Shown here in pieces: positions 1 through 64,000 of a stretch of 64,000 nucleotides of DNA. The notes under the pieces are model-generated. The model was not told the origin of the DNA, did not search any database, and saw only the letters and a list, made by a program, of their open reading frames with translations. The DNA is taken from contig CALXWE010000001.1 of the NCBI GenBank assembly GCA_944392295.1, positions 67,239 through 131,238 of the forward strand, given 5' to 3'. The position numbers and the translations under genes are program-made. The stretch comes from an uncultured Alphaproteobacteria bacterium. GTDB taxonomy: Bacteria > Pseudomonadota > Alphaproteobacteria > RF32 > CAG-239. How positions within the stretch are numbered: position 1 is the stretch's first letter; every line of letters starts with the position of its first letter.

Positions 1-1
1 T

Positions 2-514
2 ACAGCACCAGGTGTATTATTTGCCGAATTAATCAGTGAAAGTGAATTAAAAATTTATACATCGGAAGAAGCTAGTCAATTAGCAGAGTGTTATTACGGT
101 GTATCAAATATTTATGCAAGATACTTTCCCGATAGCCAAATATTAACTTATGTAAAATGTAGTGAAGCATCGTCTTTGAATGATTTTATATACGGAGTAT
201 TTAAATATAATGCTGACGGTAAATGGCAAAAGTTAAATGTGGTGCTTCCGGCCGAAGTACCTGAAAATCTGGGCTATTCAGCAACACAATATTGTAAATA
301 TTTAGCAGTTTCAACAGATATGAGCAGATGTATTGTTGGCTACTGGGTATCCAGTTCTTCTCAAGTGCTTTACCGTTATCAATTAGAAAATTTTGATGGT
401 AACAATCTTTATCAATATCGTCGAGAAATAATAACGGAAAATTGTTTAACCGGCAAGGCTAACCAAGATATACCAAGTGGTCAAAGTGGTGAGGTGAGTA
501 CAGTATTATTATGA
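2..514 (+). CDS. hypothetical protein, 5'-truncated at window edge; translationally coupled (ATGA overlap) to downstream spanin genes, possibly lysis-module protein
   Basis: Frame open from position 2 to the stop at 512-514 with no stops; the stop overlaps the ATG of the next gene; no recognisable motifs. Confidence 0.35.
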   Translation, partial: TAPGVLFAELISESELKIYTSEEASQLAECYYGVSNIYARYFPDSQILTYVKCSEASSLNDFIYGVFKYNADGKWQKLNVVLPAEVPENLGYSATQYCKYLAVSTDMSRCIVGYWVSSSSQVLYRYQLENFDGNNLYQYRREIITENCLTGKANQDIPSGQSGEVSTVLL

Positions 515-795
515 AAATATTTTATTTATTCATGATTTTTTCCGCTTTTATGTGCGTTTACCTTAACTTTAGGGTAGACGCACTAAAAGAGCAAAATGAG
601 AGGCTTAAAACCTATAATAATGCCTTGCAATTAAATTCCGAAAGGTTAGTAAAAAATGAAAACGACTACCGTATACAAGTTAAAACGCTGCAAGCGGAAA
701 TTAAAAAGGATAAAAGCGGTTTTGATTGGCAGTACAATCTTAGCAATAATCCTGTTCGTATCAGGGTGTCAAAAGAGTGCTTATCCTGTGATTGA
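511..795 (+). CDS. i-spanin (Rz-like) phage lysis protein
   Basis: N-terminal TM segment (IFYLFMIFSAFMCVYL) followed by coiled-coil-like charged region; a lipoprotein ORF is embedded in +1 frame, classic Rz/Rz1 architecture. Confidence 0.5.
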   Translation: MKIFYLFMIFSAFMCVYLNFRVDALKEQNERLKTYNNALQLNSERLVKNENDYRIQVKTLQAEIKKDKSGFDWQYNLSNNPVRIRVSKECLSCD

Positions 796-910
796 GCCGA
801 TTAACTGCCTAAGGGAATGGACCACGCCCGAAGAGCTTTTATATTGTGCCAAGGAGTATGATATAAAGTATAATTCTTTACGGCGCCAATTAACCCCGAA
901 TGCCGATTAA
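656..910 (+). CDS. o-spanin (Rz1-like) outer-membrane lipoprotein, overlapping i-spanin in +1 frame
   Basis: Lipobox LFVSGC after basic n-region; short Pro/Cys-containing mature part; overlaps 511-795 out of frame. Confidence 0.5.
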   Translation: MKTTTVYKLKRCKRKLKRIKAVLIGSTILAIILFVSGCQKSAYPVIEPINCLREWTTPEELLYCAKEYDIKYNSLRRQLTPNAD

Positions 911-1279
911 TAAACATAAGTAAATCCTGGAAAATTGCTTTGACTTTTGCAAATTATTTTGTAAAGTAATAATCGGAACATTTGATGAATGTTCTGGGGT
1001 ATGAGAACCTCTGCATAGCGTCTTGTGTAAAGACGATAATTTTGCACGCCAGAAAGTCTGATAATGACTGGAAGGCGGCAAAATATACAAATATGTCGCA
1101 CTATCTATGCATAGTTCTCAGCTTCCAGTCGCTTTCATCAGGCGGCTTTTTTTATTTTAAAAGTCCGAGCGATGAAGGTTATGGATGTTGATGAACTGGT
1201 GATGTTTTTATCACCGACTTTATCCAGTTACAATCAAATGTTTGCAATAAAAACAACTCATTTATGAAAGGATAATATT

Positions 1280-1822
1280 ATGTTATTGCGAACACTGGTC
1301 TTGTTTACGATGATTTTTATTGCCGGTTGCGATGAAACCGAAGTCAGGTTTACTCCATCGGCAGAATGTGAACAGGGCATTATTAAACTTATAGATACGG
1401 CGGATACTTCCATTGATGCTGCCGTATATTCAATCAGTAATGACAACATTGTTAACGCTCTGTACAGAGCTCATAACCGTGGCGTAAAATTACGCATTTT
1501 AACCGATAGATTGCAAGCCTCCGGCAAATATTCAAAGGTGCCGGAAATGTACAAATCGGGTTTAAATGTTAAAGTAAATACCGCAAACAAAATAGAGCAT
1601 AATAAATTTGCGGTTTTTGACGGAGCAAAAGTTGTTACCGGTTCTTATAACTGGACAACCTCGGCGACCAAAAGTAATAGTGAAAACTGTCTGTTTATTT
1701 TACAAAAAAGCGACAGTGTTGCCGATTATCAAGACAGATTTAATGAATTGTGGCAAAAAAACAGTTATGTTAAATCGGATAAATGGCTAAAGAAGCGTCT
1801 TGAAAAGCAATTCCAAGAATAA
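1280..1822 (+). CDS. phospholipase D-family nuclease (Nuc-like endonuclease, single HKD motif), lipoprotein signal
   Basis: HNKFAVFDGAKVVTGSYNWT matches HxKx4Dx6GSxN; N-terminal FIAGC lipobox; ~180 aa as for Nuc. Confidence 0.75.
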   Translation: MLLRTLVLFTMIFIAGCDETEVRFTPSAECEQGIIKLIDTADTSIDAAVYSISNDNIVNALYRAHNRGVKLRILTDRLQASGKYSKVPEMYKSGLNVKVNTANKIEHNKFAVFDGAKVVTGSYNWTTSATKSNSENCLFILQKSDSVADYQDRFNELWQKNSYVKSDKWLKKRLEKQFQE

Positions 1823-1845
1823 TGCAGTTGCCTAACAACTAAAAA

Positions 1846-1873
1846 AGCCCTGATGACGTCAGGGCTTTTTTTG
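1846..1873 (+). terminator. intrinsic terminator after nuclease gene
   Basis: aaaaaagccctgatgacgtcagggcttttttt hairpin plus T-run. Confidence 0.6.
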
Positions 1874-1896
1874 CTGTGTGAATTATAATTTATAAA

Positions 1897-1977
1897 GAGA
1901 GCAAGTTTTGAAAAAACGCAGCTCGATTGGAACCGAGCACAAAAAAACCGCCTTCAAACGGCGGTCTTTAAATGGTG
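1897..1977. repeat. ~80-bp direct repeat copy 1 (contains ccgccttcaaacggcgg hairpin)
   Basis: agagcaagtt...cgcagctcgattggaaccgagcacaaaaaaaccgccttcaaacggcggtctttaaatggtg, near-identical to 2111-2188. Confidence 0.7.
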
Positions 1978-2110
1978 TGAGTTGGGATGGCTAAGTAAAA
2001 ACAACCGAAGTAACGGTTGTTTTTATCTGCAACTTCTTTGTCATCTTCTTGAGCCAAGAGGCGGCAGCCTTACCGGCGAAAGTTAGATGCCAAAGCGGGG
2101 CCCGTCCCCA

Positions 2111-2183
2111 AGAGAGCAAGTTAAAGAACGCAGCTCGATTGGAACCGAGCACAAAAAACCGCCTTCAAACGGCGGTCTTTAAA

Positions 2184-2188
<5 letters not shown>
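2111..2188. repeat. ~80-bp direct repeat copy 2, abutting and overlapping 3' end of tRNA-Phe
   Basis: Same sequence as 1897-1977; last 5 nt run into tRNA CCA end. Confidence 0.7.
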
Positions 2189-2259
<71 letters not shown>

Positions 2260-2371
2260 ATCGAACACGAAAACTCTTATAATGTATATTTTTTTAAATG
2301 TCCAGTATATTTTTTATTTTTTTGCATATTTTTTTATTATATCCCCAAAATCCTTGCTTTCTGCGGGTTTG

Positions 2372-2701
2372 TTATTTAGAAAAGGAGCTTTTATTATCTT
2401 TTTCAAGCTCTATAATATCTTTATTATTAAGTGTACGGCATTCTTTGGCAAACCAGCAACCGTTTTGCTTAGCAACGGAGTTTAACAAAATTTGTTTATC
2501 GGCAGAGCATTCGGTAAAATCTATATTTTCGGGGCTCTGCTTGCCGCATAAAACATCTCTTTCGCGTTCAAGCGCATCCAAGCGCAATAAATGGCGGTGG
2601 TACAGGGGCGAGCTGTAATAGCTATCGTTGCCGTTTTCTTGGCAAAAGATTAGTTCTTTTATAAATTTTATTTCGTTGTTTATTTCATCTAAAGTTTTCA
2701 T
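2372..2701 (-). CDS. hypothetical small Cys-containing protein
   Basis: Strong RBS (taaggagacagccATG); 20-bp perfect palindrome atatatcaatattgatatat upstream at ~2741-2760. Confidence 0.45.
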   Translation of the reverse strand: MKTLDEINNEIKFIKELIFCQENGNDSYYSSPLYHRHLLRLDALERERDVLCGKQSPENIDFTECSADKQILLNSVAKQNGCWFAKECRTLNNKDIIELEKDNKSSFSK

Positions 2702-2857
2702 GGCTGTCTCCTTATATTAAAATTAATATAATTATAAAAATATATCAATATTGATATATCGGCTTGTGCAAAACTTTTAGCCATCACTTTTTATAAGTAC
2801 GTCATTAAAAAATCCACCGAAGCAAAATCGGCGGATTTTTTACTCGAAATCTTATTT

Positions 2858-3559
2858 TTATACGTGCATCAGTACGCCGATAACCTTTCCTAAAACCTTT
2901 AATTGACCGGCATCTTGCGTGCGATATGCTTTATATTGCTGGTTATCACAGCTTATTTCCGTAGAACCATCCAAAGGTGAGGTTTGTAAACGCTTAATAT
3001 TAACCTCTCGTCCGCTGGCCAATAAATACAACCCGTCGGTCTCCGGCCTTTGGTAAGAAATATCAACCCAAACATAATCCCCCGGATTAATCGACGGTTT
3101 CATGGTATCGCTTACTATTTTAACAATTTTAATGTCTTGCGGATGCGAATAGGTAAAGTCAGCCAAAATGTTCTTGCTTATGTATTGCCTGCCGATAATG
3201 TTGTGCGCAAAATCGGTGCCGTCGATTTGCGGTTTTAATATGTCAATTACTGCCATTTCGCTATCTTCCGATGACGCGGTTTTTACAATTTCGGATATCA
3301 GATTTATATTTTTATCTGTTGAACTTGTTGCTTTTGAGGCAATAATTTCATCATCCATAAGCTCAATGTCGTCAATGCCCAGTAACTGAGCTAAGCGTGC
3401 GCGGTCGATTTCTTTTAAGCGGCGAGGGTAGCCGTATTTTACATATTGCTGCAAATAAGAATCTTTGCGCCCGATTTTGAGCGATAGCTCACGGTAATTA
3501 AAGCCTTTTTGTGCAATTAATTGGTCAATTTTTTTTCTTATATCTTCAATATCTGCCAT
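2858..3559 (-). CDS. phage CI/LexA-like repressor (XRE HTH + S24 peptidase domain)
   Basis: N-terminal HTH region (NYRELSLKIGRKDSYLQQYV), C-terminal S24-like segment with SDTMKP...NIKRL (Ser/Lys dyad). Confidence 0.8.
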   Translation of the reverse strand: MADIEDIRKKIDQLIAQKGFNYRELSLKIGRKDSYLQQYVKYGYPRRLKEIDRARLAQLLGIDDIELMDDEIIASKATSSTDKNINLISEIVKTASSEDSEMAVIDILKPQIDGTDFAHNIIGRQYISKNILADFTYSHPQDIKIVKIVSDTMKPSINPGDYVWVDISYQRPETDGLYLLASGREVNIKRLQTSPLDGSTEISCDNQQYKAYRTQDAGQLKVLGKVIGVLMHV

Positions 3560-3684
3560 TTATGCCTCCTTTAATTTTCATACACTATATATTAAAAATA
3601 ATATTTGTGCAAATATTATTTTTCATATTGACTTTTGAGCATGTGTCTTTTTATATTAATATTAATATAGCAAGGAGGTCGTAT
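3560..3684. promoter_or_regulatory. divergent promoter/operator region between repressor and rightward phage genes
   Basis: TTGACT at ~3628-3633 with AT-rich -10 candidates; RBS aaggagg before 3685. Confidence 0.4.
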
Positions 3685-4080
3685 ATGCAAGAAGTAAGCT
3701 CAATTGAAGATGTCGAATATGAAATTAAAAAAGCCATAAAAGTTTTGCGGGCTTTGCCTAAAGACGGACCATATAAGGCAAAATCGTCATGGCCCAAGTT
3801 TTTGCCGGAAAAACAAGATGAAGAATACCAAAAAATTTGCGTAAACTTTACACCGCTTCCTTCCGAAATTGACGATATGGATATGGTGTTTGAACAATGG
3901 TTTAAAGTCTTGGACAGGCAAGACCGCTTGCTGGTATTTTATAAAAATTTCGGGTATCGCGATAAAGTGTTAATGCGTATTTTTAATAAAGCCCGCAGTT
4001 CGCTGTTTGTACAATATAAAAAAGCTCTGCAGTCTATTCTAGATTACGTACTCGAACAACAAGTCAAACATTGCGCCTAA
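3685..4080 (+). CDS. hypothetical phage protein, candidate small terminase subunit by position
   Basis: ATG with aaggagg RBS; immediately upstream of large terminase; no motif recognised. Confidence 0.3.
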   Translation: MQEVSSIEDVEYEIKKAIKVLRALPKDGPYKAKSSWPKFLPEKQDEEYQKICVNFTPLPSEIDDMDMVFEQWFKVLDRQDRLLVFYKNFGYRDKVLMRIFNKARSSLFVQYKKALQSILDYVLEQQVKHCA

Positions 4081-4095
4081 CGGAGTACCACAAAT

Positions 4096-5418
4096 ATGCC
4101 CAAACACCCATCTCTTATTTTTTATGAAAAATATTTTCCGCTGCTGGAAATGGATAACGGTAAATACGATACTTTTGTTTTTACCGGCGGTCGCGGCTCA
4201 TTAAAAACCGGGCACGTTTGTCGGGCAGTTTTGGTGGCCATGATGCGCTCTAAAAAACGTGTTGCCGTGTTCAGAGAAACTAAAGTTTCCACCGAAGAAA
4301 GTCTGTATATTGAATTTAAAGAATTAATCAATAGCGAATTTTTTAATCGAGGGTTTGATTATTCTAAAAATAAAATCGTTCATAAATCCACCGGCTCGGA
4401 ATTGTTCTTTATGGGGTTGCAAGATAAAAATCAGAGTGCGCGCGAGAGCCTAAAAGGCTTGGCTCAGGTAGATATTTTATTAATCGACGAAGCCCAAGCC
4501 GTCAGCGCTGCCGTATGGAGCGTACTGTTAAAAACCATACGAAAACAAGGCGTCGTTTTAATTGTTATTTATAACCGTATAGATGACGACTTACCGGTTG
4601 AACAGGCTCTGTTTTTAGATTACGTTTCAATGTCGGCACCCGATAAAACTTATTTTGTAGAGGTAAACTATCCTGAGGTAGAACATTTAGGCGTGTTATC
4701 GGAAAAATTTTTAACCTACGCCGGTTTGATAAAACAAAACAAGCCCGATGAATATGAACGCGATTATCTAAACAAGCCCAAAGGCTCCGATGCCGCCAAA
4801 GTTGTTAAATATTGGTCGCCGGAAAACATTAATCCCGATATTCGCTATTGTGAAGATTTGGATATTTACTGGAGCCTTGATTTTAACGTTAATCCGGCTA
4901 TGTCAACGCTTGCTCATTACGATGGCAAAAAGTTTTTTGTTTTTGATGAATTAGTCTTAAATAATGTTATAACTCAGGACGTCGTCGATGAATTTATGCA
5001 TCGCTATCCGCCGGAAAAGGTTAGGGGAATAATTCAAATTTGCGGTGATGCTTCGGGCAAATATCGCAAGACCCAAAGCCGGTTTTCTGATTATGCCATT
5101 ATTGTTAATACGTTGGCTAAAAACGGGTATCATTATAAACTTAATTTACGTCCATTTAATCCGCCGATTATTGCCAGGGTTAATGCGTTTAACAAACAAG
5201 TTTTAACTGATGACGGTAACAGAAATGTACTGGTTCATCCAAGGTGTAAGTGGCTTATTTATAATATGAAAAATCTGCGTTACAAAGAAGGAACGAATAT
5301 CATCGATGAGGCAACGCCTTCGCAAATTGCTGATGATGACGCCAAACTTTACTTAGGACATATCTTTGATGCCGTAAGCTATATGGTAGAATTTTTTAAA
5401 CCAGTCGTTAAAGAATGA
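4096..5418 (+). CDS. terL: phage terminase large subunit (PBSX/Terminase_3-like)
   Basis: Walker A-like FTGGRGSLKTGH, Walker B VDILLIDEAQ, C-terminal nuclease-like region. Confidence 0.85.
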   Translation: MPKHPSLIFYEKYFPLLEMDNGKYDTFVFTGGRGSLKTGHVCRAVLVAMMRSKKRVAVFRETKVSTEESLYIEFKELINSEFFNRGFDYSKNKIVHKSTGSELFFMGLQDKNQSARESLKGLAQVDILLIDEAQAVSAAVWSVLLKTIRKQGVVLIVIYNRIDDDLPVEQALFLDYVSMSAPDKTYFVEVNYPEVEHLGVLSEKFLTYAGLIKQNKPDEYERDYLNKPKGSDAAKVVKYWSPENINPDIRYCEDLDIYWSLDFNVNPAMSTLAHYDGKKFFVFDELVLNNVITQDVVDEFMHRYPPEKVRGIIQICGDASGKYRKTQSRFSDYAIIVNTLAKNGYHYKLNLRPFNPPIIARVNAFNKQVLTDDGNRNVLVHPRCKWLIYNMKNLRYKEGTNIIDEATPSQIADDDAKLYLGHIFDAVSYMVEFFKPVVKE

Positions 5419-5473
5419 CTATTTTACTAAACTAATAAGAGAGTTACTTAAGCTTGAAAGGGGTGCTCTGTTT

Positions 5474-5660
5474 GATGACAAAACCGAACAAAATCGAACA
5501 TTTTCGAACATTTTTGCGCTGGACATTTTTTGTAAAAAAAGGCTATAAAAAAGCTATAATCGTAAGATCGAGTGCAAGCCATAAACTCTCACGATTATAT
5601 TTAAACTTAAACTGAAATTTTAACAACCAATACCGAAGCTCATAACTTCGGTATTTTTTT
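5474..5660 (+). repeat. cassette element copy A: 3 cgaaca iterons, promoter, stem-loop, intrinsic terminator
   Basis: Shares ...cgaacattttcgaacatttttgcgctggacattttttgtaaaaaaaggctataaaaaagctataatcgtaagatcgagtgcaagccataaactctcacgattat...taccgaagctcataacttcggtattttttt with copies C and D. Confidence 0.8.
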
Positions 5661-5749
5661 ACAAGAAGTAAAGCCCATGTTTTATTATGGGCTTTACAAA
5701 AATAAACAAAAGTTGTACTGTGTGAAAAAATCAACCGAGGAGGCTGTCA

Positions 5750-6658
5750 ATGAAAATAATTAAATATCTGATTGCGGAACTTTTGTTTATTATCTTAATT
5801 ATCAATAATTACGGTATGTTTGTTAATATGGATAAAGCCGATTTGGTTTGCATTAACGAGGGTATCAACAATTATCTGCAATTTGATTGGAATAGTTATT
5901 TTCATTGGTTCCGAGATGATATAAATACCGTTTGTCGTTTTGATACACAAAGCTTATTTATGTATTTTTGGTTTGTTCTTACTTATTATACCTTATTTAA
6001 AATCATTGCTCTCAAAATCTTCCCTGATAGCTTAAAAATAAAATTTTTGATTCCCGAAACTTTGGTTTACATATTGTCTTTCGGCATACGAATTGTTTGG
6101 ACCGATGGTTTTGAAGTAACATCCGGAAGTCTGCAAAACGCCGCTCTCGGTTTGATGTATATGTTCTCACCGTTCATTGTATATGTTATTATTGTATATT
6201 TAGCATACCACATGGCTGAGACCTATGGCAGGAAAATGCCGCAATCCGTTAAAAACTTATTTTTAAGTATTGGCTTGTTTATTTTTTCGGTAGTGGCATT
6301 TCCGCCGATATGGGCAATACTTTACAGCTTGTTGCTGCTGCCTTTTATTTTATGGTTTATTTACCTTTACATACCCCGACTATTCGTAAAATCTGTTGCC
6401 GATAAACAAACAACTCCTGCCTCTTATTTTTGTCTTAGGTTGCCTGCCGGAATCATCTTGTTTTTGGGATGTATCAGTTATGAAATTTTATTTTCAAGAC
6501 AGTATTACCGAGCTCTGTCTATAGAGGAGTTTTTCGCCTATTATATTTTGTGTACAACCTTTATCCGATTGACCTATTATCTGTTAATTGCTTTAATTTG
6601 GAATCCCAAAGCCGTTAAAAATTTTGTAAATAAACTACATTTAACTCAAAATACCTAG
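5750..6658 (+). CDS. integral membrane protein (multi-TM), cargo gene
   Basis: RBS gaggagg; many hydrophobic segments. Confidence 0.5.
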   Translation: MKIIKYLIAELLFIILIINNYGMFVNMDKADLVCINEGINNYLQFDWNSYFHWFRDDINTVCRFDTQSLFMYFWFVLTYYTLFKIIALKIFPDSLKIKFLIPETLVYILSFGIRIVWTDGFEVTSGSLQNAALGLMYMFSPFIVYVIIVYLAYHMAETYGRKMPQSVKNLFLSIGLFIFSVVAFPPIWAILYSLLLLPFILWFIYLYIPRLFVKSVADKQTTPASYFCLRLPAGIILFLGCISYEILFSRQYYRALSIEEFFAYYILCTTFIRLTYYLLIALIWNPKAVKNFVNKLHLTQNT

Positions 6659-6669
6659 AGCTTGAATAT

Positions 6670-7104
6670 TTATTCAAGCTCTACCACAAAGGTTGCAACC
6701 CCCAATCGTTGCCAATTTTCATCATAGGAATATTCTTTTATGTAGCGGGCGGTACATATCCCTTTGGCATCTTTAAGGAAACATTCTTCCGGTACATATC
6801 TGTAAAACTCGTCACTGCCGAAAATTTGACATTTTAAAATTATATAATCATTTTCATTTTCCAACAGCTGACAAGTATTAGTCGTCCAACCGTCCTTATA
6901 ATTATCGCCGTCTTTATGAATAACCGAGTTGGAGTAGCGTAGGGAATTGGGTGTTAAAAATGTTTCACGCGAATTAGACGATAAAGGAGATAATTGTTTA
7001 TAAAACAACGGATTTACAAATTTTTCTTCCTTCTCACTTCCGGCCCGCAATGAACATCCGACAATAAATAACACGCTTAATATTACCCATAAACTTTTTT
7101 TCAT
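6670..7104 (-). CDS. lipoprotein, Cys-containing, cargo gene
   Basis: Signal peptide with lipobox FIVGC. Confidence 0.5.
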   Translation of the reverse strand: MKKSLWVILSVLFIVGCSLRAGSEKEEKFVNPLFYKQLSPLSSNSRETFLTPNSLRYSNSVIHKDGDNYKDGWTTNTCQLLENENDYIILKCQIFGSDEFYRYVPEECFLKDAKGICTARYIKEYSYDENWQRLGVATFVVELE

Positions 7105-7168
7105 AATCTTATTTCCTTATACTTAATTTCCATAAATAATAATTAATCCCGGCTATTCCGTCAAAGAT

Positions 7169-7657
7169 TTACTTGTAATTTTTAAGAAAGCCATAAACGG
7201 CAAGTTCCTGTTTAATTTGCAATAATAGGGTATTAAGGTATTGCAAAACAATTTCTTTGGATTTTGCCATATTTTCCTGTTCGCATACAGTGCCGGCAGG
7301 AGTTGCATATTTATTTAAGCAATAAACAACCCCATAGGCCGATAATGTGGCTTTAACATAGTTGTTATAACTTGCCATATTACGCTCAAGATTATGATTA
7401 TAAAAAGTTTTCATAACCTTATCGGCAAGAGTGTTGGCACAATCAAATTGTCGAGAGCTTTCGGTACATAAAGATAATTCTTTTTGATATTGTGTGATGA
7501 GGGTGTAGTCATCAATTATATCTTTGATTTTTTCTTTACTGCTCCAATCGCTTTTAGCATACACATCATCTATATCAATACCATGGTAAATTTCCGCATT
7601 AACGTTTGTTGCAGATATTAAAAAGCTCAAAAGAGAAATAATGTATATTTTTTTCAT
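7169..7657 (-). CDS. secreted protein with signal peptide, cargo gene
   Basis: AAGGA RBS 8 nt upstream of ATG at 7657; N-terminal signal peptide ...ATNVNA; four Cys. Confidence 0.5.
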   Translation of the reverse strand: MKKIYIISLLSFLISATNVNAEIYHGIDIDDVYAKSDWSSKEKIKDIIDDYTLITQYQKELSLCTESSRQFDCANTLADKVMKTFYNHNLERNMASYNNYVKATLSAYGVVYCLNKYATPAGTVCEQENMAKSKEIVLQYLNTLLLQIKQELAVYGFLKNYK

Positions 7658-7751
7658 AATCAATTATCCTTATGCATAAAACCGATGAAACAAGTTTAGA
7701 TTTAATCCATAATATAAGCAACAACTTTTATAGTTAAAGCACAAGAAAATA

Positions 7752-7840
7752 ATATTTTAACTTAAACTAAAATTTTAACAACCAATACCGAAGCTCTTTG
7801 CTTCGGTATTTTTTTTATTTAAAAGAAAGGAAAATAAATC
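7752..7840 (+). repeat. cassette element copy B (3' part only: terminator hairpin + conserved RBS leader)
   Basis: ttaacttaaactaaaattttaacaaccaataccgaagctctttgcttcggtattttttttatttaaaagaaaggaaaataaatcATG. Confidence 0.75.
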
Positions 7841-8428
7841 ATGACAAATAAAAAATATAATCCATTTGCGGATATGTATAACTTTAATGCTAACAGTAAC
7901 AACTGGGTACAAAAGCTAGGATATAATGCGGATTTTTATAATAATCCGCTGGGCTATAACAGCTCACCCATCCCCAGACCTTATGATAACACAACAAAAT
8001 TAAATAATAATGTTCCTAAATATTGGGACAGTGCAAATGAGGGTAGAAAAGTTCTTGACTATGTAATACAAAAAGAAGGGAATATTACTCCTGAATCACA
8101 AGATTTTTTTGCATATGGAAAATCTGGTCTGACTGGAGGATTAAACACGATACAGAATTATATGTCTTTAAGAGATAAAAGATATACAGATAAGTACAAG
8201 CACGCACTTATAAATTGTAAGGCAGCTCAATCCGGAAAAGGAGGATACGATATTGTAAAATTTATTTCTGATTTAAAAGAAAAGAGTGATGTTAAAAATG
8301 GTCGCAATACTATTGACAGTAGTTTAAGTGATAACTATGCTAACGAAATAGGACGGCTGTTAGGAACAAAATATCGCAAAGGAGATTGTGATGCTCTCAT
8401 CCAACAATACATTAACAAAAATTGGTAA
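7841..8428 (+). CDS. MTNK-family protein with shared N-terminal module and unique C-terminal domain (candidate toxin/effector)
   Basis: First ~52 aa near-identical to 11801-13084 protein (MTNKKYNPFADMYNFNANSNNWVQKLGYNADFYNNPLGYNSSP.PRPYDNTT). Confidence 0.6.
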   Translation: MTNKKYNPFADMYNFNANSNNWVQKLGYNADFYNNPLGYNSSPIPRPYDNTTKLNNNVPKYWDSANEGRKVLDYVIQKEGNITPESQDFFAYGKSGLTGGLNTIQNYMSLRDKRYTDKYKHALINCKAAQSGKGGYDIVKFISDLKEKSDVKNGRNTIDSSLSDNYANEIGRLLGTKYRKGDCDALIQQYINKNW

Positions 8429-8557
8429 GTGGCTTATTATATCTTTTGTTTTCGTTGCGGGGCTTGTGCTTACTGCCCTTATTAGTTTGAGCTGTGTCTA
8501 CATCTTCAGCTTGTAACAGGTCTATAAAATTGTTTGAGTAAAACAAGGAGATTGCTG

Positions 8558-9349
8558 ATGAAAAAGGCTCTGTACATTCTTTTAGAGGTCTTGTTTATAT
8601 TTTTGATTGTAAATCATCGGGAATATTGGCTTGTTGCCAACCAAGCAGTCCGGGTAAACGGAGTTTATGTATGGCTTATCTTAACGGCTTATTCAGTCCT
8701 TAAAACATACGGAGCCTTTAATTGGAAACTTACCATAAAGCCTGTTTTTGTAATATGTGAACTATTGTTGTTTATATTATCAGGTTGCGTTTTGGGATTA
8801 TACACCCAAAGTTTGCCAGTAACCGCACAAATATACACTGTATTTTTACCCTTAATTTTTTATGTTTTGGTATTGGGGATGGGATGGTATATACTGCTTA
8901 AAAACAACCCGACAATAAACGATTTTACCACCCATTGCCAACAGCATTCCAAACGTTATCTTGCTTTGATTTGGTTTTTGGCTGCCTTGTTTATATGTCC
9001 GCCGATTTTAACCGTTGTTTACAGCAAGGTATGGTTTGTGCTGATACTGATGGGAATATATGTGTTTTTGCCGTATAAAATAAGTACTTTGTTGCTCAAA
9101 GATTTATCGTTACACAAATTCTTTTCATTAGGAAAAGTAATTCCCGTAATGTTGATAATTTTTGTTCAGATAAATCTGGAAGCGATACTCAGTGGCTTTT
9201 GTTTTTACGGATCTTGGTTGGATGCTTATAGGGTGGTAAAATACATAATAATTGTTGCCGTTTTGCGATTTATTATTTGCGGCTTAATATTATGCGTATT
9301 AGATTACAAACAAATTAAAGGATTATTTATAACAGCCAAAACAAAATAA
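8558..9349 (+). CDS. integral membrane protein (candidate immunity protein)
   Basis: ATG with AAGGAG RBS; multiple TM helices. Confidence 0.5.
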   Translation: MKKALYILLEVLFIFLIVNHREYWLVANQAVRVNGVYVWLILTAYSVLKTYGAFNWKLTIKPVFVICELLLFILSGCVLGLYTQSLPVTAQIYTVFLPLIFYVLVLGMGWYILLKNNPTINDFTTHCQQHSKRYLALIWFLAALFICPPILTVVYSKVWFVLILMGIYVFLPYKISTLLLKDLSLHKFFSLGKVIPVMLIIFVQINLEAILSGFCFYGSWLDAYRVVKYIIIVAVLRFIICGLILCVLDYKQIKGLFITAKTK

Positions 9350-9377
9350 ATAAGGTTAATCATATAAGAGGTGATTT

Positions 9378-9914
9378 ATGGAAGAAGGAACACAAAAGCC
9401 AGAAGAAGATGACGCATTGTTCAAAGAGGATGCCAAGACCATATATTTTTCATTTGAAGGGGTATTCGGTCGCATACAATTTTTTATAGTAGCGGTTACC
9501 CTCGGTGGTTTTATGGATTTAATGAGTACGGGAAATAATATAGTACTCGTGGTCATAGGCACAGCCATAGTATTTTATGCGATGCTGGCAGCGATTCAAA
9601 AACGCAGTCGTGATATGAATATTGGCGGTAGTTTGTTTATTTTATTGTATTCTCTGAGTTTTCCGATAAGTCGGATGATGTTATACGGTAGGGATACTGG
9701 AAATCCGATAATTATCCATAACGACATAATTCGGAAAAGTTTTTACGGAGCGTTAATAGGATATTTGATAGTATCATTACTTTTGGTGCTTATGCCCGGA
9801 GCAAAGAAGAAGGATATGAGCAAAAGGAGTCCGTTATTAAAAAATCCTCCGCTGTATTTTTTAATATGCGTAATAATTTATGCCATAGTCGCCTATTTTA
9901 TCAGAGATTTATAG
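9378..9914 (+). CDS. DUF805-like inner membrane protein
   Basis: YFSFEGVFGRIQFF motif resembles DUF805 signature; several TM segments; terminator hairpin ccaaagagggagg...ctccctcttt downstream. Confidence 0.45.
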   Translation: MEEGTQKPEEDDALFKEDAKTIYFSFEGVFGRIQFFIVAVTLGGFMDLMSTGNNIVLVVIGTAIVFYAMLAAIQKRSRDMNIGGSLFILLYSLSFPISRMMLYGRDTGNPIIIHNDIIRKSFYGALIGYLIVSLLLVLMPGAKKKDMSKRSPLLKNPPLYFLICVIIYAIVAYFIRDL

Positions 9915-9984
9915 CTTGTAAGAGATTACCAAAGAGGGAGGATAAAAACTCCCTCTTTAGTATTTTAAAAGCAAATAAGTGAGA

Positions 9985-10273
9985 GGGAAACCGCTCTCAA
10001 AAAGGACAAAAACGGCGTATTTAATGACAAAACCGAACATTTCCGAACATTTTCGAACAAAAATGAACAATTCCGAACAAAATCGAACATTTTCGAACAT
10101 TTTTGTGCTGGACATTTTTTGTAAAAAAAGGCTATAAAAAAGCTATAATCGTAAGATCGAGTGCAAGCCATAAACTCTCACGATTATATTTTAACTTAAA
10201 CTAAAATTTTAACAACAGATACCGAAGCTCATAACTTCGGTATTTTTTTATTTAAAAGAAAGGAAAATAAATC
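9985..10273 (+). repeat. cassette element copy C (full: 7 iterons, promoter, stem-loop, terminator, RBS leader)
   Basis: Near-identical to 11505-11800. Confidence 0.85.
10145..10259 (+). ncRNA. candidate short terminated leader transcript (stem-loop ataatcgt...acgattat + intrinsic terminator taccgaagctcataacttcggta-T7)
   Basis: Promoter-like TGGACA/TTGTAA with TATAAA/TATAAT upstream; strong terminator ~110 nt downstream and 14 nt before next ATG. Confidence 0.35.
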
Positions 10274-10531
10274 ATGACAAATAAATTAATCACTGTAGCT
10301 GGTAAATATGCAGCTAAAAAAGTTCGTAATAAAACCGTTAATAAGGCCATGGAAAAAATAAGCGAGCCATATGAAAAATTCAAAAAAGAGGTTTTCAGTA
10401 TAAAACCTCTAAATGTTGGGGAAAGAGAAACCATAAAATGTTTACAAAATCGTCATAACACCTTAGACTATTGCAAGAATATAGGAAACAAGGCAAGGAA
10501 AGCTTATCAAAAATCCGGAAAATATAGGTAA
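10274..10531 (+). CDS. small basic protein starting with MTNK leader
   Basis: Shares cassette RBS and first 4 codons with other MTNK genes. Confidence 0.45.
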   Translation: MTNKLITVAGKYAAKKVRNKTVNKAMEKISEPYEKFKKEVFSIKPLNVGERETIKCLQNRHNTLDYCKNIGNKARKAYQKSGKYR

Positions 10532-10595
10532 CTTTTTATTAAAACAAAAGTACTCATCAATACGGACAATATGCACTGTGTAACGGGAAGATAAT

Positions 10596-10856
10596 ATGAA
10601 AAAGATAGTACTGTTTATAATTGGTCTTATGTGTATACCGCCGATATTGGGGTATTTGACAACATATGTGAGTAACAATCCTGAATGTGAAGTATACACC
10701 GGATTTTGGGGAGTGCTGTATCTATTTATTTATATTCTTTTTCCTTTGTTATATAAAGGGAAAATAAAACAAGCTATGAATAGATATGCTTTTTATGCCT
10801 TGTTGTACGGCATTTTGTTTCTGATAATAAATATATTACTTATTTGTTTTAATTAG
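10596..10856 (+). CDS. small membrane protein
   Basis: Three hydrophobic segments in 86 aa. Confidence 0.4.
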   Translation: MKKIVLFIIGLMCIPPILGYLTTYVSNNPECEVYTGFWGVLYLFIYILFPLLYKGKIKQAMNRYAFYALLYGILFLIINILLICFN

Positions 10857-10906
10857 ATGTAATGAAGCTGTAAAAAGCAGCAAGATTATAATGGTAAATA
10901 GAAAGG

Positions 10907-11416
10907 ATGGCAGAAATGAAGAATATAATATTTTTACTGCTGGCAGTACTAATGCCGACATTGAGTTTAGCAGCAGAAGAAAAGTCAACATTTACATATG
11001 AAGCAGAAAAATGTTCCGGTGAAGAAGATGTATTTATACGAGGTTTAGAGGAAGAATTAGCTAATTGTAAAATTCAAATGCCGGATAATCCATCTACGGC
11101 AGATATGAATAATGCCACTTATGATTTTGGCGATTGTTGTATTGCTGTAGCCAATAAACTTTTTGATAGAAATTACAAAAAGTATAATGAGCAGGTAAAA
11201 CAGGATTTTGATGCACTTGTCAAAGCATTTTATGCAAATGCTCATGATATGGTTCAACATAGCGATTTTGGACTTTTAAGAGGAGGAACTATGTACAATA
11301 CGGAAGCCATTGCTACGGGGGCTTTTTGGATTAGAGATGTGGTAAAAGAATACCTTTATCAAGCACGAATGGAATGCGATGATAAGGCAGGATTTGATTC
11401 ACTGGATATAGAATAG
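10907..11416 (+). CDS. secreted protein with signal peptide
   Basis: MAEMKNIIFLLLAVLMPTLSLAAEEK signal peptide; Cys-containing. Confidence 0.45.
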   Translation: MAEMKNIIFLLLAVLMPTLSLAAEEKSTFTYEAEKCSGEEDVFIRGLEEELANCKIQMPDNPSTADMNNATYDFGDCCIAVANKLFDRNYKKYNEQVKQDFDALVKAFYANAHDMVQHSDFGLLRGGTMYNTEAIATGAFWIRDVVKEYLYQARMECDDKAGFDSLDIE

Positions 11417-11504
11417 ATTATTTTAATCAAACAATGAAAAAGAGGCTTATAAAAGTCTCTTTTTTGTGCTTTTAAAGAAAGGAAAAATAAGTTAGGCTAG
11501 ATAA

Positions 11505-11800
11505 AAGGATAGGGAAATTGTTTCTAAAACGGACAAAAACGGCGTATTTAATGACAAAACCGAACATTTCCGAACATTTTCGAACAAAAATGAACAATTC
11601 CGAACAAAATCGAACATTTTCGAACATTTTTGTGCTGGACATTTTTTGTAAAAAAAGGCTATAAAAAAGCTATAATCGTAAGATCGAGTGCAAGCCATAA
11701 ACTCTCACGATTATATTTTAACTTAAACTAAAATTTTAACAACAGATACCGAAGCTCATAACTTCGGTATTTTTTTATTTAAAAGAAAGGAAAATAAATC
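11505..11800 (+). repeat. cassette element copy D (full)
   Basis: Near-identical to copy C, including 7 cgaaca iterons at ~11558-11632. Confidence 0.85.
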
Positions 11801-13084
11801 ATGACAAATAAAAAATATAATCCATTTGCGGATATGTATAACTTTAATGCTAACAGTAACAACTGGGTACAAAAGCTAGGATATAATGCGGATTTTTATA
11901 ATAATCCGCTGGGCTACAACAGCTCACCCACTCCCAGACCTTATGACAACACAACTGTCTTTGGTGCAGATGATGACAATGAAGTTGTAAGTGGGTTTAA
12001 GCCTCAAACCCCTCGGACAACAAGCTTAAATAACGGATTTAATGTTAATAAGCAGCAACCGTCCATGGGTAATATGTCAAGCTTTAACCTTAAAGGAAAT
12101 AATAACGCTTCTGACTTTAATACGGGCAGTAGCAACTGGGTGCAAAGGTTAGGGTATAATGCGGACTTTTATAATAATCCGCTGGGCTATAACAGCTCGC
12201 CAACTCCCAGACCTTATGACAACACAACTGTCTCTGGTATAAATAACAGCTTTAATATTAATAACCGACAGCCTTCTTTAAGCGGATTGGAAAGTTACAA
12301 TCAACCTCAAAAGAAGCAGTATACTAACCCTAAAGTAAAACCCTTTACTTCATGGGATATTGCTTTATCAGCTCTTGAAGGATTTGGAGAGGGAGCAGCC
12401 GGAGGAACTGAAAATATTATGAATGGACTAACTTTGGGAGGATATGGGATTGTTAGTGATAAATTAGGGTTAGGTATGAAAGAAAGAAAAACAAAATTAC
12501 AACTTTCCTCAGATTATGCTGGTGTAGGAGATGTTTTTAATGTAACCAATAAAGGGACATATTTAATTGGAAATGGATTGTTATTATACCTATTGCGATC
12601 AAAAGGGATACCGGCTATTGGACAAGCTTATAATATATACAATATTTTTAATGGAAGTCGTAACCTTGCAAACCAATTGCACAGAGGTAGCAATTTTAAG
12701 GATATTTACATGGGGAAGATTGATAAAAATAAATTTAATCAAATTAATGATATTAGACTAGGTTTAGGCGAGGCTCCTATTTTATCCAGACAAGTAAAAA
12801 TCCCCAAGCAAAATGTACAACATATTTGGGATAGGCGAATTAATATTGGACAATCTAAACCCAGAGAAGTTGCAAATTATGTGAAAGATAGCATTTTTAG
12901 TAAAGATAGTCAGGTGTTTCCAGGTAATGTCTCTCGTAACCAGGTGATTATTAAAACGGGTGATAAACACCCCAGTATGAGTGTTATATCAAAAGATGAT
13001 ATATTTGATGGTATATCGGTAAGAAGTTCTATGCAGAAAGATTTGCCAAGCCTATTAAAAAAATATCCCGATTTAAAATACTAA
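11801..13084 (+). CDS. MTNK-family protein, N-terminal module present twice, Gly-rich linker, unique C-terminal domain (candidate toxin/effector)
   Basis: Residues 1-52 and ~107-150 repeat SNNWVQ(K/R)LGYNADFYNNPLGYNSSPTPRPYDNTTV; C-terminal ~250 aa unrelated to 7841 protein. Confidence 0.6.
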   Translation: MTNKKYNPFADMYNFNANSNNWVQKLGYNADFYNNPLGYNSSPTPRPYDNTTVFGADDDNEVVSGFKPQTPRTTSLNNGFNVNKQQPSMGNMSSFNLKGNNNASDFNTGSSNWVQRLGYNADFYNNPLGYNSSPTPRPYDNTTVSGINNSFNINNRQPSLSGLESYNQPQKKQYTNPKVKPFTSWDIALSALEGFGEGAAGGTENIMNGLTLGGYGIVSDKLGLGMKERKTKLQLSSDYAGVGDVFNVTNKGTYLIGNGLLLYLLRSKGIPAIGQAYNIYNIFNGSRNLANQLHRGSNFKDIYMGKIDKNKFNQINDIRLGLGEAPILSRQVKIPKQNVQHIWDRRINIGQSKPREVANYVKDSIFSKDSQVFPGNVSRNQVIIKTGDKHPSMSVISKDDIFDGISVRSSMQKDLPSLLKKYPDLKY

Positions 13085-13404
13085 AGTGGCTTTGGATGGA
13101 CGGTGTTTCCCATCATTACAACACAAATACGTCGTGTTCTGCAGTTGCACCGATTTTCTGCTCTTCAAAGCCACTACATTTATGTAGTATTTGTCACTAC
13201 ATAAAATATGCATTAGGTTGACAAATAACCTAATAACATTGATATGTTAAGCTAAAAACAACAATTTGTCAATCATATTGATTATCTGTATTTTTTAATA
13301 TGCGTAATAGTTTATTCCATAGTCGCCTACTTTATCAGAGATTTATAGTCTGTAAGAGATTACCAAAGAGGGGGTAAAAGCTCCCTCTTTGGTATTTTAA
13401 AAGC

Positions 13405-13515
13405 AGACAAGGGATAGGGAAATCGCTCTCAAAACGGACAAAAACGTCTTTAATTTTAACAACCAATACCGAAGCTCATAACTTCGGTATTTTTTTATAA
13501 TAAGAAAGGAAAATA
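13405..13515 (+). repeat. cassette element copy E (deletion derivative: upstream part joined directly to terminator + RBS)
   Basis: gggaaatcgctctcaaaacggacaaaaacg...ttttaacaaccaataccgaagctcataacttcggtattttttt; upstream 13290-13400 duplicates 9850-9960 (3' end of 9378-9914 gene). Confidence 0.75.
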
Positions 13516-15294
13516 ATGTTCGCATATACTCTTGAAAAAGAAAGCTTTATGTCAACGGGAAATCCCGATGATAAGCGGGCAGTAGTTCAAGATGTGGTGG
13601 ATTTATTCACATCTTGGGATACTGTTCGTACTAAACAAAAAAATATTGCCGATAAGTTGCATTCGGAAATCTATCTGGATGACCGAAAAAAAACTTATGT
13701 CCCGGAAGATGACGAATGGAAATCGGATATCCATCTTAATAAAATCTATTCGTTATTCCAAACACATCAGGCCTACATTTGGGATAATATCTATTCTAAT
13801 GTGGAAAATATGTTTGATGTTGAAGGAATTGATGATCTTTCGGCACAAACGGCTTTGTTGCAAAAACAAAAACTGGTTAATACCTTTTATAATATCGGTA
13901 TTCAACGCAAGCTGGATACCGCTATTGAGCATTTAGACAGTGTCGGTGAAATTTGTTTGTTTATCGGTTGGCAAAAAAAATATAAACAAATCCGCCGTCG
14001 TTTGGATAAATTCAGCTCCTCTGCCGATAAGCCCTTGCTTACTCAAGGCTTGTTCGGGGTGTTTAATCAGGAAATTTATAACGGAGCCGATGTTGAGGCC
14101 ATTAACCCGCTCAATTTGGTATTTGACCCCAGGGTTAATCCTGACGATAAGGAAAAATGGAATGCCTGCGGTAAAATTATTAAATCATGGGAAACATATC
14201 AGTCGGTAGCTTCCAATAAATTGTATAATCTTAAAAAAGAAGAGCTTGATGATTTGCATAAAATGTTAAACTCTCCTTCCAAAGATGAAGATCGTTCGGA
14301 AACAGATAAAACCGATGATGTGGTTGATAGCGATAGGGTTGAGGTTTTACAATATTGGGGAGATTATGTTACCCCAAAAGGCGATGTTTTAAAAAACTGG
14401 CATATCGTAGTTATCGGTCGTAAATATCTGGCGGTGTTTGAACCTAATCGCTGGGTAATTAACCCGATTATCAATATGGCTTTATTTAGGGATATCAACA
14501 GTAAGCGAGGTATTCCCGAATTATGGTCCATTTACGATATATGTAAGGAACAGGAAAATAAAGTAAACTTACAAAATGATGCTCAATCACTTAACCTAAA
14601 TCCTCCGGCCTATGCTCCGGAGGGTTTTTTTAAGGAGGAAAAAGTAAAACTCTTCCCCGGTAAACAAGTGGAATACAAACAGGGTCTTGAAGATCCCGGA
14701 GCAATCATCAAAATGCAGTTTCCGTTGTTCAGTAATGAAAATATTATTCAGTATTATGACAATACGGCTTCAAGCGTAAGCGGTATTTTTCCCAATATGC
14801 AGGGACAACAGGAAGTAAGCAAAGCTACGGCCACCGAAATAAGCATTAAGGTTCAGGGACAAACCACGCGTTTGGGTAAAACTTTGGATACCATCAAGCA
14901 AAATGTTATTGTCCCGATGGTGCAAAAAGTTGCCGAACTTGAAGCTAATATGAAATTCGGTGATGAGGTTTTAAAGCTTAACATTTTGGGGTATCCGGTT
15001 ACCAAAACCATTGATGATGTGGTGCGTCAGGGCAATTATGAATATCGTTATACCGATAATACCGGTATTCAGAAAAAGCTTAACACCAATCAAACGCTTA
15101 TTCAGATTTTTACGCAAATCTGGAATGATGAAAGCGTCCCCTTAAACAAACTGCAAATTGTTAAAGAAGTACTGCGTAATGCCGGCATAGAAAATACCGA
15201 AAAGTTTTTTCTAAGCCAAAATCAAATTCCGGCAGCCAATCAAAATACAGCGGCGGCTGGTGTCAACAATAATCTTTTACCCGTTCAAAAGTAG
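13516..15294 (+). CDS. putative portal protein
   Basis: 592 aa, first structural gene after terminase/cargo, followed by scaffold and capsid genes. Confidence 0.55.
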   Translation: MFAYTLEKESFMSTGNPDDKRAVVQDVVDLFTSWDTVRTKQKNIADKLHSEIYLDDRKKTYVPEDDEWKSDIHLNKIYSLFQTHQAYIWDNIYSNVENMFDVEGIDDLSAQTALLQKQKLVNTFYNIGIQRKLDTAIEHLDSVGEICLFIGWQKKYKQIRRRLDKFSSSADKPLLTQGLFGVFNQEIYNGADVEAINPLNLVFDPRVNPDDKEKWNACGKIIKSWETYQSVASNKLYNLKKEELDDLHKMLNSPSKDEDRSETDKTDDVVDSDRVEVLQYWGDYVTPKGDVLKNWHIVVIGRKYLAVFEPNRWVINPIINMALFRDINSKRGIPELWSIYDICKEQENKVNLQNDAQSLNLNPPAYAPEGFFKEEKVKLFPGKQVEYKQGLEDPGAIIKMQFPLFSNENIIQYYDNTASSVSGIFPNMQGQQEVSKATATEISIKVQGQTTRLGKTLDTIKQNVIVPMVQKVAELEANMKFGDEVLKLNILGYPVTKTIDDVVRQGNYEYRYTDNTGIQKKLNTNQTLIQIFTQIWNDESVPLNKLQIVKEVLRNAGIENTEKFFLSQNQIPAANQNTAAAGVNNNLLPVQK

Positions 15295-15306
15295 AAAGTA
15301 TTTATC

Positions 15307-15507
15307 GTGGATTTAATAGAGCTTCGTGAACTGATGCGTTCCGAAAAGGGTCGGCTGTTGTTACGCTACCTTACGGATTTTATGGTTGAAGTTTCCACCC
15401 GCGGTAATGCCAATGCCGAATGGATAAAAGGTATGGGCATGCTTATCAATCACTTAAAAGAAATTGATGAAATATGCCAAAAATTAAATGAAGAAAAAAG
15501 GAGATAA
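15307..15507 (+). CDS. small phage protein
   Basis: ORF in head-morphogenesis cluster. Confidence 0.35.
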   Translation: MDLIELRELMRSEKGRLLLRYLTDFMVEVSTRGNANAEWIKGMGMLINHLKEIDEICQKLNEEKRR

Positions 15508-15509
15508 AA

Positions 15510-16499
15510 ATGACAATTAAAACAAAATCAACACCTTCACAGCGTTTGACGGATAACTCCTCTGATATATTTGTTGCGGATACCTCTCTAAAAGAGCCTG
15601 AAGCAGTATATCAAGAGCCCGTAAGCGATGCTATGGAAGCTGATGTTAATGATAAAGCCTTGGAAGATGGCGGTCTTATCTTTGGTAAGTTTAAGACCAT
15701 GGAAGAGGCTCAAAAAGGCTATAAAGAGGCGGAACGAGCCATCACGCGAGCCGCCGATTTGGAAAAAGAACTGCAAAACTACCAGTATCTTTCCAAAGCT
15801 TATGAAGAAGATGCCATAGCTAGGCAGAACGGTTATTCCGATCGTTTGGAAATGGCACTTAATCATGATGTAAAGCAACATGAACTTGACAGTTATGCCT
15901 TGGCGGCCAGCCATACATTACCGTATCAGGCTCAGTTGGAAGTTGCTCAATTGATAAATACGTGCCGCCTTGGTGGTACGGAAAAGGAATTCAACCTTTT
16001 ACGGCAGTATTTTCCGCCGCAAGTGGTGGCATTAGTTTCCGAAGATGCGGCTTTATACAAAAATTCGCGTCAGGGCGAGTTTGATAATATCCGCAGTAAC
16101 GATAAAGCCATTCGTTATGCTCGGAAATTGCATGAATTCCGCAATCAAAACGAGAGTTGGTTTGATTCTCCCTTAAAAGAAGACCTTATAAATCAGGCTC
16201 TGGAAGTCTCGGACGGCAGAGTAGATTTAAACGGGCTTAAAAAAATGGCCGATGCCGTAGTGGAAGAAGCTCTCAAAAAATATCAAACCGGTCAGGATAC
16301 GGCGTATCAAAATGCTCTGATGCAAGACAGCTTGCAAACTCCGGGCAATGATAACACGCGTATCAAAAACAAAAAATGGCTTACCAAGGATGAGTATTAC
16401 AAACTCACTCCGGCACAGGAAGCCGAAAAATATGATTTAATCGTGGAACAGGTTTTGCTTGAAAAACAAGGCAAGTTACCGCGTATGTTAACCAAATAA
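15510..16499 (+). CDS. putative scaffolding protein
   Basis: Acidic, helical, low-complexity; directly upstream of capsid gene. Confidence 0.5.
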   Translation: MTIKTKSTPSQRLTDNSSDIFVADTSLKEPEAVYQEPVSDAMEADVNDKALEDGGLIFGKFKTMEEAQKGYKEAERAITRAADLEKELQNYQYLSKAYEEDAIARQNGYSDRLEMALNHDVKQHELDSYALAASHTLPYQAQLEVAQLINTCRLGGTEKEFNLLRQYFPPQVVALVSEDAALYKNSRQGEFDNIRSNDKAIRYARKLHEFRNQNESWFDSPLKEDLINQALEVSDGRVDLNGLKKMADAVVEEALKKYQTGQDTAYQNALMQDSLQTPGNDNTRIKNKKWLTKDEYYKLTPAQEAEKYDLIVEQVLLEKQGKLPRMLTK

Positions 16500-16523
16500 T
16501 TTAATTTTTGAAAGGAAAAAACT

Positions 16524-17462
16524 ATGTCAACAAATGCAGAAACTTTAAACAGACAATTATCCGCCATTATTCCTGAAGTATGGAGTATGTCTTTAACCAA
16601 AGGTTTGGATAAATCCGGTGTGGGAATGAAGGTAGTTAACCGTATTCACGAAGCCGATACTCACGAATACGGCGATACCGTAAACATCGGTGAATTGGGT
16701 GATGTAACCATTTCCGATTACTCGGAAGATGTATCCTCAGGCGGAGTAAATTACCAAAGAATTGATGCCAAAAATCAGCAATTAAAGCTTGATCAAAGCA
16801 AGGCTTTCGGTATTTTTGTTTCCGATATCAGCAACAAACAAGGCAACATTAAAGACTTGCAGTCTAAAATTGAAGCCAAAGCCAAAACGGCAATTGATTT
16901 GGCCAAAGATACCTATATCCTTTCGGCATTTTCGGAAATTCCTGAGGAAAACAAACTGGATAACATTACTTTAACTCCCGATAATGCTTATAAGTGCTTG
17001 GTATGGTTGTCTAAAACCTTAAAGAACAATAACGCCATTCAACTTAAAAACGATCAGGTGTTTAAGTCCAATCAAGCCGGCGGCGATGCCATGCCGTATG
17101 TAATAATCAATCCGGATGTTGAAGCAATTTTATTGCAATCACCCGATTTTATTCATGCTACCCAAGCCGGCGACAGAGTGTTGCGTGAGGGTTCAATCGG
17201 TACCATTGCCGGATTGGATGTTTTGGTATCTACCAACTTGCCGACAACCGAGAAAAAAGTCAACATTATGGCCGGTATCAACGATGCCATTGCCTTTGTG
17301 GGCAATATTTCGCATATTGAGGCCATTCGTGACGAAAAATTCTTCGGCACCAATATCCGCGGCTTATATGTTTACGGTAAAAAAGTAGTTTTACCAAAAG
17401 CCTTAGCCGGTATGACGGTAGATGTAAGTGCAGCTGATTCCATTGTGGAAGCTGCGGCTTAA
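16524..17462 (+). CDS. major capsid protein
   Basis: 312 aa, strong RBS, followed by strong terminator hairpin at ~17500-17546. Confidence 0.6.
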   Translation: MSTNAETLNRQLSAIIPEVWSMSLTKGLDKSGVGMKVVNRIHEADTHEYGDTVNIGELGDVTISDYSEDVSSGGVNYQRIDAKNQQLKLDQSKAFGIFVSDISNKQGNIKDLQSKIEAKAKTAIDLAKDTYILSAFSEIPEENKLDNITLTPDNAYKCLVWLSKTLKNNNAIQLKNDQVFKSNQAGGDAMPYVIINPDVEAILLQSPDFIHATQAGDRVLREGSIGTIAGLDVLVSTNLPTTEKKVNIMAGINDAIAFVGNISHIEAIRDEKFFGTNIRGLYVYGKKVVLPKALAGMTVDVSAADSIVEAAA

Positions 17463-17499
17463 TATTAAAATTAATTCATGTAAATCCTTTCGTTATAAA

Positions 17500-17546
17500 A
17501 AAGCAGAGGACGCAATGAAAATTGCGTCCTCTGTGGGTTTAAAGGA
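17500..17546 (+). terminator. intrinsic terminator after capsid gene
   Basis: gcagaggacgcaatgaaaattgcgtcctctg + T-rich. Confidence 0.6.
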
Positions 17547-17570
17547 AAAATGTTTTGAGGAGAAATAAAA

Positions 17571-17801
17571 ATGGCATCGGAAATTGCAGATAAAGTTTTA
17601 GGCAAAAAGACCGATAACTTTACAAAAAACGATAAATATCTGACCGCCGATTGCGTATGGCAGGTTTATAAAACCGGCTGTGGCAAGAGCCGTGTCAACG
17701 GGTTAATGGCAGCCGAAATGCTAAGTCAGGAAGGTAAGAAAAAAGCCAGAAGAGGCATTAAAAAGATTACCGACAAAGACTTTGTTTTTGAGCGGCAATA
17801 A
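17571..17801 (+). CDS. small phage protein
   Basis: RBS gaggag; 76 aa basic. Confidence 0.35.
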   Translation: MASEIADKVLGKKTDNFTKNDKYLTADCVWQVYKTGCGKSRVNGLMAAEMLSQEGKKKARRGIKKITDKDFVFERQ

Positions 17802-17816
17802 TAAAAAGGAGGAAAG

Positions 17817-18482
17817 ATGAAAACCTATTTTGATATTATACGCGATGTATCCAATTTAAGATGGTCGGTAGTTGATACCGATCCTTCATCTTTTGCGGAA
17901 GTTCAAAAAGCCGTAAAGTTAGCCGTACAGCAAGCCAATAGCTATATTTGGGGATTGGATAATTTTCCGTTTAAGGTAAAAAAAGAGGCTTTTAAGATTA
18001 ACAAAGGGCAGTCGGCATTACCGGCACCTAAAGGCAGTATTGTTAATATTTGGCTTGATGGTTCCAATACATATTTGGAAGAAATCAGTCAGGAAAAAGC
18101 CGATTTTCTTTCGGGAGAAGAGAAGGGTAAGCCGGTGTGTTTTTGGATAGAATTCGGAGATGATGGCGCCGAAGTGCATTTTTATCCCAAGGCTTCCGAA
18201 GATTGCACCATGTTAATCCGTTATATAACTAACTGTAAGGCCAAAGCTCAAGACGGCACTTTAAAGGCCAACTTATCGGATATGGACGATGTATTAAACT
18301 TGCCTGACGACAGTGTGATAGAGGACTTGTTTTTGCATTGTTTAAATACCAAGGCAATGGAGTATTTAATTGCCGATACCAATGATGAAAACTATCAGCC
18401 CTACCAAAAAGAATTTGTGGAAGCTTATTCGTCGTTATTATGTTTTAGTGGGGTTAAGCATAATCCTCGTTTAATCGTTTAA
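17817..18482 (+). CDS. phage structural protein (putative adaptor/tail tubular)
   Basis: Position between capsid and large tail protein. Confidence 0.35.
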   Translation: MKTYFDIIRDVSNLRWSVVDTDPSSFAEVQKAVKLAVQQANSYIWGLDNFPFKVKKEAFKINKGQSALPAPKGSIVNIWLDGSNTYLEEISQEKADFLSGEEKGKPVCFWIEFGDDGAEVHFYPKASEDCTMLIRYITNCKAKAQDGTLKANLSDMDDVLNLPDDSVIEDLFLHCLNTKAMEYLIADTNDENYQPYQKEFVEAYSSLLCFSGVKHNPRLIV

Positions 18483-18492
18483 GGAGGAGGCT

Positions 18493-20082
18493 ATGCTAAA
18501 CACACTGTTTATTGATAATTTTCGGGGAATTCGCAAATTTAATCCGGTGGCAGATTTGATATCAAGCGGAGTGGTTTCGGCTGTTAACTGTCAAAATGTG
18601 GAGCTTACCAATACCGAACACAGTAAAAATTTAGCCATTTTTACGACCAAAGGCAACAAAGCGGTTAAAGATATCGGGCAAAAAGTTGTTGGACAGTTTG
18701 AAAGTATTCAAAACGGGACATCTTATTGGTTTATATATGCCACGGACGATACAAGAGGATATCTTTATGCTTTAGGAGCAGATAATGAGCTGACGCTTTT
18801 AGATGTAAGTTTATCGGTAAGTGATGATTGTAACGGTATTACCATTGCCCAAGGTTATAATGACTGGTTTGTGTTTACCAACGGTGTGGATGATTATTTG
18901 GGAGTTTGTATGTCGCAAGCATCCCCCGAAGACCGTATTAAATTTTTGAATGCAACCGATGCCGAAGGGCGTGATATCAGAGGCTTAGGGCTTGAAGTTC
19001 AGGACGGAAGATTGGTAACCTTTTGCCAAAATCGGGTTCATTGGTCGGGACAATCCAACATTTTTGACTGGATATCAAGCGATGAAGAGTTGCTTACGGC
19101 TCCGGCATATCAGGAGTTTGACCGTGATGTAACAGCTATTATTCTTTATAATGATATGTTGATAGCCTTTACCGATGAGTATTCCACTTATTTTAAGGGC
19201 AATCCCGGAGATGCAAGTACCTTCACCCGAGGCGGAGCTTCTGGCGGAGGGTGTCCGTCGTTTCGTTCGGTAATCAAGTTTGATAACAAGCTTTTTTATT
19301 ACGATAACAAAGCCAAAAATGTTTTTGCTTATTACTTAATGGACAGCGGACAAACGCGTCCGAGTGAAGGGCTTGCCAATAATGTCATTTCCTATTTTGA
19401 AGAAATTGATGAAAGTAAATTAAATAAAATAGAAATGGTAAGTTATATCCACGGTAATAAAAGCGAGATATGGCTTAAATTTCCCTCAACAGAGAGGAAT
19501 GTAGTTTTAATTTACGATTATTTGAACGGCGAATGGTGTGAACGTGTTGCTCAAGCCGATATTCACGGATTAAGCCTGATAAAGGGCGGATTATATTCAC
19601 TGTCCGGAACTAAGGTCTTAAAAGAATATATCGGTTCTACATTTGATGGGGAATATATACCTTCGGAATATAAGACCAACATCATCAACTTGCAAAGCGA
19701 CAGTAATATCAAAGTGCCGAAAATGCCTTTGATTTTAACCTTGGATTTTGACTGTGAAAACGACTTTTATATAGAGTTTATCTACGATGATATGCCTAAA
19801 AAAAGCCGCACATTTCATATTGTTAAAATGATGAAAGGTTACTTGATTTGGGCAAACTCGGCAGCAGATGAAAAAGGCGGTCTTTGGAGTTTAGATGCAT
19901 CAGATGAAAACGGCGGCATGTGGGTAAGTTCGGATAAAAACACCGTAATGTTTAACTTGGCGGGAGTTTTACCGTTTAAGCAGTTGCAGATACGAATTTT
20001 TACCAAAGACAGTCCGCAAGAGTTTGCCGTTAAACGGCTGGAGTTCAAACGCGTCGGCTTAAAAACCAAAAGTCTGGGTTAA
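18493..20082 (+). CDS. phage tail protein (large)
   Basis: 529 aa, RBS ggaggagg, position in tail module. Confidence 0.4.
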   Translation: MLNTLFIDNFRGIRKFNPVADLISSGVVSAVNCQNVELTNTEHSKNLAIFTTKGNKAVKDIGQKVVGQFESIQNGTSYWFIYATDDTRGYLYALGADNELTLLDVSLSVSDDCNGITIAQGYNDWFVFTNGVDDYLGVCMSQASPEDRIKFLNATDAEGRDIRGLGLEVQDGRLVTFCQNRVHWSGQSNIFDWISSDEELLTAPAYQEFDRDVTAIILYNDMLIAFTDEYSTYFKGNPGDASTFTRGGASGGGCPSFRSVIKFDNKLFYYDNKAKNVFAYYLMDSGQTRPSEGLANNVISYFEEIDESKLNKIEMVSYIHGNKSEIWLKFPSTERNVVLIYDYLNGEWCERVAQADIHGLSLIKGGLYSLSGTKVLKEYIGSTFDGEYIPSEYKTNIINLQSDSNIKVPKMPLILTLDFDCENDFYIEFIYDDMPKKSRTFHIVKMMKGYLIWANSAADEKGGLWSLDASDENGGMWVSSDKNTVMFNLAGVLPFKQLQIRIFTKDSPQEFAVKRLEFKRVGLKTKSLG

Positions 20083-20105
20083 TTTTAAAAAAGGAGGAGG
20101 CAATA

Positions 20106-20318
20106 ATGAAAAAAAAGGCAACCGGCAAAGTCAGTTATCAGCCTTCGGAAAGTTTTGAGCAGTTAAACAAGCTGCAAGAAATGGCAATTTCGCAAGAAAA
20201 TGTAAGTTTGGCATTAAAAGCGGAAGAGCTCAAAGGCAAGCTTGCCGGATTGTATAGCGATAAAAAAGAGGCGGAAGAAGTTGATACGACGCCTCTTGAG
20301 ATAAAAATCATCAAATAG
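20106..20318 (+). CDS. small phage protein
   Basis: RBS aggaggagg. Confidence 0.35.
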   Translation: MKKKATGKVSYQPSESFEQLNKLQEMAISQENVSLALKAEELKGKLAGLYSDKKEAEEVDTTPLEIKIIK

Positions 20319-20330
20319 GAGGTTGGTAAA

Positions 20331-20741
20331 ATGGTAGTTTTAATAGAAAAAGACAGTCCTTTTTTTGAAAGGCAGAAAGCCAAAGAGCTATTTGAAGCCA
20401 ATCGGGAAAATTTGGATGATGAAAACGGCTTTGAGGGCATATTAGCCAACAGCCGTTTTTTTAATGTCTATCAACACGGTTATATCGGCTCCGGTTTTGT
20501 ATATCAGGGAGCCGAGGATAATCGCAATTATTTGGGAGGATATATGCTGCGAAAACATCATAAAGAAGCGGTGGAGGCTATTAAGCAAATCTGTTCGTTT
20601 TTTGATGAGGTTTACGCTCATACCCGCCATGTAAATGCGGTTATAGCCTTAAAGCGAGCAGGCTTTAAGTGGTATGATCGCAACAAAAAATTGTTAGTTA
20701 AGAAAAACAAAATCAAGAAAGGAGAAAATAATGTCAAGTAA
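20331..20741 (+). CDS. hypothetical phage protein
   Basis: RBS aggaggttgg. Confidence 0.35.
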   Translation: MVVLIEKDSPFFERQKAKELFEANRENLDDENGFEGILANSRFFNVYQHGYIGSGFVYQGAEDNRNYLGGYMLRKHHKEAVEAIKQICSFFDEVYAHTRHVNAVIALKRAGFKWYDRNKKLLVKKNKIKKGENNVK

Positions 20742-21423
20742 TGTAAAAGCCAAACCGCAAACTTTTTCAAGTGGAGGTTTATACGGTACGGCAACCACCA
20801 ATAAAAACGGAACAACTTATAATCCGAGTAATTTTGAAAAACAGCTGGTAGGAATGACTACGCAATATATTCCGCAGTATTTGCAACAGCTGGTAAATCC
20901 GACATATGACAGTGAGGTTTTTAAGGCGCAGACCACGCAAAGGAACAGACTTGCCAATCAAAGCTTTGAAAACAATTTAATAAATCCATTGTCGCAAAGA
21001 GGTCTGACCAGAGGTTCAAGCGTTAATCAAATGAGCAATCAGTTTGCCAACAAATTGGCCGATCTAGAGGTTGATGCGATGGCCAATGAAGATAGTCGCA
21101 ATGCCGGAATATTGAATAATTTATTTAGTTACTATCAGGTTCCGTATGAGATGATGATGGGTATGTCTGATTTCAGTAACAAGCAATATCAAAGTGCCGT
21201 TCAAAATGCCATGATGCAAAATAAAATAAATAACGATGCACTGGGAGGCTGGGCGCAGTCATTAGGAAATATGTCAGTATCTGGAACAGGTAAAAACAAT
21301 AACTCATCCGGCATGGGCTGGGGAGGCTTGGTAGGTACGGGTCTTGGTTATGCGCTGGGAGGTCCGGCAGGAGCATCGGTTGGTTCCGTATTTGGCAATC
21401 AATTGGGCAATTTATGGAAATAA
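20731..21423 (+). CDS. putative internal virion protein, Gly-rich C-terminus
   Basis: Q/N-rich with GxGxG C-terminal tail. Confidence 0.3.
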   Translation: MSSNVKAKPQTFSSGGLYGTATTNKNGTTYNPSNFEKQLVGMTTQYIPQYLQQLVNPTYDSEVFKAQTTQRNRLANQSFENNLINPLSQRGLTRGSSVNQMSNQFANKLADLEVDAMANEDSRNAGILNNLFSYYQVPYEMMMGMSDFSNKQYQSAVQNAMMQNKINNDALGGWAQSLGNMSVSGTGKNNNSSGMGWGGLVGTGLGYALGGPAGASVGSVFGNQLGNLWK

Positions 21424-21489
21424 CAGTAAAATTAATGACAAAACTCCGCTTATTTAAAGCGGAGTTTTAATTTTTTAAAGGAGATAAAA

Positions 21490-22602
21490 ATGGCAGATAC
21501 TAATTTAGTGTATCCGTACGAGTTTCAAGGAGGAACAAAGGCCGTAGCATCGGAAGTAAATGCCAACTTTGAAGCGGTAAAAAGCTTTGCCGGCGGCATT
21601 AATGCCAGCCTTGACGAATTACGTACGGCAATTGCGGATTTAAAAAATAAACCGACGCGTGAGATGTTTGACATTTATTACAGTTTTTCAAGTAACACTC
21701 CGGCCGGAGCATATCCGTTATGGACTGGGGAGACCATAACTCACTGTAAAAGTTTATATCCGGATTTTTGGAACAAATTAAACAATCTGGTAAGTTTGGG
21801 TAATGTTGTGAGTGTAACTCAAGAAGAATACGAAGAAAAGTTGGAAGAGTACGGTCAATGTGCCGGTTTTTACATTGATAGTTTAAACGGTCATGTCAGA
21901 TTGCCGAAAATCACGCGTTTTATTTCAGGAATTGATGAGTTGAGTCAATTAGCAGCTGAGGAAAACGCAGTAAATACGGCTCATACACATAATTTAAAGG
22001 CCTATACCGGATCTGGTAACCGCAATGCGGCAGAGGAAAGATATTTAGGCTCGGGAACCGATAACTCAAAATCGGATATGTTCTGGAGCGATACGACAGA
22101 TATTGAAAATACGGCAGCAGTGGTAAGCCAAGGTGAAGAAGAGGGGCACCCAAAAAATGTGCGTTTATGCTTGTATATTCAAGTTGCCAATAACTTAGGG
22201 GAGCTATCGGAGCTTGATACAGCTGCTATTGCCAAGGAACTAGAAAGCGGATTGATTGCTTTAGAAAATGCCTACACCACATACAGCACGGAATTAAACA
22301 AACTGTATGCCAAGGTTAAACAGGATATTTTAAGCTCTTCTCCGGTGGTTAAGGATGTGCGTTTGGAAGTAACACCCGAGATGTTTAAGAGCGACGATAC
22401 GTATGAGGAGTATCCGTACAGTGCCGATATTGAGTTTGAAGATGCATCGTCCGAACTTATTCCGACGGTAAATTTCAATTTAGCGGAAAGTCAGAGCGGC
22501 AATTACGCACCTGTGGCGGAAAGTTTGGACGGATATGTCAGGATATACGCTAAGCAAATACCGGAACAAAGCTTTGAGATAGCCTCAATCATACTGCAAT
22601 AG
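21490..22602 (+). CDS. putative tail fibre / receptor-binding protein
   Basis: Last structural gene before lysis cassette; terminator hairpin immediately downstream. Confidence 0.4.
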   Translation: MADTNLVYPYEFQGGTKAVASEVNANFEAVKSFAGGINASLDELRTAIADLKNKPTREMFDIYYSFSSNTPAGAYPLWTGETITHCKSLYPDFWNKLNNLVSLGNVVSVTQEEYEEKLEEYGQCAGFYIDSLNGHVRLPKITRFISGIDELSQLAAEENAVNTAHTHNLKAYTGSGNRNAAEERYLGSGTDNSKSDMFWSDTTDIENTAAVVSQGEEEGHPKNVRLCLYIQVANNLGELSELDTAAIAKELESGLIALENAYTTYSTELNKLYAKVKQDILSSSPVVKDVRLEVTPEMFKSDDTYEEYPYSADIEFEDASSELIPTVNFNLAESQSGNYAPVAESLDGYVRIYAKQIPEQSFEIASIILQ

Positions 22603-22603
22603 G

Positions 22604-22640
22604 GATTATGCCGCATTACCTAATGCGGCATAAGTTTTTT
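22604..22640 (+). terminator. intrinsic terminator between tail fibre gene and lysis cassette
   Basis: ttatgccgcattacctaatgcggcataagtttttt. Confidence 0.6.
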
Positions 22641-22655
22641 AAAAAGGAGGTAAAA

Positions 22656-22913
22656 ATGGATTTTTTAAATTTACTGGGAGCGATGTCGGGGTGCGCCTCA
22701 ATAGTGTCGTTTTTAGCGTTGGTAATAAGACTTGGAGAGTGGAAAGCCCGCCATGAGGAACGCTTGGCAAGTCAGGGCAAACGCATTGACGGGATAGAAA
22801 TCAAGCAAGATTCGTTATCGCTATTATTAAACAAAAACAACGAGATACTAGCTGAAATTAAAGTAAAAGTTGATTTGATGCACAAAGAAAAAAATAAAAG
22901 GAGTAAGCAATGA
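22656..22913 (+). CDS. holin-like single-TM protein
   Basis: aggagg RBS; one TM (LGAMSGCASIVSFLALVI) then charged coiled-coil tail; stop overlaps lysozyme ATG. Confidence 0.55.
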   Translation: MDFLNLLGAMSGCASIVSFLALVIRLGEWKARHEERLASQGKRIDGIEIKQDSLSLLLNKNNEILAEIKVKVDLMHKEKNKRSKQ

Positions 22914-23380
22914 TAGATGAAGAAGAAATCATAAGAAGATTGATATTACATGAAGGTATGAGATTAGAACCATATAAATGTTCTAAAGGTTATTTAACCA
23001 TAGGCGTGGGCAGAAATTTAATAACCAATCCTTTGAGTAAAGAGGAAAAAGAATATATCGGTGACTGGAGTAAGGGTATTACCAGAGAGGAGGCATTGTA
23101 CTTATTAAGGCACGATATCAAAAGATTAATCAAAGAGTGTAAAGAAAAAATAAGCTGCTGGCGTTATTTAGATGCGGAAAGAAAATATGCTCTTTTAGAT
23201 ATGGCATTTAATTTAGGAATAAGCGGGGTTTTAAAGTTTAAGAATATGCTGGAGGCGTTATCAATCGGTGATTATCGCGGAGCAGCCAAAGAATGCTTAA
23301 ATTCAAAATATGCTAAAGATGTTGGGATAAGAGCGGTAAGAATAGCTAATATTTTTAAGACTGGGAGGTTTGAAATATGA
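22910..23380 (+). CDS. phage lysozyme (GH24, T4-lysozyme-like endolysin)
   Basis: LHEGMRLEPYKCSKGYLTIGVGRNL matches GH24 catalytic motif. Confidence 0.9.
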   Translation: MIDEEEIIRRLILHEGMRLEPYKCSKGYLTIGVGRNLITNPLSKEEKEYIGDWSKGITREEALYLLRHDIKRLIKECKEKISCWRYLDAERKYALLDMAFNLGISGVLKFKNMLEALSIGDYRGAAKECLNSKYAKDVGIRAVRIANIFKTGRFEI

Positions 23381-23535
23381 TAAAGAAAAAAGAACACAGC
23401 TGTAAATATCAGTTGCGAAGGGAAATAGTTCATAAATTAACTCGAACGCAGTTATTTTGGTTGTGTGTGTTGTTTTTAACGGTGGTAGGTATCATCGGAA
23501 TATGTGCTCCTACGGCTTTAGTTGGTATTTTCTAA
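23377..23535 (+). CDS. small C-terminally anchored membrane protein, translationally coupled to lysozyme (lysis accessory candidate)
   Basis: ATGA overlap with lysozyme stop, GGGAGG RBS, 52 aa with C-terminal TM. Confidence 0.4.
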   Translation: MIKKKEHSCKYQLRREIVHKLTRTQLFWLCVLFLTVVGIIGICAPTALVGIF

Positions 23536-23618
23536 GTAGTAAAATTTAAAAATAAGATTTACAAATCCTAAAATAGATGATTTAATAGGCTCTATATCAG
23601 GAAGGTTCTCAACGGAGA

Positions 23619-24071
23619 TTGATTATGAAAACATTTTTACATCAGGCTTGTGTGCTTGGCGGTTTTTATTTTATAATTTCAAAAATTTTAGGCCGTATAC
23701 CTTGCGTAATAACATCATGGGTCGAGTGGATTATGGTATTTATGCTTATAGTTGCTCTTATGGTGTTGGTATACCAAAAATCATTTCCTGTTATTAAAGG
23801 TTTTGTTCAAAAGTATCCTAAAATAAGCAATTATGTTACAGCACTTGGTGTGGTAGCATATTTTAGCTTTTTCTTTGGATTTATTCCCGGAGCCATAGAT
23901 GGTTATTTTGCCGCCCGCGCCGAAATTAACAAAACTTTATATGTTTCGCAGTTCGTTACTTATCTTCCCATATTTACCACTCTGTATTGGGTAGTCTTTT
24001 GGGCATCAATAATAATGGCAACATATTTAAGTTTTGTTCGTAATTTAATTTATAAATCGGGTAACAAATAA
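23619..24071 (+). CDS. membrane protein, paralog 1
   Basis: Shares KKYPKIS..Y....GVV.YFS..FG.IPGAIDGY with 24125-24658. Confidence 0.45.
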   Translation: MIMKTFLHQACVLGGFYFIISKILGRIPCVITSWVEWIMVFMLIVALMVLVYQKSFPVIKGFVQKYPKISNYVTALGVVAYFSFFFGFIPGAIDGYFAARAEINKTLYVSQFVTYLPIFTTLYWVVFWASIIMATYLSFVRNLIYKSGNK

Positions 24072-24124
24072 TTAAGGATTATGTGTAAGTATCAAAAACA
24101 GCTGTAATCAACTAAGGAGGAAAC

Positions 24125-24658
24125 ATGAAACAGTTTATTAAAGAAGCTCTTTTATTGGGAGGATTTTACTTTTTCCTTTCATATTTTGTATGTTATTTTA
24201 CCGGCAACGATGCCTGGATTTGGGGCTTGGCAATTATTACCATTTTGCTCATTGCCGTTATTGTTTTGGCGTTTAAGAAATCGTTTGCTCCGTTAGCAAA
24301 GTTTTGGAAAAAATATCCTAAAATTTCTACATACCTTGCCGGTTTCGGTGTTGTAAAATATTTCAGTATCATCTTCGGAGGTATTCCGGGAGCCATTGAT
24401 GGTTATTTGATGGTAACGGCAACCGATATAGCTTGGTATCAAGAATATTTTGAAGCATATATGCCTACCTTTATTTTTGTTTATTGGTTGGTATTTTGGT
24501 GCTGCTTGTTCGGAGCTACCTATTTGGCGTTTTTCTCAGATATTAAGTTGGTAAAAATTATTGAAGTTCCGGCTAAAGTAGAGAGCAAAGACGTAGCTCA
24601 AAACAAGGCAAGAGCTCCGCGCAAGAATGCTCGTAAAAAACCAGCCAAAAAGAAATAA
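24125..24658 (+). CDS. membrane protein, paralog 2, basic C-terminal tail
   Basis: Paralog of 23619-24071; bidirectional terminator aaaaaatcccgctcaaatgcgggatttttt downstream. Confidence 0.45.
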   Translation: MKQFIKEALLLGGFYFFLSYFVCYFTGNDAWIWGLAIITILLIAVIVLAFKKSFAPLAKFWKKYPKISTYLAGFGVVKYFSIIFGGIPGAIDGYLMVTATDIAWYQEYFEAYMPTFIFVYWLVFWCCLFGATYLAFFSDIKLVKIIEVPAKVESKDVAQNKARAPRKNARKKPAKKK

Positions 24659-24720
24659 TTATTAGAAGTTAAAAAAAATCCCGCTCAAATGCGGGATTTT
24701 TTGTGCGTGATTAAAATAAA

Positions 24721-26022
24721 TTACTGCACGCCGAGAGCGTGAATTTCAAAGCCCAAAGAACGAGCTTCGTCACGGTTGATGATATTTCTTAAATCAACGA
24801 TTTTAGGAGTTTTCATCAGCTGTTTTACTTTTGCCAAATCCAACGATTTAAAATCTTCCCATTCGGTTAAAATGGCTAAGACATCTGCATTTGGTAAGGC
24901 TGCATACATATCCGAGGCATAAGATACTTTATCGCCCAGAATTTTTTGAGCATTGCCCATAGCCTCAGGGTCATAAAGAGTAATAGAAGCGCCTTTTTCC
25001 AACAAAACTTGAATAATCTGCATAGCAGGAGATTCACGGCAATCGTCAGTACCGCCTTTAAATGCGGCGCCTAAAACGGCAATATGCGGATTGCGGATAT
25101 TATCAACAGTTTCAAGTATGCGTTTTGCCATGTTGATTTTGCGCTTATCGTTGCCTTGAATAGTGGCTTCAATCAGAGATAAATCAACACCTTTAACACG
25201 TCCCATATAGGCCATGGCGTTAGTATCTTTCGGAAAACAAAATCCGCCGTATCCGGGGCCTGGGTTTAAGAACTTGTTACCGATACGCGAATCAAGCCCC
25301 ATACCTTGAGCAACTTCATAAACATCGGCGCCGGCCTTTTCGCAAAAATCGGCCATTTCGTTAATGTATTGAATTTTCATAGCCAAAAAGGCATTGGAAG
25401 CATATTTAATTGTTTCCGAAGAGCGGCGATGAACATATAAAATTTTAGTTTTACCGGCAAATGGTTCATAGAGCTTGGCAATGACATTTTTAGCCCGTTC
25501 GGTGTTAGCGCCGACGATAATTCTATCGGGGTTAAAAAAGTCGTGTACGGCAAAGCCTTCGCGTAAAAATTCCGGCAAAGAAACAACATCAAATTCGCCT
25601 TTAGGTTTTTGAGAAGCAACAATTTTTTCAACTTCATCGCCGGTATTAACCGGAACGGTAGATTTCACGGCAATAACGGTATATCCACTGATATATTGAG
25701 CCAATTCTTCGGCAGCAGCGTAGATATACTTCATATCAGCTTCTTTGGTAATGGGGTTTGGTGGTGTACCGACAGCTAAAATGACTAAATCAGCATCTTG
25801 TACGGCCTCTTGCATGGAAGTGGTAAATTTAACTTTACCGTTAGCGGTATTTTTATTAAAAAGCTCCTCCAAGCCATATTCAAAAATAGTTAACTTACCG
25901 GCTTTTAAGGAGTTAATTTTATTTTCATCTTTATCAATACAGATTACGTCATTACCAAGTTCAGCCAAGCCGACGCCTGTAGGTAAACCGACGTAACCGG
26001 TTCCGACAACAGCAATTTTCAT
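24721..26022 (-). CDS. ugd: UDP-glucose 6-dehydrogenase
   Basis: MKIAVVGTGYVGLPTG Rossmann N-terminus, full-length conservation. Confidence 0.9.
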   Translation of the reverse strand: MKIAVVGTGYVGLPTGVGLAELGNDVICIDKDENKINSLKAGKLTIFEYGLEELFNKNTANGKVKFTTSMQEAVQDADLVILAVGTPPNPITKEADMKYIYAAAEELAQYISGYTVIAVKSTVPVNTGDEVEKIVASQKPKGEFDVVSLPEFLREGFAVHDFFNPDRIIVGANTERAKNVIAKLYEPFAGKTKILYVHRRSSETIKYASNAFLAMKIQYINEMADFCEKAGADVYEVAQGMGLDSRIGNKFLNPGPGYGGFCFPKDTNAMAYMGRVKGVDLSLIEATIQGNDKRKINMAKRILETVDNIRNPHIAVLGAAFKGGTDDCRESPAMQIIQVLLEKGASITLYDPEAMGNAQKILGDKVSYASDMYAALPNADVLAILTEWEDFKSLDLAKVKQLMKTPKIVDLRNIINRDEARSLGFEIHALGVQ

Positions 26023-26099
26023 TATAGACCTCATAAATATTTATACTAGCCTGAGTTTACTCATATTGTGGTTAAAAGCAAGCTATTAAGCCAAGTTAT

Positions 26100-26987
26100 C
26101 TACTTATGTTTAAATTGGGGATAGATGATAAGTAAAATTCCCAAAGAAATTACGGCAATGCCGATAATTTTGATAAAATCAGGAGCTTGGTTAAGAAATA
26201 TGTAAGAAAAAAACATGGTAAAAATGGGCATAGTGTAGTAAAGAGAGCCGGCAGCAAGAGTTCCTATTTTTGGTACGGCATTATCCCAGCATAAGTACGC
26301 CAAAAAAGAGTTAGCAAAGCCCAATATAAAGAGGATTATCCACACTTCATAGCCCAGGGTTAAAGTTTTAGCTAAAGAAAATTGATAAATAAATCCCGGA
26401 GTAAAAAAGAGTGTGCTCAATCCAATGGCAGATAACAATAAAGACGAAGAGTGTACAGCCTCAGGCAGTTTTCTCTGCGAGAGAGAATAAGAGGCAAACA
26501 GCAATGCCGAGCCCAGCATAAAGACATCACCCGGGACAAAGTTGAAATTGGTTAAATTGGCAAAGTTGCCGTCTAAGATGATAAGTAATACTCCGAATAC
26601 GGTAATGGAGATACCCAGTATTTGTACCAAAGAAATGGCCTGAGCGGAGATGATGATAAGAAATATGGGACCTAATATGCTGATAAGCGACATATCGGTA
26701 GGAGAGGCGGTATAACCGGCATGATAGATAAAATAATTTATGCCGCTGATGCCGCTTAAAGCCATAATCAAAATTAAGAGCCAATGCTTTTTAAGAGCAG
26801 TCCAGTCGGTTTTGAGGTTTTTAAAGAAAAAAGGCAGCATAATAATTAGGGCAATAAACCAGCGATAAAAAGATATTTGCACCGGGGTAAGAGCTCCTGC
26901 CAAGTGAGCAGAGTAGATAAGATTAAGGCTCCACATCATAATTGTAAAAAAAGCAAGTAAATAACCTTTGAGCATAATAGGAAGCAT
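26100..26987 (-). CDS. DMT-superfamily (EamA-like) permease
   Basis: ~10 TM, two EamA-like halves. Confidence 0.7.
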   Translation of the reverse strand: MLPIMLKGYLLAFFTIMMWSLNLIYSAHLAGALTPVQISFYRWFIALIIMLPFFFKNLKTDWTALKKHWLLILIMALSGISGINYFIYHAGYTASPTDMSLISILGPIFLIIISAQAISLVQILGISITVFGVLLIILDGNFANLTNFNFVPGDVFMLGSALLFASYSLSQRKLPEAVHSSSLLLSAIGLSTLFFTPGFIYQFSLAKTLTLGYEVWIILFILGFANSFLAYLCWDNAVPKIGTLAAGSLYYTMPIFTMFFSYIFLNQAPDFIKIIGIAVISLGILLIIYPQFKHK

Positions 26988-27093
26988 CCTTTTTAAAAAA
27001 TGTTATAAAAACGATATAATCATAAAAAAATTAAATTTAAATGTGAACTTTATTTTAAAACTTTTCGTTATAGAATAATGAAAGGAGAAAACA

Positions 27094-27345
27094 ATGGAAG
27101 ACATATCTGCTCTTATTAAAGAGGCTAAGCCGCTATATTTTGCACGCAAAAGACGTCGTCGTATAGGAACGGGCTTGCTTGCGATGTTAGTGGTTTTGGT
27201 AGGTTTAAGGCTGCCGAAATACAACGCTGAGCCCGAGGTTCTATATGATTTATGGACAACTCAGATATATGTAACCGAGAGCGGATCGGTAATTGAAGAT
27301 ATGGGGCTTCCGGTAGATGAATACGGATTATTGATGGTAGGCTGA
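27094..27345 (+). CDS. small single-TM protein, first gene of ECF-sigma operon
   Basis: Basic RKRRRR then TM; stop overlaps sigma-factor ATG. Confidence 0.4.
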   Translation: MEDISALIKEAKPLYFARKRRRRIGTGLLAMLVVLVGLRLPKYNAEPEVLYDLWTTQIYVTESGSVIEDMGLPVDEYGLLMVG

Positions 27346-27848
27346 TGAAAGAAATAATAAGAGATAATAAGAAGTACGTCAAATCCGTAATTAAGAAGCT
27401 GACCGGGTCGGAGAACGATGATATCGAGCAAGAGGTATACATCAAAGCCTGGCAGAATATGCCCAAATATGAAGAAATGGGCAAGTTCAAGCAGTGGATT
27501 TGCACATTAACGGCTAATGTCTGTCGGGATTATTTTCGTTCCAAAAGCTTTAAGAAAACAAGTAAAGAGGTTGCCGATGATAATTTAGAAGAAATATATC
27601 AAGAGGCATCAACCCCGGAAGATAAAATAAGCAGTCGGCAGCGCCAAAAGATTATATTAAAGGCGGTCGACGATTTACCAAAAATCTATAGGGAGGTTAT
27701 AATATTATTTGAGTTTGAAGAATACCCAATGGAAAAGATAGCCAAGAAGTTAAAAATACCTGAAGGTACGGTAAAATCGAGGTTATCCAATGCGCGTAAG
27801 ATACTAAGTAAAAATTTAAGTTTTTTGAAAGGATACAAATATGAATAA
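27345..27848 (+). CDS. ECF-type RNA polymerase sigma factor (sigma-70 family)
   Basis: Region 2 (YIKAWQNMPKY) and region 4 HTH (EKIAKKLKIPEGTVKSRLSNARKIL). Confidence 0.85.
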   Translation: MKEIIRDNKKYVKSVIKKLTGSENDDIEQEVYIKAWQNMPKYEEMGKFKQWICTLTANVCRDYFRSKSFKKTSKEVADDNLEEIYQEASTPEDKISSRQRQKIILKAVDDLPKIYREVIILFEFEEYPMEKIAKKLKIPEGTVKSRLSNARKILSKNLSFLKGYKYE

Positions 27849-28521
27849 AAAATTTTTAGCAATATTATTGGCTACCACCGTTTTGTCGGCAGGGGCAGTG
27901 CAAGCAGAACCTATGGTCGAAAAAGCAGGAGCAGCACCGGAGGTGGTTAAGGTCGAAAAGCCGGGTGAAGTAAGACGTCTCGGCAAAAAACATCACAAAG
28001 AAATGGCAGAGCGTATGGCCAAAGATTTAGGCTTAACTGCAGAACAGCGCCAAAAAGCAGAAGAAATACGCAAAGAAAGCCAAAAGAAGATAAAACCGTT
28101 AATGGATGAGATGAAAGCATTAAGAGAAAAAATTGATGCCGAACGTAAGGCCAATATGGAAGAGTTTGAAAAGATTTTAACACCTGAACAAAAGGAAGCT
28201 TTTGAAGCAATGAAAAAAAGAGGAGCTGAAGATTTCAAACGCCGCCATAAAGAGATGCGTGAATTTATGATGGGTAAACGCCCACACAAGGATAAAGAGG
28301 GCAGATTCCTGCCTCATGAAAGAGAATATGAAAAGCTAAAAGGTCATGAACTTGAGCATGAAGATGAATTAAGAGGAAGACATAAAAGGATAAGAGATCA
28401 CAGAGGTGAGCCGGGAGAAATATTGCCTCCTCCGCCTCCGCCGGTAGAAGATAAAGATATTATACCGCCGATGCCTTTATTGGAAGATGACAGTATCTTA
28501 CCGCCGGCTCCCGAAGAATAG
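27841..28521 (+). CDS. periplasmic LTXXQ-motif (CpxP/Spy-like) protein with Pro-rich C-terminus
   Basis: Signal peptide; LTAEQRQK and LTPEQKEA motifs; K/E-rich; PPPPPPVEDKDIIPPMP tail; overlaps sigma gene by 8 nt. Confidence 0.6.
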   Translation: MNKKFLAILLATTVLSAGAVQAEPMVEKAGAAPEVVKVEKPGEVRRLGKKHHKEMAERMAKDLGLTAEQRQKAEEIRKESQKKIKPLMDEMKALREKIDAERKANMEEFEKILTPEQKEAFEAMKKRGAEDFKRRHKEMREFMMGKRPHKDKEGRFLPHEREYEKLKGHELEHEDELRGRHKRIRDHRGEPGEILPPPPPPVEDKDIIPPMPLLEDDSILPPAPEE

Positions 28522-28590
28522 TTAAGAAGCATTAAATAATTAAGCCTCGGCATCTGCCGAGGCTTAATATTTAAGCTATAAGTTCTAAAT

Positions 28591-29334
28591 TTATAAAAAG
28601 GTATCAAGAGCCGATAAAATTTCATTTATATCTTGGTCGGAATTAAGACGATGGTCGCTGCTTTTCAAGAGCTTAACCAAAACATCTTGACTTTGAACTT
28701 TTTCGGCAATTTTCAGCACCTTCGGCCAATAAACAGAGTCGTCTTCCATACCCTGAATTAAGGCAACTTTACAAAAAATCGGAATATAAGGCTTATCAAG
28801 CAGCAAGTTTTGATTTCCGGTTTCAACGAGTTGCTTGGTAACAACAGTTATAAAACCATTATCATCAAAAACAATTTTACCGTTTTGTTCCATTTGTTCT
28901 TTTTGCTCTTGAGTAATAAATTGTTCGTTATCTTTGGTAAAATCAGGAGCGGCAGCCAGTCCCAAAAGTCCGCAAACACGTTCAGGACGTTTAACGGCGG
29001 CAACCAAACTCAGCCAACCTCCTAATGAAGCTCCGGCAACCAGAATAGGTCCTTGTAAAATATTATCGATAATTTCGAGTATCTGCGATTTCCAGATATT
29101 AAAATCGGCTTTTTCCAGATTTTGCTTATCTGAGCCGTGTCCGGCGAGTTCATAACGGTAAAAATTAATACCGTTTTTAATGCACCAGTTTTTTATTTCT
29201 TCAGGCTTTCTGCCCCAAGGATCTGCGCAAAAACCGTGTGTATAAAGCACGCTAAATTTGGGATTGTGGGAAGAATCTGCTTGAATATACTCAAAATCAG
29301 TAGTAAAACCAGATGAAAAAGTGTGTTGTGGCAT
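28591..29334 (-). CDS. alpha/beta hydrolase
   Basis: GASLGG nucleophile elbow, HG oxyanion motif. Confidence 0.7.
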   Translation of the reverse strand: MPQHTFSSGFTTDFEYIQADSSHNPKFSVLYTHGFCADPWGRKPEEIKNWCIKNGINFYRYELAGHGSDKQNLEKADFNIWKSQILEIIDNILQGPILVAGASLGGWLSLVAAVKRPERVCGLLGLAAAPDFTKDNEQFITQEQKEQMEQNGKIVFDDNGFITVVTKQLVETGNQNLLLDKPYIPIFCKVALIQGMEDDSVYWPKVLKIAEKVQSQDVLVKLLKSSDHRLNSDQDINEILSALDTFL

Positions 29335-29382
29335 AAGTCATAAACTCCAAAAAATTAATTTAAGAAGGATTGTATACTTAAA

Positions 29383-30537
29383 ATGAGTAAAAATAAAGAT
29401 AAAAAACCGGTAGTGTTACAAGTTTTGCCGGAAATGAATCAAGGCGGTGTTGAAATCGGTACTATAGAGATAGCATCGGCATTGCAGGAAAAAGGCATAA
29501 CCAACTACGTAGCTTCGGCCGGAGGTCGTCTGGAGTATAATCTGGAAAGACTCAAGGTTAAGCATTTTACATTACCGTTAAAGACCAAAAATCCCTTCAA
29601 GATGTGGTTAAATTATCGCCGTTTGGTAAAAATAATTAAAGAAAACGGCATAAATATAGTTCATGCGCGTTCTCGTGCTCCGGCATGGAGTGCTTATTGG
29701 GCAGCCAAAAAAACAGGAGCACATTTTGTTACTACATTTCACGGAACTTATGGTTTAGGTCCTAAAGGTATTAAAAAGATTTACAATAGGGTGATGACGT
29801 ACGGAGAGTTGGTAATAGCCGTTTCAAACCACATCAAACAGCACATACTAAAAAATTACAAATGCGATGAAAAGAAAATAAGAATGATACATCGCTGTGT
29901 AAACATGGAAAAGTTTGATGTAAACAAGATGACGGCAGAAAGAATGATAAAGCTGATAGAAGAGTTTCATTTGCCCGAGGATAAGCCGATAATTTTATTA
30001 ATCGGCAGATTAACCCGTTGGAAGGGTCAAATGTTAATGATAGAAGCATTATCAAAGCTTAAAGATAAAGATTATTTCTGCGTATTTGTTGGTGATGATC
30101 AAGGTAGAGATTATTACACCAAAGAACTTAAAGATGCTATAGCAGCCAATGGCTTAGACGGAAGGTTTGCCTTTATCCGCCATGTAACGGATGTTCCTGC
30201 AATGATGATGGTTTCAGATGTAGTCGTATCGGCATCATTGGAGCCTGAAGCATTTGGTCGCATAGCCGCCGAAGGAGAAGCAATGGGCAGGATTGTAATT
30301 GCATCAAACATCGGTGGTTCGCTTGAGAACATTAAAGACGGTGAAACCGGACGCTTATTCGAGAGCGGTAATGCAGATGCTTTGGCCGAGGCTTTGGAGT
30401 GGGCATTAAGTTTAAGCACCGAAGAGCGAGAAAAAATCGGTGAAGCAGCGATAGAATATGTTAAACAAAACTTCACAAAACAAATTATGTGCGATAAAAC
30501 TATTGCAGTTTATGAAGAATTGATTAATATGGACTAA
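29383..30537 (+). CDS. glycosyltransferase family 4 (GT-B)
   Basis: EPEAFGRIAAEGEAMGRIVIASNIGG...E.G motif typical of GT4. Confidence 0.8.
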   Translation: MSKNKDKKPVVLQVLPEMNQGGVEIGTIEIASALQEKGITNYVASAGGRLEYNLERLKVKHFTLPLKTKNPFKMWLNYRRLVKIIKENGINIVHARSRAPAWSAYWAAKKTGAHFVTTFHGTYGLGPKGIKKIYNRVMTYGELVIAVSNHIKQHILKNYKCDEKKIRMIHRCVNMEKFDVNKMTAERMIKLIEEFHLPEDKPIILLIGRLTRWKGQMLMIEALSKLKDKDYFCVFVGDDQGRDYYTKELKDAIAANGLDGRFAFIRHVTDVPAMMMVSDVVVSASLEPEAFGRIAAEGEAMGRIVIASNIGGSLENIKDGETGRLFESGNADALAEALEWALSLSTEEREKIGEAAIEYVKQNFTKQIMCDKTIAVYEELINMD

Positions 30538-30636
30538 TTAGAGTCTTATCCGCAAAAAGCCGGATAAGGGTACTAATGAGCCGGAATACCGGCAAAGTAT
30601 AAAATAAAACTTAAACAATATGAAAAGGAAAAAATA

Positions 30637-32568
30637 ATGGTTAAAATAAAGTTGCCTGATGGCAGTGTGATGGAAATGGAGAGCGGCATCAGCGGTTATG
30701 ATGTAGCATCCAAGATCAGTGCCGGGCTTGCTAAAGCAGCTCTGGCGGTTAAGGTAAATGACAAATTGCAAGATTTGACTACACCAATCACTACCGATGC
30801 AACCGTAACCGTTATAACCGCCAAAGATAAAGACGGCTTGCACATATTGCGTCACTCAGCATCTCATATTATGGCAGAAGCCGTGAAGGAATTGTGGCCT
30901 GACGTACAAGTAACGATAGGTCCTGCCATTGAGAATGGTTTTTATTACGATTTTTCACGTAAAGAACCGTTTACGACCGAAGACTTTGCTAAAATTGAAG
31001 CTAAAATGCATGAGATAGTTAAGCGCGATGAAAAGATAGAAAGGTTCGTATTGCCGCGCAATGAAGCAATTAAGTTTTTTAATGATTTAGGTGAACATTA
31101 TAAGGCTGAAATTATTAATGACTTACCTGAAGATGAGACGATATCGCTTTATAAACAGGGTAACTTTACGGATTTGTGCCGCGGTCCGCACGTTCCGTCA
31201 ACCGGCAAAGTAGGCGATGCCTTTAAGTTAATGAAAGTTGCCGGAGCCTATTGGCGTGGAAATTCTGAAAATGAGATGTTGCAAAGAATCTATGCAACAG
31301 CTTGGGCAGACAAAAAAGATTTGAAAGCATATTTAGATATGCTTGAAGAAGCCGCCAAGCGCGACCACCGTAAACTCGGAAGAGAAATGGATTTATTCCA
31401 TTTTGAACCGGAATATGCTCCCGGTGCGGTTTTCTGGCACGATAAGGGATATAAAATTTACCGTAAGTTGATTGAGTATATGCGCAACCGCCAAGAAAAC
31501 AACGGTTATATTGAAATATCAACTCCGCGTGTTATGGATAGATGCTTGTGGGAGACCTCCGGACACTGGGATAAATACGGTGCGCATAACTATTCCGGTC
31601 AGACAGAAGATAAGAAGTGGTTTTGTATTAAACCGATGAACTGCCCGGGAGGATTGTTGGTATATAAGCAAGGTATAAAGTCATACCGTGATTTACCGCT
31701 TCGTATAGCCGAGTTTGGTAAAGTAAACCGCTATGAAGCTTCAGGAGCATTGATGGGTTTGATGCGTGTTCGCGAATTTACGCAAGATGATGCGCACATT
31801 TTCTGCACGCCTGAGCAAATGGAAGAAGAATGCATTAATACTTTAAAACTGATTTTAGATATTTATAAAGATTTTGGTTTTGAAGACGTTAAGATTTATC
31901 TATCAACTCGTCCTGACAGCATTTACCGTATCGGTTCTGATGAAATTTGGGATTTATGTGAAAACTCTTTGGCAAATGCCTTAACTTCACATGGTTATAA
32001 ATATGAGATAAATCCAGGTGAGGGAGCTTTTTACGGTCCTAAATTGGAATTTATATTAAAAGATGCCATTGGCCGTGAATGGCAATGCGGCACCATACAA
32101 GTAGATATGAATTTGCCGGAACGTTTTGACATTTCGTACATTGGTGAAGACGGTGAAAAACATCGTCCGGTAATGTTGCACAGAGCTTTGTTTGGTTCTA
32201 TTGAACGCTTTTTAGGTATTTTGATAGAAAACCATGCCGGTAAATTACCGTTATGGTTATCGCCTGAGCAAGTCGTTGTAGCTCCGATTGTAAGCGAGTT
32301 TGACGGCTATGCTCAAGAGGTGGCAAAAGAGCTGCGCAAAGCCGGTTTAAGTGCGAAGACGGATTTACGTAACGAAAAGATTAACTATAAGATACGTGAA
32401 CATTCCGTAGCCAAGATACCGGTTATAGCGGTTGTCGGAGCCAAAGAGCAAGAGAACAGAACGGTAACCGTGCGTCGTTTAGGTTCAGAAAAACAAGAAG
32501 TTATGAAGTTAGAAGACTTTATAAAGATGTTATCTGAAGAGGCCAAGATGCCGCACTTGGGAGAATAG
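30637..32568 (+). CDS. thrS: threonine--tRNA ligase
   Basis: TGS N-domain, class II core motifs (HRKLGREMDLFHF), full length 643 aa. Confidence 0.95.
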   Translation: MVKIKLPDGSVMEMESGISGYDVASKISAGLAKAALAVKVNDKLQDLTTPITTDATVTVITAKDKDGLHILRHSASHIMAEAVKELWPDVQVTIGPAIENGFYYDFSRKEPFTTEDFAKIEAKMHEIVKRDEKIERFVLPRNEAIKFFNDLGEHYKAEIINDLPEDETISLYKQGNFTDLCRGPHVPSTGKVGDAFKLMKVAGAYWRGNSENEMLQRIYATAWADKKDLKAYLDMLEEAAKRDHRKLGREMDLFHFEPEYAPGAVFWHDKGYKIYRKLIEYMRNRQENNGYIEISTPRVMDRCLWETSGHWDKYGAHNYSGQTEDKKWFCIKPMNCPGGLLVYKQGIKSYRDLPLRIAEFGKVNRYEASGALMGLMRVREFTQDDAHIFCTPEQMEEECINTLKLILDIYKDFGFEDVKIYLSTRPDSIYRIGSDEIWDLCENSLANALTSHGYKYEINPGEGAFYGPKLEFILKDAIGREWQCGTIQVDMNLPERFDISYIGEDGEKHRPVMLHRALFGSIERFLGILIENHAGKLPLWLSPEQVVVAPIVSEFDGYAQEVAKELRKAGLSAKTDLRNEKINYKIREHSVAKIPVIAVVGAKEQENRTVTVRRLGSEKQEVMKLEDFIKMLSEEAKMPHLGE

Positions 32569-32580
32569 CCTAAGTAAAAC

Positions 32581-32618
32581 AACAACCGCCGCCATTAACT
32601 TGGCGGCGGTTGTTGTTT
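32581..32618. terminator. bidirectional intrinsic terminator between thrS and pilin-like gene
   Basis: aacaaccgccgccattaacttggcggcggttgtt. Confidence 0.65.
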
Positions 32619-33240
32619 ATTTCCATTGGACATAGAGAGCACAGCTTTGCTCATTACAGATGTTGCAAAGAGCATCAAGGTCATTCAATGATATATGACC
32701 TAAACATTTCAAGTTTGCGCCATTACAATATTTATCTCCATATACTGCGCCTTCATTAGTATATTTATCATCATTGGTATATTTTTTTTGAGTAAAGACG
32801 GTATATAAATCGTTACTGTTAGGTTTTACGGCGTTAACAACATTATAACATATTTCTTTTCCCTGAACTGAAGGCTCAAAGCGTAAACCCATTCCGTTAT
32901 TATTTTTGGAAGAATATATCCATACATCATTATTAAATATGTCTTTAAATACGGCAGAATTAGACTTATAAGTTATACCGTCAGGAATCATATTAAGTTT
33001 TTTCAGAATGGATGTATAATAAATTGCCCCATTAGCATCTACAGTATCACCGCTGTCAATTTCATTAACTATCTGCAATGAATTATTAAGAAGTATACTT
33101 ATAGATTCTGCTTGTTTATTGAGCTTATATTTAAACATAGCTTTAGAGTAGCCGGAGAGTGCACCGACGGAAAGTACACCGATGATGGCTAAAACTCCTA
33201 ACATCTCGACCATACTTCTACCCAGTTCATTAAATTTCAT
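32617..33240 (-). CDS. type IV pilin-like protein, paralog 1
   Basis: Prepilin N-terminus MKFNELG|RSMVEMLGVLAIIGVLS (E at +5), C-terminal Cys pair and ...WK end. Confidence 0.75.
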   Translation of the reverse strand: MKFNELGRSMVEMLGVLAIIGVLSVGALSGYSKAMFKYKLNKQAESISILLNNSLQIVNEIDSGDTVDANGAIYYTSILKKLNMIPDGITYKSNSAVFKDIFNNDVWIYSSKNNNGMGLRFEPSVQGKEICYNVVNAVKPNSNDLYTVFTQKKYTNDDKYTNEGAVYGDKYCNGANLKCLGHISLNDLDALCNICNEQSCALYVQWK

Positions 33241-33325
33241 CTAAAACCTCCGAGTTTTGGGTTGTTAAAGGGCTTTAAACGAAATCATAAACCGTTTTTT
33301 TTTTTTGCAATCAAAAAGAGTCTTT
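33241..33325 (-). promoter_or_regulatory. conserved pilin upstream element (promoter/5'UTR) with poly-T tract
   Basis: ctaaaacctccgagttttgggttgttaaagggctttaaacgaaatcataaaccg-T12-gcaa shared by 6 paralogs. Confidence 0.6.
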
Positions 33326-33357
33326 CGATATAAACTATTTTTAATTTTCTTAAATAG

Positions 33358-33984
33358 CTACTTCCACACTGCATATAATCTGCATCTTGTAGCATCATTA
33401 GCGCAATTATTACATAAGATATCAATATCATTTAATGTCATATCTTTAATACAATTATCCGATGAATTACAATATTTATTACCATAAAATCTTCCCATTA
33501 TTTGAGCATTTTCTTTATCATCAGCAGTAAATTTATCAGAAGACACATAGTACAGAATATCCATATGTTGTTTGTACATATTAAAGAGATTAAAACAAAT
33601 TTCTTTATCATTATTATTAGATGTAAAATTGTATCCTATACCAAAAGCTGTCGGATAAGCATATACCCATATACTATTTCCGAACGGATCTACTAAAATT
33701 TTCGGATTATTTACATCTAATCTGACACCATCAGGAAGAAGTCCTAGTTTATCCATTGTTTGTGCAAGAAACAATGCATCGGTAGTGGACGAAGTGTTAT
33801 TAATCTTAGGCATTAGTTGAAAAGCATTCATAAATAAGAAATTAAAGGCTTCGGCTTGTTTATTTAGCTTATATTTAAACATTGCTTTAGAGTAGCCGGA
33901 AATAGCACCGACGGAAAGTACGCCGATGATGGCTAAAACGCCGAGCATTTCGACCATAGAACGACCAAGTTCATTAAATTTCAT
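33358..33984 (-). CDS. type IV pilin-like protein, paralog 2
   Basis: Same N-terminus; divergent C-terminal domain with Cys-rich tail. Confidence 0.75.
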   Translation of the reverse strand: MKFNELGRSMVEMLGVLAIIGVLSVGAISGYSKAMFKYKLNKQAEAFNFLFMNAFQLMPKINNTSSTTDALFLAQTMDKLGLLPDGVRLDVNNPKILVDPFGNSIWVYAYPTAFGIGYNFTSNNNDKEICFNLFNMYKQHMDILYYVSSDKFTADDKENAQIMGRFYGNKYCNSSDNCIKDMTLNDIDILCNNCANDATRCRLYAVWK

Positions 33985-34066
33985 CTAAAACCTCCGAGTT
34001 TTGGGTTGTTAAAGGGCTTTAAACGAAATCATAAACCGTTTTTTTTTTTTGCAACTTTAAAAGGAA
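33985..34066 (-). promoter_or_regulatory. conserved pilin upstream element
   Basis: Same 80-bp element, T12. Confidence 0.6.
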
Positions 34067-34131
34067 AATATACCACTTAAACAAAAAACTCCCATTTTAA
34101 CGGGAGTTTTTTTGTTTAAGTAGAATAAAAT

Positions 34132-35472
34132 TTATTCCTGAACTTCGGGTAAATTACATACTCGGTCTTTTACCGTAACTTTAACACGTTTAACGCGCAT
34201 CTTGTTGGCGGAAATTACTTCGTAAATACAATAATCGTCTTCTACCTTATCACCAACTTTCGGAGCATTGCCCAAAAGGGTAAATACGTAACCGCCAATA
34301 GTGCTCTCTTCACATTCAAATTCAGGCAGTTCAAGATAATCAAAAGCATCTTCAACCAATACTTTACCGTCAAATTCACAAACCTTTTCATTTACTTTAT
34401 GAATTTCTTCCATTTCGGGAGCGTCATGTTCATCGAATATATCTCCGACCAACTCTTCCAAAATATCTTCCATAGAAAGGAGACCTGCCGTTCCACCATA
34501 CTCATCTACCACAATGGCAACATGAGTACGCTTGCGCATCATCAAGTGTAATACTTCGGAAATAGATTGATTTTCAGGTACAAACAATATCTGACGGGCA
34601 ATCTTGTTTAAACGACCTTTTTCCAACTTTTCTTCACTATGTTCCAGCAAATCACGAATATGAATCATACCCACAACATTATCTCTGTCTTTATCACATA
34701 AAGGATAACGTGTGTGTTTGGTACGCTTAACCAAACTCATTACTTCATCAAAGCTGTCGTCCAAAAACAAACATTGCATATCTTGTCTGGGTATCATAAC
34801 TTCGTGAGCATAAATTTCTGAAAAATCAACAGCATTTTGAATAATATCACGTTCGGTATCATCAATAAAACCTCCTCTTTGCGAAGCGTTAACAATTAAC
34901 TTGATTTCTTCTTCAGAGTGAGCTGAATCTTGTTCAGATGCCGGTTCAACACCGATAATATGCAAAATTTTTAAAGTCATTGTATCTAACACCCAAATAA
35001 ATGGGTAAAAAATACGCTTGAACATATATAACGGATAAGCAATCATCAAAACGAAAGTTTCGGTTTTTTGAATAGCCAAAGACTTAGGTATTAATTCACC
35101 CAACACAACGTGCAATAAAGTAATCAAACCGAAAGCAACGGCAATGCTTACCGAATGTAATAAAATCTGATTTTCTTCAAAAACTCCGCCGAACAAATCT
35201 TCAAACAAATGCGCAACTGCAGGCTCACCGATCCAACCTAGACCTAAAGAGGCAAGGGTAATACCAAGCTGAATAGCACTCAAGTAAGAGTCCAGATGTT
35301 CGGTAATTTTTAAGGCAATTTGTGCACGTTTATTACCGGAGTGTATCATTTCTTCGAGTTTTGTGCGACGAATTTTAACAATCGCAAACTCAGACACTAC
35401 GAAGAAAGCATTAAAGAAAATTAAAATTAAAACGAAAATAAAATTAAATAAATAACCATAAAGCGGATTCAT
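34132..35472 (-). CDS. HlyC/CorC-family transporter (DUF21-CBS-CorC)
   Basis: DUF21 TM region (EFAIVKIRRTKLEEM), CBS pair, CorC_HlyC C-terminus. Confidence 0.8.
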   Translation of the reverse strand: MNPLYGYLFNFIFVLILIFFNAFFVVSEFAIVKIRRTKLEEMIHSGNKRAQIALKITEHLDSYLSAIQLGITLASLGLGWIGEPAVAHLFEDLFGGVFEENQILLHSVSIAVAFGLITLLHVVLGELIPKSLAIQKTETFVLMIAYPLYMFKRIFYPFIWVLDTMTLKILHIIGVEPASEQDSAHSEEEIKLIVNASQRGGFIDDTERDIIQNAVDFSEIYAHEVMIPRQDMQCLFLDDSFDEVMSLVKRTKHTRYPLCDKDRDNVVGMIHIRDLLEHSEEKLEKGRLNKIARQILFVPENQSISEVLHLMMRKRTHVAIVVDEYGGTAGLLSMEDILEELVGDIFDEHDAPEMEEIHKVNEKVCEFDGKVLVEDAFDYLELPEFECEESTIGGYVFTLLGNAPKVGDKVEDDYCIYEVISANKMRVKRVKVTVKDRVCNLPEVQE

Positions 35473-35570
35473 TTTATATATAAAACCTATGTTGTTAAAA
35501 AAACAGCGTAGATGATATGCTTAACATATACGTTTGTCAATAGGTGATTATATTTTCAAAACCGTGTTTG

Positions 35571-37646
35571 TTATTTATGTTCCAGATTATACATCAAATT
35601 AGCGTTTTTTAAGCTGTTTTCGTTATATAAAACAGCAAAAGCTTCATCTTTGGTAAACACGGGCTCTAAGTTATAACGAATAAAGTTTTCGAGCTTGATT
35701 TCGGCATTTTTAAGATCGCTGCGTTTATAATCGGGAGCCGGACCGTTTACCGGAAGCATTAAAATATGCAAAGCATTAAGCTCATTATCGGTTATAACAT
35801 TTTTAACATCTATATCATCAAGGTGGTTCTTTTCTAAGAACAATAAATACTCATGAGCTTTTTGCAACACTTCAGGTTTATTAACTTCTTCGGGTATAAC
35901 AAAATAGTTATGACGTTTAGCCCATAATCCGAGTTTTTCTTTAGATGATAAAAATGAAAACGGAATGGATAAAATTAAGCCTACGGTAATAGGGCTCATC
36001 CACCAAAAGAGCCCGTTAGCATATTTCCAAACAACAACGGCGGTTACAATGCCGAGCAAGGTATGCCATTTATGCCGCTGCCAAGCTATTGTCCACGGAG
36101 TTCCCGTATCATCTCGGTTTTGTGATTTCCAGCCGGAATCATGACCGGTAAAAATATCCCAAACAAACTTGCTTTGAAACAGCATCATAATGGGGGCGCT
36201 CAAAGCGCTGAATATAATTTCGGCAACAACACTTTTGATTGCTCCCCAATATCCGCCGATAGTCGATGATTTATTTTGTTTAAGGTATACTACCAGTCCC
36301 AAAAACTTAGGAAAGATAAGCATAAATATTGAAAAAGCAAACATGCTGATAATGCCTATTTTATCAAAAATCGGCCAGGTCGGAAACAAGGTATAAGATT
36401 TCGGGAAATACTCCGGCGGAAAAAAGTTTCGCCCTAAAGCCACCGATAAACCTACCAACAAAAAGCACAACCACAAAGGAGAGGATAAATATGACATAAT
36501 TCCGATGGTGAAATGTACACGGCTTATGGGGTTTAGCCCTTTAGCGGTTACGATTTTTAAATGTTGCATATTTCCCTGACACCACCGTCTGTCGCGCAAA
36601 GCAAAATCAATTAAAGTAGGCGGACATTCTTCATAACTTTCGGTAAGTTCGGGCAACAACCAAGCATTCCAACCGCCGCGTCTTATAAGCGCCGCTTCTA
36701 CAAAATCGTGGCTTAATATTGGTCCGCCGAATGGAGCTTTACCTTTTAATACCGGCAATTTACAACAATCCATAAAAGCTTTGGTTCTGATAATGGCATT
36801 GTGCCCCCAGTAATTGCTATCGCCGAGCTGCCAATAAGCAAGTCCTGCCGAAACAATCGGTCCGTATACTTTTCCGGCAAACTGCTGTACTCTGGCAAAT
36901 AAAGAGTTTTTATTAATACACATCGGCGGCGCCTGAATAATACCGGTTGCCTCATTTGCTTGCATTAATTTGGTCATGGTTACTATGGTTTTTCCGGCAA
37001 GCAAACTATCGGCATCTAAAACTACCATAAAATCATAAAGAGCCCCCCACTTGCTGCAAAAATCTTCAATATTTCCGCTTTTACGGGCCGTATTTTGGGC
37101 TCTGCGGCGATAATACAAGTTCATACCTTCGGGCATATTTTCTTTTGTAGCGAGCCACACGGCTTCTTCTTTAATCCATAGATCAGGGTTGGTTGTATCG
37201 CTTAACACAAACATATCATAGTTTTGTTGTTGACCGGTAAGTTTCAAGCTTTGAGCAATCGCCGCCAAATTTGAAAATACCTCCAGAGGATTTTCGTTAT
37301 ATATCGGCATAAGAATAGCCGTTTTGGTGCTTATGCTTGAATTGTCATCCGGCCAGATAATTCCCGGAACGTTTTTACCTTTTAACAGCTCACAAAATCC
37401 AAAGATGCTCGACCAAAAAAACAATGAAATCCAGCCAAAGGTAAGTACAAACAAAACAATCATTAATACAGAGGTAAACCACGAAGCATCTGAAGGAATT
37501 ACCTCCATCCATTTAAGAGTAGAAATCAAAGTGCATAATAACGTTATTCCGAAAATTTTGACACGACGTCTTTTAATCTGCGAGGCGTTTATGGCTATGG
37601 TTTGAGGTTTCATCGTTACATTCTTTCTTACGTTTTTATTGCTCAA
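35571..37646 (-). CDS. opgH: glucans biosynthesis glucosyltransferase H
   Basis: GT2 core with DADS, RRWCQGN motif, multiple TM. Confidence 0.85.
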   Translation of the reverse strand: MSNKNVRKNVTMKPQTIAINASQIKRRRVKIFGITLLCTLISTLKWMEVIPSDASWFTSVLMIVLFVLTFGWISLFFWSSIFGFCELLKGKNVPGIIWPDDNSSISTKTAILMPIYNENPLEVFSNLAAIAQSLKLTGQQQNYDMFVLSDTTNPDLWIKEEAVWLATKENMPEGMNLYYRRRAQNTARKSGNIEDFCSKWGALYDFMVVLDADSLLAGKTIVTMTKLMQANEATGIIQAPPMCINKNSLFARVQQFAGKVYGPIVSAGLAYWQLGDSNYWGHNAIIRTKAFMDCCKLPVLKGKAPFGGPILSHDFVEAALIRRGGWNAWLLPELTESYEECPPTLIDFALRDRRWCQGNMQHLKIVTAKGLNPISRVHFTIGIMSYLSSPLWLCFLLVGLSVALGRNFFPPEYFPKSYTLFPTWPIFDKIGIISMFAFSIFMLIFPKFLGLVVYLKQNKSSTIGGYWGAIKSVVAEIIFSALSAPIMMLFQSKFVWDIFTGHDSGWKSQNRDDTGTPWTIAWQRHKWHTLLGIVTAVVVWKYANGLFWWMSPITVGLILSIPFSFLSSKEKLGLWAKRHNYFVIPEEVNKPEVLQKAHEYLLFLEKNHLDDIDVKNVITDNELNALHILMLPVNGPAPDYKRSDLKNAEIKLENFIRYNLEPVFTKDEAFAVLYNENSLKNANLMYNLEHK

Positions 37647-38049
37647 TGGACTGAGGTTTCATTGCCTGATAATGATATTGCGGCGCGTTTACGACATATG
37701 ATTTACGCATTTTGGCGATTAAATCTTCGGGAAGCTGAAGCTTTTTAAGATTGTCTGTCGAACAACATTTAGCACCTTTACACTTTAAAAAGCACAATTT
37801 GAATTGTGCCAAAAGCTGATTATCCTCAAGAGGTGATGGACTAAAAATACGCTTAGCTTGTTTGGTTAAAATATCATCAATAAATTGCACAATTTTATCG
37901 GCATCTTGAATAGGCACGTTTTGCAGTTTACCTAAAATAGTCTCGGTAACAATCACCAGTCTTTCTTTTTCAAAGCCGAAGCTTTTAAGATAGGCTTTTA
38001 TTATATCTTCTTTACTTTGAATTTTTACGGCAACCATTGATAACTCCAA
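37636..38049 (-). CDS. hypothetical protein between opgG and opgH
   Basis: 137 aa, CFLKCKGAKCC motif; overlaps both neighbours. Confidence 0.4.
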   Translation of the reverse strand: MELSMVAVKIQSKEDIIKAYLKSFGFEKERLVIVTETILGKLQNVPIQDADKIVQFIDDILTKQAKRIFSPSPLEDNQLLAQFKLCFLKCKGAKCCSTDNLKKLQLPEDLIAKMRKSYVVNAPQYHYQAMKPQSIEQ

Positions 38050-39599
38050 ATTTCAGAAATCTGTTTTCCGTTCTTTTTAACAACAGCCTTAAGCTCAGAA
38101 GTTTGTCCATTAGGTTCAAAATCGATATAAGCGGTAAGCCCTTTTGTAACCGGATTGTAGGTTAAATACTGGCCGACTATTTTACCCTGAGAAGCCGAAA
38201 CTTCAAGTGTGGCAATACCTTTTTTAACTTCCGACTGCATATTAAGGATATCAAAATCAATTACAAACTTGCGTTGTTGAGTTTGCAGCATACCGGATAC
38301 TCCGCCGATTCCCGTATAGGTTGCAGTAATATCACCCGGAATTTTATTGACGGGCAGAGTGTTAAACCAGTACAAACGATATTTAAAATTCATCGGCTCC
38401 AGAGGTTTAACGGGAGTTTCGGGTACCCAGTAAGCAACAACGTTATCATGTATTTCTTGTATTGACGGAATTTCAACCAATTCTACCCAGCCTTTGCCCC
38501 AATTTTCCAACGGTTCGACCCATACGCTGGGGCGTTGTTCATAAAAGGCTTCAAAATCCAGATAATGAGCCGGATTGCGATCGCGCTGCAGCAAGCCAAA
38601 CCCTTTGGGATTATTATCTACAAACGCGCTTATACGTAGGGTTTTGGCATTGTCAAGCGGACGCCAAATCCATTCATTATTGCCGTTTAAAACCAGAAGT
38701 CCGTCGCTGTCATGCACTTCGGGGCGATGATCATCAAAACGATTTTTGGTATTTTCACCAAACAGGTACATTGAGGTAAGGGGAGCAATTCCCAGTTTGG
38801 TAATTTTTTCTCTGGCAAACAAGGTAGCGTTTGTATCAATTATGGTGTTTTTTCCCGGAGTAACCACAAAGGTAAAAGCACCGGTTATTCTGGGGCTGTC
38901 AAGTAACGCATATATGGTAATAGATTTATCTTTACGGTTCGGTTTTTTGAGCCAAAATTCTCTAAAAATAGGAAATTCTTCCCCGATGGGAAGCGCCGTA
39001 TCCACAGCCAACCCTCGTGCAGAAATACCATATTTTTGATTTTGTGCCAAAGCTCTGAAATAGCTGGCGCCCAAAAAGGATATTAATTCATCATAATATT
39101 TTTTAGAGTTGAGCGGATAATGAATGCGAAATCCGGCATAACCGAGAGCATTAAATCCGGATGTATCAATAGTATTTTTGCCAAAGTCAAAATACGCGGC
39201 ATCATATTTAATTTCGTGGCTTTTTTGGTGGATTATTTCGTTTACGGTAACCGAATTTTGAAATAATGAACCGGGGTGAAAAAACTGAATTTCAAACGGA
39301 AGTTTTTTGCCGAACCAAGGTCCGTTTTCGCGAATAAAACGTATATCCCGGTACTGGTCGTAATTTAGATTTTTTAATGATGTTGGAAGATTGTTTTGTG
39401 GCGCGACATAAGGATGTTGAGCTAAATTTTGAGCCATAGCAATTAGCTTTTGTTCATCAAAAATTTCATTTTGAGCACTAATAGCTTCAAATAATTGCTG
39501 TTGTTTATAATTATTATAAAAATCTATAGCAAAAGCTACTCCCAATCCAAATGCAACAAGTAGTAGGAAAAACAATAAATTATAATAAATTTTTTTCAC
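38025..39599 (-). CDS. opgG: periplasmic glucan biosynthesis protein G
   Basis: Signal/TM N-terminus, ~520 aa MdoG-like. Confidence 0.75.
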   Translation of the reverse strand: MKKIYYNLLFFLLLVAFGLGVAFAIDFYNNYKQQQLFEAISAQNEIFDEQKLIAMAQNLAQHPYVAPQNNLPTSLKNLNYDQYRDIRFIRENGPWFGKKLPFEIQFFHPGSLFQNSVTVNEIIHQKSHEIKYDAAYFDFGKNTIDTSGFNALGYAGFRIHYPLNSKKYYDELISFLGASYFRALAQNQKYGISARGLAVDTALPIGEEFPIFREFWLKKPNRKDKSITIYALLDSPRITGAFTFVVTPGKNTIIDTNATLFAREKITKLGIAPLTSMYLFGENTKNRFDDHRPEVHDSDGLLVLNGNNEWIWRPLDNAKTLRISAFVDNNPKGFGLLQRDRNPAHYLDFEAFYEQRPSVWVEPLENWGKGWVELVEIPSIQEIHDNVVAYWVPETPVKPLEPMNFKYRLYWFNTLPVNKIPGDITATYTGIGGVSGMLQTQQRKFVIDFDILNMQSEVKKGIATLEVSASQGKIVGQYLTYNPVTKGLTAYIDFEPNGQTSELKAVVKKNGKQISEIWSYQWLP

Positions 39600-39775
39600 A
39601 AAAACCTCCTTATTATATTTTCCGACACCAACGACAATAGAAACTAAAATTTTTCTAAAGTCAAGAGTATGTATTACAGATATGATAATAATAGATGTTT
39701 ATTTATACCAAGGGGGTGTTATTTTTAGATATACAATTATATATAAGGGCGACACATTAAAATCGGAGAATTTAC

Positions 39776-42700
39776 ATGCAAAATCGACGTCCTGTTTTTT
39801 ATATATTTTTAATTTTTTACTTTATTGGTTTTCCATATTCATCATATGCAATTACAACAATAATTGAAGCAGGAGAGACCGTAAACGGCGGAGATGTTAA
39901 TTCCGTTGTTACGCAAAAGGTATACGGAGAAGCCGATAATTTTACGGTATTGGGAACACAGCAGGTTATGAGCGGAGGCATCACAAAGAACAGTAATTTA
40001 TATCCTTACGGTACGCAGGAAGTTATGTCAGGTGGAACATCTTATAATACTAATTTACAGTATTCGTCAGTTCAGAGAATTTACGGCACATCTTACGATA
40101 CCACCATTGCCTCCCGAGCATCGGCTAACGTTTACGGCGGCGGTTTGGCGGAAAGTACGGTTTTAAACGGAGGTTCTTTTTATGTTTTGAGCGGAGGTAC
40201 GGCAGAAAGCAGTACCATTAACTTCGGTCACGGATATGTGTCGGGAACGGATAGTAATACTACGGTTAAGGGCGGAATTTGGGAAATAAGGAGCGGCGGT
40301 AAATCTGATGGGGCTGTTATAAGCGGAGGAGAACAACAGGTAGATTCCGGGGGAAGTGCCACAAATTCCACAATTAACAGCGGAGGATTACAAGAGGTAT
40401 ACGGTACGGCACAGGGGTCCATGGTACAAGGCGGAGTTTTGAAAGTAATAGACAGCGGCAGTATAGAAAACACCACATTAAATAGCGGAAGGATAGATGT
40501 CGGTTCGGGAACATCGGCAACCGGGACCGTGGTAAACGGCGGAACGGAATATGTATACGGAAGCGATACGCAAAGTACCATAAACGGCGGATTACAATAT
40601 GTGGGAAGCAGCGGTACGGTTATGAATGTAATATTGCAGAATCAAGGATCTCAGAGTGTTTACGGTACGGCAAACAATGTAACGGTGCAAAATGGCGGAG
40701 TGCAAAATGTCAGATACGGAGGTGTCAGTAATAATACCACATTGTTAAGCGGTGGGGTACAAAATGTTACGGGCACGGATAACAATGCGGTTATTAACGG
40801 AGGCACGCAGACGGTGGAAAGTGACGGTATAGCCAACGGCACGACATTAAACGGCGGAAACCAAAAGGTATTCGGTACGGTCAATAGTGTTAATATTAAA
40901 GGTGGAATACAGAATATATTAAGCGGCGGTCTGTCAAGCGGAAGTACCGTAAACGGCGGAGAGATGATGGTTGCAAGCGGAGCAACGGCTGAAAATACGG
41001 TCTTAAATACTGGAAGTGAGCTGGTATACGGTACGGATAATAATGCCGTTATTAACGGGGGCACACAGACGATAGAAAACGGCGGTATAGCAAGCGACAC
41101 AACGCTAAACGGCGGCGAGCAGGTAGTATTATCTGGAGCAACGGTAAACAATGCAAGCATCAACGGGGGCACGCAGGAAGTATCGGGCACGGTAAACGGC
41201 ACGAATATCAAAGGCGGAGTGCAGAGTATTTTGAGTGGCGGTGTTGCAAGCGGAAGTACCGTAAACGGCGGAGAGATGATGGTTGCAAGCGGAGCAACGG
41301 CTGAAAATACGGTCTTAAATACTGGAAGTGAGCTGGTATACGGTACGGATAACAATGCGGTTATTAACGGGGGCACGCAGACGATAGAGAGCAGCGGTAT
41401 AGCGAACGGCACAACGCTAAACGGCGGCGAGCAGATAGTATTATCTGGAGCAATAGCTAAAAACAGCAAGTTACAAGGAGGAACTTTAACTTTGTACAGT
41501 GGCGGAAATCTTGAGGGAATAACCAATGTCACCAATGCAGTTATGAATATTTCAGGAAGTAATGATATATCTTCTCTCAATGTTAGCAATTCTCAAATCA
41601 ATTTTTTAAGAGATTCCGGTTTTAGTACTCTTAATATAGAAAACTTAAATGGTAGCGGTACCTTTAATTTAAGTAGTAATTTAGCAGATGATGAGTCGGA
41701 TATTTTAAATATCACCAACGGGAACGGTAATTTTGGTCTGATTATTCACGATTATAGCTATGAAGGAAATTTACCCTCAAGCTTTAAGGTTATTAACGAA
41801 GCTTCAGCCACTGATGATTTTTACTTAATCGGCGGGGCTGTAGACGTAGGAGCATATGAGTATGAATTACAATATGACGGTAATGATTGGGTATTGGTAA
41901 GAACTCCAAATCTTACAGAAAGCGCGATCATTGCCAAAAACACATATACTTCACTTTCATCGGTTTTTTACAGTATGCTGACACCTGTATATAATCGTAT
42001 AAAAAGTAACAGAAGAAATGGCAGCCCTGAACACAATTTATGGTTCAAAGGCATTGGTCATGAAGTTAAGCTCAATTACAAAGATGATACAAAGAGCCGT
42101 TTACAGATTTATGGCGGAGCTTTAGGGTATGATAAGAATATTTGGCAAAGTGGCGGCAATAGCTTAAAATTAGGATTTTTTGGCAGTTATGCTTATTCCC
42201 ATCAAGATTACGATCGTCAAGGTCGAGGTCATGCCGATACGCAAAACTTTGGCTTATATGCCGGAATATTGACTAATAATAATTGGTTTTTAGATATCGC
42301 GGGCACCTATTTTATGCATGATCAAAGAGTACAAAGTTATACTCCGGCCATGTATGAAGTTATCGGAAAGTATAACACCAACGGCTGGCACGGAGCTGTA
42401 TTTATAGGTCGCAGAGTTGACCTTGCCAAAGATTGGTATATTGAGCCTAATTTAGGTTTTAACTACATTCATGTTGAGGGTATTGATTACCGAACCAATT
42501 TCAACACCTTAGTAACGGCCGATGATATGGATTACATGAATGCTCAAATAGGTAGTAATATTGGCAAGGGAGTAGAATTGGCGGAAGATACTAAGCTTAA
42601 TATTTTCGGAAGCTTTAATCTGATACATGATTGGGACGGAAAAAGTACGGTTCAAGTAGCAAACTACACATTTAATGAGGACATATCTTCGGTGCGCTAT

Positions 42701-42829
42701 GAACTGGGAATTGGTCTGGAAGCAATAAAAACAGATAAGGGCAATGCATACATAGAAGCAACCACCCAACTAGGCAATCGTGTCAAGATGCCCTGGGAGA
42801 TAAATTTAGGTGTAAGTTTTGCTTTTTAA
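39776..42829 (+). CDS. autotransporter with repetitive passenger domain and C-terminal beta-barrel
   Basis: Signal peptide; ~19-aa GG..V.G repeats; C-terminal ...GVSFAF terminal aromatic. Confidence 0.8.
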   Translation: MQNRRPVFYIFLIFYFIGFPYSSYAITTIIEAGETVNGGDVNSVVTQKVYGEADNFTVLGTQQVMSGGITKNSNLYPYGTQEVMSGGTSYNTNLQYSSVQRIYGTSYDTTIASRASANVYGGGLAESTVLNGGSFYVLSGGTAESSTINFGHGYVSGTDSNTTVKGGIWEIRSGGKSDGAVISGGEQQVDSGGSATNSTINSGGLQEVYGTAQGSMVQGGVLKVIDSGSIENTTLNSGRIDVGSGTSATGTVVNGGTEYVYGSDTQSTINGGLQYVGSSGTVMNVILQNQGSQSVYGTANNVTVQNGGVQNVRYGGVSNNTTLLSGGVQNVTGTDNNAVINGGTQTVESDGIANGTTLNGGNQKVFGTVNSVNIKGGIQNILSGGLSSGSTVNGGEMMVASGATAENTVLNTGSELVYGTDNNAVINGGTQTIENGGIASDTTLNGGEQVVLSGATVNNASINGGTQEVSGTVNGTNIKGGVQSILSGGVASGSTVNGGEMMVASGATAENTVLNTGSELVYGTDNNAVINGGTQTIESSGIANGTTLNGGEQIVLSGAIAKNSKLQGGTLTLYSGGNLEGITNVTNAVMNISGSNDISSLNVSNSQINFLRDSGFSTLNIENLNGSGTFNLSSNLADDESDILNITNGNGNFGLIIHDYSYEGNLPSSFKVINEASATDDFYLIGGAVDVGAYEYELQYDGNDWVLVRTPNLTESAIIAKNTYTSLSSVFYSMLTPVYNRIKSNRRNGSPEHNLWFKGIGHEVKLNYKDDTKSRLQIYGGALGYDKNIWQSGGNSLKLGFFGSYAYSHQDYDRQGRGHADTQNFGLYAGILTNNNWFLDIAGTYFMHDQRVQSYTPAMYEVIGKYNTNGWHGAVFIGRRVDLAKDWYIEPNLGFNYIHVEGIDYRTNFNTLVTADDMDYMNAQIGSNIGKGVELAEDTKLNIFGSFNLIHDWDGKSTVQVANYTFNEDISSVRYELGIGLEAIKTDKGNAYIEATTQLGNRVKMPWEINLGVSFAF

Positions 42830-42830
42830 T

Positions 42831-44246
42831 CTATTCGCCTGATGTTTGATTAACGTTGTTTATACAAGCGGCCAGTTTAATTTTATGGTAATTGTTTTTG
42901 AAATAGGTTACGGATTTTTTACCTTTGAAATGGCGAATAACAAATACATAACCTATCATTACCACCAAAGAGGCTCCTAACCAAGCAATCGGGCTGGCAT
43001 AAAATACACCTTTATAACCCATAGCGTGAGCCAAAACTATGGCAGCAAAAGAACGCATAACCAGTTCGGCAATACCGGCAATAAGAGGTATAATAGATTG
43101 TCCCATACCTTGTAAGGTATTGCGGAAAATAAATATCATACCCAAGAAAAAGTAAAATAAGGTGCTTATGCTGAGGTAAGCTTTACCTGTATTGATAATA
43201 AACTGGCTTTCATCTTTTAAGAAGACAGAAATCATATCACTTCCGACATAGCGTACCAGAAGGGACATAAAAATACTAATGATTAAAGAGACCAGTCCTG
43301 CAAATCTAACGCCTTTACGAATACGGGCAATTTTACCTGCGCCCCAGTTTTGAGCCGCATATGTAGCCATGGCAATACCCAAGGCGACCAAAGGTTGGGT
43401 AGCTAATTGTTCAATTCTTAAAGCGGCGGTAAAAGCAGCGATAACATCTGGACCGAATGAGTTGCAAACGCTTTGAATAACCATCATGCTCAAGGACAGA
43501 ATGGAAAATTGGATAGCCATAGGTATAGCAATATTCAAGTGCATTTTCATAAAATCTGGATCATAAGCCCAGTCTTTTTTAGTAATGCGCATTAACGGAA
43601 ATTTTTTATAAATATAGATAACACATAAAACCACAGCAACACTAATGGCCGAAACCGTACCGATAGCCGAACCGATAACGCCCAAATGAAAATGATAAAT
43701 TAAGGTAAAGTTAAACAGTATATTTAAAAGAGTTGAGAAGATTAAGAAGTAAAGAGGAGTTTTACTGTCGCCCAAAGCTCTTACAAATCCTGCCAAGAGG
43801 TTATAAAAAACAATCATAACCAATCCGCCGGTTAAAACAGCCATAAAATTAAAAGCATCTTCCATAATTTCTTGAGGCACGTTCATGATTTTTAAAAGAG
43901 GGTGCAAAAAGAGAGCCAAAAAAATCATAATTAAAATACTTAAAACAGAACTTGCCATAATAGAATGAGTAACCGATTTTCTAACTCCGTTATAATCTCC
44001 GGCACCGAAGCGTTGAGCGGTAATCACGGTTAAACCTCCGGTAAAGCCGAAAGATATGAGCAAAAATACAAAATAAATAGGAGCAGAAGCGCCCACGGCG
44101 GCCAAAGCCTTAACTCCGATTAAACGTCCAACGATTAAAATATCAGATATGTTATAAAGCTGCTGAAACAAGTTACCGATTAAAAGCGGTAAAGCAAACA
44201 GCAGAATAAGTTTAGCCGGTGAGCCGGATGTCATGTTTTGTACCAT
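42831..44246 (-). CDS. MATE-family efflux transporter
   Basis: 12 TM, N-terminus typical of NorM/MATE. Confidence 0.8.
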   Translation of the reverse strand: MVQNMTSGSPAKLILLFALPLLIGNLFQQLYNISDILIVGRLIGVKALAAVGASAPIYFVFLLISFGFTGGLTVITAQRFGAGDYNGVRKSVTHSIMASSVLSILIMIFLALFLHPLLKIMNVPQEIMEDAFNFMAVLTGGLVMIVFYNLLAGFVRALGDSKTPLYFLIFSTLLNILFNFTLIYHFHLGVIGSAIGTVSAISVAVVLCVIYIYKKFPLMRITKKDWAYDPDFMKMHLNIAIPMAIQFSILSLSMMVIQSVCNSFGPDVIAAFTAALRIEQLATQPLVALGIAMATYAAQNWGAGKIARIRKGVRFAGLVSLIISIFMSLLVRYVGSDMISVFLKDESQFIINTGKAYLSISTLFYFFLGMIFIFRNTLQGMGQSIIPLIAGIAELVMRSFAAIVLAHAMGYKGVFYASPIAWLGASLVVMIGYVFVIRHFKGKKSVTYFKNNYHKIKLAACINNVNQTSGE

Positions 44247-44413
44247 AAAAAATCTCCCTTTATTTTCGGCGGCAAGTTAAACCTACTTTTAAAAAATGTA
44301 AACAAAAATTTACAAAAAAATGTATGTAAATTTAAAAAGCTACTTGACAAGCGAATATATAGTATATACCATACATATATATTTTGTAATATTTCATCAA
44401 GAAAGGTAAAACT

Positions 44414-45028
44414 ATGGAAAAAGCTAAAAGTGTTAAAGAGTTTGTTGAACGTATGGATAATAGTAAAAAGGTTAATCCTAAAGATTTATCTTCTGATCAA
44501 GATTTAACAATTGCGATAATGAATTTAATTTCCATTGAAGAGCACTTGGTCTTTTCTGGAGCAAAAACGGGAAAGACAAGTTTCTATGATTTAATTGAAG
44601 AAGTAAGAGAGAGCCGTAAGCAATTAATGCAAAAAATCATTCCTGCGTATGAGGGTGAAGTTTGGTGTATATCCAAACACCTTTTAGCCACTTGTATGCG
44701 TTTAATGGAAGTTGGAACCAAGCAACAAAGTTTAGGTAACAAAGAGCAGGCATATGACTTGTTTAACAAAGCCTATGACATGTACTGCCTGTTTTGGGGT
44801 TTAAATATGAATATGTTAAATGTTGAAAACGTAAAATGGGTAGAAGATAGTCTGTCAGATGTTAAGAAATTAAGTAAAAAAGTAGATGAAGCAATGTCTA
44901 AAATGCCAGAAGCAAAAGTAAAAGAAACAGCATTGCAGACGGTAGCTAAGGATGAAAATGAACCCAAAGGGACCTTAGCCAAGATGAAAGCCTTTGTAAG
45001 AAAAGCCGTTGATTGCTGTATAGAGTAG
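44414..45028 (+). CDS. hypothetical protein
   Basis: TTGACA promoter-like upstream; no motif recognised. Confidence 0.4.
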   Translation: MEKAKSVKEFVERMDNSKKVNPKDLSSDQDLTIAIMNLISIEEHLVFSGAKTGKTSFYDLIEEVRESRKQLMQKIIPAYEGEVWCISKHLLATCMRLMEVGTKQQSLGNKEQAYDLFNKAYDMYCLFWGLNMNMLNVENVKWVEDSLSDVKKLSKKVDEAMSKMPEAKVKETALQTVAKDENEPKGTLAKMKAFVRKAVDCCIE

Positions 45029-45039
45029 GGATATAGGTA

Positions 45040-45390
45040 ATGAAAAAAGTTTTATTGGCCGTATTTGTTGGTTTGTTTTTGTTGAGCGGCTGTGGCAAAA
45101 AAGAAGCATTAAGCTCAGACAAGATATATTATTTTTACTCTGAAAGTTGCAGTCATTGTAAAGAGGCGAGCGCTTACATTAGTCAACATTATCCCGATTT
45201 AGAGATGATAAAAGTTGATGTAACAACCAAAGCCGGATACGATATGATAATTAAGTGTGCCCAAAAGTTTAAGTTGGGTAATCGTATAGGTACGCCACTG
45301 TTTTGCATGGGCGACAGATATATTATGGGTTGGTCGGATAGAGATGCCGCCAAGTTTAATGCGTATATCAAGCCCTATTTAGATAAGTAG
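45040..45390 (+). CDS. thioredoxin-fold lipoprotein (CxxC)
   Basis: Lipobox LLSGC; CSHC motif. Confidence 0.55.
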   Translation: MKKVLLAVFVGLFLLSGCGKKEALSSDKIYYFYSESCSHCKEASAYISQHYPDLEMIKVDVTTKAGYDMIIKCAQKFKLGNRIGTPLFCMGDRYIMGWSDRDAAKFNAYIKPYLDK

Positions 45391-45440
45391 CAAAGACTTA
45401 AGATTAAAAGACAAGCTGCAGTAATGCGGCTTATCTTTTA

Positions 45441-46055
45441 TTATCTGAAGGTAATGTATAATAAACATTGAGAAGATTCGCAAAAGCTACATCTATCATA
45501 AATATCGCTTATTTGCATATCTTTAAGACATACTACATTTTTTGTGCACCCAACATCTCCATATATGCGTGTAGACCATTCGTTATCTTTATCATCATAG
45601 TCGTTTCTAAAAAAAATAGTGCTAATGGCGCTATGATTTTCTTTGGCGGTAGTTATAATGTTTATACACTGTTCCATAGAAGAGTGAGAAGCATCAATAT
45701 AATATATAATTCCCAAATAGTTTGTCTCGTGGTAGTAGATACTCATTTCCGTTTTAAAAACATCAGATATTCGGCTTAAATTTGAAGTAAGCATGTCCTC
45801 AGGTATTTCGCCCAATTTATTAAGGTAAGGTATCAGGTTATTTTGTCCGCTAGCTGCTCCTGTTTTTATCCGTAAGTCATTTAGGTATCTAATACAAGCA
45901 TTGATAATGGTGTTGGCTTGTTCAGCCTGTTTATTAAGTTTATACTTCATCATAGCTTTAGAGTATCCGGAGATAGCACCGACGGAAAGAACGCCGATAA
46001 TGGCAAGAACGCCGAGCATTTCGACCATAGAGCGCCCAAGTTGATTAAATTTCAT
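45441..46055 (-). CDS. type IV pilin-like protein, paralog 3
   Basis: MKFNQLGRSMVEMLGVLAIIGVLSVGAISGYSKAMMKYKLNKQAE. Confidence 0.75.
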   Translation of the reverse strand: MKFNQLGRSMVEMLGVLAIIGVLSVGAISGYSKAMMKYKLNKQAEQANTIINACIRYLNDLRIKTGAASGQNNLIPYLNKLGEIPEDMLTSNLSRISDVFKTEMSIYYHETNYLGIIYYIDASHSSMEQCINIITTAKENHSAISTIFFRNDYDDKDNEWSTRIYGDVGCTKNVVCLKDMQISDIYDRCSFCESSQCLLYITFR

Positions 46056-46136
46056 TTAAAAACCTCCAAAGTTTGGGTTGTTAAAGGCATTTAAACGAAA
46101 TCATAAACCGTTTTTTTTTTTTGCAACTTTAAAAGG
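46056..46136 (-). promoter_or_regulatory. conserved pilin upstream element
   Basis: T12 tract. Confidence 0.6.
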
Positions 46137-46163
46137 AATTGTATCCAAATATATTCATATTAG

Positions 46164-46811
46164 CTAAAAATCTTCTTTATTGGTCAGATTATCGTAACGT
46201 TTATGGATACATTCGATTGCGGTTTTATGTACGCCTTTGGTAATGCTGTAAAATATAAATCTACCGTCACGGCGGCAAGAAACGAAACCGTCATCGCGTA
46301 ATCGCTTCAAATATTGTGATGTTTTAAGCTGATTGCAATCAATACCTTCCATAATTTGCGAAACGTTGCTTTCTCCGTTAAAATACAAAAATTCTAAAAT
46401 CCGCATTTTATCAAAATTGGCAAATAGCTTTATTTGGTTAGCGACCATATTGGTATAATCCTTGGGCAGCATTGCCTTAAATCCGTCGGCCAAATAGTGA
46501 AAATCATTGGCCATATAACCAAAGAGTTTGCGCAAACAAGTAAATAAACTTGCCGGATATTCTTCATGAATTTTGTAGTAAATAAATATACCGTGCCTTT
46601 CGGTTGTAACTAAACTGGCATCTCTTAGTTTTCGTAAACTTTGGGATACAAACACTTGCTCTGCTCCGATTCCTTTAGTTATAGCTGAAACAGATGAAGC
46701 TCCGTTTACATCTAAAAATTCTAAAATTCTAAGCCGCAAAGGGTGCGAAATGTAAGAAATACCCAAGGCGGCTTTTTTCATAGTTTCTACAGGCAGTTGT
46801 TTTGTATTCAT
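46164..46811 (-). CDS. transcriptional regulator with two tandem ArsR/SmtB-like winged-HTH domains
   Basis: HPLRLRILEFL...LRKLRDASLV and DKMRILEFL...LKRLRDDGFV; RBS-supported ATG at MNTKQ. Confidence 0.6.
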   Translation of the reverse strand: MNTKQLPVETMKKAALGISYISHPLRLRILEFLDVNGASSVSAITKGIGAEQVFVSQSLRKLRDASLVTTERHGIFIYYKIHEEYPASLFTCLRKLFGYMANDFHYLADGFKAMLPKDYTNMVANQIKLFANFDKMRILEFLYFNGESNVSQIMEGIDCNQLKTSQYLKRLRDDGFVSCRRDGRFIFYSITKGVHKTAIECIHKRYDNLTNKEDF

Positions 46812-46959
46812 TTTGTTTTCCTTTATACATTGATAGTACAATATATATCAAAACTGTAATTTATTGCAAATAAAAAATAAACATATTTGCTAATTGAATT
46901 TTAACAAACTTTGCATATTATGAAGTAAAAAATTACGTAATTTATACAAGGTAGATAAT

Positions 46960-48291
46960 ATGAAAATAAAAAATTTACTTATAGGCTTATTGTGCATTAT
47001 CAGCTTTCCTGCGCATGCCGAATTGGAGATAGACATTACTGGAGCTATGCGAGAACCGATGCCGATAGCTTATCCTAAAATGATAAACGATGGCAAAGCC
47101 ATGGGTTTATTCGGAGTAGGAATGTATGCCGATAGGATTCGCGACGTTGTTATGGCCGACTTAGACCGCAGCGGATTATTCAGAGTTATAGATGACGGCA
47201 GTTACATTGAAGATTTAACTTCAATAAATCAGCGACCCAATTTTATAGATTGGCAGGCAATAAAAGCCCATGCTTTAGTACAAAGTGCGGTGCAAGAAAC
47301 AACCGACGGTAAATTAAAAGTAGAACTACGCTTATGGGATGTTATGAGCGGCGAGCAGTTGCAAGGACAATCGTATTCTACAAGTAAAGATAACTGGCGT
47401 CGCATAGCCCATATTATTGCCGATACGATTTATGAGAGATTAACCGGTGAAAAAGGTTATTTTGATACACGCGTTGTTTATGTTTCGGAAAGCGGACCGG
47501 CAACTCGTAGGGTAAAACGCTTGGCAATTATGGATCAAGATGGCGAAAATCACCGTTTTTTAACATCAGGTACCTCAATGGCTTTAACTCCGCGTTTTTC
47601 ACCTAATATGCAAAAAGTAACTTATTTGTCATTTTCAGGTTCTGCACCTAAAGTGTATATTTTAGATATTGAAAGCGGTAAACAAGAGTTGGTAGGTCAT
47701 TTTCCGGGTATGACGTTTGCTCCGGTATTTTCGCCCGACAGTTCTAAATTGTTGCTGTCTTTTGCAGCCAACGGTAATACTGAGATTTATGAGATGGATT
47801 TAAAAAATCGTACCAGCCGTCAGTTAACCAAAAATCCGGCGATTGATACATCACCGAGTTACTCGCCGGACGGCAAACAAATCGTATTTAACTCCGACAG
47901 AGGCGGCAATCAACAACTTTACGTTATGGACGCTGACGGCTCCAATGTAAAGAGAATAAGTTTCGGCAACGGTCGTTATGCAACGCCGGTATGGTCTCCC
48001 CGAGGCGATTACATAGCCTTTACCAAAATGGCGGGAGGACAGTTTTACATCGGAGTTATGCATCCTGACGGCAGCGGCGAAAGATTGCTGGCCAGCGGTT
48101 ATTTGGTAGAAGGTCCGACCTGGTCGCCGAACGGACGTGTGTTAATGTTCTTCCGTCAAGATAGGGGAACGGCACGTAAGAATGCTCCGGTCAGATTGTA
48201 TACAATAGACTTAACCGGCTACAATGAACGTATGGTAGTAACTCCGGCCGAAGGTTCGGATCCGGCATGGTCTCCGTTGTTGCCGCAATAA
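46960..48291 (+). CDS. tolB: Tol-Pal system beta-propeller protein TolB
   Basis: Signal peptide, repeated SPDG/WSP propeller blades. Confidence 0.9.
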
Positions 48292-48304
48292 TGAGGCCTG
48301 ATTA

Positions 48305-48916
48305 TTATCGCCAAATGATATATAAGCCCCACCATGTGGTATCTTCATTAAATATGCTGCACAGCTCTTCGGCTTTGGCAAGAGTTAAATTGCGCAAACA
48401 TTTATCTTCGGAACTACAATACTTATCACCCCGCAGGCCTGATGCCAATAATTGAGGGCCGTCAGTTATATAATTTAGGAAAATGGAATTTATATCGGCA
48501 TGAAATTCTTTGGCAATCATATATAGATTGCGGCATTGGGTGGTGTTTCCGGCAGAATCTAAATTGACATTAATACCTACATATCCGGTATTGTGATGAT
48601 ATATCCAGTAGCGATTCTTGAACACATCCTCAATTTGATCTTCCACGTTGGCAATATACATCTCTTTGGGGATCTCATTTAGTTTTTTCAAAATAGGGAT
48701 TAAACTGAAAGCATCGGTGGAACCGTCGTTAATCATTAAATCTTTATAATAACGGGCAACGGTACTGATAATAGTATTTATTTGCTCGGTCTGCTTGTTG
48801 AGTTTGTACTTAAACATCGCCTTCGAGTAACCGGCAATCGCGCCGACGTAAAGTACCCCGATAATCGCCAGCACGCCCAGCATCTCAACCATAGAACGCC
48901 CTCTTTCTTGCATCAA
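48305..48916 (-). CDS. type IV pilin-like protein, paralog 4 (variant N-terminus MMQERG|RSMVEML)
   Basis: Same hydrophobic N-domain. Confidence 0.7.
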   Translation of the reverse strand: MMQERGRSMVEMLGVLAIIGVLYVGAIAGYSKAMFKYKLNKQTEQINTIISTVARYYKDLMINDGSTDAFSLIPILKKLNEIPKEMYIANVEDQIEDVFKNRYWIYHHNTGYVGINVNLDSAGNTTQCRNLYMIAKEFHADINSIFLNYITDGPQLLASGLRGDKYCSSEDKCLRNLTLAKAEELCSIFNEDTTWWGLYIIWR

Positions 48917-48992
48917 AAAACTCCTTAGAATACGTAAAAATCATCACTTTCGCGTCATTCTAAACCGTTTTTTTTTGCAACTTTAAAATGCG
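48917..48992 (-). promoter_or_regulatory. divergent copy of pilin upstream element (T9 tract)
   Basis: Only the aaaccg-T9-gcaactttaaaa core conserved. Confidence 0.5.
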
Positions 48993-49048
48993 GGTGGGGT
49001 ATGGCGTAAGGCTAATGCCGACAAGCATAGCCAAAAGATAAAGCCGGT

Positions 49049-49477
49049 TTAAAAGATTTCATGCAGATACATACTGTGTGGAAAAATAAAAATATGCACA
49101 AAGAGCCATACAAAAGAAAAAACACGGGCAAACCAAACAATCCGATTTTTTTGATTATAAATCCACCAGCCGAGCAACACCATCAGATTATCACAAATCA
49201 ATCGGTTGCTCCAATGTTCCACGCCTTGCAGCCAAAAAGCAACAGCTTGACCGCCGAGGCCGATCTCCAGATAATGCTCCAAAGTTTCCCACATATAGGC
49301 CGCCAAAAGGGTTAAAATAAAGCTGATGCGCAATTTCAAACGGTCGGAAACATCTTCATCACCGACAATTTTTTTTGTCATCCATGCCGCAAAACAGGCC
49401 ACGGATATCCCCATGATGATATGCTCAATTGACCAAACGTCAAAAGATGCTTCTGTTTTTAATCCCCACCAAACCAT
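49049..49477 (-). CDS. hypothetical membrane protein
   Basis: 4 TM segments. Confidence 0.45.
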   Translation of the reverse strand: MVWWGLKTEASFDVWSIEHIIMGISVACFAAWMTKKIVGDEDVSDRLKLRISFILTLLAAYMWETLEHYLEIGLGGQAVAFWLQGVEHWSNRLICDNLMVLLGWWIYNQKNRIVWFARVFSFVWLFVHIFIFPHSMYLHEIF

Positions 49478-49668
49478 AGAATAAAAAATTCCTGAAACGA
49501 TATGTCGGCTTAATTGTTATGAATAAGACTTTTAATTTTTTTCTTAAAGTTTGTCAACAAATATAAAAGAAAAGCACAGAATTTACGGCAAGTTTTTTTA
49601 TAACTTGACTTTTGAGCTAAAAAACGCAACAGTATGGTAGTTTATGCAACTAAAAATCGGAAAAAACA

Positions 49669-50430
49669 ATGGTGAAATTATCTGTTTATATTGTAACCTT
49701 AAATGAAGAATTACGCTTAGAAAGAACCTTAAAAGCCGCTTCTAAAGTCGCTGATGAAATTGTTATTGTCGACAGCGGCAGTACGGATAAAACGGAGGCT
49801 ATTGCCAAGAAATACAAGGCCAAGTTTCTTTTTCATAAATGGAAAAACATTTCTTCACAAAAGCATTTTGCTCAAAACAAATGCAAGAATGATTGGGTGC
49901 TTTCTTTGGATTCGGATGAAGTTTTATCTGATGAGCTGATTAAAGAAATCAATCAACTCAAAAAAGCACCGCAAGCAGATGCGTATAAAGTTAAAATTCG
50001 TGATATGCTTCCCGGAGATGTTAAGCCCCGGTTGTTTGCCAAGAGCTATAATCAAGTTCGTTTGTATAACCGAAACAAAGCCAATATGCCCGATGATTTA
50101 ACTCATGACAGGGTAGTGCTTGGACCGGATTGTTCGGTTATAGAGCTTAAAAACATTATTCACCACTATTCGTATGTGTCTTTGACACAGTTATGGTTTA
50201 AGCTTAATATGTATACCGATGAGTTGGTACATACGGCTGTGGTAAAAAACAAGAAGTATTCACGCTTACGGCTTTATACGGAAATGCCGCGCCAGTTTTT
50301 GTTTTACTATTTTGTACGTCGCTATTGTATGTATGGAACGTGCGGTTTCTGGATGGCAACATCGTATGCTTATTTCCGCTTTTTAAAGATAGCCAAGTGG
50401 TTTGAGTATCAAGCTTTGCATAAAAAATAA
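49669..50430 (+). CDS. glycosyltransferase family 2 (LPS-core-type), tandem paralog 1
   Basis: LSVYIVTLNEE...IVIVDSGSTD...SLDSDE (DxD). Confidence 0.75.
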   Translation: MVKLSVYIVTLNEELRLERTLKAASKVADEIVIVDSGSTDKTEAIAKKYKAKFLFHKWKNISSQKHFAQNKCKNDWVLSLDSDEVLSDELIKEINQLKKAPQADAYKVKIRDMLPGDVKPRLFAKSYNQVRLYNRNKANMPDDLTHDRVVLGPDCSVIELKNIIHHYSYVSLTQLWFKLNMYTDELVHTAVVKNKKYSRLRLYTEMPRQFLFYYFVRRYCMYGTCGFWMATSYAYFRFLKIAKWFEYQALHKK

Positions 50431-50439
50431 GATTTTTAG

Positions 50440-51213
50440 ATGATAAAGTTATCTGTTTATATCATAACCTTTAATGAAGAGCAACGCCTGGAAAAAACCT
50501 TAAAGGCAGCATCCAAAGTGGCAGATGAAATTGTTGTCGTGGATAGCGGCAGTACCGATAAAACACTTGAGATTGCAAAAAAACATAAAGCAAAGGTTAT
50601 ACAGCATAAATGGGAGACTTATTGTAAGCAAAAATCTTTTGCCGAAAAGCAGTGTACCAATGATTGGGTTTTGATGCTAGATGCCGATGAGGTTTTATCA
50701 GACGAACTGATTAAGGAAATTAAAATCTTAAAGCGTCATGAACCGCCTTTTAAGGCTTATAATATCAAAATTTGCAATATGTTTTTGCAAGATAAAAAGC
50801 CGCGTTTATTTGCTCAAAGTTTTAATGTAGTACGACTTTATAATCGCCAGTTTGCTCATATGCCGCCGGATTTGTATAATAAAGACAGAGTTAGAGTAAA
50901 TGAAGGAGAAAAAGTAGGTCAACTGCAAGGTAAAATTCATCATTATTGTTTCTTTAGCTTAGAGCAGGCAACTTCAAAGTACAACTTGCACAGTTTAGAG
51001 CTTGTGCATACGGCAATAGCTGAAAATCGACGATTTTCGCGATTGCGACTATATACGGAATTTCCGCGTCAGTTTTTGCATTATTATTTCATTAAACGGT
51101 ATTGTTTGCTAGGGACGCAAGGTTTTATTCAGGCAATGTTTTTAGCAAACTTCCGCTTTTTAAAAATAGCCAAGTGGTTTGAAAGCCAAAAACCGCACAA
51201 AGAATACAAATAA
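50440..51213 (+). CDS. glycosyltransferase family 2, tandem paralog 2
   Basis: Paralog of preceding gene. Confidence 0.75.
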   Translation: MIKLSVYIITFNEEQRLEKTLKAASKVADEIVVVDSGSTDKTLEIAKKHKAKVIQHKWETYCKQKSFAEKQCTNDWVLMLDADEVLSDELIKEIKILKRHEPPFKAYNIKICNMFLQDKKPRLFAQSFNVVRLYNRQFAHMPPDLYNKDRVRVNEGEKVGQLQGKIHHYCFFSLEQATSKYNLHSLELVHTAIAENRRFSRLRLYTEFPRQFLHYYFIKRYCLLGTQGFIQAMFLANFRFLKIAKWFESQKPHKEYK

Positions 51214-51276
51214 TATTTTTGTTCAACAAACAAAAAAGGCTCGCTAAAGCGAGCCTTTTTTAGATAAGCAATAAGC

Positions 51277-52107
51277 TTAAAATTCTGATAAAACCTTAGC
51301 GCTTTCTTGAACGTTGTTAAGGCTCATCATGGCAATTTTGTTATAACCGTTATCAACGTGAACAACTTCGCCGGTAATGGCAACGCCTAAAGGAGACAAC
51401 AAAGCCAAAGCAGCACGACCAACTTCTTCTTGAGTAACGTTACGTTGTAAAGGAGCGTTTAATTCGTTCCAACGCAAGATTTTTCTAAAATCACCGATAC
51501 CGGAAGCTGCCAAAGTTTTAATCGGTCCGGCAGAAATAGCGTTAACACGAACACCCTGTAAGCCCAAATCAACAGCGGCATAACGAACGGAAGCTTCCAA
51601 TGCAGCCTTAGCAACGCCCATAATGTTGTAGTTAGGCAAAACTCTTTCAGCGCCTAAGTAAGTTAAAGTTACGATAGAACCACCTTCATTCATAATCGTA
51701 GAAGCGCAACGACAAGTTTCAATAAATGAATAGCATGAAATGTGCATAGTATTTAAGAAGTTGTCCAAAGTGGTATCAATGGTACGACCTTTTAATTGAT
51801 CCTTATCGGAGAAGGCAATAGCATGAACAACAAAGTCGATTTTGCCCCATTTTTCACCCAATTCTTTAAAGCAGGCTTCAACAGAAGCAGAGTCTGAAAC
51901 ATCGCATTTAATGAGCAACGGAGAGTTTCCAAGTTGTTCAGCCAAGGGTTTAACTCTTTTTTCGAGAGCTTCATTTTGGTAAGAAATGGCAATTTGAGCA
52001 CCTTGCTCGTTCAAAGCTTTAGCAATACCCCAAGCGATGGAGTGGTCATTAGCCAAGCCCATAATTAAACCTTTTTTACCTTCCATAAGAGGATTAACTG
52101 TAGTCAT
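51277..52107 (-). CDS. fabI: enoyl-[acyl-carrier-protein] reductase (NADH)
   Basis: GKKGLIMGLANDHSIAWGIAKAL N-terminus, SDR fold. Confidence 0.9.
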   Translation of the reverse strand: MTTVNPLMEGKKGLIMGLANDHSIAWGIAKALNEQGAQIAISYQNEALEKRVKPLAEQLGNSPLLIKCDVSDSASVEACFKELGEKWGKIDFVVHAIAFSDKDQLKGRTIDTTLDNFLNTMHISCYSFIETCRCASTIMNEGGSIVTLTYLGAERVLPNYNIMGVAKAALEASVRYAAVDLGLQGVRVNAISAGPIKTLAASGIGDFRKILRWNELNAPLQRNVTQEEVGRAALALLSPLGVAITGEVVHVDNGYNKIAMMSLNNVQESAKVLSEF

Positions 52108-52215
52108 TTTATATTTTCCTTTTGCGTTTTAAAAAAATTAATATAAATTAATGCTAAGAGGATATTTATCCAATAATGTTGGTTTTGTAAACAATTTTTT
52201 TAAAGAAGAAGAAAA

Positions 52216-53127
52216 ATGTGTTGGAAAAGTAAGATTATAGATGTTATTCGTGAAGTCCGTGAGTTTTTATATTTTCTTATGAAAAGGGCTCAAAACGATA
52301 CAATTTTGCGAGTAGCATCATCGCTTAGTTATACATCGCTTATTGCCATGGTGCCGGTTTTGGCTATTGCGCTGGCCATATTTTCAGCATTTCCGGTGTT
52401 TAACGATGTAAGGCAGCAAGTTCAAGAGATAATAATAAATAATGTGGTTCCCGATGCCGGACAAGACATTAATATGTATTTTACGCAGTTTATCAATGCT
52501 GCAGCTAAATTAACCACTATTGGTGTAATCGGTATTATTTTGACGGCAATTTTACTGTTATCCACAATAGAGAACAGCTTCAATTTTATATTTAAGGTTA
52601 CAAGACCGCGTCGCTTTACGACCAAGATTACTTTGTATTGGACAATTATAACATTAGGACCCTTGTTGCTTGGCGTGGCATTTTCCATGAAGGGATATGT
52701 GGCGTTTAACGATGTTTTGCAAAGCATTCCCGAGTTAAATGTTATGCTGGGTACGATATTGCCGTTTTTATTAACCTGGCTGGTGTTGACAAGTGTGTAT
52801 GTATTTGTGCCCAATAAGCGGGTAGGGTTTTTAAATGCGGTAGCCGGAGCCTTTGTGGCCTTGTGCCTGTTTTGGATATTAAGGAATGGTTTTTCTCTGT
52901 TTTTTGTAAAGAACAGTACGTATAAAACATTGTACGGAGCGGTAGCGGCCGTGCCGATGATGTTAATTTGGATGTATTTATACTGGGCGGCGGTAATCTT
53001 CGGAGCAGTTTTTACGGCGGCTTTGGAAGAATATCGTCAGCTGGACAGACGCAGTTTAAATAAGATTATTGTCAGCGGTCAACCTAACAACAGAGGGAAA
53101 AAGAAGTTTAATAATATACACAGATAA
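52216..53127 (+). CDS. YihY/BrkB-family membrane protein
   Basis: Typical 6-TM YihY profile. Confidence 0.7.
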   Translation: MCWKSKIIDVIREVREFLYFLMKRAQNDTILRVASSLSYTSLIAMVPVLAIALAIFSAFPVFNDVRQQVQEIIINNVVPDAGQDINMYFTQFINAAAKLTTIGVIGIILTAILLLSTIENSFNFIFKVTRPRRFTTKITLYWTIITLGPLLLGVAFSMKGYVAFNDVLQSIPELNVMLGTILPFLLTWLVLTSVYVFVPNKRVGFLNAVAGAFVALCLFWILRNGFSLFFVKNSTYKTLYGAVAAVPMMLIWMYLYWAAVIFGAVFTAALEEYRQLDRRSLNKIIVSGQPNNRGKKKFNNIHR

Positions 53128-53197
53128 AAAATAGTTCTTGCAAACAGAACAAAAATAGAACATAAGAGTTAATAGTAACAATAAAAGGAAAGAAAAC

Positions 53198-54226
53198 ATG
53201 GAGAAAGATAAAGCCCTTGATGCGGCATTAAGCCAAATAGAAAGAGCCTTTGGTAAAGGTTCAATCATGCGCTTAGGTCAAAGCACCAATATAGATATTG
53301 AGGCTATTTCGACCGGTTCTTTGGGAATTGATATTGCCTTAGGTATCGGAGGATTGCCCAAAGGACGTATAGTTGAAATATATGGTCCGGAAAGTTCCGG
53401 TAAAACAACTTTGGCATTAAGCGTAATTGCTCAAGCTCAGAAAAAAGGCGGAACTTGTGCCTTTATAGATGCCGAGCACGCTTTGGATCCGTCTTATGCC
53501 AAGAAGATTGGTGTAGATATTGAAAACTTGCTGATATCTCAGCCTGATGCCGGTGAACAAGCTCTGGAAATTGCCGATACATTGGTAAGATCAGGAGCTA
53601 TTGACGTGTTGGTAGTAGACTCGGTTGCCGCCTTAGTACCTAAGGCCGAGTTGGAAGGTGAAATGGGAGATTCGCACATGGGCTTGCAAGCTCGTTTAAT
53701 GAGCCAAGCTTTAAGAAAGCTAACATCAACGGTATCTCGCTCCAATACCTTAATTATATTCATTAACCAGATTCGTATGAAAATCGGTGTAATGTTTGGC
53801 AATCCCGAAACCACGACCGGTGGTAACGCCTTAAAGTTCTACGCTTCGGTTAGAATGGATATTCGCCGTATCGGAGCTATTAAGGACAAAGACGATGTAA
53901 TCGGCAGTCAGACACGAGTTAAAATTGTTAAAAACAAGGTAGCTCCTCCGTTTAAGACGGTAGATTTTGACATTATGTACGGTGAGGGCATATCCAAAAC
54001 CGGTGAATTGATAGATTTGGGCGTTAAAGCCGGCATAGTAGAAAAATCGGGAGCATGGTTCTCTTATAAAGGTGAAAAACTCGGTCAAGGCAGAGAAAAT
54101 GCTAAGTTATATTTAAGAGATAATCCGAGTGTTGCTGAAGAAATTGAAAGCAAAATCAGAGCCGATGCCGGTCACTTAACGACCGAAATGATAGGCGATG
54201 ATGAACCTATTGAAAGCGAAGATTAA
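53198..54226 (+). CDS. recA: recombinase RecA
   Basis: GPESSGKTT Walker A, full-length conservation. Confidence 0.97.
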
Positions 54227-54318
54227 GTATTAAATAAGTCTTAGGCAGAACGTATAATTAAGCCCCGCAAATTTGCGGGGCTTAATTATTACGATAGCAA
54301 CAAACTGCTGAGTATGCG

Positions 54319-54957
54319 TTAAATCCACAAGATGTTAATCCATGAACGTTTACCATCTAAATCGGCACATATATCACCGATTTTAGTTAAGGTTAAATCT
54401 CTTAAACATGAATTTTTAGATGTGTTGCAATACTTATCGCCGTAATACTCATATAGGGAACCGCCGTTACCTACCTGAGGCGTAACTTTCCATAAATCGG
54501 CGTGCATTTGCTGTACAACGGTTAAAATATTTTGGCATGAGTTGAAATCAACATACGAGTTAGCAATTATATTGTTATCGTGTTCAACAGTAAGCCGAAA
54601 ATAACCATCGCCATAAGCATTTCCCTCTCTAACCCAATATAGTAGTATTAAATTGCCCATAGCATCTTCAAATCCCTGATTTCTATACACCTCATTAGCA
54701 GGAATAAGCCCTAGCTTGTACATAACAGGAACTAAATATGTAAAAGAAGAACTAACATTTTGTGCATTAAATTCAGGGCGATTATACAACTCGAAGGCAT
54801 TATATATAAGGGTTGATATTTGCTCGGCTTGTTTATTAAGTTTATACTTCATCATTGCCTTTGAGTAGCCGGAAATGGCGCCGATAGATAAAACGCCAAT
54901 GATAGCAAGAACGCCGAGCATTTCGACCATAGACCGCCCAAGTTGACTAAATTTCAT
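54319..54957 (-). CDS. type IV pilin-like protein, paralog 5
   Basis: MKFSQLGRSMVEMLGVLAIIGVLSIGAISGYSKAMMKYKLNKQAE. Confidence 0.75.
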   Translation of the reverse strand: MKFSQLGRSMVEMLGVLAIIGVLSIGAISGYSKAMMKYKLNKQAEQISTLIYNAFELYNRPEFNAQNVSSSFTYLVPVMYKLGLIPANEVYRNQGFEDAMGNLILLYWVREGNAYGDGYFRLTVEHDNNIIANSYVDFNSCQNILTVVQQMHADLWKVTPQVGNGGSLYEYYGDKYCNTSKNSCLRDLTLTKIGDICADLDGKRSWINILWI

Positions 54958-55040
54958 CTAAAACCTCCAAAGTTTTATTTGTTAAAGGACTTTAAACGAA
55001 ATCATAAACTGTTTTTTTTTTTTGCAACTTTAAAAGGAGC
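54958..55040 (-). promoter_or_regulatory. conserved pilin upstream element (T13 tract)
   Basis: Same element. Confidence 0.6.
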
Positions 55041-55181
55041 AATGTCCCCAAAGAATAAGCGATGTAAATAAAATTTAGAAAAATACAAAAAAAATTAAAT
55101 AGGCTATTGCTTAATGGTATTTGGCTACCTATATAACCCTTTAGAAAAAAGTTTTTTACTAATAAAATAAAAGGATTAGTC

Positions 55182-57104
55182 ATGAGTAATAAAGTTATAG
55201 GTATAGATTTAGGTACAACAAACTCCTGCTTTGCCGTTATGGATGGTGGAGAAGCTAAGGTTTTGGAAAACTCTGAAGGTGCTCGTACCACACCTTCAAT
55301 GGTTGCTTTTACCGACAATGAACGTCTGGTCGGCGCGGCTGCTAAACGTCAGGCTGTTACCAATGCCGAAAACACATTGTTTGCTATTAAACGTTTAATC
55401 GGTCGTCGTTACGATTCTCCGGAAGTCCAAAAAGATAAAGCTACCGCTCCGTTTAAAATCGTTGAAGGCGATAACGGTGATGCTTGGGTTGAAGTTAAAG
55501 GTCAAAAATATGCTCCTTCACAAATTTCAGCCATGGTTTTGCAAAAAATTAAAGAGTATGCAGAAAGTTATTTAGGTGAAAAGATTGAAAAAGCAGTTAT
55601 TACCGTTCCTGCATATTTTAACGACTCACAACGTCAGGCAACAAAAGATGCCGGTAAGATTGCCGGATTAGACGTATTGCGTATCATTAACGAGCCGACG
55701 GCCGCTGCATTGGCTTACGGTTTGGATAAAAAAGCCTCCGGCACGATTGCTGTTTACGACTTAGGTGGTGGTACGTTTGATATTTCTATTTTGGAAATCG
55801 GTGATGGCGTATTTGAAGTTAAATCAACTAACGGTGATACGTTCTTGGGTGGTGAAGATTTCGACCAGAGGATTGTTAACTACTTGGCTGATGAATTCAA
55901 AAAAGATACCGGTATTGATTTGAAAACCGATAAGTTGGCTTTGCAACGCTTGAAGGAAGCTGCCGAAAAGGCCAAAATTGAATTGTCTTCTGCAACTCAG
56001 ACTGATGTAAACTTGCCGTTTATTACAGCTGATGCAACCGGTCCTAAACACTTAAACATCAAATTAACTCGTGCCAAATTAGAATCTTTGGTAGATGATT
56101 TGATTGACAGAACCGTAGCTCCTTGTGAGAAGGCTTTGGCCGATGCCGGATTAAAAGCCAGCGACATCAGTGAAGTCATCTTGGTTGGTGGTATGACTCG
56201 TATGCCGAAAGTACAAGAAAAAGTAAAAGAGATTTTCGGTAAAGAACCGCATAAAGGTGTAAACCCGGATGAAGTAGTTGCCGTCGGTGCCGCTATTCAA
56301 GGTGGTGTATTGATGGGCGATGTTAAAGATGTATTGCTGCTTGATGTAACTCCGTTGTCATTAGGTATTGAGACTTTGGGTGGTGTATTTACTCGTTTGA
56401 TTGATAGAAACACGACCATTCCGACCCGTAAGTCGCAAGTATTCTCAACAGCCGAAGACGGACAAACGGCAGTAACCATTAGAGTCTTCCAGGGTGAACG
56501 TGAAATTGCCGCCCACAACAAACTGTTAGGTCAGTTTGACTTGGTAGGTATTCCGCCGGCACCGCGTGGTATGCCGCAAATTGAGGTTACCTTTGATATT
56601 GATGCCAACGGTATTGTAAACGTATCAGCTAAAGATAAGGCAACCGGCAAAGAGCAGGCCATTCGTATTCAAGCCTCGGGCGGTTTGTCTGATGCCGATA
56701 TTGAAAAGATGGTAAAAGATGCCGAAGCTAACGCCGAAGCTGATAAGAAGAAAAAAGAAGAAGTTGAAGCTCGTAACCAAGCCGAAGCTTTGATGCACTC
56801 TACCGAGAAGACATTAAAAGAAAATGCCGACAAAGTAAGTGCCGCCGATAAGACTGCTATTGAAGAGGCTATTGCTGCTTTGAAGACAGCCTTGGAAGGT
56901 ACTGATGTTAACGCCATTAAAGAAAAGAGCGATGCCTTAATGCAAGCTTCATTAAAATTGGGTGAAGCTATGTATAAAGCTCAAGGTGCTGCCGGAGCCT
57001 CCACGGCCGGAGCGACCGGAGCCGAGAGCGGAACTCAAGGTTCAAACGCTAACAACGGCGGAGACGACAAAGTAGTTGATGCCGACTACGAAGAAGTTAA
57101 GTAA
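55182..57104 (+). CDS. dnaK: molecular chaperone DnaK
   Basis: [19 protein letters not shown] motifs, full length. Confidence 0.97.
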
Positions 57105-57194
57105 TCAAAGAGCTTAGCTTACAAAAACCCCCATCGTTAAAAACGATGGGGGTTTTGATATAAAGCTTTTTTCCAAGTAATTATTGAAGCAAAT

Positions 57195-57800
57195 TTATTT
57201 TATTCTCAATTTTAGATGAGAATCTTCTTTATTAATATGTTCAGCACATAAATTATCTATTTCAGACATGGTTAAATCAACTAAGCATTTACTGTTGTTT
57301 GTACAGTATTTATCGCCATAGACATTACTAATTGCTTCATCTTCATTTCCATAGTTACTAAGAGAAGATACGACATAAATATCTTCATGAAACTCTTTCA
57401 CAATAGTAAAAAATTGACGACATACAGTCAGAGATTGGTCTGAATTATCAATTTTTAACAAACAATAAAGAGTGTCTCCGGTACTTTCAGAAGTTATTTG
57501 TACTTTATTTCCAAAAATATCGTAAACATAACTGTTGTCATTTTTAATCATTTCTGTTGGAATTAGATTTAATTTTATATAAGTACCAGTTATATCATAA
57601 TATTTTCCTGATGGGGTGATTTTTCCCACATATTCAACCATTGATGCAATAATTTGCCGATACTGTGCTGACATTTTATTTAGCTTATATTTCATCATTG
57701 CCTTGTTATAGCCGGAGATAGCACCTACTGATAATACTCCGATAATTGCGAGTACTCCTAACATCTCGACCATAGAGCGTCCAAGTTGATTAAATTTCAT
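57195..57800 (-). CDS. type IV pilin-like protein, paralog 6
   Basis: Same N-terminus. Confidence 0.75.
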   Translation of the reverse strand: MKFNQLGRSMVEMLGVLAIIGVLSVGAISGYNKAMMKYKLNKMSAQYRQIIASMVEYVGKITPSGKYYDITGTYIKLNLIPTEMIKNDNSYVYDIFGNKVQITSESTGDTLYCLLKIDNSDQSLTVCRQFFTIVKEFHEDIYVVSSLSNYGNEDEAISNVYGDKYCTNNSKCLVDLTMSEIDNLCAEHINKEDSHLKLRIK

Positions 57801-57888
57801 CTAAAATCTCCAAAGTTTGGGTTGTTAAAAAGCTTTAAACGAAATCATAAACCGTTTTTTTTTTTTGCAACTTTAAAAGGAATTATAT
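57801..57888 (-). promoter_or_regulatory. conserved pilin upstream element (T12)
   Basis: Same element. Confidence 0.6.
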
Positions 57889-57958
57889 GCAGGTAATGAA
57901 GAGCATAAAAAACTCCCTAAAACAATTAGGGAGTTTTTTATTGAAAATAAGTAACCGT

Positions 57959-59428
57959 TTACATTAATTTCATCAGTTCGTTAAATAATCGAACGCCAAA
58001 ACCGCTGGCTCCTTTAGGATTAAGCGGCTTTACTTTTTCTATTTTATCCATACCAGCAATGTCCAGGTGCGCCCATTTAATATTTTTATCAATAAAGCGC
58101 TGCAAGAAACAAGCTGCGGTAATTGAGCCGGCATTACGACCTTCGCTGATGTTTTTCATATCGGCAATGCTGGAATCCATCATTTTATCATATTCTTTGG
58201 TTATAGGTAATTGCCAAACTTTTTCATCAACGTTACTTCCGGCTTTGGCAACCAAATCGACAAACTTTTGGTTGTTACCCATAATACCGGCCATTTCGGT
58301 ACCCAAAGCGACCATAATTGCGCCGGTTAAAGTAGCAATATCTACCACATTTTTAACACCGAATTGTTTTTGAATATACCATAAGCAATCAGCCAATACC
58401 AACCGACCTTCGGCATCGGTATTTAATATTTCAACAGTTTGTCCTGACATTGAACGAACGATATCACCGGGGCGGGTGGCTGAGCCCGAGGGCATATTTT
58501 CAACCAAACCGACAACGGCGGCAACATTAATCGGCAATTTTTGTAAAGCTGCGGCTTTCATGGCACCGACAACGGCGGCGGCACCAGCCATATCCTGCTT
58601 CATATCCCACATACCGCTTCCGGGCTTAAGAGATATACCGCCGCTGTCAAACGTAACGCCTTTACCTACCAAGCCCAAAACAAACTCTTTACTTTGAGGG
58701 TTGCCTTGCCAGGTAATTACTGCGATGCGTGGCGGATTATTTGAGCCTTGAGCAACAGATAAAGCCAAATTAAATTCTTTTTCTTTCATGGCTTTTTCAT
58801 CTAAAATTTCAACTTTCAATCCCAAATATTCCAGACGTTTAATATCTTCGGCCATAATTGCCGGCGTCATATTATTTGCCGGTTCATTGGTCAAATCGCG
58901 TGTATAACGTACGGCATTGGCAAGAGCGGCAAAAGGAGTATAGCCGTCTTTAGAAATTACTTTACCGTCAGCGGCAAAAGCCACACTCTCAAGTTTAGGA
59001 AATTCTTCGGGTTTACGCTTGGTTAAATATTTATCAAACCTATAAGAAGATAACTCTAAGCCAAAAGCTATATTATAAGCAATTTCGGCGGTTTTAAGCT
59101 TGCAGCTTGTCGGTTTTGCAGCATAGACCACTGCCGATTGATACTTTTTGATGTAGTGATACAAATTTCCGCCCAATTTTTGCAGTTCAATTTTATCGGG
59201 GTTAAGAGCGCAACCTAAAAGCACAATTTTATTTTCAGCGGTAGCCGTGATAACAGCTTGCCCAAATTTAGGTTTAAAATTTTCACGATCAGCAATCTTG
59301 ACAAGGAGTTTAATTTCATCTTGGCTCAAAAACTTTGCCATATATTTTTTATCGAGTTTGCCACAAGCAAGAACAACCTTTACTTGATTGGGGCGTGGTT
59401 TTTTATTACTAAATACAATTTCCACCAT
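57959..59428 (-). CDS. pepA: leucyl aminopeptidase (M17)
   Basis: NTDAEGRLVLADCLWY signature. Confidence 0.9.
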   Translation of the reverse strand: MVEIVFSNKKPRPNQVKVVLACGKLDKKYMAKFLSQDEIKLLVKIADRENFKPKFGQAVITATAENKIVLLGCALNPDKIELQKLGGNLYHYIKKYQSAVVYAAKPTSCKLKTAEIAYNIAFGLELSSYRFDKYLTKRKPEEFPKLESVAFAADGKVISKDGYTPFAALANAVRYTRDLTNEPANNMTPAIMAEDIKRLEYLGLKVEILDEKAMKEKEFNLALSVAQGSNNPPRIAVITWQGNPQSKEFVLGLVGKGVTFDSGGISLKPGSGMWDMKQDMAGAAAVVGAMKAAALQKLPINVAAVVGLVENMPSGSATRPGDIVRSMSGQTVEILNTDAEGRLVLADCLWYIQKQFGVKNVVDIATLTGAIMVALGTEMAGIMGNNQKFVDLVAKAGSNVDEKVWQLPITKEYDKMMDSSIADMKNISEGRNAGSITAACFLQRFIDKNIKWAHLDIAGMDKIEKVKPLNPKGASGFGVRLFNELMKLM

Positions 59429-59564
59429 TTTATCCTCCTAAATTAATACTGCTTTAAAATATAATCACAAAAAATAAAAAAATGCTAAATATTTTAAAAT
59501 AAGCATAGACAAATAAGATTTTATATTTTACACTTTAGACAAAACAATAAAAAAGGTTGTAACA

Positions 59565-61133
59565 ATGGCAGAAAAAGGCAGCAAATACGCAAGAAAGCAT
59601 CAACAAATCGTAGAAATAGATGATGACGATTACCAAACAGAATCTTTAGAAGATGATAGCTTTTTAGGAGTTATTTATGATGATGTAACTTTTTTAAGAA
59701 CATTTCAAAAGCTAACGTTAACCGAACAGATTAAGGCGTACAGAACATTAAAACGCTTAGCCGAACCCAAAAGTAACAAAAAGATAAGTCCCTCGGATAG
59801 GCTTTTAGCGCAAACATCAAAATACAAACTTGAGCAGATAAATTTGGCAGCCGGACTACGTTTGGAAGAAAGACAGCATTATGCCTTAAGTGCCGATGAG
59901 CTACATATTATACGTATGGATTGTTATGGCTCGGTAGATGAGCGTCCGCAGCATCAACTTAGTACATATTATCGCGAATTTTTGAAAAATAAGTTACCAA
60001 AGCAAAGTCCTTTTAAGGCGTATGATTTAGATAAAGCCCCGGCTTGGCAGTTATTTCGTCAGTTCCGAAATTTCAGAAAAATTGAAAGGTCGGTTAAACA
60101 ATATCTTGTAAAATCTCGTTTAAATCCCGAAGCACTAAAGGTTATGGGAGTACGCGATTTTTCCGATGTGATTTTCAAAGCGTTTGCCGATAAGTCGAAA
60201 AACGGAAAATCTTTTTTCTTAAAAGGAGATGCTCCGCGTAATGCCTTTGTTAAAAAAGTTTCTAAAAAATTTGAGAGTAAAATCGGTCAATTACTTCGTC
60301 AAGAACATTTAGATGAAAGATATATAAGGTCATTATTAAGCGCCATGCAAACCTTTGGCACTACGGATGCCGAAAAGATTATAATTACGGAAATATATTT
60401 TACGCCGCGTATTTTAAAAGATATGGCTAAGGCCCGTATGGATCATCGGCAATATCATGTAGGAGATGAAATTCCGCCGGCACTTATCAAATCATTAATG
60501 AAGGCAGATAAAGGCTCTATTTTGGCGGCACGAGACGAAGCGGGCAATTTATTGTCGAGCAGTAATTTCCCGTCTTTTGAAGTCCATCATAAAACGGCAG
60601 TGTTAGAAAGCGGAAGTCTGGCATTTATAGCTATGGTCAACTACGAAAACAATTATGTTTTGGTTCCGGCTGATGTCCATCGCCACGTTTTGCACGGCTT
60701 TGATAGGTTAACCAGTGCCGCACATAAAGAAGCGTACCACCGCCGGCTTGAATTTATAGATAAAAATGCCACTTTTATGTCAGGTTTATCTGAAGACAAA
60801 CAGATTTATTTCGATTGGACTAAACGTCCTTCTTACAAAGAGCATCTAAAAGAAGATTCCCAGTATATAGTTTCTTATGATGAGGTTATGGGAAAATTAG
60901 CGCTTAATCGTCAAGAATATATGGAAGGCAGTAAAAGCGTTGAGTTTGATGTAGACAGCGTAGTTCAGGTTATACGTCATAAGCGAGGCATCACCAGCGA
61001 TGAATTGCTTAAAAAGCGCAAGATTAATCGGTTAGAAAAAAACAATAAGCAGGCCATAGCAAAGATTTCGGAAGACAAGATTAATCAGACACTGTCAAAA
61101 TACATCAAGTCGCAAAAATCACGCAAAAAATAA
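59565..61133 (+). CDS. large hypothetical protein with C-terminal HNH/AHH-like His-Me finger motif (candidate nuclease toxin/effector)
   Basis: EVHHK...NNYVLVPADVHRHVLHG resembles HH-N-H arrangement; followed by SUKH immunity-like gene. Confidence 0.4.
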   Translation: MAEKGSKYARKHQQIVEIDDDDYQTESLEDDSFLGVIYDDVTFLRTFQKLTLTEQIKAYRTLKRLAEPKSNKKISPSDRLLAQTSKYKLEQINLAAGLRLEERQHYALSADELHIIRMDCYGSVDERPQHQLSTYYREFLKNKLPKQSPFKAYDLDKAPAWQLFRQFRNFRKIERSVKQYLVKSRLNPEALKVMGVRDFSDVIFKAFADKSKNGKSFFLKGDAPRNAFVKKVSKKFESKIGQLLRQEHLDERYIRSLLSAMQTFGTTDAEKIIITEIYFTPRILKDMAKARMDHRQYHVGDEIPPALIKSLMKADKGSILAARDEAGNLLSSSNFPSFEVHHKTAVLESGSLAFIAMVNYENNYVLVPADVHRHVLHGFDRLTSAAHKEAYHRRLEFIDKNATFMSGLSEDKQIYFDWTKRPSYKEHLKEDSQYIVSYDEVMGKLALNRQEYMEGSKSVEFDVDSVVQVIRHKRGITSDELLKKRKINRLEKNNKQAIAKISEDKINQTLSKYIKSQKSRKK

Positions 61134-61148
61134 CGGGAAAGTAATGTC

Positions 61149-61571
61149 ATGGATAAAATATTATCACTATTGTCCGGCAGTCAGAGTAGATTAAAGTTAG
61201 GAGCTCCGCTTAACGCTAAAGATGTAATTAGTGTTCAAAAAGCACTGACCAGGGAGGGCTTGCCGATTTTGCCGCCTGATTTTATCAATTTTTTAAGACA
61301 TTATAACGGGGTTAAAAGTCAAGATTCGCAAATTTTGGGCATTGCGCCGGTAGCAGACGGGCAAGATGACATAGTATCCTTTAATGATGAGTATAATCAG
61401 TCGCCGGATATGGTGATTTTGGGCTATGATGATTTTGGTTATTTAGTTTATAACACTTCAACAAAAACCTATCAGTTAGTTGACAAAGAGGGCGGTATGG
61501 TGATAGAAGAGTTTTTTGAAGATGAACTGGAATATGCATTGATAAGTGTTATACATGTTAACTGCGAATAA
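61149..61571 (+). CDS. SUKH (Smi1/Knr4)-family immunity protein
   Basis: LPILPPDFINFLRHYNGV and MVILGYDDFGYLVYN motifs typical of SMI1/KNR4. Confidence 0.65.
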   Translation: MDKILSLLSGSQSRLKLGAPLNAKDVISVQKALTREGLPILPPDFINFLRHYNGVKSQDSQILGIAPVADGQDDIVSFNDEYNQSPDMVILGYDDFGYLVYNTSTKTYQLVDKEGGMVIEEFFEDELEYALISVIHVNCE

Positions 61572-62517
61572 AAACAATATATATAAAAACACGCCGGAAA
61601 ACATAGATTACGCAGCTTCCGTAATTAAGAAGGGCGGTCTTGTTGCGTTTCCGACGGAAACGGTTTACGGGCTTGGTGCAAATGTTTACGATGCCAAAGC
61701 GGTAGCCTCGATTTTTGCGGCAAAAGGACGTCCGTCGTTTAATCCGTTAATTTCGCATATTGCGGAAAAAGATTTTGTAAAAGAATATGCCAAAGTCGAT
61801 GAGCGGGTTTTAGCTTTAGCCGATAAGTTTTGGCCCGGTCCTTTAACATTTGTTTTAAACCGTATAGATGATAATCCGGCGCTTGATTTAGCCTGTGCCG
61901 GTTTAAGGACGGTAACGGTACGTATGCCCAATCACCCGGTAGCATTAAGCCTTATTAAAAAGAGCGGGGTGCCGATTGTGGCGCCTTCTGCCAACAAGTC
62001 GCAGACCATAAGCCCGACTACGGCGCAACACGTTGCCGACAGTTTAGGCGATAAGGTCGATGTTATCATTGACGGAGGAGCCTGCAAGGTAGGTGTAGAA
62101 TCAACCATTATCGATGTTACGGGCAAAAATGTTGTTTTGTTAAGAGCAGGGGGTATTGCTCTGGAAGATTTAGAGGCTTTTTTGGGTGAAAAAGTGCTTA
62201 TTTCTCACGGCAATCCCGATTTACCGACATCTCCCGGGCAAATGTTAAAGCACTATGCACCGTCTCATGAGCTGCGTATTAACGCTCAAAGCCGTAATGC
62301 CGATGAGTTTTTTATAGGCTTTGGCGATGTAAAGGATTGTGATTTGAATTTAAGTCCGAGCGGAGATTTATGTGAGGCGGCGGCAAACTTGTTTGCTTAT
62401 ATGCGTTTGGCAGATTCGCAAGACAAATATCCAAAGTTGGCTATGTCGCCGATACCCGAAAGAGGGTTGGGATTGGCCATTAATGACAGAATCCGCCGTG
62501 CCGCATATAAAAAGTAA
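61555..62517 (+). CDS. tsaC: L-threonylcarbamoyladenylate synthase (Sua5/YrdC family, long form)
   Basis: GGLVAFPTETVYGLGA motif; C-terminal Sua5 domain. Confidence 0.85.
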   Translation: MLTANKNNIYKNTPENIDYAASVIKKGGLVAFPTETVYGLGANVYDAKAVASIFAAKGRPSFNPLISHIAEKDFVKEYAKVDERVLALADKFWPGPLTFVLNRIDDNPALDLACAGLRTVTVRMPNHPVALSLIKKSGVPIVAPSANKSQTISPTTAQHVADSLGDKVDVIIDGGACKVGVESTIIDVTGKNVVLLRAGGIALEDLEAFLGEKVLISHGNPDLPTSPGQMLKHYAPSHELRINAQSRNADEFFIGFGDVKDCDLNLSPSGDLCEAAANLFAYMRLADSQDKYPKLAMSPIPERGLGLAINDRIRRAAYKK

Positions 62518-62582
62518 GCTAAAGGTTGACATTTATAATTTAGCGCTTAAGATTTTTAAAAATTAATTTTAAGGAGAAAGTT

Positions 62583-63734
62583 ATGCTAAAAGACACAAAT
62601 AAATGTAAATGTGATAAAGATTGCAAGTGCGGCTGCCAAGAAGGCAAAGAGTGCACCTGCGGTTGTGATAAAGATTGCAAGTGCGGTTGCCAAGAAGGTA
62701 AAGAATGTACTTGCGGATGCGATAAAGATTGCAAGTGCGGTTGCCAAGAAGGTAAAGAATGTACTTGCGGATGCGATAAAGATTGCAAGTGCGGCTGCCA
62801 AGAAGGCAAAGAGTGCACCTGCGGTTGTGATAAAGATTGCAAGTGCGGCTGCCAAGAGGGAAAAGAATGCACCTGTGGTTGCGGTAAAGATTGCAAGTGC
62901 GGTTGCCAAGAAGGTAAAGAATGTACTTGCGGATGCGATAAAGATTGCAAGTGCGGTTGCCGGGAAGGCAAAGAATGTACTTGCGGCTGTGGCAAGGATT
63001 GCAAATGCGGTTGTGGCCGTGGCAAAAAAGTTGTCAGTGCCGCAATGTTGGCTTTTGGTTTGGTGCTTGGCGGATTTTTCCCCGGATACTACTATTACCA
63101 TGCTAAAATGGATGCCAACAGTGTTGTAGTTAAAGGTTTGGCCGAAATGGACGTTAAGGCCGACTTAGCTATCTGGAATATCAAATTTGTTGTAACCGGC
63201 GATGATGTAATCAAAGCTCAACAAGATATGGAAAAGCAAAAAACAGTTGTGCAAGATTTTTTAATCAAGAATAACATTAAAGCCGAAGAAATCAGCGTTG
63301 GAAGGCTGGAAACCAACGATTTAATGGCTAATCCGTATCGCAGCAACAACGATAACAATGTTCGTTTTATTTTAACGCAAAACATAACCGTAAAATCGGC
63401 AAATGTTGATAACATTGCCAAAGTGCTTAATAAATCCGGCGATTTAGTGGCTCAAGGCGTGATATTCAATCAAGATTACGGTTACCCGGTATCATATTTA
63501 TTTACGGGTTTAAATAACATTAAGCCGCAAATGCTTGCCGAAGCTACCAAAAACGCCAAAGAGGCAGCTGAAGAGTTTGCCAAAAATTCCGGCAGCAAAG
63601 TCGGAAAAATTCGCCATGCCAATCAGGGGGTATTTTCAATTTTGCCGCGAGAGCAGAGTGCCTATGCCTCAGAGATGCAAGAGATTGAAAAGAAGGTAAG
63701 AGTAGTATCCACGATTGAATACTGGTTGGAATAA
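62583..63734 (+). CDS. membrane-anchored SIMPL-domain (DUF541/YggE-like) protein with N-terminal metallothionein-like Cys-rich tandem repeats
   Basis: ~7.5 copies of CDKDCKCGCQEGKECTCG, then TM (MLAFGLVLGGFF), then ~220-aa SIMPL-like domain. Confidence 0.65.
   Translation: MLKDTNKCKCDKDCKCGCQEGKECTCGCDKDCKCGCQEGKECTCGCDKDCKCGCQEGKECTCGCDKDCKCGCQEGKECTCGCDKDCKCGCQEGKECTCGCGKDCKCGCQEGKECTCGCDKDCKCGCREGKECTCGCGKDCKCGCGRGKKVVSAAMLAFGLVLGGFFPGYYYYHAKMDANSVVVKGLAEMDVKADLAIWNIKFVVTGDDVIKAQQDMEKQKTVVQDFLIKNNIKAEEISVGRLETNDLMANPYRSNNDNNVRFILTQNITVKSANVDNIAKVLNKSGDLVAQGVIFNQDYGYPVSYLFTGLNNIKPQMLAEATKNAKEAAEEFAKNSGSKVGKIRHANQGVFSILPREQSAYASEMQEIEKKVRVVSTIEYWLE
62608..63030 (+). repeat. 54-bp tandem repeat array (~7.5 units) in coding sequence
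   Basis: Near-perfect 54-nt units encoding 18-aa Cys-rich repeat; all six frames lack stops here. Confidence 0.8.
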
Positions 63735-63792
63735 GATAATTAATCAGTCAATTATAAATATAAGACCGCCGTCATAGATGGCGGTCTTTATT

Positions 63793-63990
63793 TTAAAAAT
63801 CTATAAAGGCTACTCTAATATCAAACACACGTTTCTGTGCGTCTTCATTAAATACATCGCAATAATTATATAAATCGGTTACCGACATATTTTTAAGACG
63901 TGGCTGGTTATTGATTTTTGTTCCGTTTTCGCCATACACAACACCCTTAAAATTATAAGAATTTTCACCTGCCGAGTTCATTAAATTTCA
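63793..63990 (-). pseudogene. truncated pilin-like gene (paralog 7): start MKFNELGR retained, hydrophobic N-domain deleted, frameshifted
   Basis: atgaaatttaatgaactcggcagg followed by tga in frame; a shifted frame continues 62 aa. Confidence 0.5.
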
Positions 63991-64000
63991 TCTAAAATCT

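Follow-up and report, generated by a model that had tools for sequence, protein, structure and literature searches.

The gene at positions 62583–63734 of the window, as we call the whole 64,000-nucleotide stretch of DNA analysed here, encodes a 383-amino-acid protein in which a tandemly repeated, cysteine-rich tail is joined through a single transmembrane (TM) helix to a SIMPL (DUF541) domain. The fusion recurs as a conserved domain arrangement within a clade of Alphaproteobacteria from the gut, and its tail is homologous to free-standing Cys-rich proteins, some of which are encoded beside CsoR-type genes. On balance, we lean towards reading the tail as a cytoplasmic, membrane-tethered metal-thiolate sponge on the SIMPL protein, with a capacity that would be set by the number of repeats.

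Architecture of the protein and its gene

The product is identical to the 383-aa protein recorded in ENA/NCBI contigs. Its parts and the expression signals around it are listed below, with the basis for each in brackets.

62526–62553, plus strand: sigma-70-like promoter, TTGACA-16-TAAGAT, 10 of 12 matches (sequence, compared with relatives' upstream regions)
62571–62576, plus strand: Shine-Dalgarno site AAGGAG, 6 nt before the ATG (read from the sequence)
62583–63734, plus strand: complete CDS of 383 aa, comprising Cys-repeat tail, TM helix and SIMPL domain (ORF call, Pfam, AF2)
62583–63032, plus strand: N-terminal tail, aa 1–150, metallothionein-like, predicted to be unstructured and probably cytoplasmic (composition, AF2, hhalign)
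62609–63013, plus strand: 54-bp tandem array of 7.5 copies, with the 18-aa unit CDKDCKCGCQEGKECTCG (Tandem Repeats Finder)
63024–63029, plus strand: A6 homopolymer at the tail/TM junction, GGC AAA AAA GTT, encoding G-K-K-V (sequence; also A6 in the related scaffold L091)
63033–63098, plus strand: single TM helix, about aa 151–172, VVSAAMLAFGLVLGGFFPGYYYY, with GRGKK just before it (Kyte-Doolittle, AF2)
63117–63728, plus strand: SIMPL (DUF541) alpha/beta domain, aa 179–382, probably periplasmic (Pfam, PDB profiles, Foldseek)
63762–63795, plus strand: intrinsic terminator, a 12-bp stem containing 7 GC pairs, then a T-run (sequence)

Pfam placed the SIMPL domain (PF04402) at aa 181–362 with 84.6 bits against a cutoff of 25.2 (E = 1.5e-23), and AF2 returned the two-lobed alpha/beta SIMPL fold over aa 179–382 with pLDDT values mostly between 80 and 92. 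PDB profile searches matched 10am_A, named 'Periplasmic protein' (2e-52), and 7c50 (4e-51); Foldseek, whose copy of the PDB is older than 10am, matched the domain to 7c50 (E = 2e-17, TM 0.82, 34% identity) and to BP26 (4hvz, E = 2e-13). A GGFFPGYYYY motif is nearly invariant among homologues. The protein has one hydrophobic segment (aa 150–172, with a maximum Kyte-Doolittle 19-residue mean of 1.88 at aa 150), over which AF2 places a helix at aa 147–176. This GRGKK–TM layout, together with the 'Periplasmic protein' name of the closest solved homologue, suggests an N-in topology in which the tail would be cytoplasmic and the SIMPL domain periplasmic. Orthologues that lack a tail begin with MKKI and a hydrophobic segment, resembling a signal anchor.

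ORF, tandem-repeat, Pfam and AF2 evidence thus agree on the order of Cys repeats, TM helix and SIMPL domain that an earlier note on this DNA had proposed. The same note spoke of an envelope-stress protein, a label that derives solely from the annotation of E. coli YggE: the YggE equivalog model (NCBIfam NF008299, oxidative stress defense) gives 25.5 bits against a cutoff of 249. The closest solved relatives, the Campylobacter jejuni SIMPL-like protein (7C50/7C51) and PDB 10am, share the TM-anchored SIMPL core, and the alignment to 10am extends from the TM segment as far as the C-terminal EYWLK-type motif; their chains, aligned from residue 5 or 14, show no Cys-rich N-terminal tail. Brucella BP26/Omp28 (4HVZ) and E. 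coli YggE belong to the same Pfam family and share the fold but are only distant relatives, BP26 (4HVZ) showing 17% identity. Both are made with signal peptides that are cleaved off, are soluble in the periplasm and lack a Cys tail. A role for 10am as a Campylobacterota flagellar-motor component found no support in the literature searched, in which we also found no biological function for the 7C50 and 10am proteins.

The gene upstream is Sua5, and the promoter's −35 element lies immediately 3' of its stop codon. Relatives conserve this element and also carry GGAG-type sites at the position matching the Shine-Dalgarno site. A small palindrome in the promoter spacer, TTTAGCGCT, was considered as a regulatory site and set aside, as it is not conserved in relatives. 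The neighbouring genes, as far as they were called or scanned against Pfam, belong to housekeeping families (Sua5, CorA and TauE) and the tail-SIMPL gene is monocistronic, so genomic context lends no functional support. The downstream CorA gene was likewise rejected as a functional partner, being separated by the terminator and an opposite-strand ORF and absent in L003, a contig with an orthologue.

The neighbourhood also bears on whether the tail might be a RiPP-type precursor, modified by thioether or radical-SAM chemistry instead of binding metal. Cys-rich repeated peptides are known RiPP substrates, and the L003 orthologue has a radical-SAM/HemN_C gene nearby. That gene, however, is of the HemN_C type, sits on the opposite strand and is absent beside the window gene, near which we found no maturase, protease or exporter. 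Moreover, the peptide is upstream of a TM helix and occurs on housekeeping proteins as well, all of which makes a RiPP origin highly improbable.

Translation and copy number of the 54-bp array

Tandem Repeats Finder described the array as a 54-bp period with 7.5 copies, 89% matches, 0 indels and a score of 586, and additionally reported a 162-bp higher-order period (91%), reflecting two synonymous unit types set in a weak higher-order pattern. Read in codon register, the array comprises seven full units and a degenerate eighth. Among the nucleotide differences between units, 103 of 127 affect the third codon position in the Cys frame, which identifies this frame as the translated one. When units were compared pairwise, 94 codon differences were synonymous and 18 non-synonymous (D→G, Q→R and K→G), so that the earlier description of the differences as silent or near-silent is largely right and the suggestion of a recent expansion gains support.

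Other frames across the array (IKIASAAAKK on the plus strand; PQPQVHSLPS and AFAI on the minus strand) were discarded because the variation sits on position 3 of the Cys frame. We also rejected a start at the internal Met155, which would skip the array: this codon has no Shine-Dalgarno site, the KK n-region would be lost, and an N-terminal M-x3-5-KK-C-x-C is kept in homologues. With the position-3 bias, AAGGAG ahead of the upstream ATG, and a sister lineage that retains the motif in a 57-bp unit with different codons, we conclude that the Cys array is translated.

Unit number differs between assemblies, consistent with the copy-number instability predicted earlier: arrays in the window's lineage have 7.5, 4.5 or about 3.5 units, and those in a sister lineage two to six, all counted in short-read assemblies, some of them N-gapped. 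The window itself is a short-read metagenome contig (metaSPAdes-style, 14x coverage), the longest exact internal repeat of its array is 77 bp, and the arrays of two related scaffolds, L091 and L093, are interrupted by 100-N gaps; the 7.5 copies are therefore a provisional count. The sister-sample contig L002 has three units fewer and carries A7 at the tail/TM junction, a frameshift by which the tail is no longer joined to the TM helix and SIMPL domain.

These same points would fit a non-adaptive expansion or an assembly artefact, in which the array is inflated, mis-assembled or neutrally degenerating, possibly frameshifted off, and adds nothing beyond the tail of about 45 aa seen in relatives. 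We consider this quite unlikely. L091, from an independent sample, reproduces units 1–2 and 4–8 on the two sides of its gap; the array contains no indels; and all assembled arrays of both lineages are in frame except for L002 and the two N-gapped scaffolds. The differences between units are, as described, overwhelmingly synonymous. Furthermore, arrays of two to six units recur across many sister-lineage contigs, with the four-unit form in at least six. Gene calls of 229 aa in relatives, which might be taken for frameshifts, have other origins: in L091 and L093 they stem from the scaffold N-gaps, and in L092 from under-calling by the gene caller of an intact six-unit array.

A metallothionein-like tail and its proposed function

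The tail (aa 1–150) contains 47 Cys (31%), whereas the remaining 233 residues (aa 151–383) contain none. It has 31 CxC motifs, no CxxC, no CC and no F, W, Y or H; of the earlier description as CxC/CxxC-dense, the first half therefore stands and the second does not. Cys spacing in the module, C-x-C-x3-C-x-C-x-C-x5-C-x-C, is regular and strictly conserved, with six Cys per 18-aa unit. AF2 gave pLDDT values below 50 nearly throughout aa 1–146 (31–51 over aa 1–150) and left almost all of this stretch without predicted secondary structure.

In composition (high Cys content, CxC motifs, few or no aromatics) the tail thus qualifies as a metallothionein, but it is not a small free-standing protein, being 150 aa of a 383-aa membrane protein. 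The sole Pfam matches of the tails are metallothionein families, all below threshold. Metallothio_5 (PF02067, dipteran metallothioneins) reached 17.1 bits against a gathering threshold of 25 (E = 0.006), which points to compositional resemblance and not to family membership; the plant family Metallothio_2 appeared only at E = 0.74, with a homologue's tail; and Metallothio_Pro (SmtA/BmtA) gave no Pfam match at E up to 10. No Pfam model covers the module or the fusion, and no NCBIfam model covers the tail or its free-standing forms. The Cys-lined four-helix bundle of copper storage proteins (Csp) also does not apply, since AF2 models next to no secondary structure in the tail up to aa 146 and Pfam finds no match.

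Tails with at least six Cys, aligned in invariant Cys columns, are present in 52 of the 119 closest homologues, and all 52 come from uncultured gut or rumen Alphaproteobacteria. Hence the fusion, which the earlier note did not recognise, is not a one-off: the domain-architecture check reveals a conserved arrangement in this clade. The window's tail is the largest Cys-rich one among the homologues found. Among the other orthologues, some carry tails rich in His (HHHHK and HKHHHK, for example), another type of metal ligand, and some have no tail on the same SIMPL core, suggesting that the tail is an accessory capacity module. Literature searches on bacterial metallothioneins, SIMPL, DUF541, YggE and BP26 returned nothing on a combination of SIMPL with metallothionein or on the fusion, and a search for YggE with copper returned nothing relevant.

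In the reading towards which we lean, a bitopic inner-membrane protein would expose an unstructured cytoplasmic tail followed by one TM helix and a periplasmic SIMPL domain. The tail would bind soft metals in metal-thiolate clusters, Cu(I) being most likely and Zn(II) or Cd(II) possible, while the TM helix and SIMPL domain would keep the sponge at the inner membrane face. The SIMPL protein would have its own periplasmic role, with the tail as added capacity. Mammalian metallothionein binds seven divalent or about 12 Cu(I) ions with 20 Cys; scaled from this stoichiometry, the capacity of one chain with its 47 Cys would be about 16 divalent or 25–30 Cu(I) ions. Unit number would come to differ between strains through slippage in the 54-bp array or through unequal recombination there, and we propose that an altered unit number would alter metal capacity. 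Metal binding, the identity of the metal, the N-in topology and any functional link to SIMPL are our inferences. If metal binding holds true, the protein would offer an initial hint at what the TM-anchored SIMPL subfamily does, a natural bacterial example of capacity tuning by tandem duplication, and a handle on how uncultured gut Alphaproteobacteria deal with dietary copper and zinc.

To our knowledge, well-characterised bacterial metallothioneins are few, chiefly SmtA/BmtA and MymT. SmtA and BmtA are Cys-rich metal buffers, too, but SmtA adopts a zinc-finger-like fold and contains His ligands as well as aromatic residues; the window tail has neither His nor aromatics, and no Metallothio_Pro match. 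CxC motifs also dominate eukaryotic Cu-thioneins and multi-domain metallothioneins (Drosophila family 5; ciliate, oyster and snail proteins). Tandem multi-domain eukaryotic metallothioneins scale metal capacity by duplicating the metallothionein module; unlike the tail, they are soluble and have no membrane protein attached. A metal-binding tail at the cytoplasmic membrane face is a concept shared with the HMA or Cys/His-rich tails of P1B-ATPases, cytosolic N-terminal metal-binding tails being known on membrane transporters of this kind. The window tail's partner, by contrast, spans the membrane once, carries a probably periplasmic SIMPL domain and is not a transporter, and no HMA motif or P1B-ATPase adjoins the module-bearing loci that we scanned.

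The module outside SIMPL and its CsoR-type neighbours

Profile comparison linked the SIMPL tails to free-standing Cys-rich proteins of 31–78 aa in gut and rumen bacteria with an hhalign probability of 98.6% (E = 9e-16). The module is also fused to GrpE, HisRS, YlbF and others, and is inserted in desulfoferrodoxin (superoxide reductase). Its presence on cytoplasmic GrpE, HisRS and YlbF makes it compatible with the cytoplasm, and versions with signal peptides indicate that it is not restricted to this compartment. A profile search of a representative library yielded 62 clusters, one of them an EGF-like false positive, the short and biased profile giving this search low power. Motif strings such as CGCQEGKECTC and its variants had no match in the literature. 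The findings point to a Cys-rich module that is unannotated and common in gut and rumen metagenomes, and the 47 membrane-tethered Cys of the window protein are the most extreme case we found.

Strictly conserved Cys spacing and the attachment to complex-forming proteins such as GrpE and HisRS could also mean that the repeats are a structural scaffold, with zinc-knuckle-like Zn(II) sites or Fe-S centres serving as an interaction or oligomerisation platform and not as a buffer. AF2 finds no fold in the tail at the pLDDT values given above, and zinc-finger and Fe-S Pfam families have no match to the protein. Copy number varies freely between strains, which would be unusual for a structural domain, and tail-less orthologues exist. 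We thus regard a scaffold as unlikely.

Regulators of the CsoR family adjoin the module at 3 of 37 free-standing loci with flanks and, in addition, at one type of locus in Alphaproteobacteria; the remaining neighbourhoods vary. In the three Firmicute-like loci, CsoR is followed by the metallothionein-like gene. The free-standing protein P0141 is encoded 56 bp upstream of a PF02583 gene and downstream of two ATACCCC-N-GGGGTAT palindromes. The ATACCCCGGCGGGGTAT sequences are candidate operators for the CsoR-like protein encoded at L088 5245–5547. All four adjacent regulators have Y-C...H-x3-C, the x-C-H-C signature of CsoR proteins that sense Cu(I), as opposed to the x-C-N-C or x-C-x-C of CstR; persulfide sensors also belong to the CsoR family (PMC11672702). 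This adjacency of some free-standing copies to x-C-H-C genes suggests Cu(I) as the metal, although not with certainty, because InrS-type Ni sensors share the family. At the tail-SIMPL gene itself there is no sign of such regulation: a TACCC-N(2-10)-GGGTA site is absent from the 64-kb window, promoter included, and tblastn detected no CsoR homologue within it.

The regulators also weigh on a redox role, in which the tail thiols would scavenge or switch with oxidants, electrophiles or reactive sulfur at the membrane and may alter the oligomeric state of SIMPL. The 47 free thiols, for which no other chemistry is evident, the weak YggE match, the presence of the module in superoxide reductase and on the chaperone cofactor GrpE, and the existence of persulfide sensors within the CsoR family all accord with it. 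Against this, the adjacent CsoR-like genes have the Cu(I)-type His (C-H-C) and not the CstR pattern, the YggE score is far under its cutoff, and CxC-rich sequences free of aromatics, such as the tail, are typical of metal-thiolate clusters. We would give a primarily redox function a minor chance; redox and metal-binding roles are compatible and not mutually exclusive.

Returning to metal binding, MymT of Mycobacterium tuberculosis, a small cytoplasmic Cu(I)-sequestering Cys-rich protein, is paralleled by the free-standing module beside x-C-H-C CsoR genes. MymT is part of the regulon of RicR, a sensor of the CsoR family. By description, it differs from the window tail in being soluble, unrepeated and untethered, whereas the tail is repeated, membrane-tethered and without a CsoR operator. 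This mycobacterial metallothionein is counted among the cytoplasmic Cu(I)-sequestering proteins, the genes of some of which are under a Cu-sensing repressor (PMC11672702).

A broader interpretation, possible but tentative, is that C-x-C-x3-C-x-C-G-C-Q-E-G-K-x-C-T-C defines an unrecognised, large and promiscuous bacterial metallothionein family of gut and rumen anaerobes. Its free-standing members would be Cu(I)/CsoR-regulated, and the module would have been attached to small bitopic proteins as well as to GrpE, HisRS, superoxide reductase and SIMPL, with the SIMPL array as a fast-evolving copy-number 'dial' that sets metal capacity at the membrane. In the boldest version of this idea, metal loading of the tail might be signalled across the membrane to a periplasmic SIMPL oligomer.

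The cysteine-array gene and its SIMPL core

The window gene occupies 62583–63734 on the forward strand and encodes 383 amino acids, exactly as an earlier note on this sequence had it. Tandem Repeats Finder reproduced the roughly 7.5 repeats of 54 bp that the note had claimed (62609–63013, 7.5 copies, 89% matches, no indels, score 586) and detected a second, weaker period of 162 bp, a three-unit higher-order repeat. The array is in codon register: seven full 18-amino-acid units, CDKDCKCGCQEGKECTCG, are followed by a degenerate eighth that leads into GRGKK and a hydrophobic segment. Residues 1–150 hold 47 Cys (31%) and 31 CxC motifs, with no CxxC, CC, Phe, Trp, Tyr or His, so of the described density in CxC and CxxC motifs only the CxC part stands. 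The remaining 233 residues contain no Cys.

Expression signals and neighbours of the window gene
62526–62553, +, promoter-like TTGACA-16-TAAGAT, directly past the stop codon of the upstream Sua5 gene
6 nt 5' of the ATG at 62583, +, Shine–Dalgarno-like AAGGAG
63762–63788, +, strong hairpin terminator 3' of the window gene
Neighbours: Sua5 upstream; a small ORF, CorA and TauE downstream (conserved housekeeping synteny)

With its own Shine–Dalgarno site, promoter-like site and terminator, the gene forms a self-contained unit. When the seven full units are compared pairwise, 103 of 127 nucleotide differences fall at the third codon position of the Cys frame, and 94 codon differences are synonymous versus 18 non-synonymous, largely bearing out the claim that the units differ silently or nearly so. 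The N-terminal pattern M-x(3-5)-K-K-C-x-C-x3-C-x-C-G-C-x-E-G-K-x-C-T-C is kept across species, its Cys columns invariant while the DNA has diverged; in a sister lineage with its own array, the repeat unit is 57 bp (19 amino acids) and uses different codons. The signal layout, the position-3 bias and this conservation together show that the Cys array is translated. Two other long frames cross the array, in which the unit differences would become amino-acid changes. The doubt that the true start might lie past the array is rejected, given the conserved N-terminal pattern and the lack of a Shine–Dalgarno site at the internal Met155; a start there would fall inside the transmembrane (TM) helix, with loss of its positively charged n-region.

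After the repeats, the hydrophobic segment and a SIMPL/DUF541 domain follow as anticipated (Pfam, residues 181–362, E = 1.5e-23, 84.6 bits versus a cutoff of 25.2). AlphaFold2, run with 119 homologues, left residues 1–146 almost wholly unstructured (pLDDT <50) and predicted a single long helix at 147–176 and a confident alpha/beta domain at 179–382. The latter resembles the Campylobacter jejuni SIMPL-like protein 7C50 (E = 2e-17, TM 0.82) and Brucella BP26 (E = 2e-13). Among solved structures, the nearest homologue of the TM and SIMPL core is PDB 10am, 'Periplasmic protein' (231 amino acids, nine chains in the entry, E = 2e-52), and the match extends over the TM segment; 10am is recently deposited, and its source and biology were not found in the searchable literature. 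The C-terminal part is thus a bona fide SIMPL-family member of the TM-anchored subfamily of 7C50 and 10am. It differs from YggE, falling outside that equivalog.

Variation in repeat number

The window derives from a short-read metagenome contig (ENA ERZ24773392, BRZ_IN NODE_30, 192 kb, ~14x coverage), and the longest exact repeat within its array is 77 bp. In two independent assemblies, 100-N scaffold gaps lie inside the array (L091, ~1150–1250; L093, ~1250–1350), indicating that assemblers struggle with this repeat. These gaps caused truncated 229-amino-acid gene calls, and a third contig, L092, is annotated as a 229-amino-acid gene yet carries an intact six-unit array, so public annotations under-report Cys tails. 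The earlier note had allowed that the array might be an assembly artefact. However, L091, from an independent sample, reproduces window units 1–2 and 4–8 on the flanks of its gap, which supports a long array. We conclude that the repeat array is real; a neutral or artefactual expansion is poorly supported.

Unit number very probably differs among strains. Other assemblies of the window's lineage have 4.5 and ~3.5 units, and the sister lineage has 2, 3, 4, 5 or 6, with 4 the commonest (at least six contigs). The array of L002, a sister-sample contig, is shorter by exactly 162 bp and lacks units 4–6; units 3 and 6, both of the B type and almost identical, may have recombined, or the assembly graph may have taken a shortcut between them. 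The suggested copy-number instability therefore agrees with counts ranging from 2 to 7.5 across assemblies, although exact counts rest on short reads, and the 7.5 units of the window genome are a provisional figure that needs long reads.

At the tail/TM junction, the window has an A6 run (63024–63029, G-K-K codons), whereas L002 (~3255–3262, 7.5x coverage) has A7. This frameshift would end the Cys peptide ~30 codons later and deprive TM and SIMPL of their start. It occurs in one of ~6 contigs of the window's lineage and may be either a sequencing error or homopolymer phase variation.

The cysteine module in SIMPL relatives and beyond

The tails of the 119 closest homologues contain six or more Cys in 52 cases, 1–5 in 31 (often a bare CxC beside the TM helix) and none in 36; the Cys-less group includes His-rich and Pro/Arg-rich 'MPKIENLNEK...' tails. 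GTDB species-representative genomes show the same mix. The sources of their 80 closest loci are without exception uncultured bacteria of the gut or rumen, sampled from human, rabbit, goat, yak, deer and reindeer; almost every one bears the title Alphaproteobacteria or proteobacteria. No tail seen was larger than that of the window protein; the sister-lineage proteins with five and six units come next. The note had not recognized this fusion, and we found no paper linking SIMPL with metallothionein in the literature searched; with 52 of 119 homologues sharing a Cys-rich tail, however, the fusion belongs to a family rather than to a single protein. While the TM and SIMPL core (GGFFPGYYYY...RVVSTIEYWL) is strongly conserved, the tail is evolutionarily labile, because, on a neighbour-joining tree of SIMPL cores, clades with Cys-rich tails number at least five and lie intermixed with tail-less clades. 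The putatively cytoplasmic tail of this subfamily is a hot spot of sequence turnover. In the TM–SIMPL orthologues P0056, P0058, P0062, P0077 and P0101, and in the 'MPKIENLNEK' clade, alternative tails, either His-rich (such as HHHHKMPH or HKHHHK) or Pro/Arg/Phe-rich and ~37 amino acids long, replace the Cys tail.

Searching with a profile built from 20 tails recovered 97 proteins, each of 31–102 amino acids; the majority are complete Cys-rich proteins that stand alone and share the core, for example MEEKKCNCGPDCTCGCQEGKECTC...; profile–profile comparison of the tails with these proteins gave 98.6% probability (E = 9e-16). A degenerate DNA scan of JGI metagenomes for CGCQEGKECTC yielded at least 120 stretches; 80 loci from these were inspected. 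Among the matches listed, 54 of the 80 encode free-standing proteins of 33–78 amino acids and ~16 encode GrpE with an N-terminal module (two representatives, L098 and L111, are GrpE by Pfam, E ~1e-47). Also among the matches listed, the module is C-terminal on histidyl-tRNA synthetase (HisRS), a YlbF/YmcA-family protein and a GGDEF-like response regulator (domain read from the sequence), and is inserted within a desulfoferrodoxin.

The GrpE extensions (L098, L102, L103, L105, L106, L111, L121, L125, L137, L139, L144, L151, L153, L161, L162; P0275) come from gut and rumen bacteria and often have several CxC blocks; a DnaK nucleotide-exchange factor that responds to metal or redox state would merit interest by itself. 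The HisRS, YlbF/YmcA, GGDEF-like and desulfoferrodoxin carriers, together with multi-pass membrane proteins that have the module in loops and with P0266, which has a 3 x 36-amino-acid C-terminal repeat, are found among L168, L135, L095, L165, L133, P0290 and P0266. A signal peptide precedes the module in L096, L113, L127 and P0269 (MKKMLAMALMLTAMTLGTANLMAG...), which suggests an extracytoplasmic role for some copies. L138, L154 and L155 encode small bitopic proteins, analogous in architecture to the SIMPL fusion, in which a Cys module at the N-terminus is followed by a single TM helix and a ~90-amino-acid periplasmic segment that is Cys/His-rich at its end, for example HGCKCGPDCKCKHHKGFHKHFGKH, placing putative metal-binding sequence on both membrane sides. 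Pfam matched no family in L154 or L155.

A proposed role in metal binding

The module has the composition of a metallothionein, and by this criterion the N-terminal part of the window protein would work like a metallothionein. It lies outside every curated metallothionein family tested: no Pfam or NCBIfam model recognized the tails and free-standing forms scanned (best Pfam match Metallothio_5, 17.1 bits versus a threshold of 25), and its motif strings were not found in the literature searched. We also considered a thiol redox buffer or switch, which is compatible with metal binding, and a structural Zn or Fe-S scaffold; a RiPP-like substrate is poorly supported.

Support from gene context, independent of composition, comes from free-standing forms. 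P0141 (62 amino acids, gut alphaproteobacterium, on 36 contigs) is encoded 56 bp upstream of a CsoR-family (PF02583) gene, with two ATACCCC-N-GGGGTAT palindromes in its promoter. At L088 4930–5547 (also L089 and L090), the metallothionein-like gene (62 amino acids) and the CsoR-family gene appear to make up one operon, downstream of two ATACCCC-N4-6-GGGGTAT palindromes, with a hairpin in the 55-bp spacer and nitroreductase, C_GCAxxG_C_C and rhodanese genes downstream. At three Firmicute-like loci, the CsoR-family gene lies immediately 5' of the metallothionein-like gene. All four module-adjacent regulators have Y-C...H-x3-C, the x-C-H-C pattern, which marks Cu(I)-sensing CsoRs, as opposed to RcnR (H-C-H-H), FrmR (P-C-H-x) and CstR (x-C-N-C) (PMC11672702); that they are InrS-type Ni sensors is possible. 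CsoR adjacency was seen at 3 of the 37 free-standing loci whose flanks were usable, and additionally at the alphaproteobacterial locus type; by rough estimate, this ~10% is far above what chance would give for a regulator with one or two copies per genome. Other neighbourhoods were heterogeneous. A precedent for a Cu role of the free-standing forms is MymT of Mycobacterium tuberculosis, a metallothionein counted among cytoplasmic Cu(I)-sequestering proteins; some of the genes for such proteins are under a Cu-sensing repressor (PMC11672702).

We propose that the tail of the window protein is cytoplasmic and that its 47 thiolates would bind soft metals in clusters, most likely Cu(I). A cytoplasmic location is suggested by GRGKK before the TM helix, by tail-less orthologues that start with MKKI and a signal-anchor-like hydrophobic segment, by the name of 10am and by the same module on cytoplasmic proteins. 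The TM and SIMPL part would tether this metal sponge at the inner membrane face and retain any periplasmic role that tail-less orthologues may have, while slippage or unequal exchange in the 54-bp array would change metal capacity. Unlike the free-standing genes with CsoR, the window gene is preceded by an ordinary sigma-70-like promoter, with no CsoR operator there and no CsoR gene within the 64 kb, so the protein may be constitutive. Cys-rich metal buffers with capacity scaled by tandem duplication are already known. By contrast with metallothioneins proper, which are free-standing, the window module is not; its sequence family, breadth in gut anaerobes, fusion partners and SIMPL membrane tethering appear undescribed.

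Synteny of the neighbours gave no functional clue. Upstream of Sua5, a 522-amino-acid protein (59565–61133, no Pfam match) is followed after 15 nt by a 140-amino-acid protein (61149–61571) with weak, below-threshold SUKH/SMI1_KNR4 matches (E = 3e-4); the layout resembles a putative toxin–immunity pair and is syntenic in the relatives L002–L004. At 57195–57800 on the reverse strand, a 201-amino-acid ORF has a sub-threshold match to the pilin-like PilS N-terminal family (E = 3.6e-4, 21 bits versus 22).
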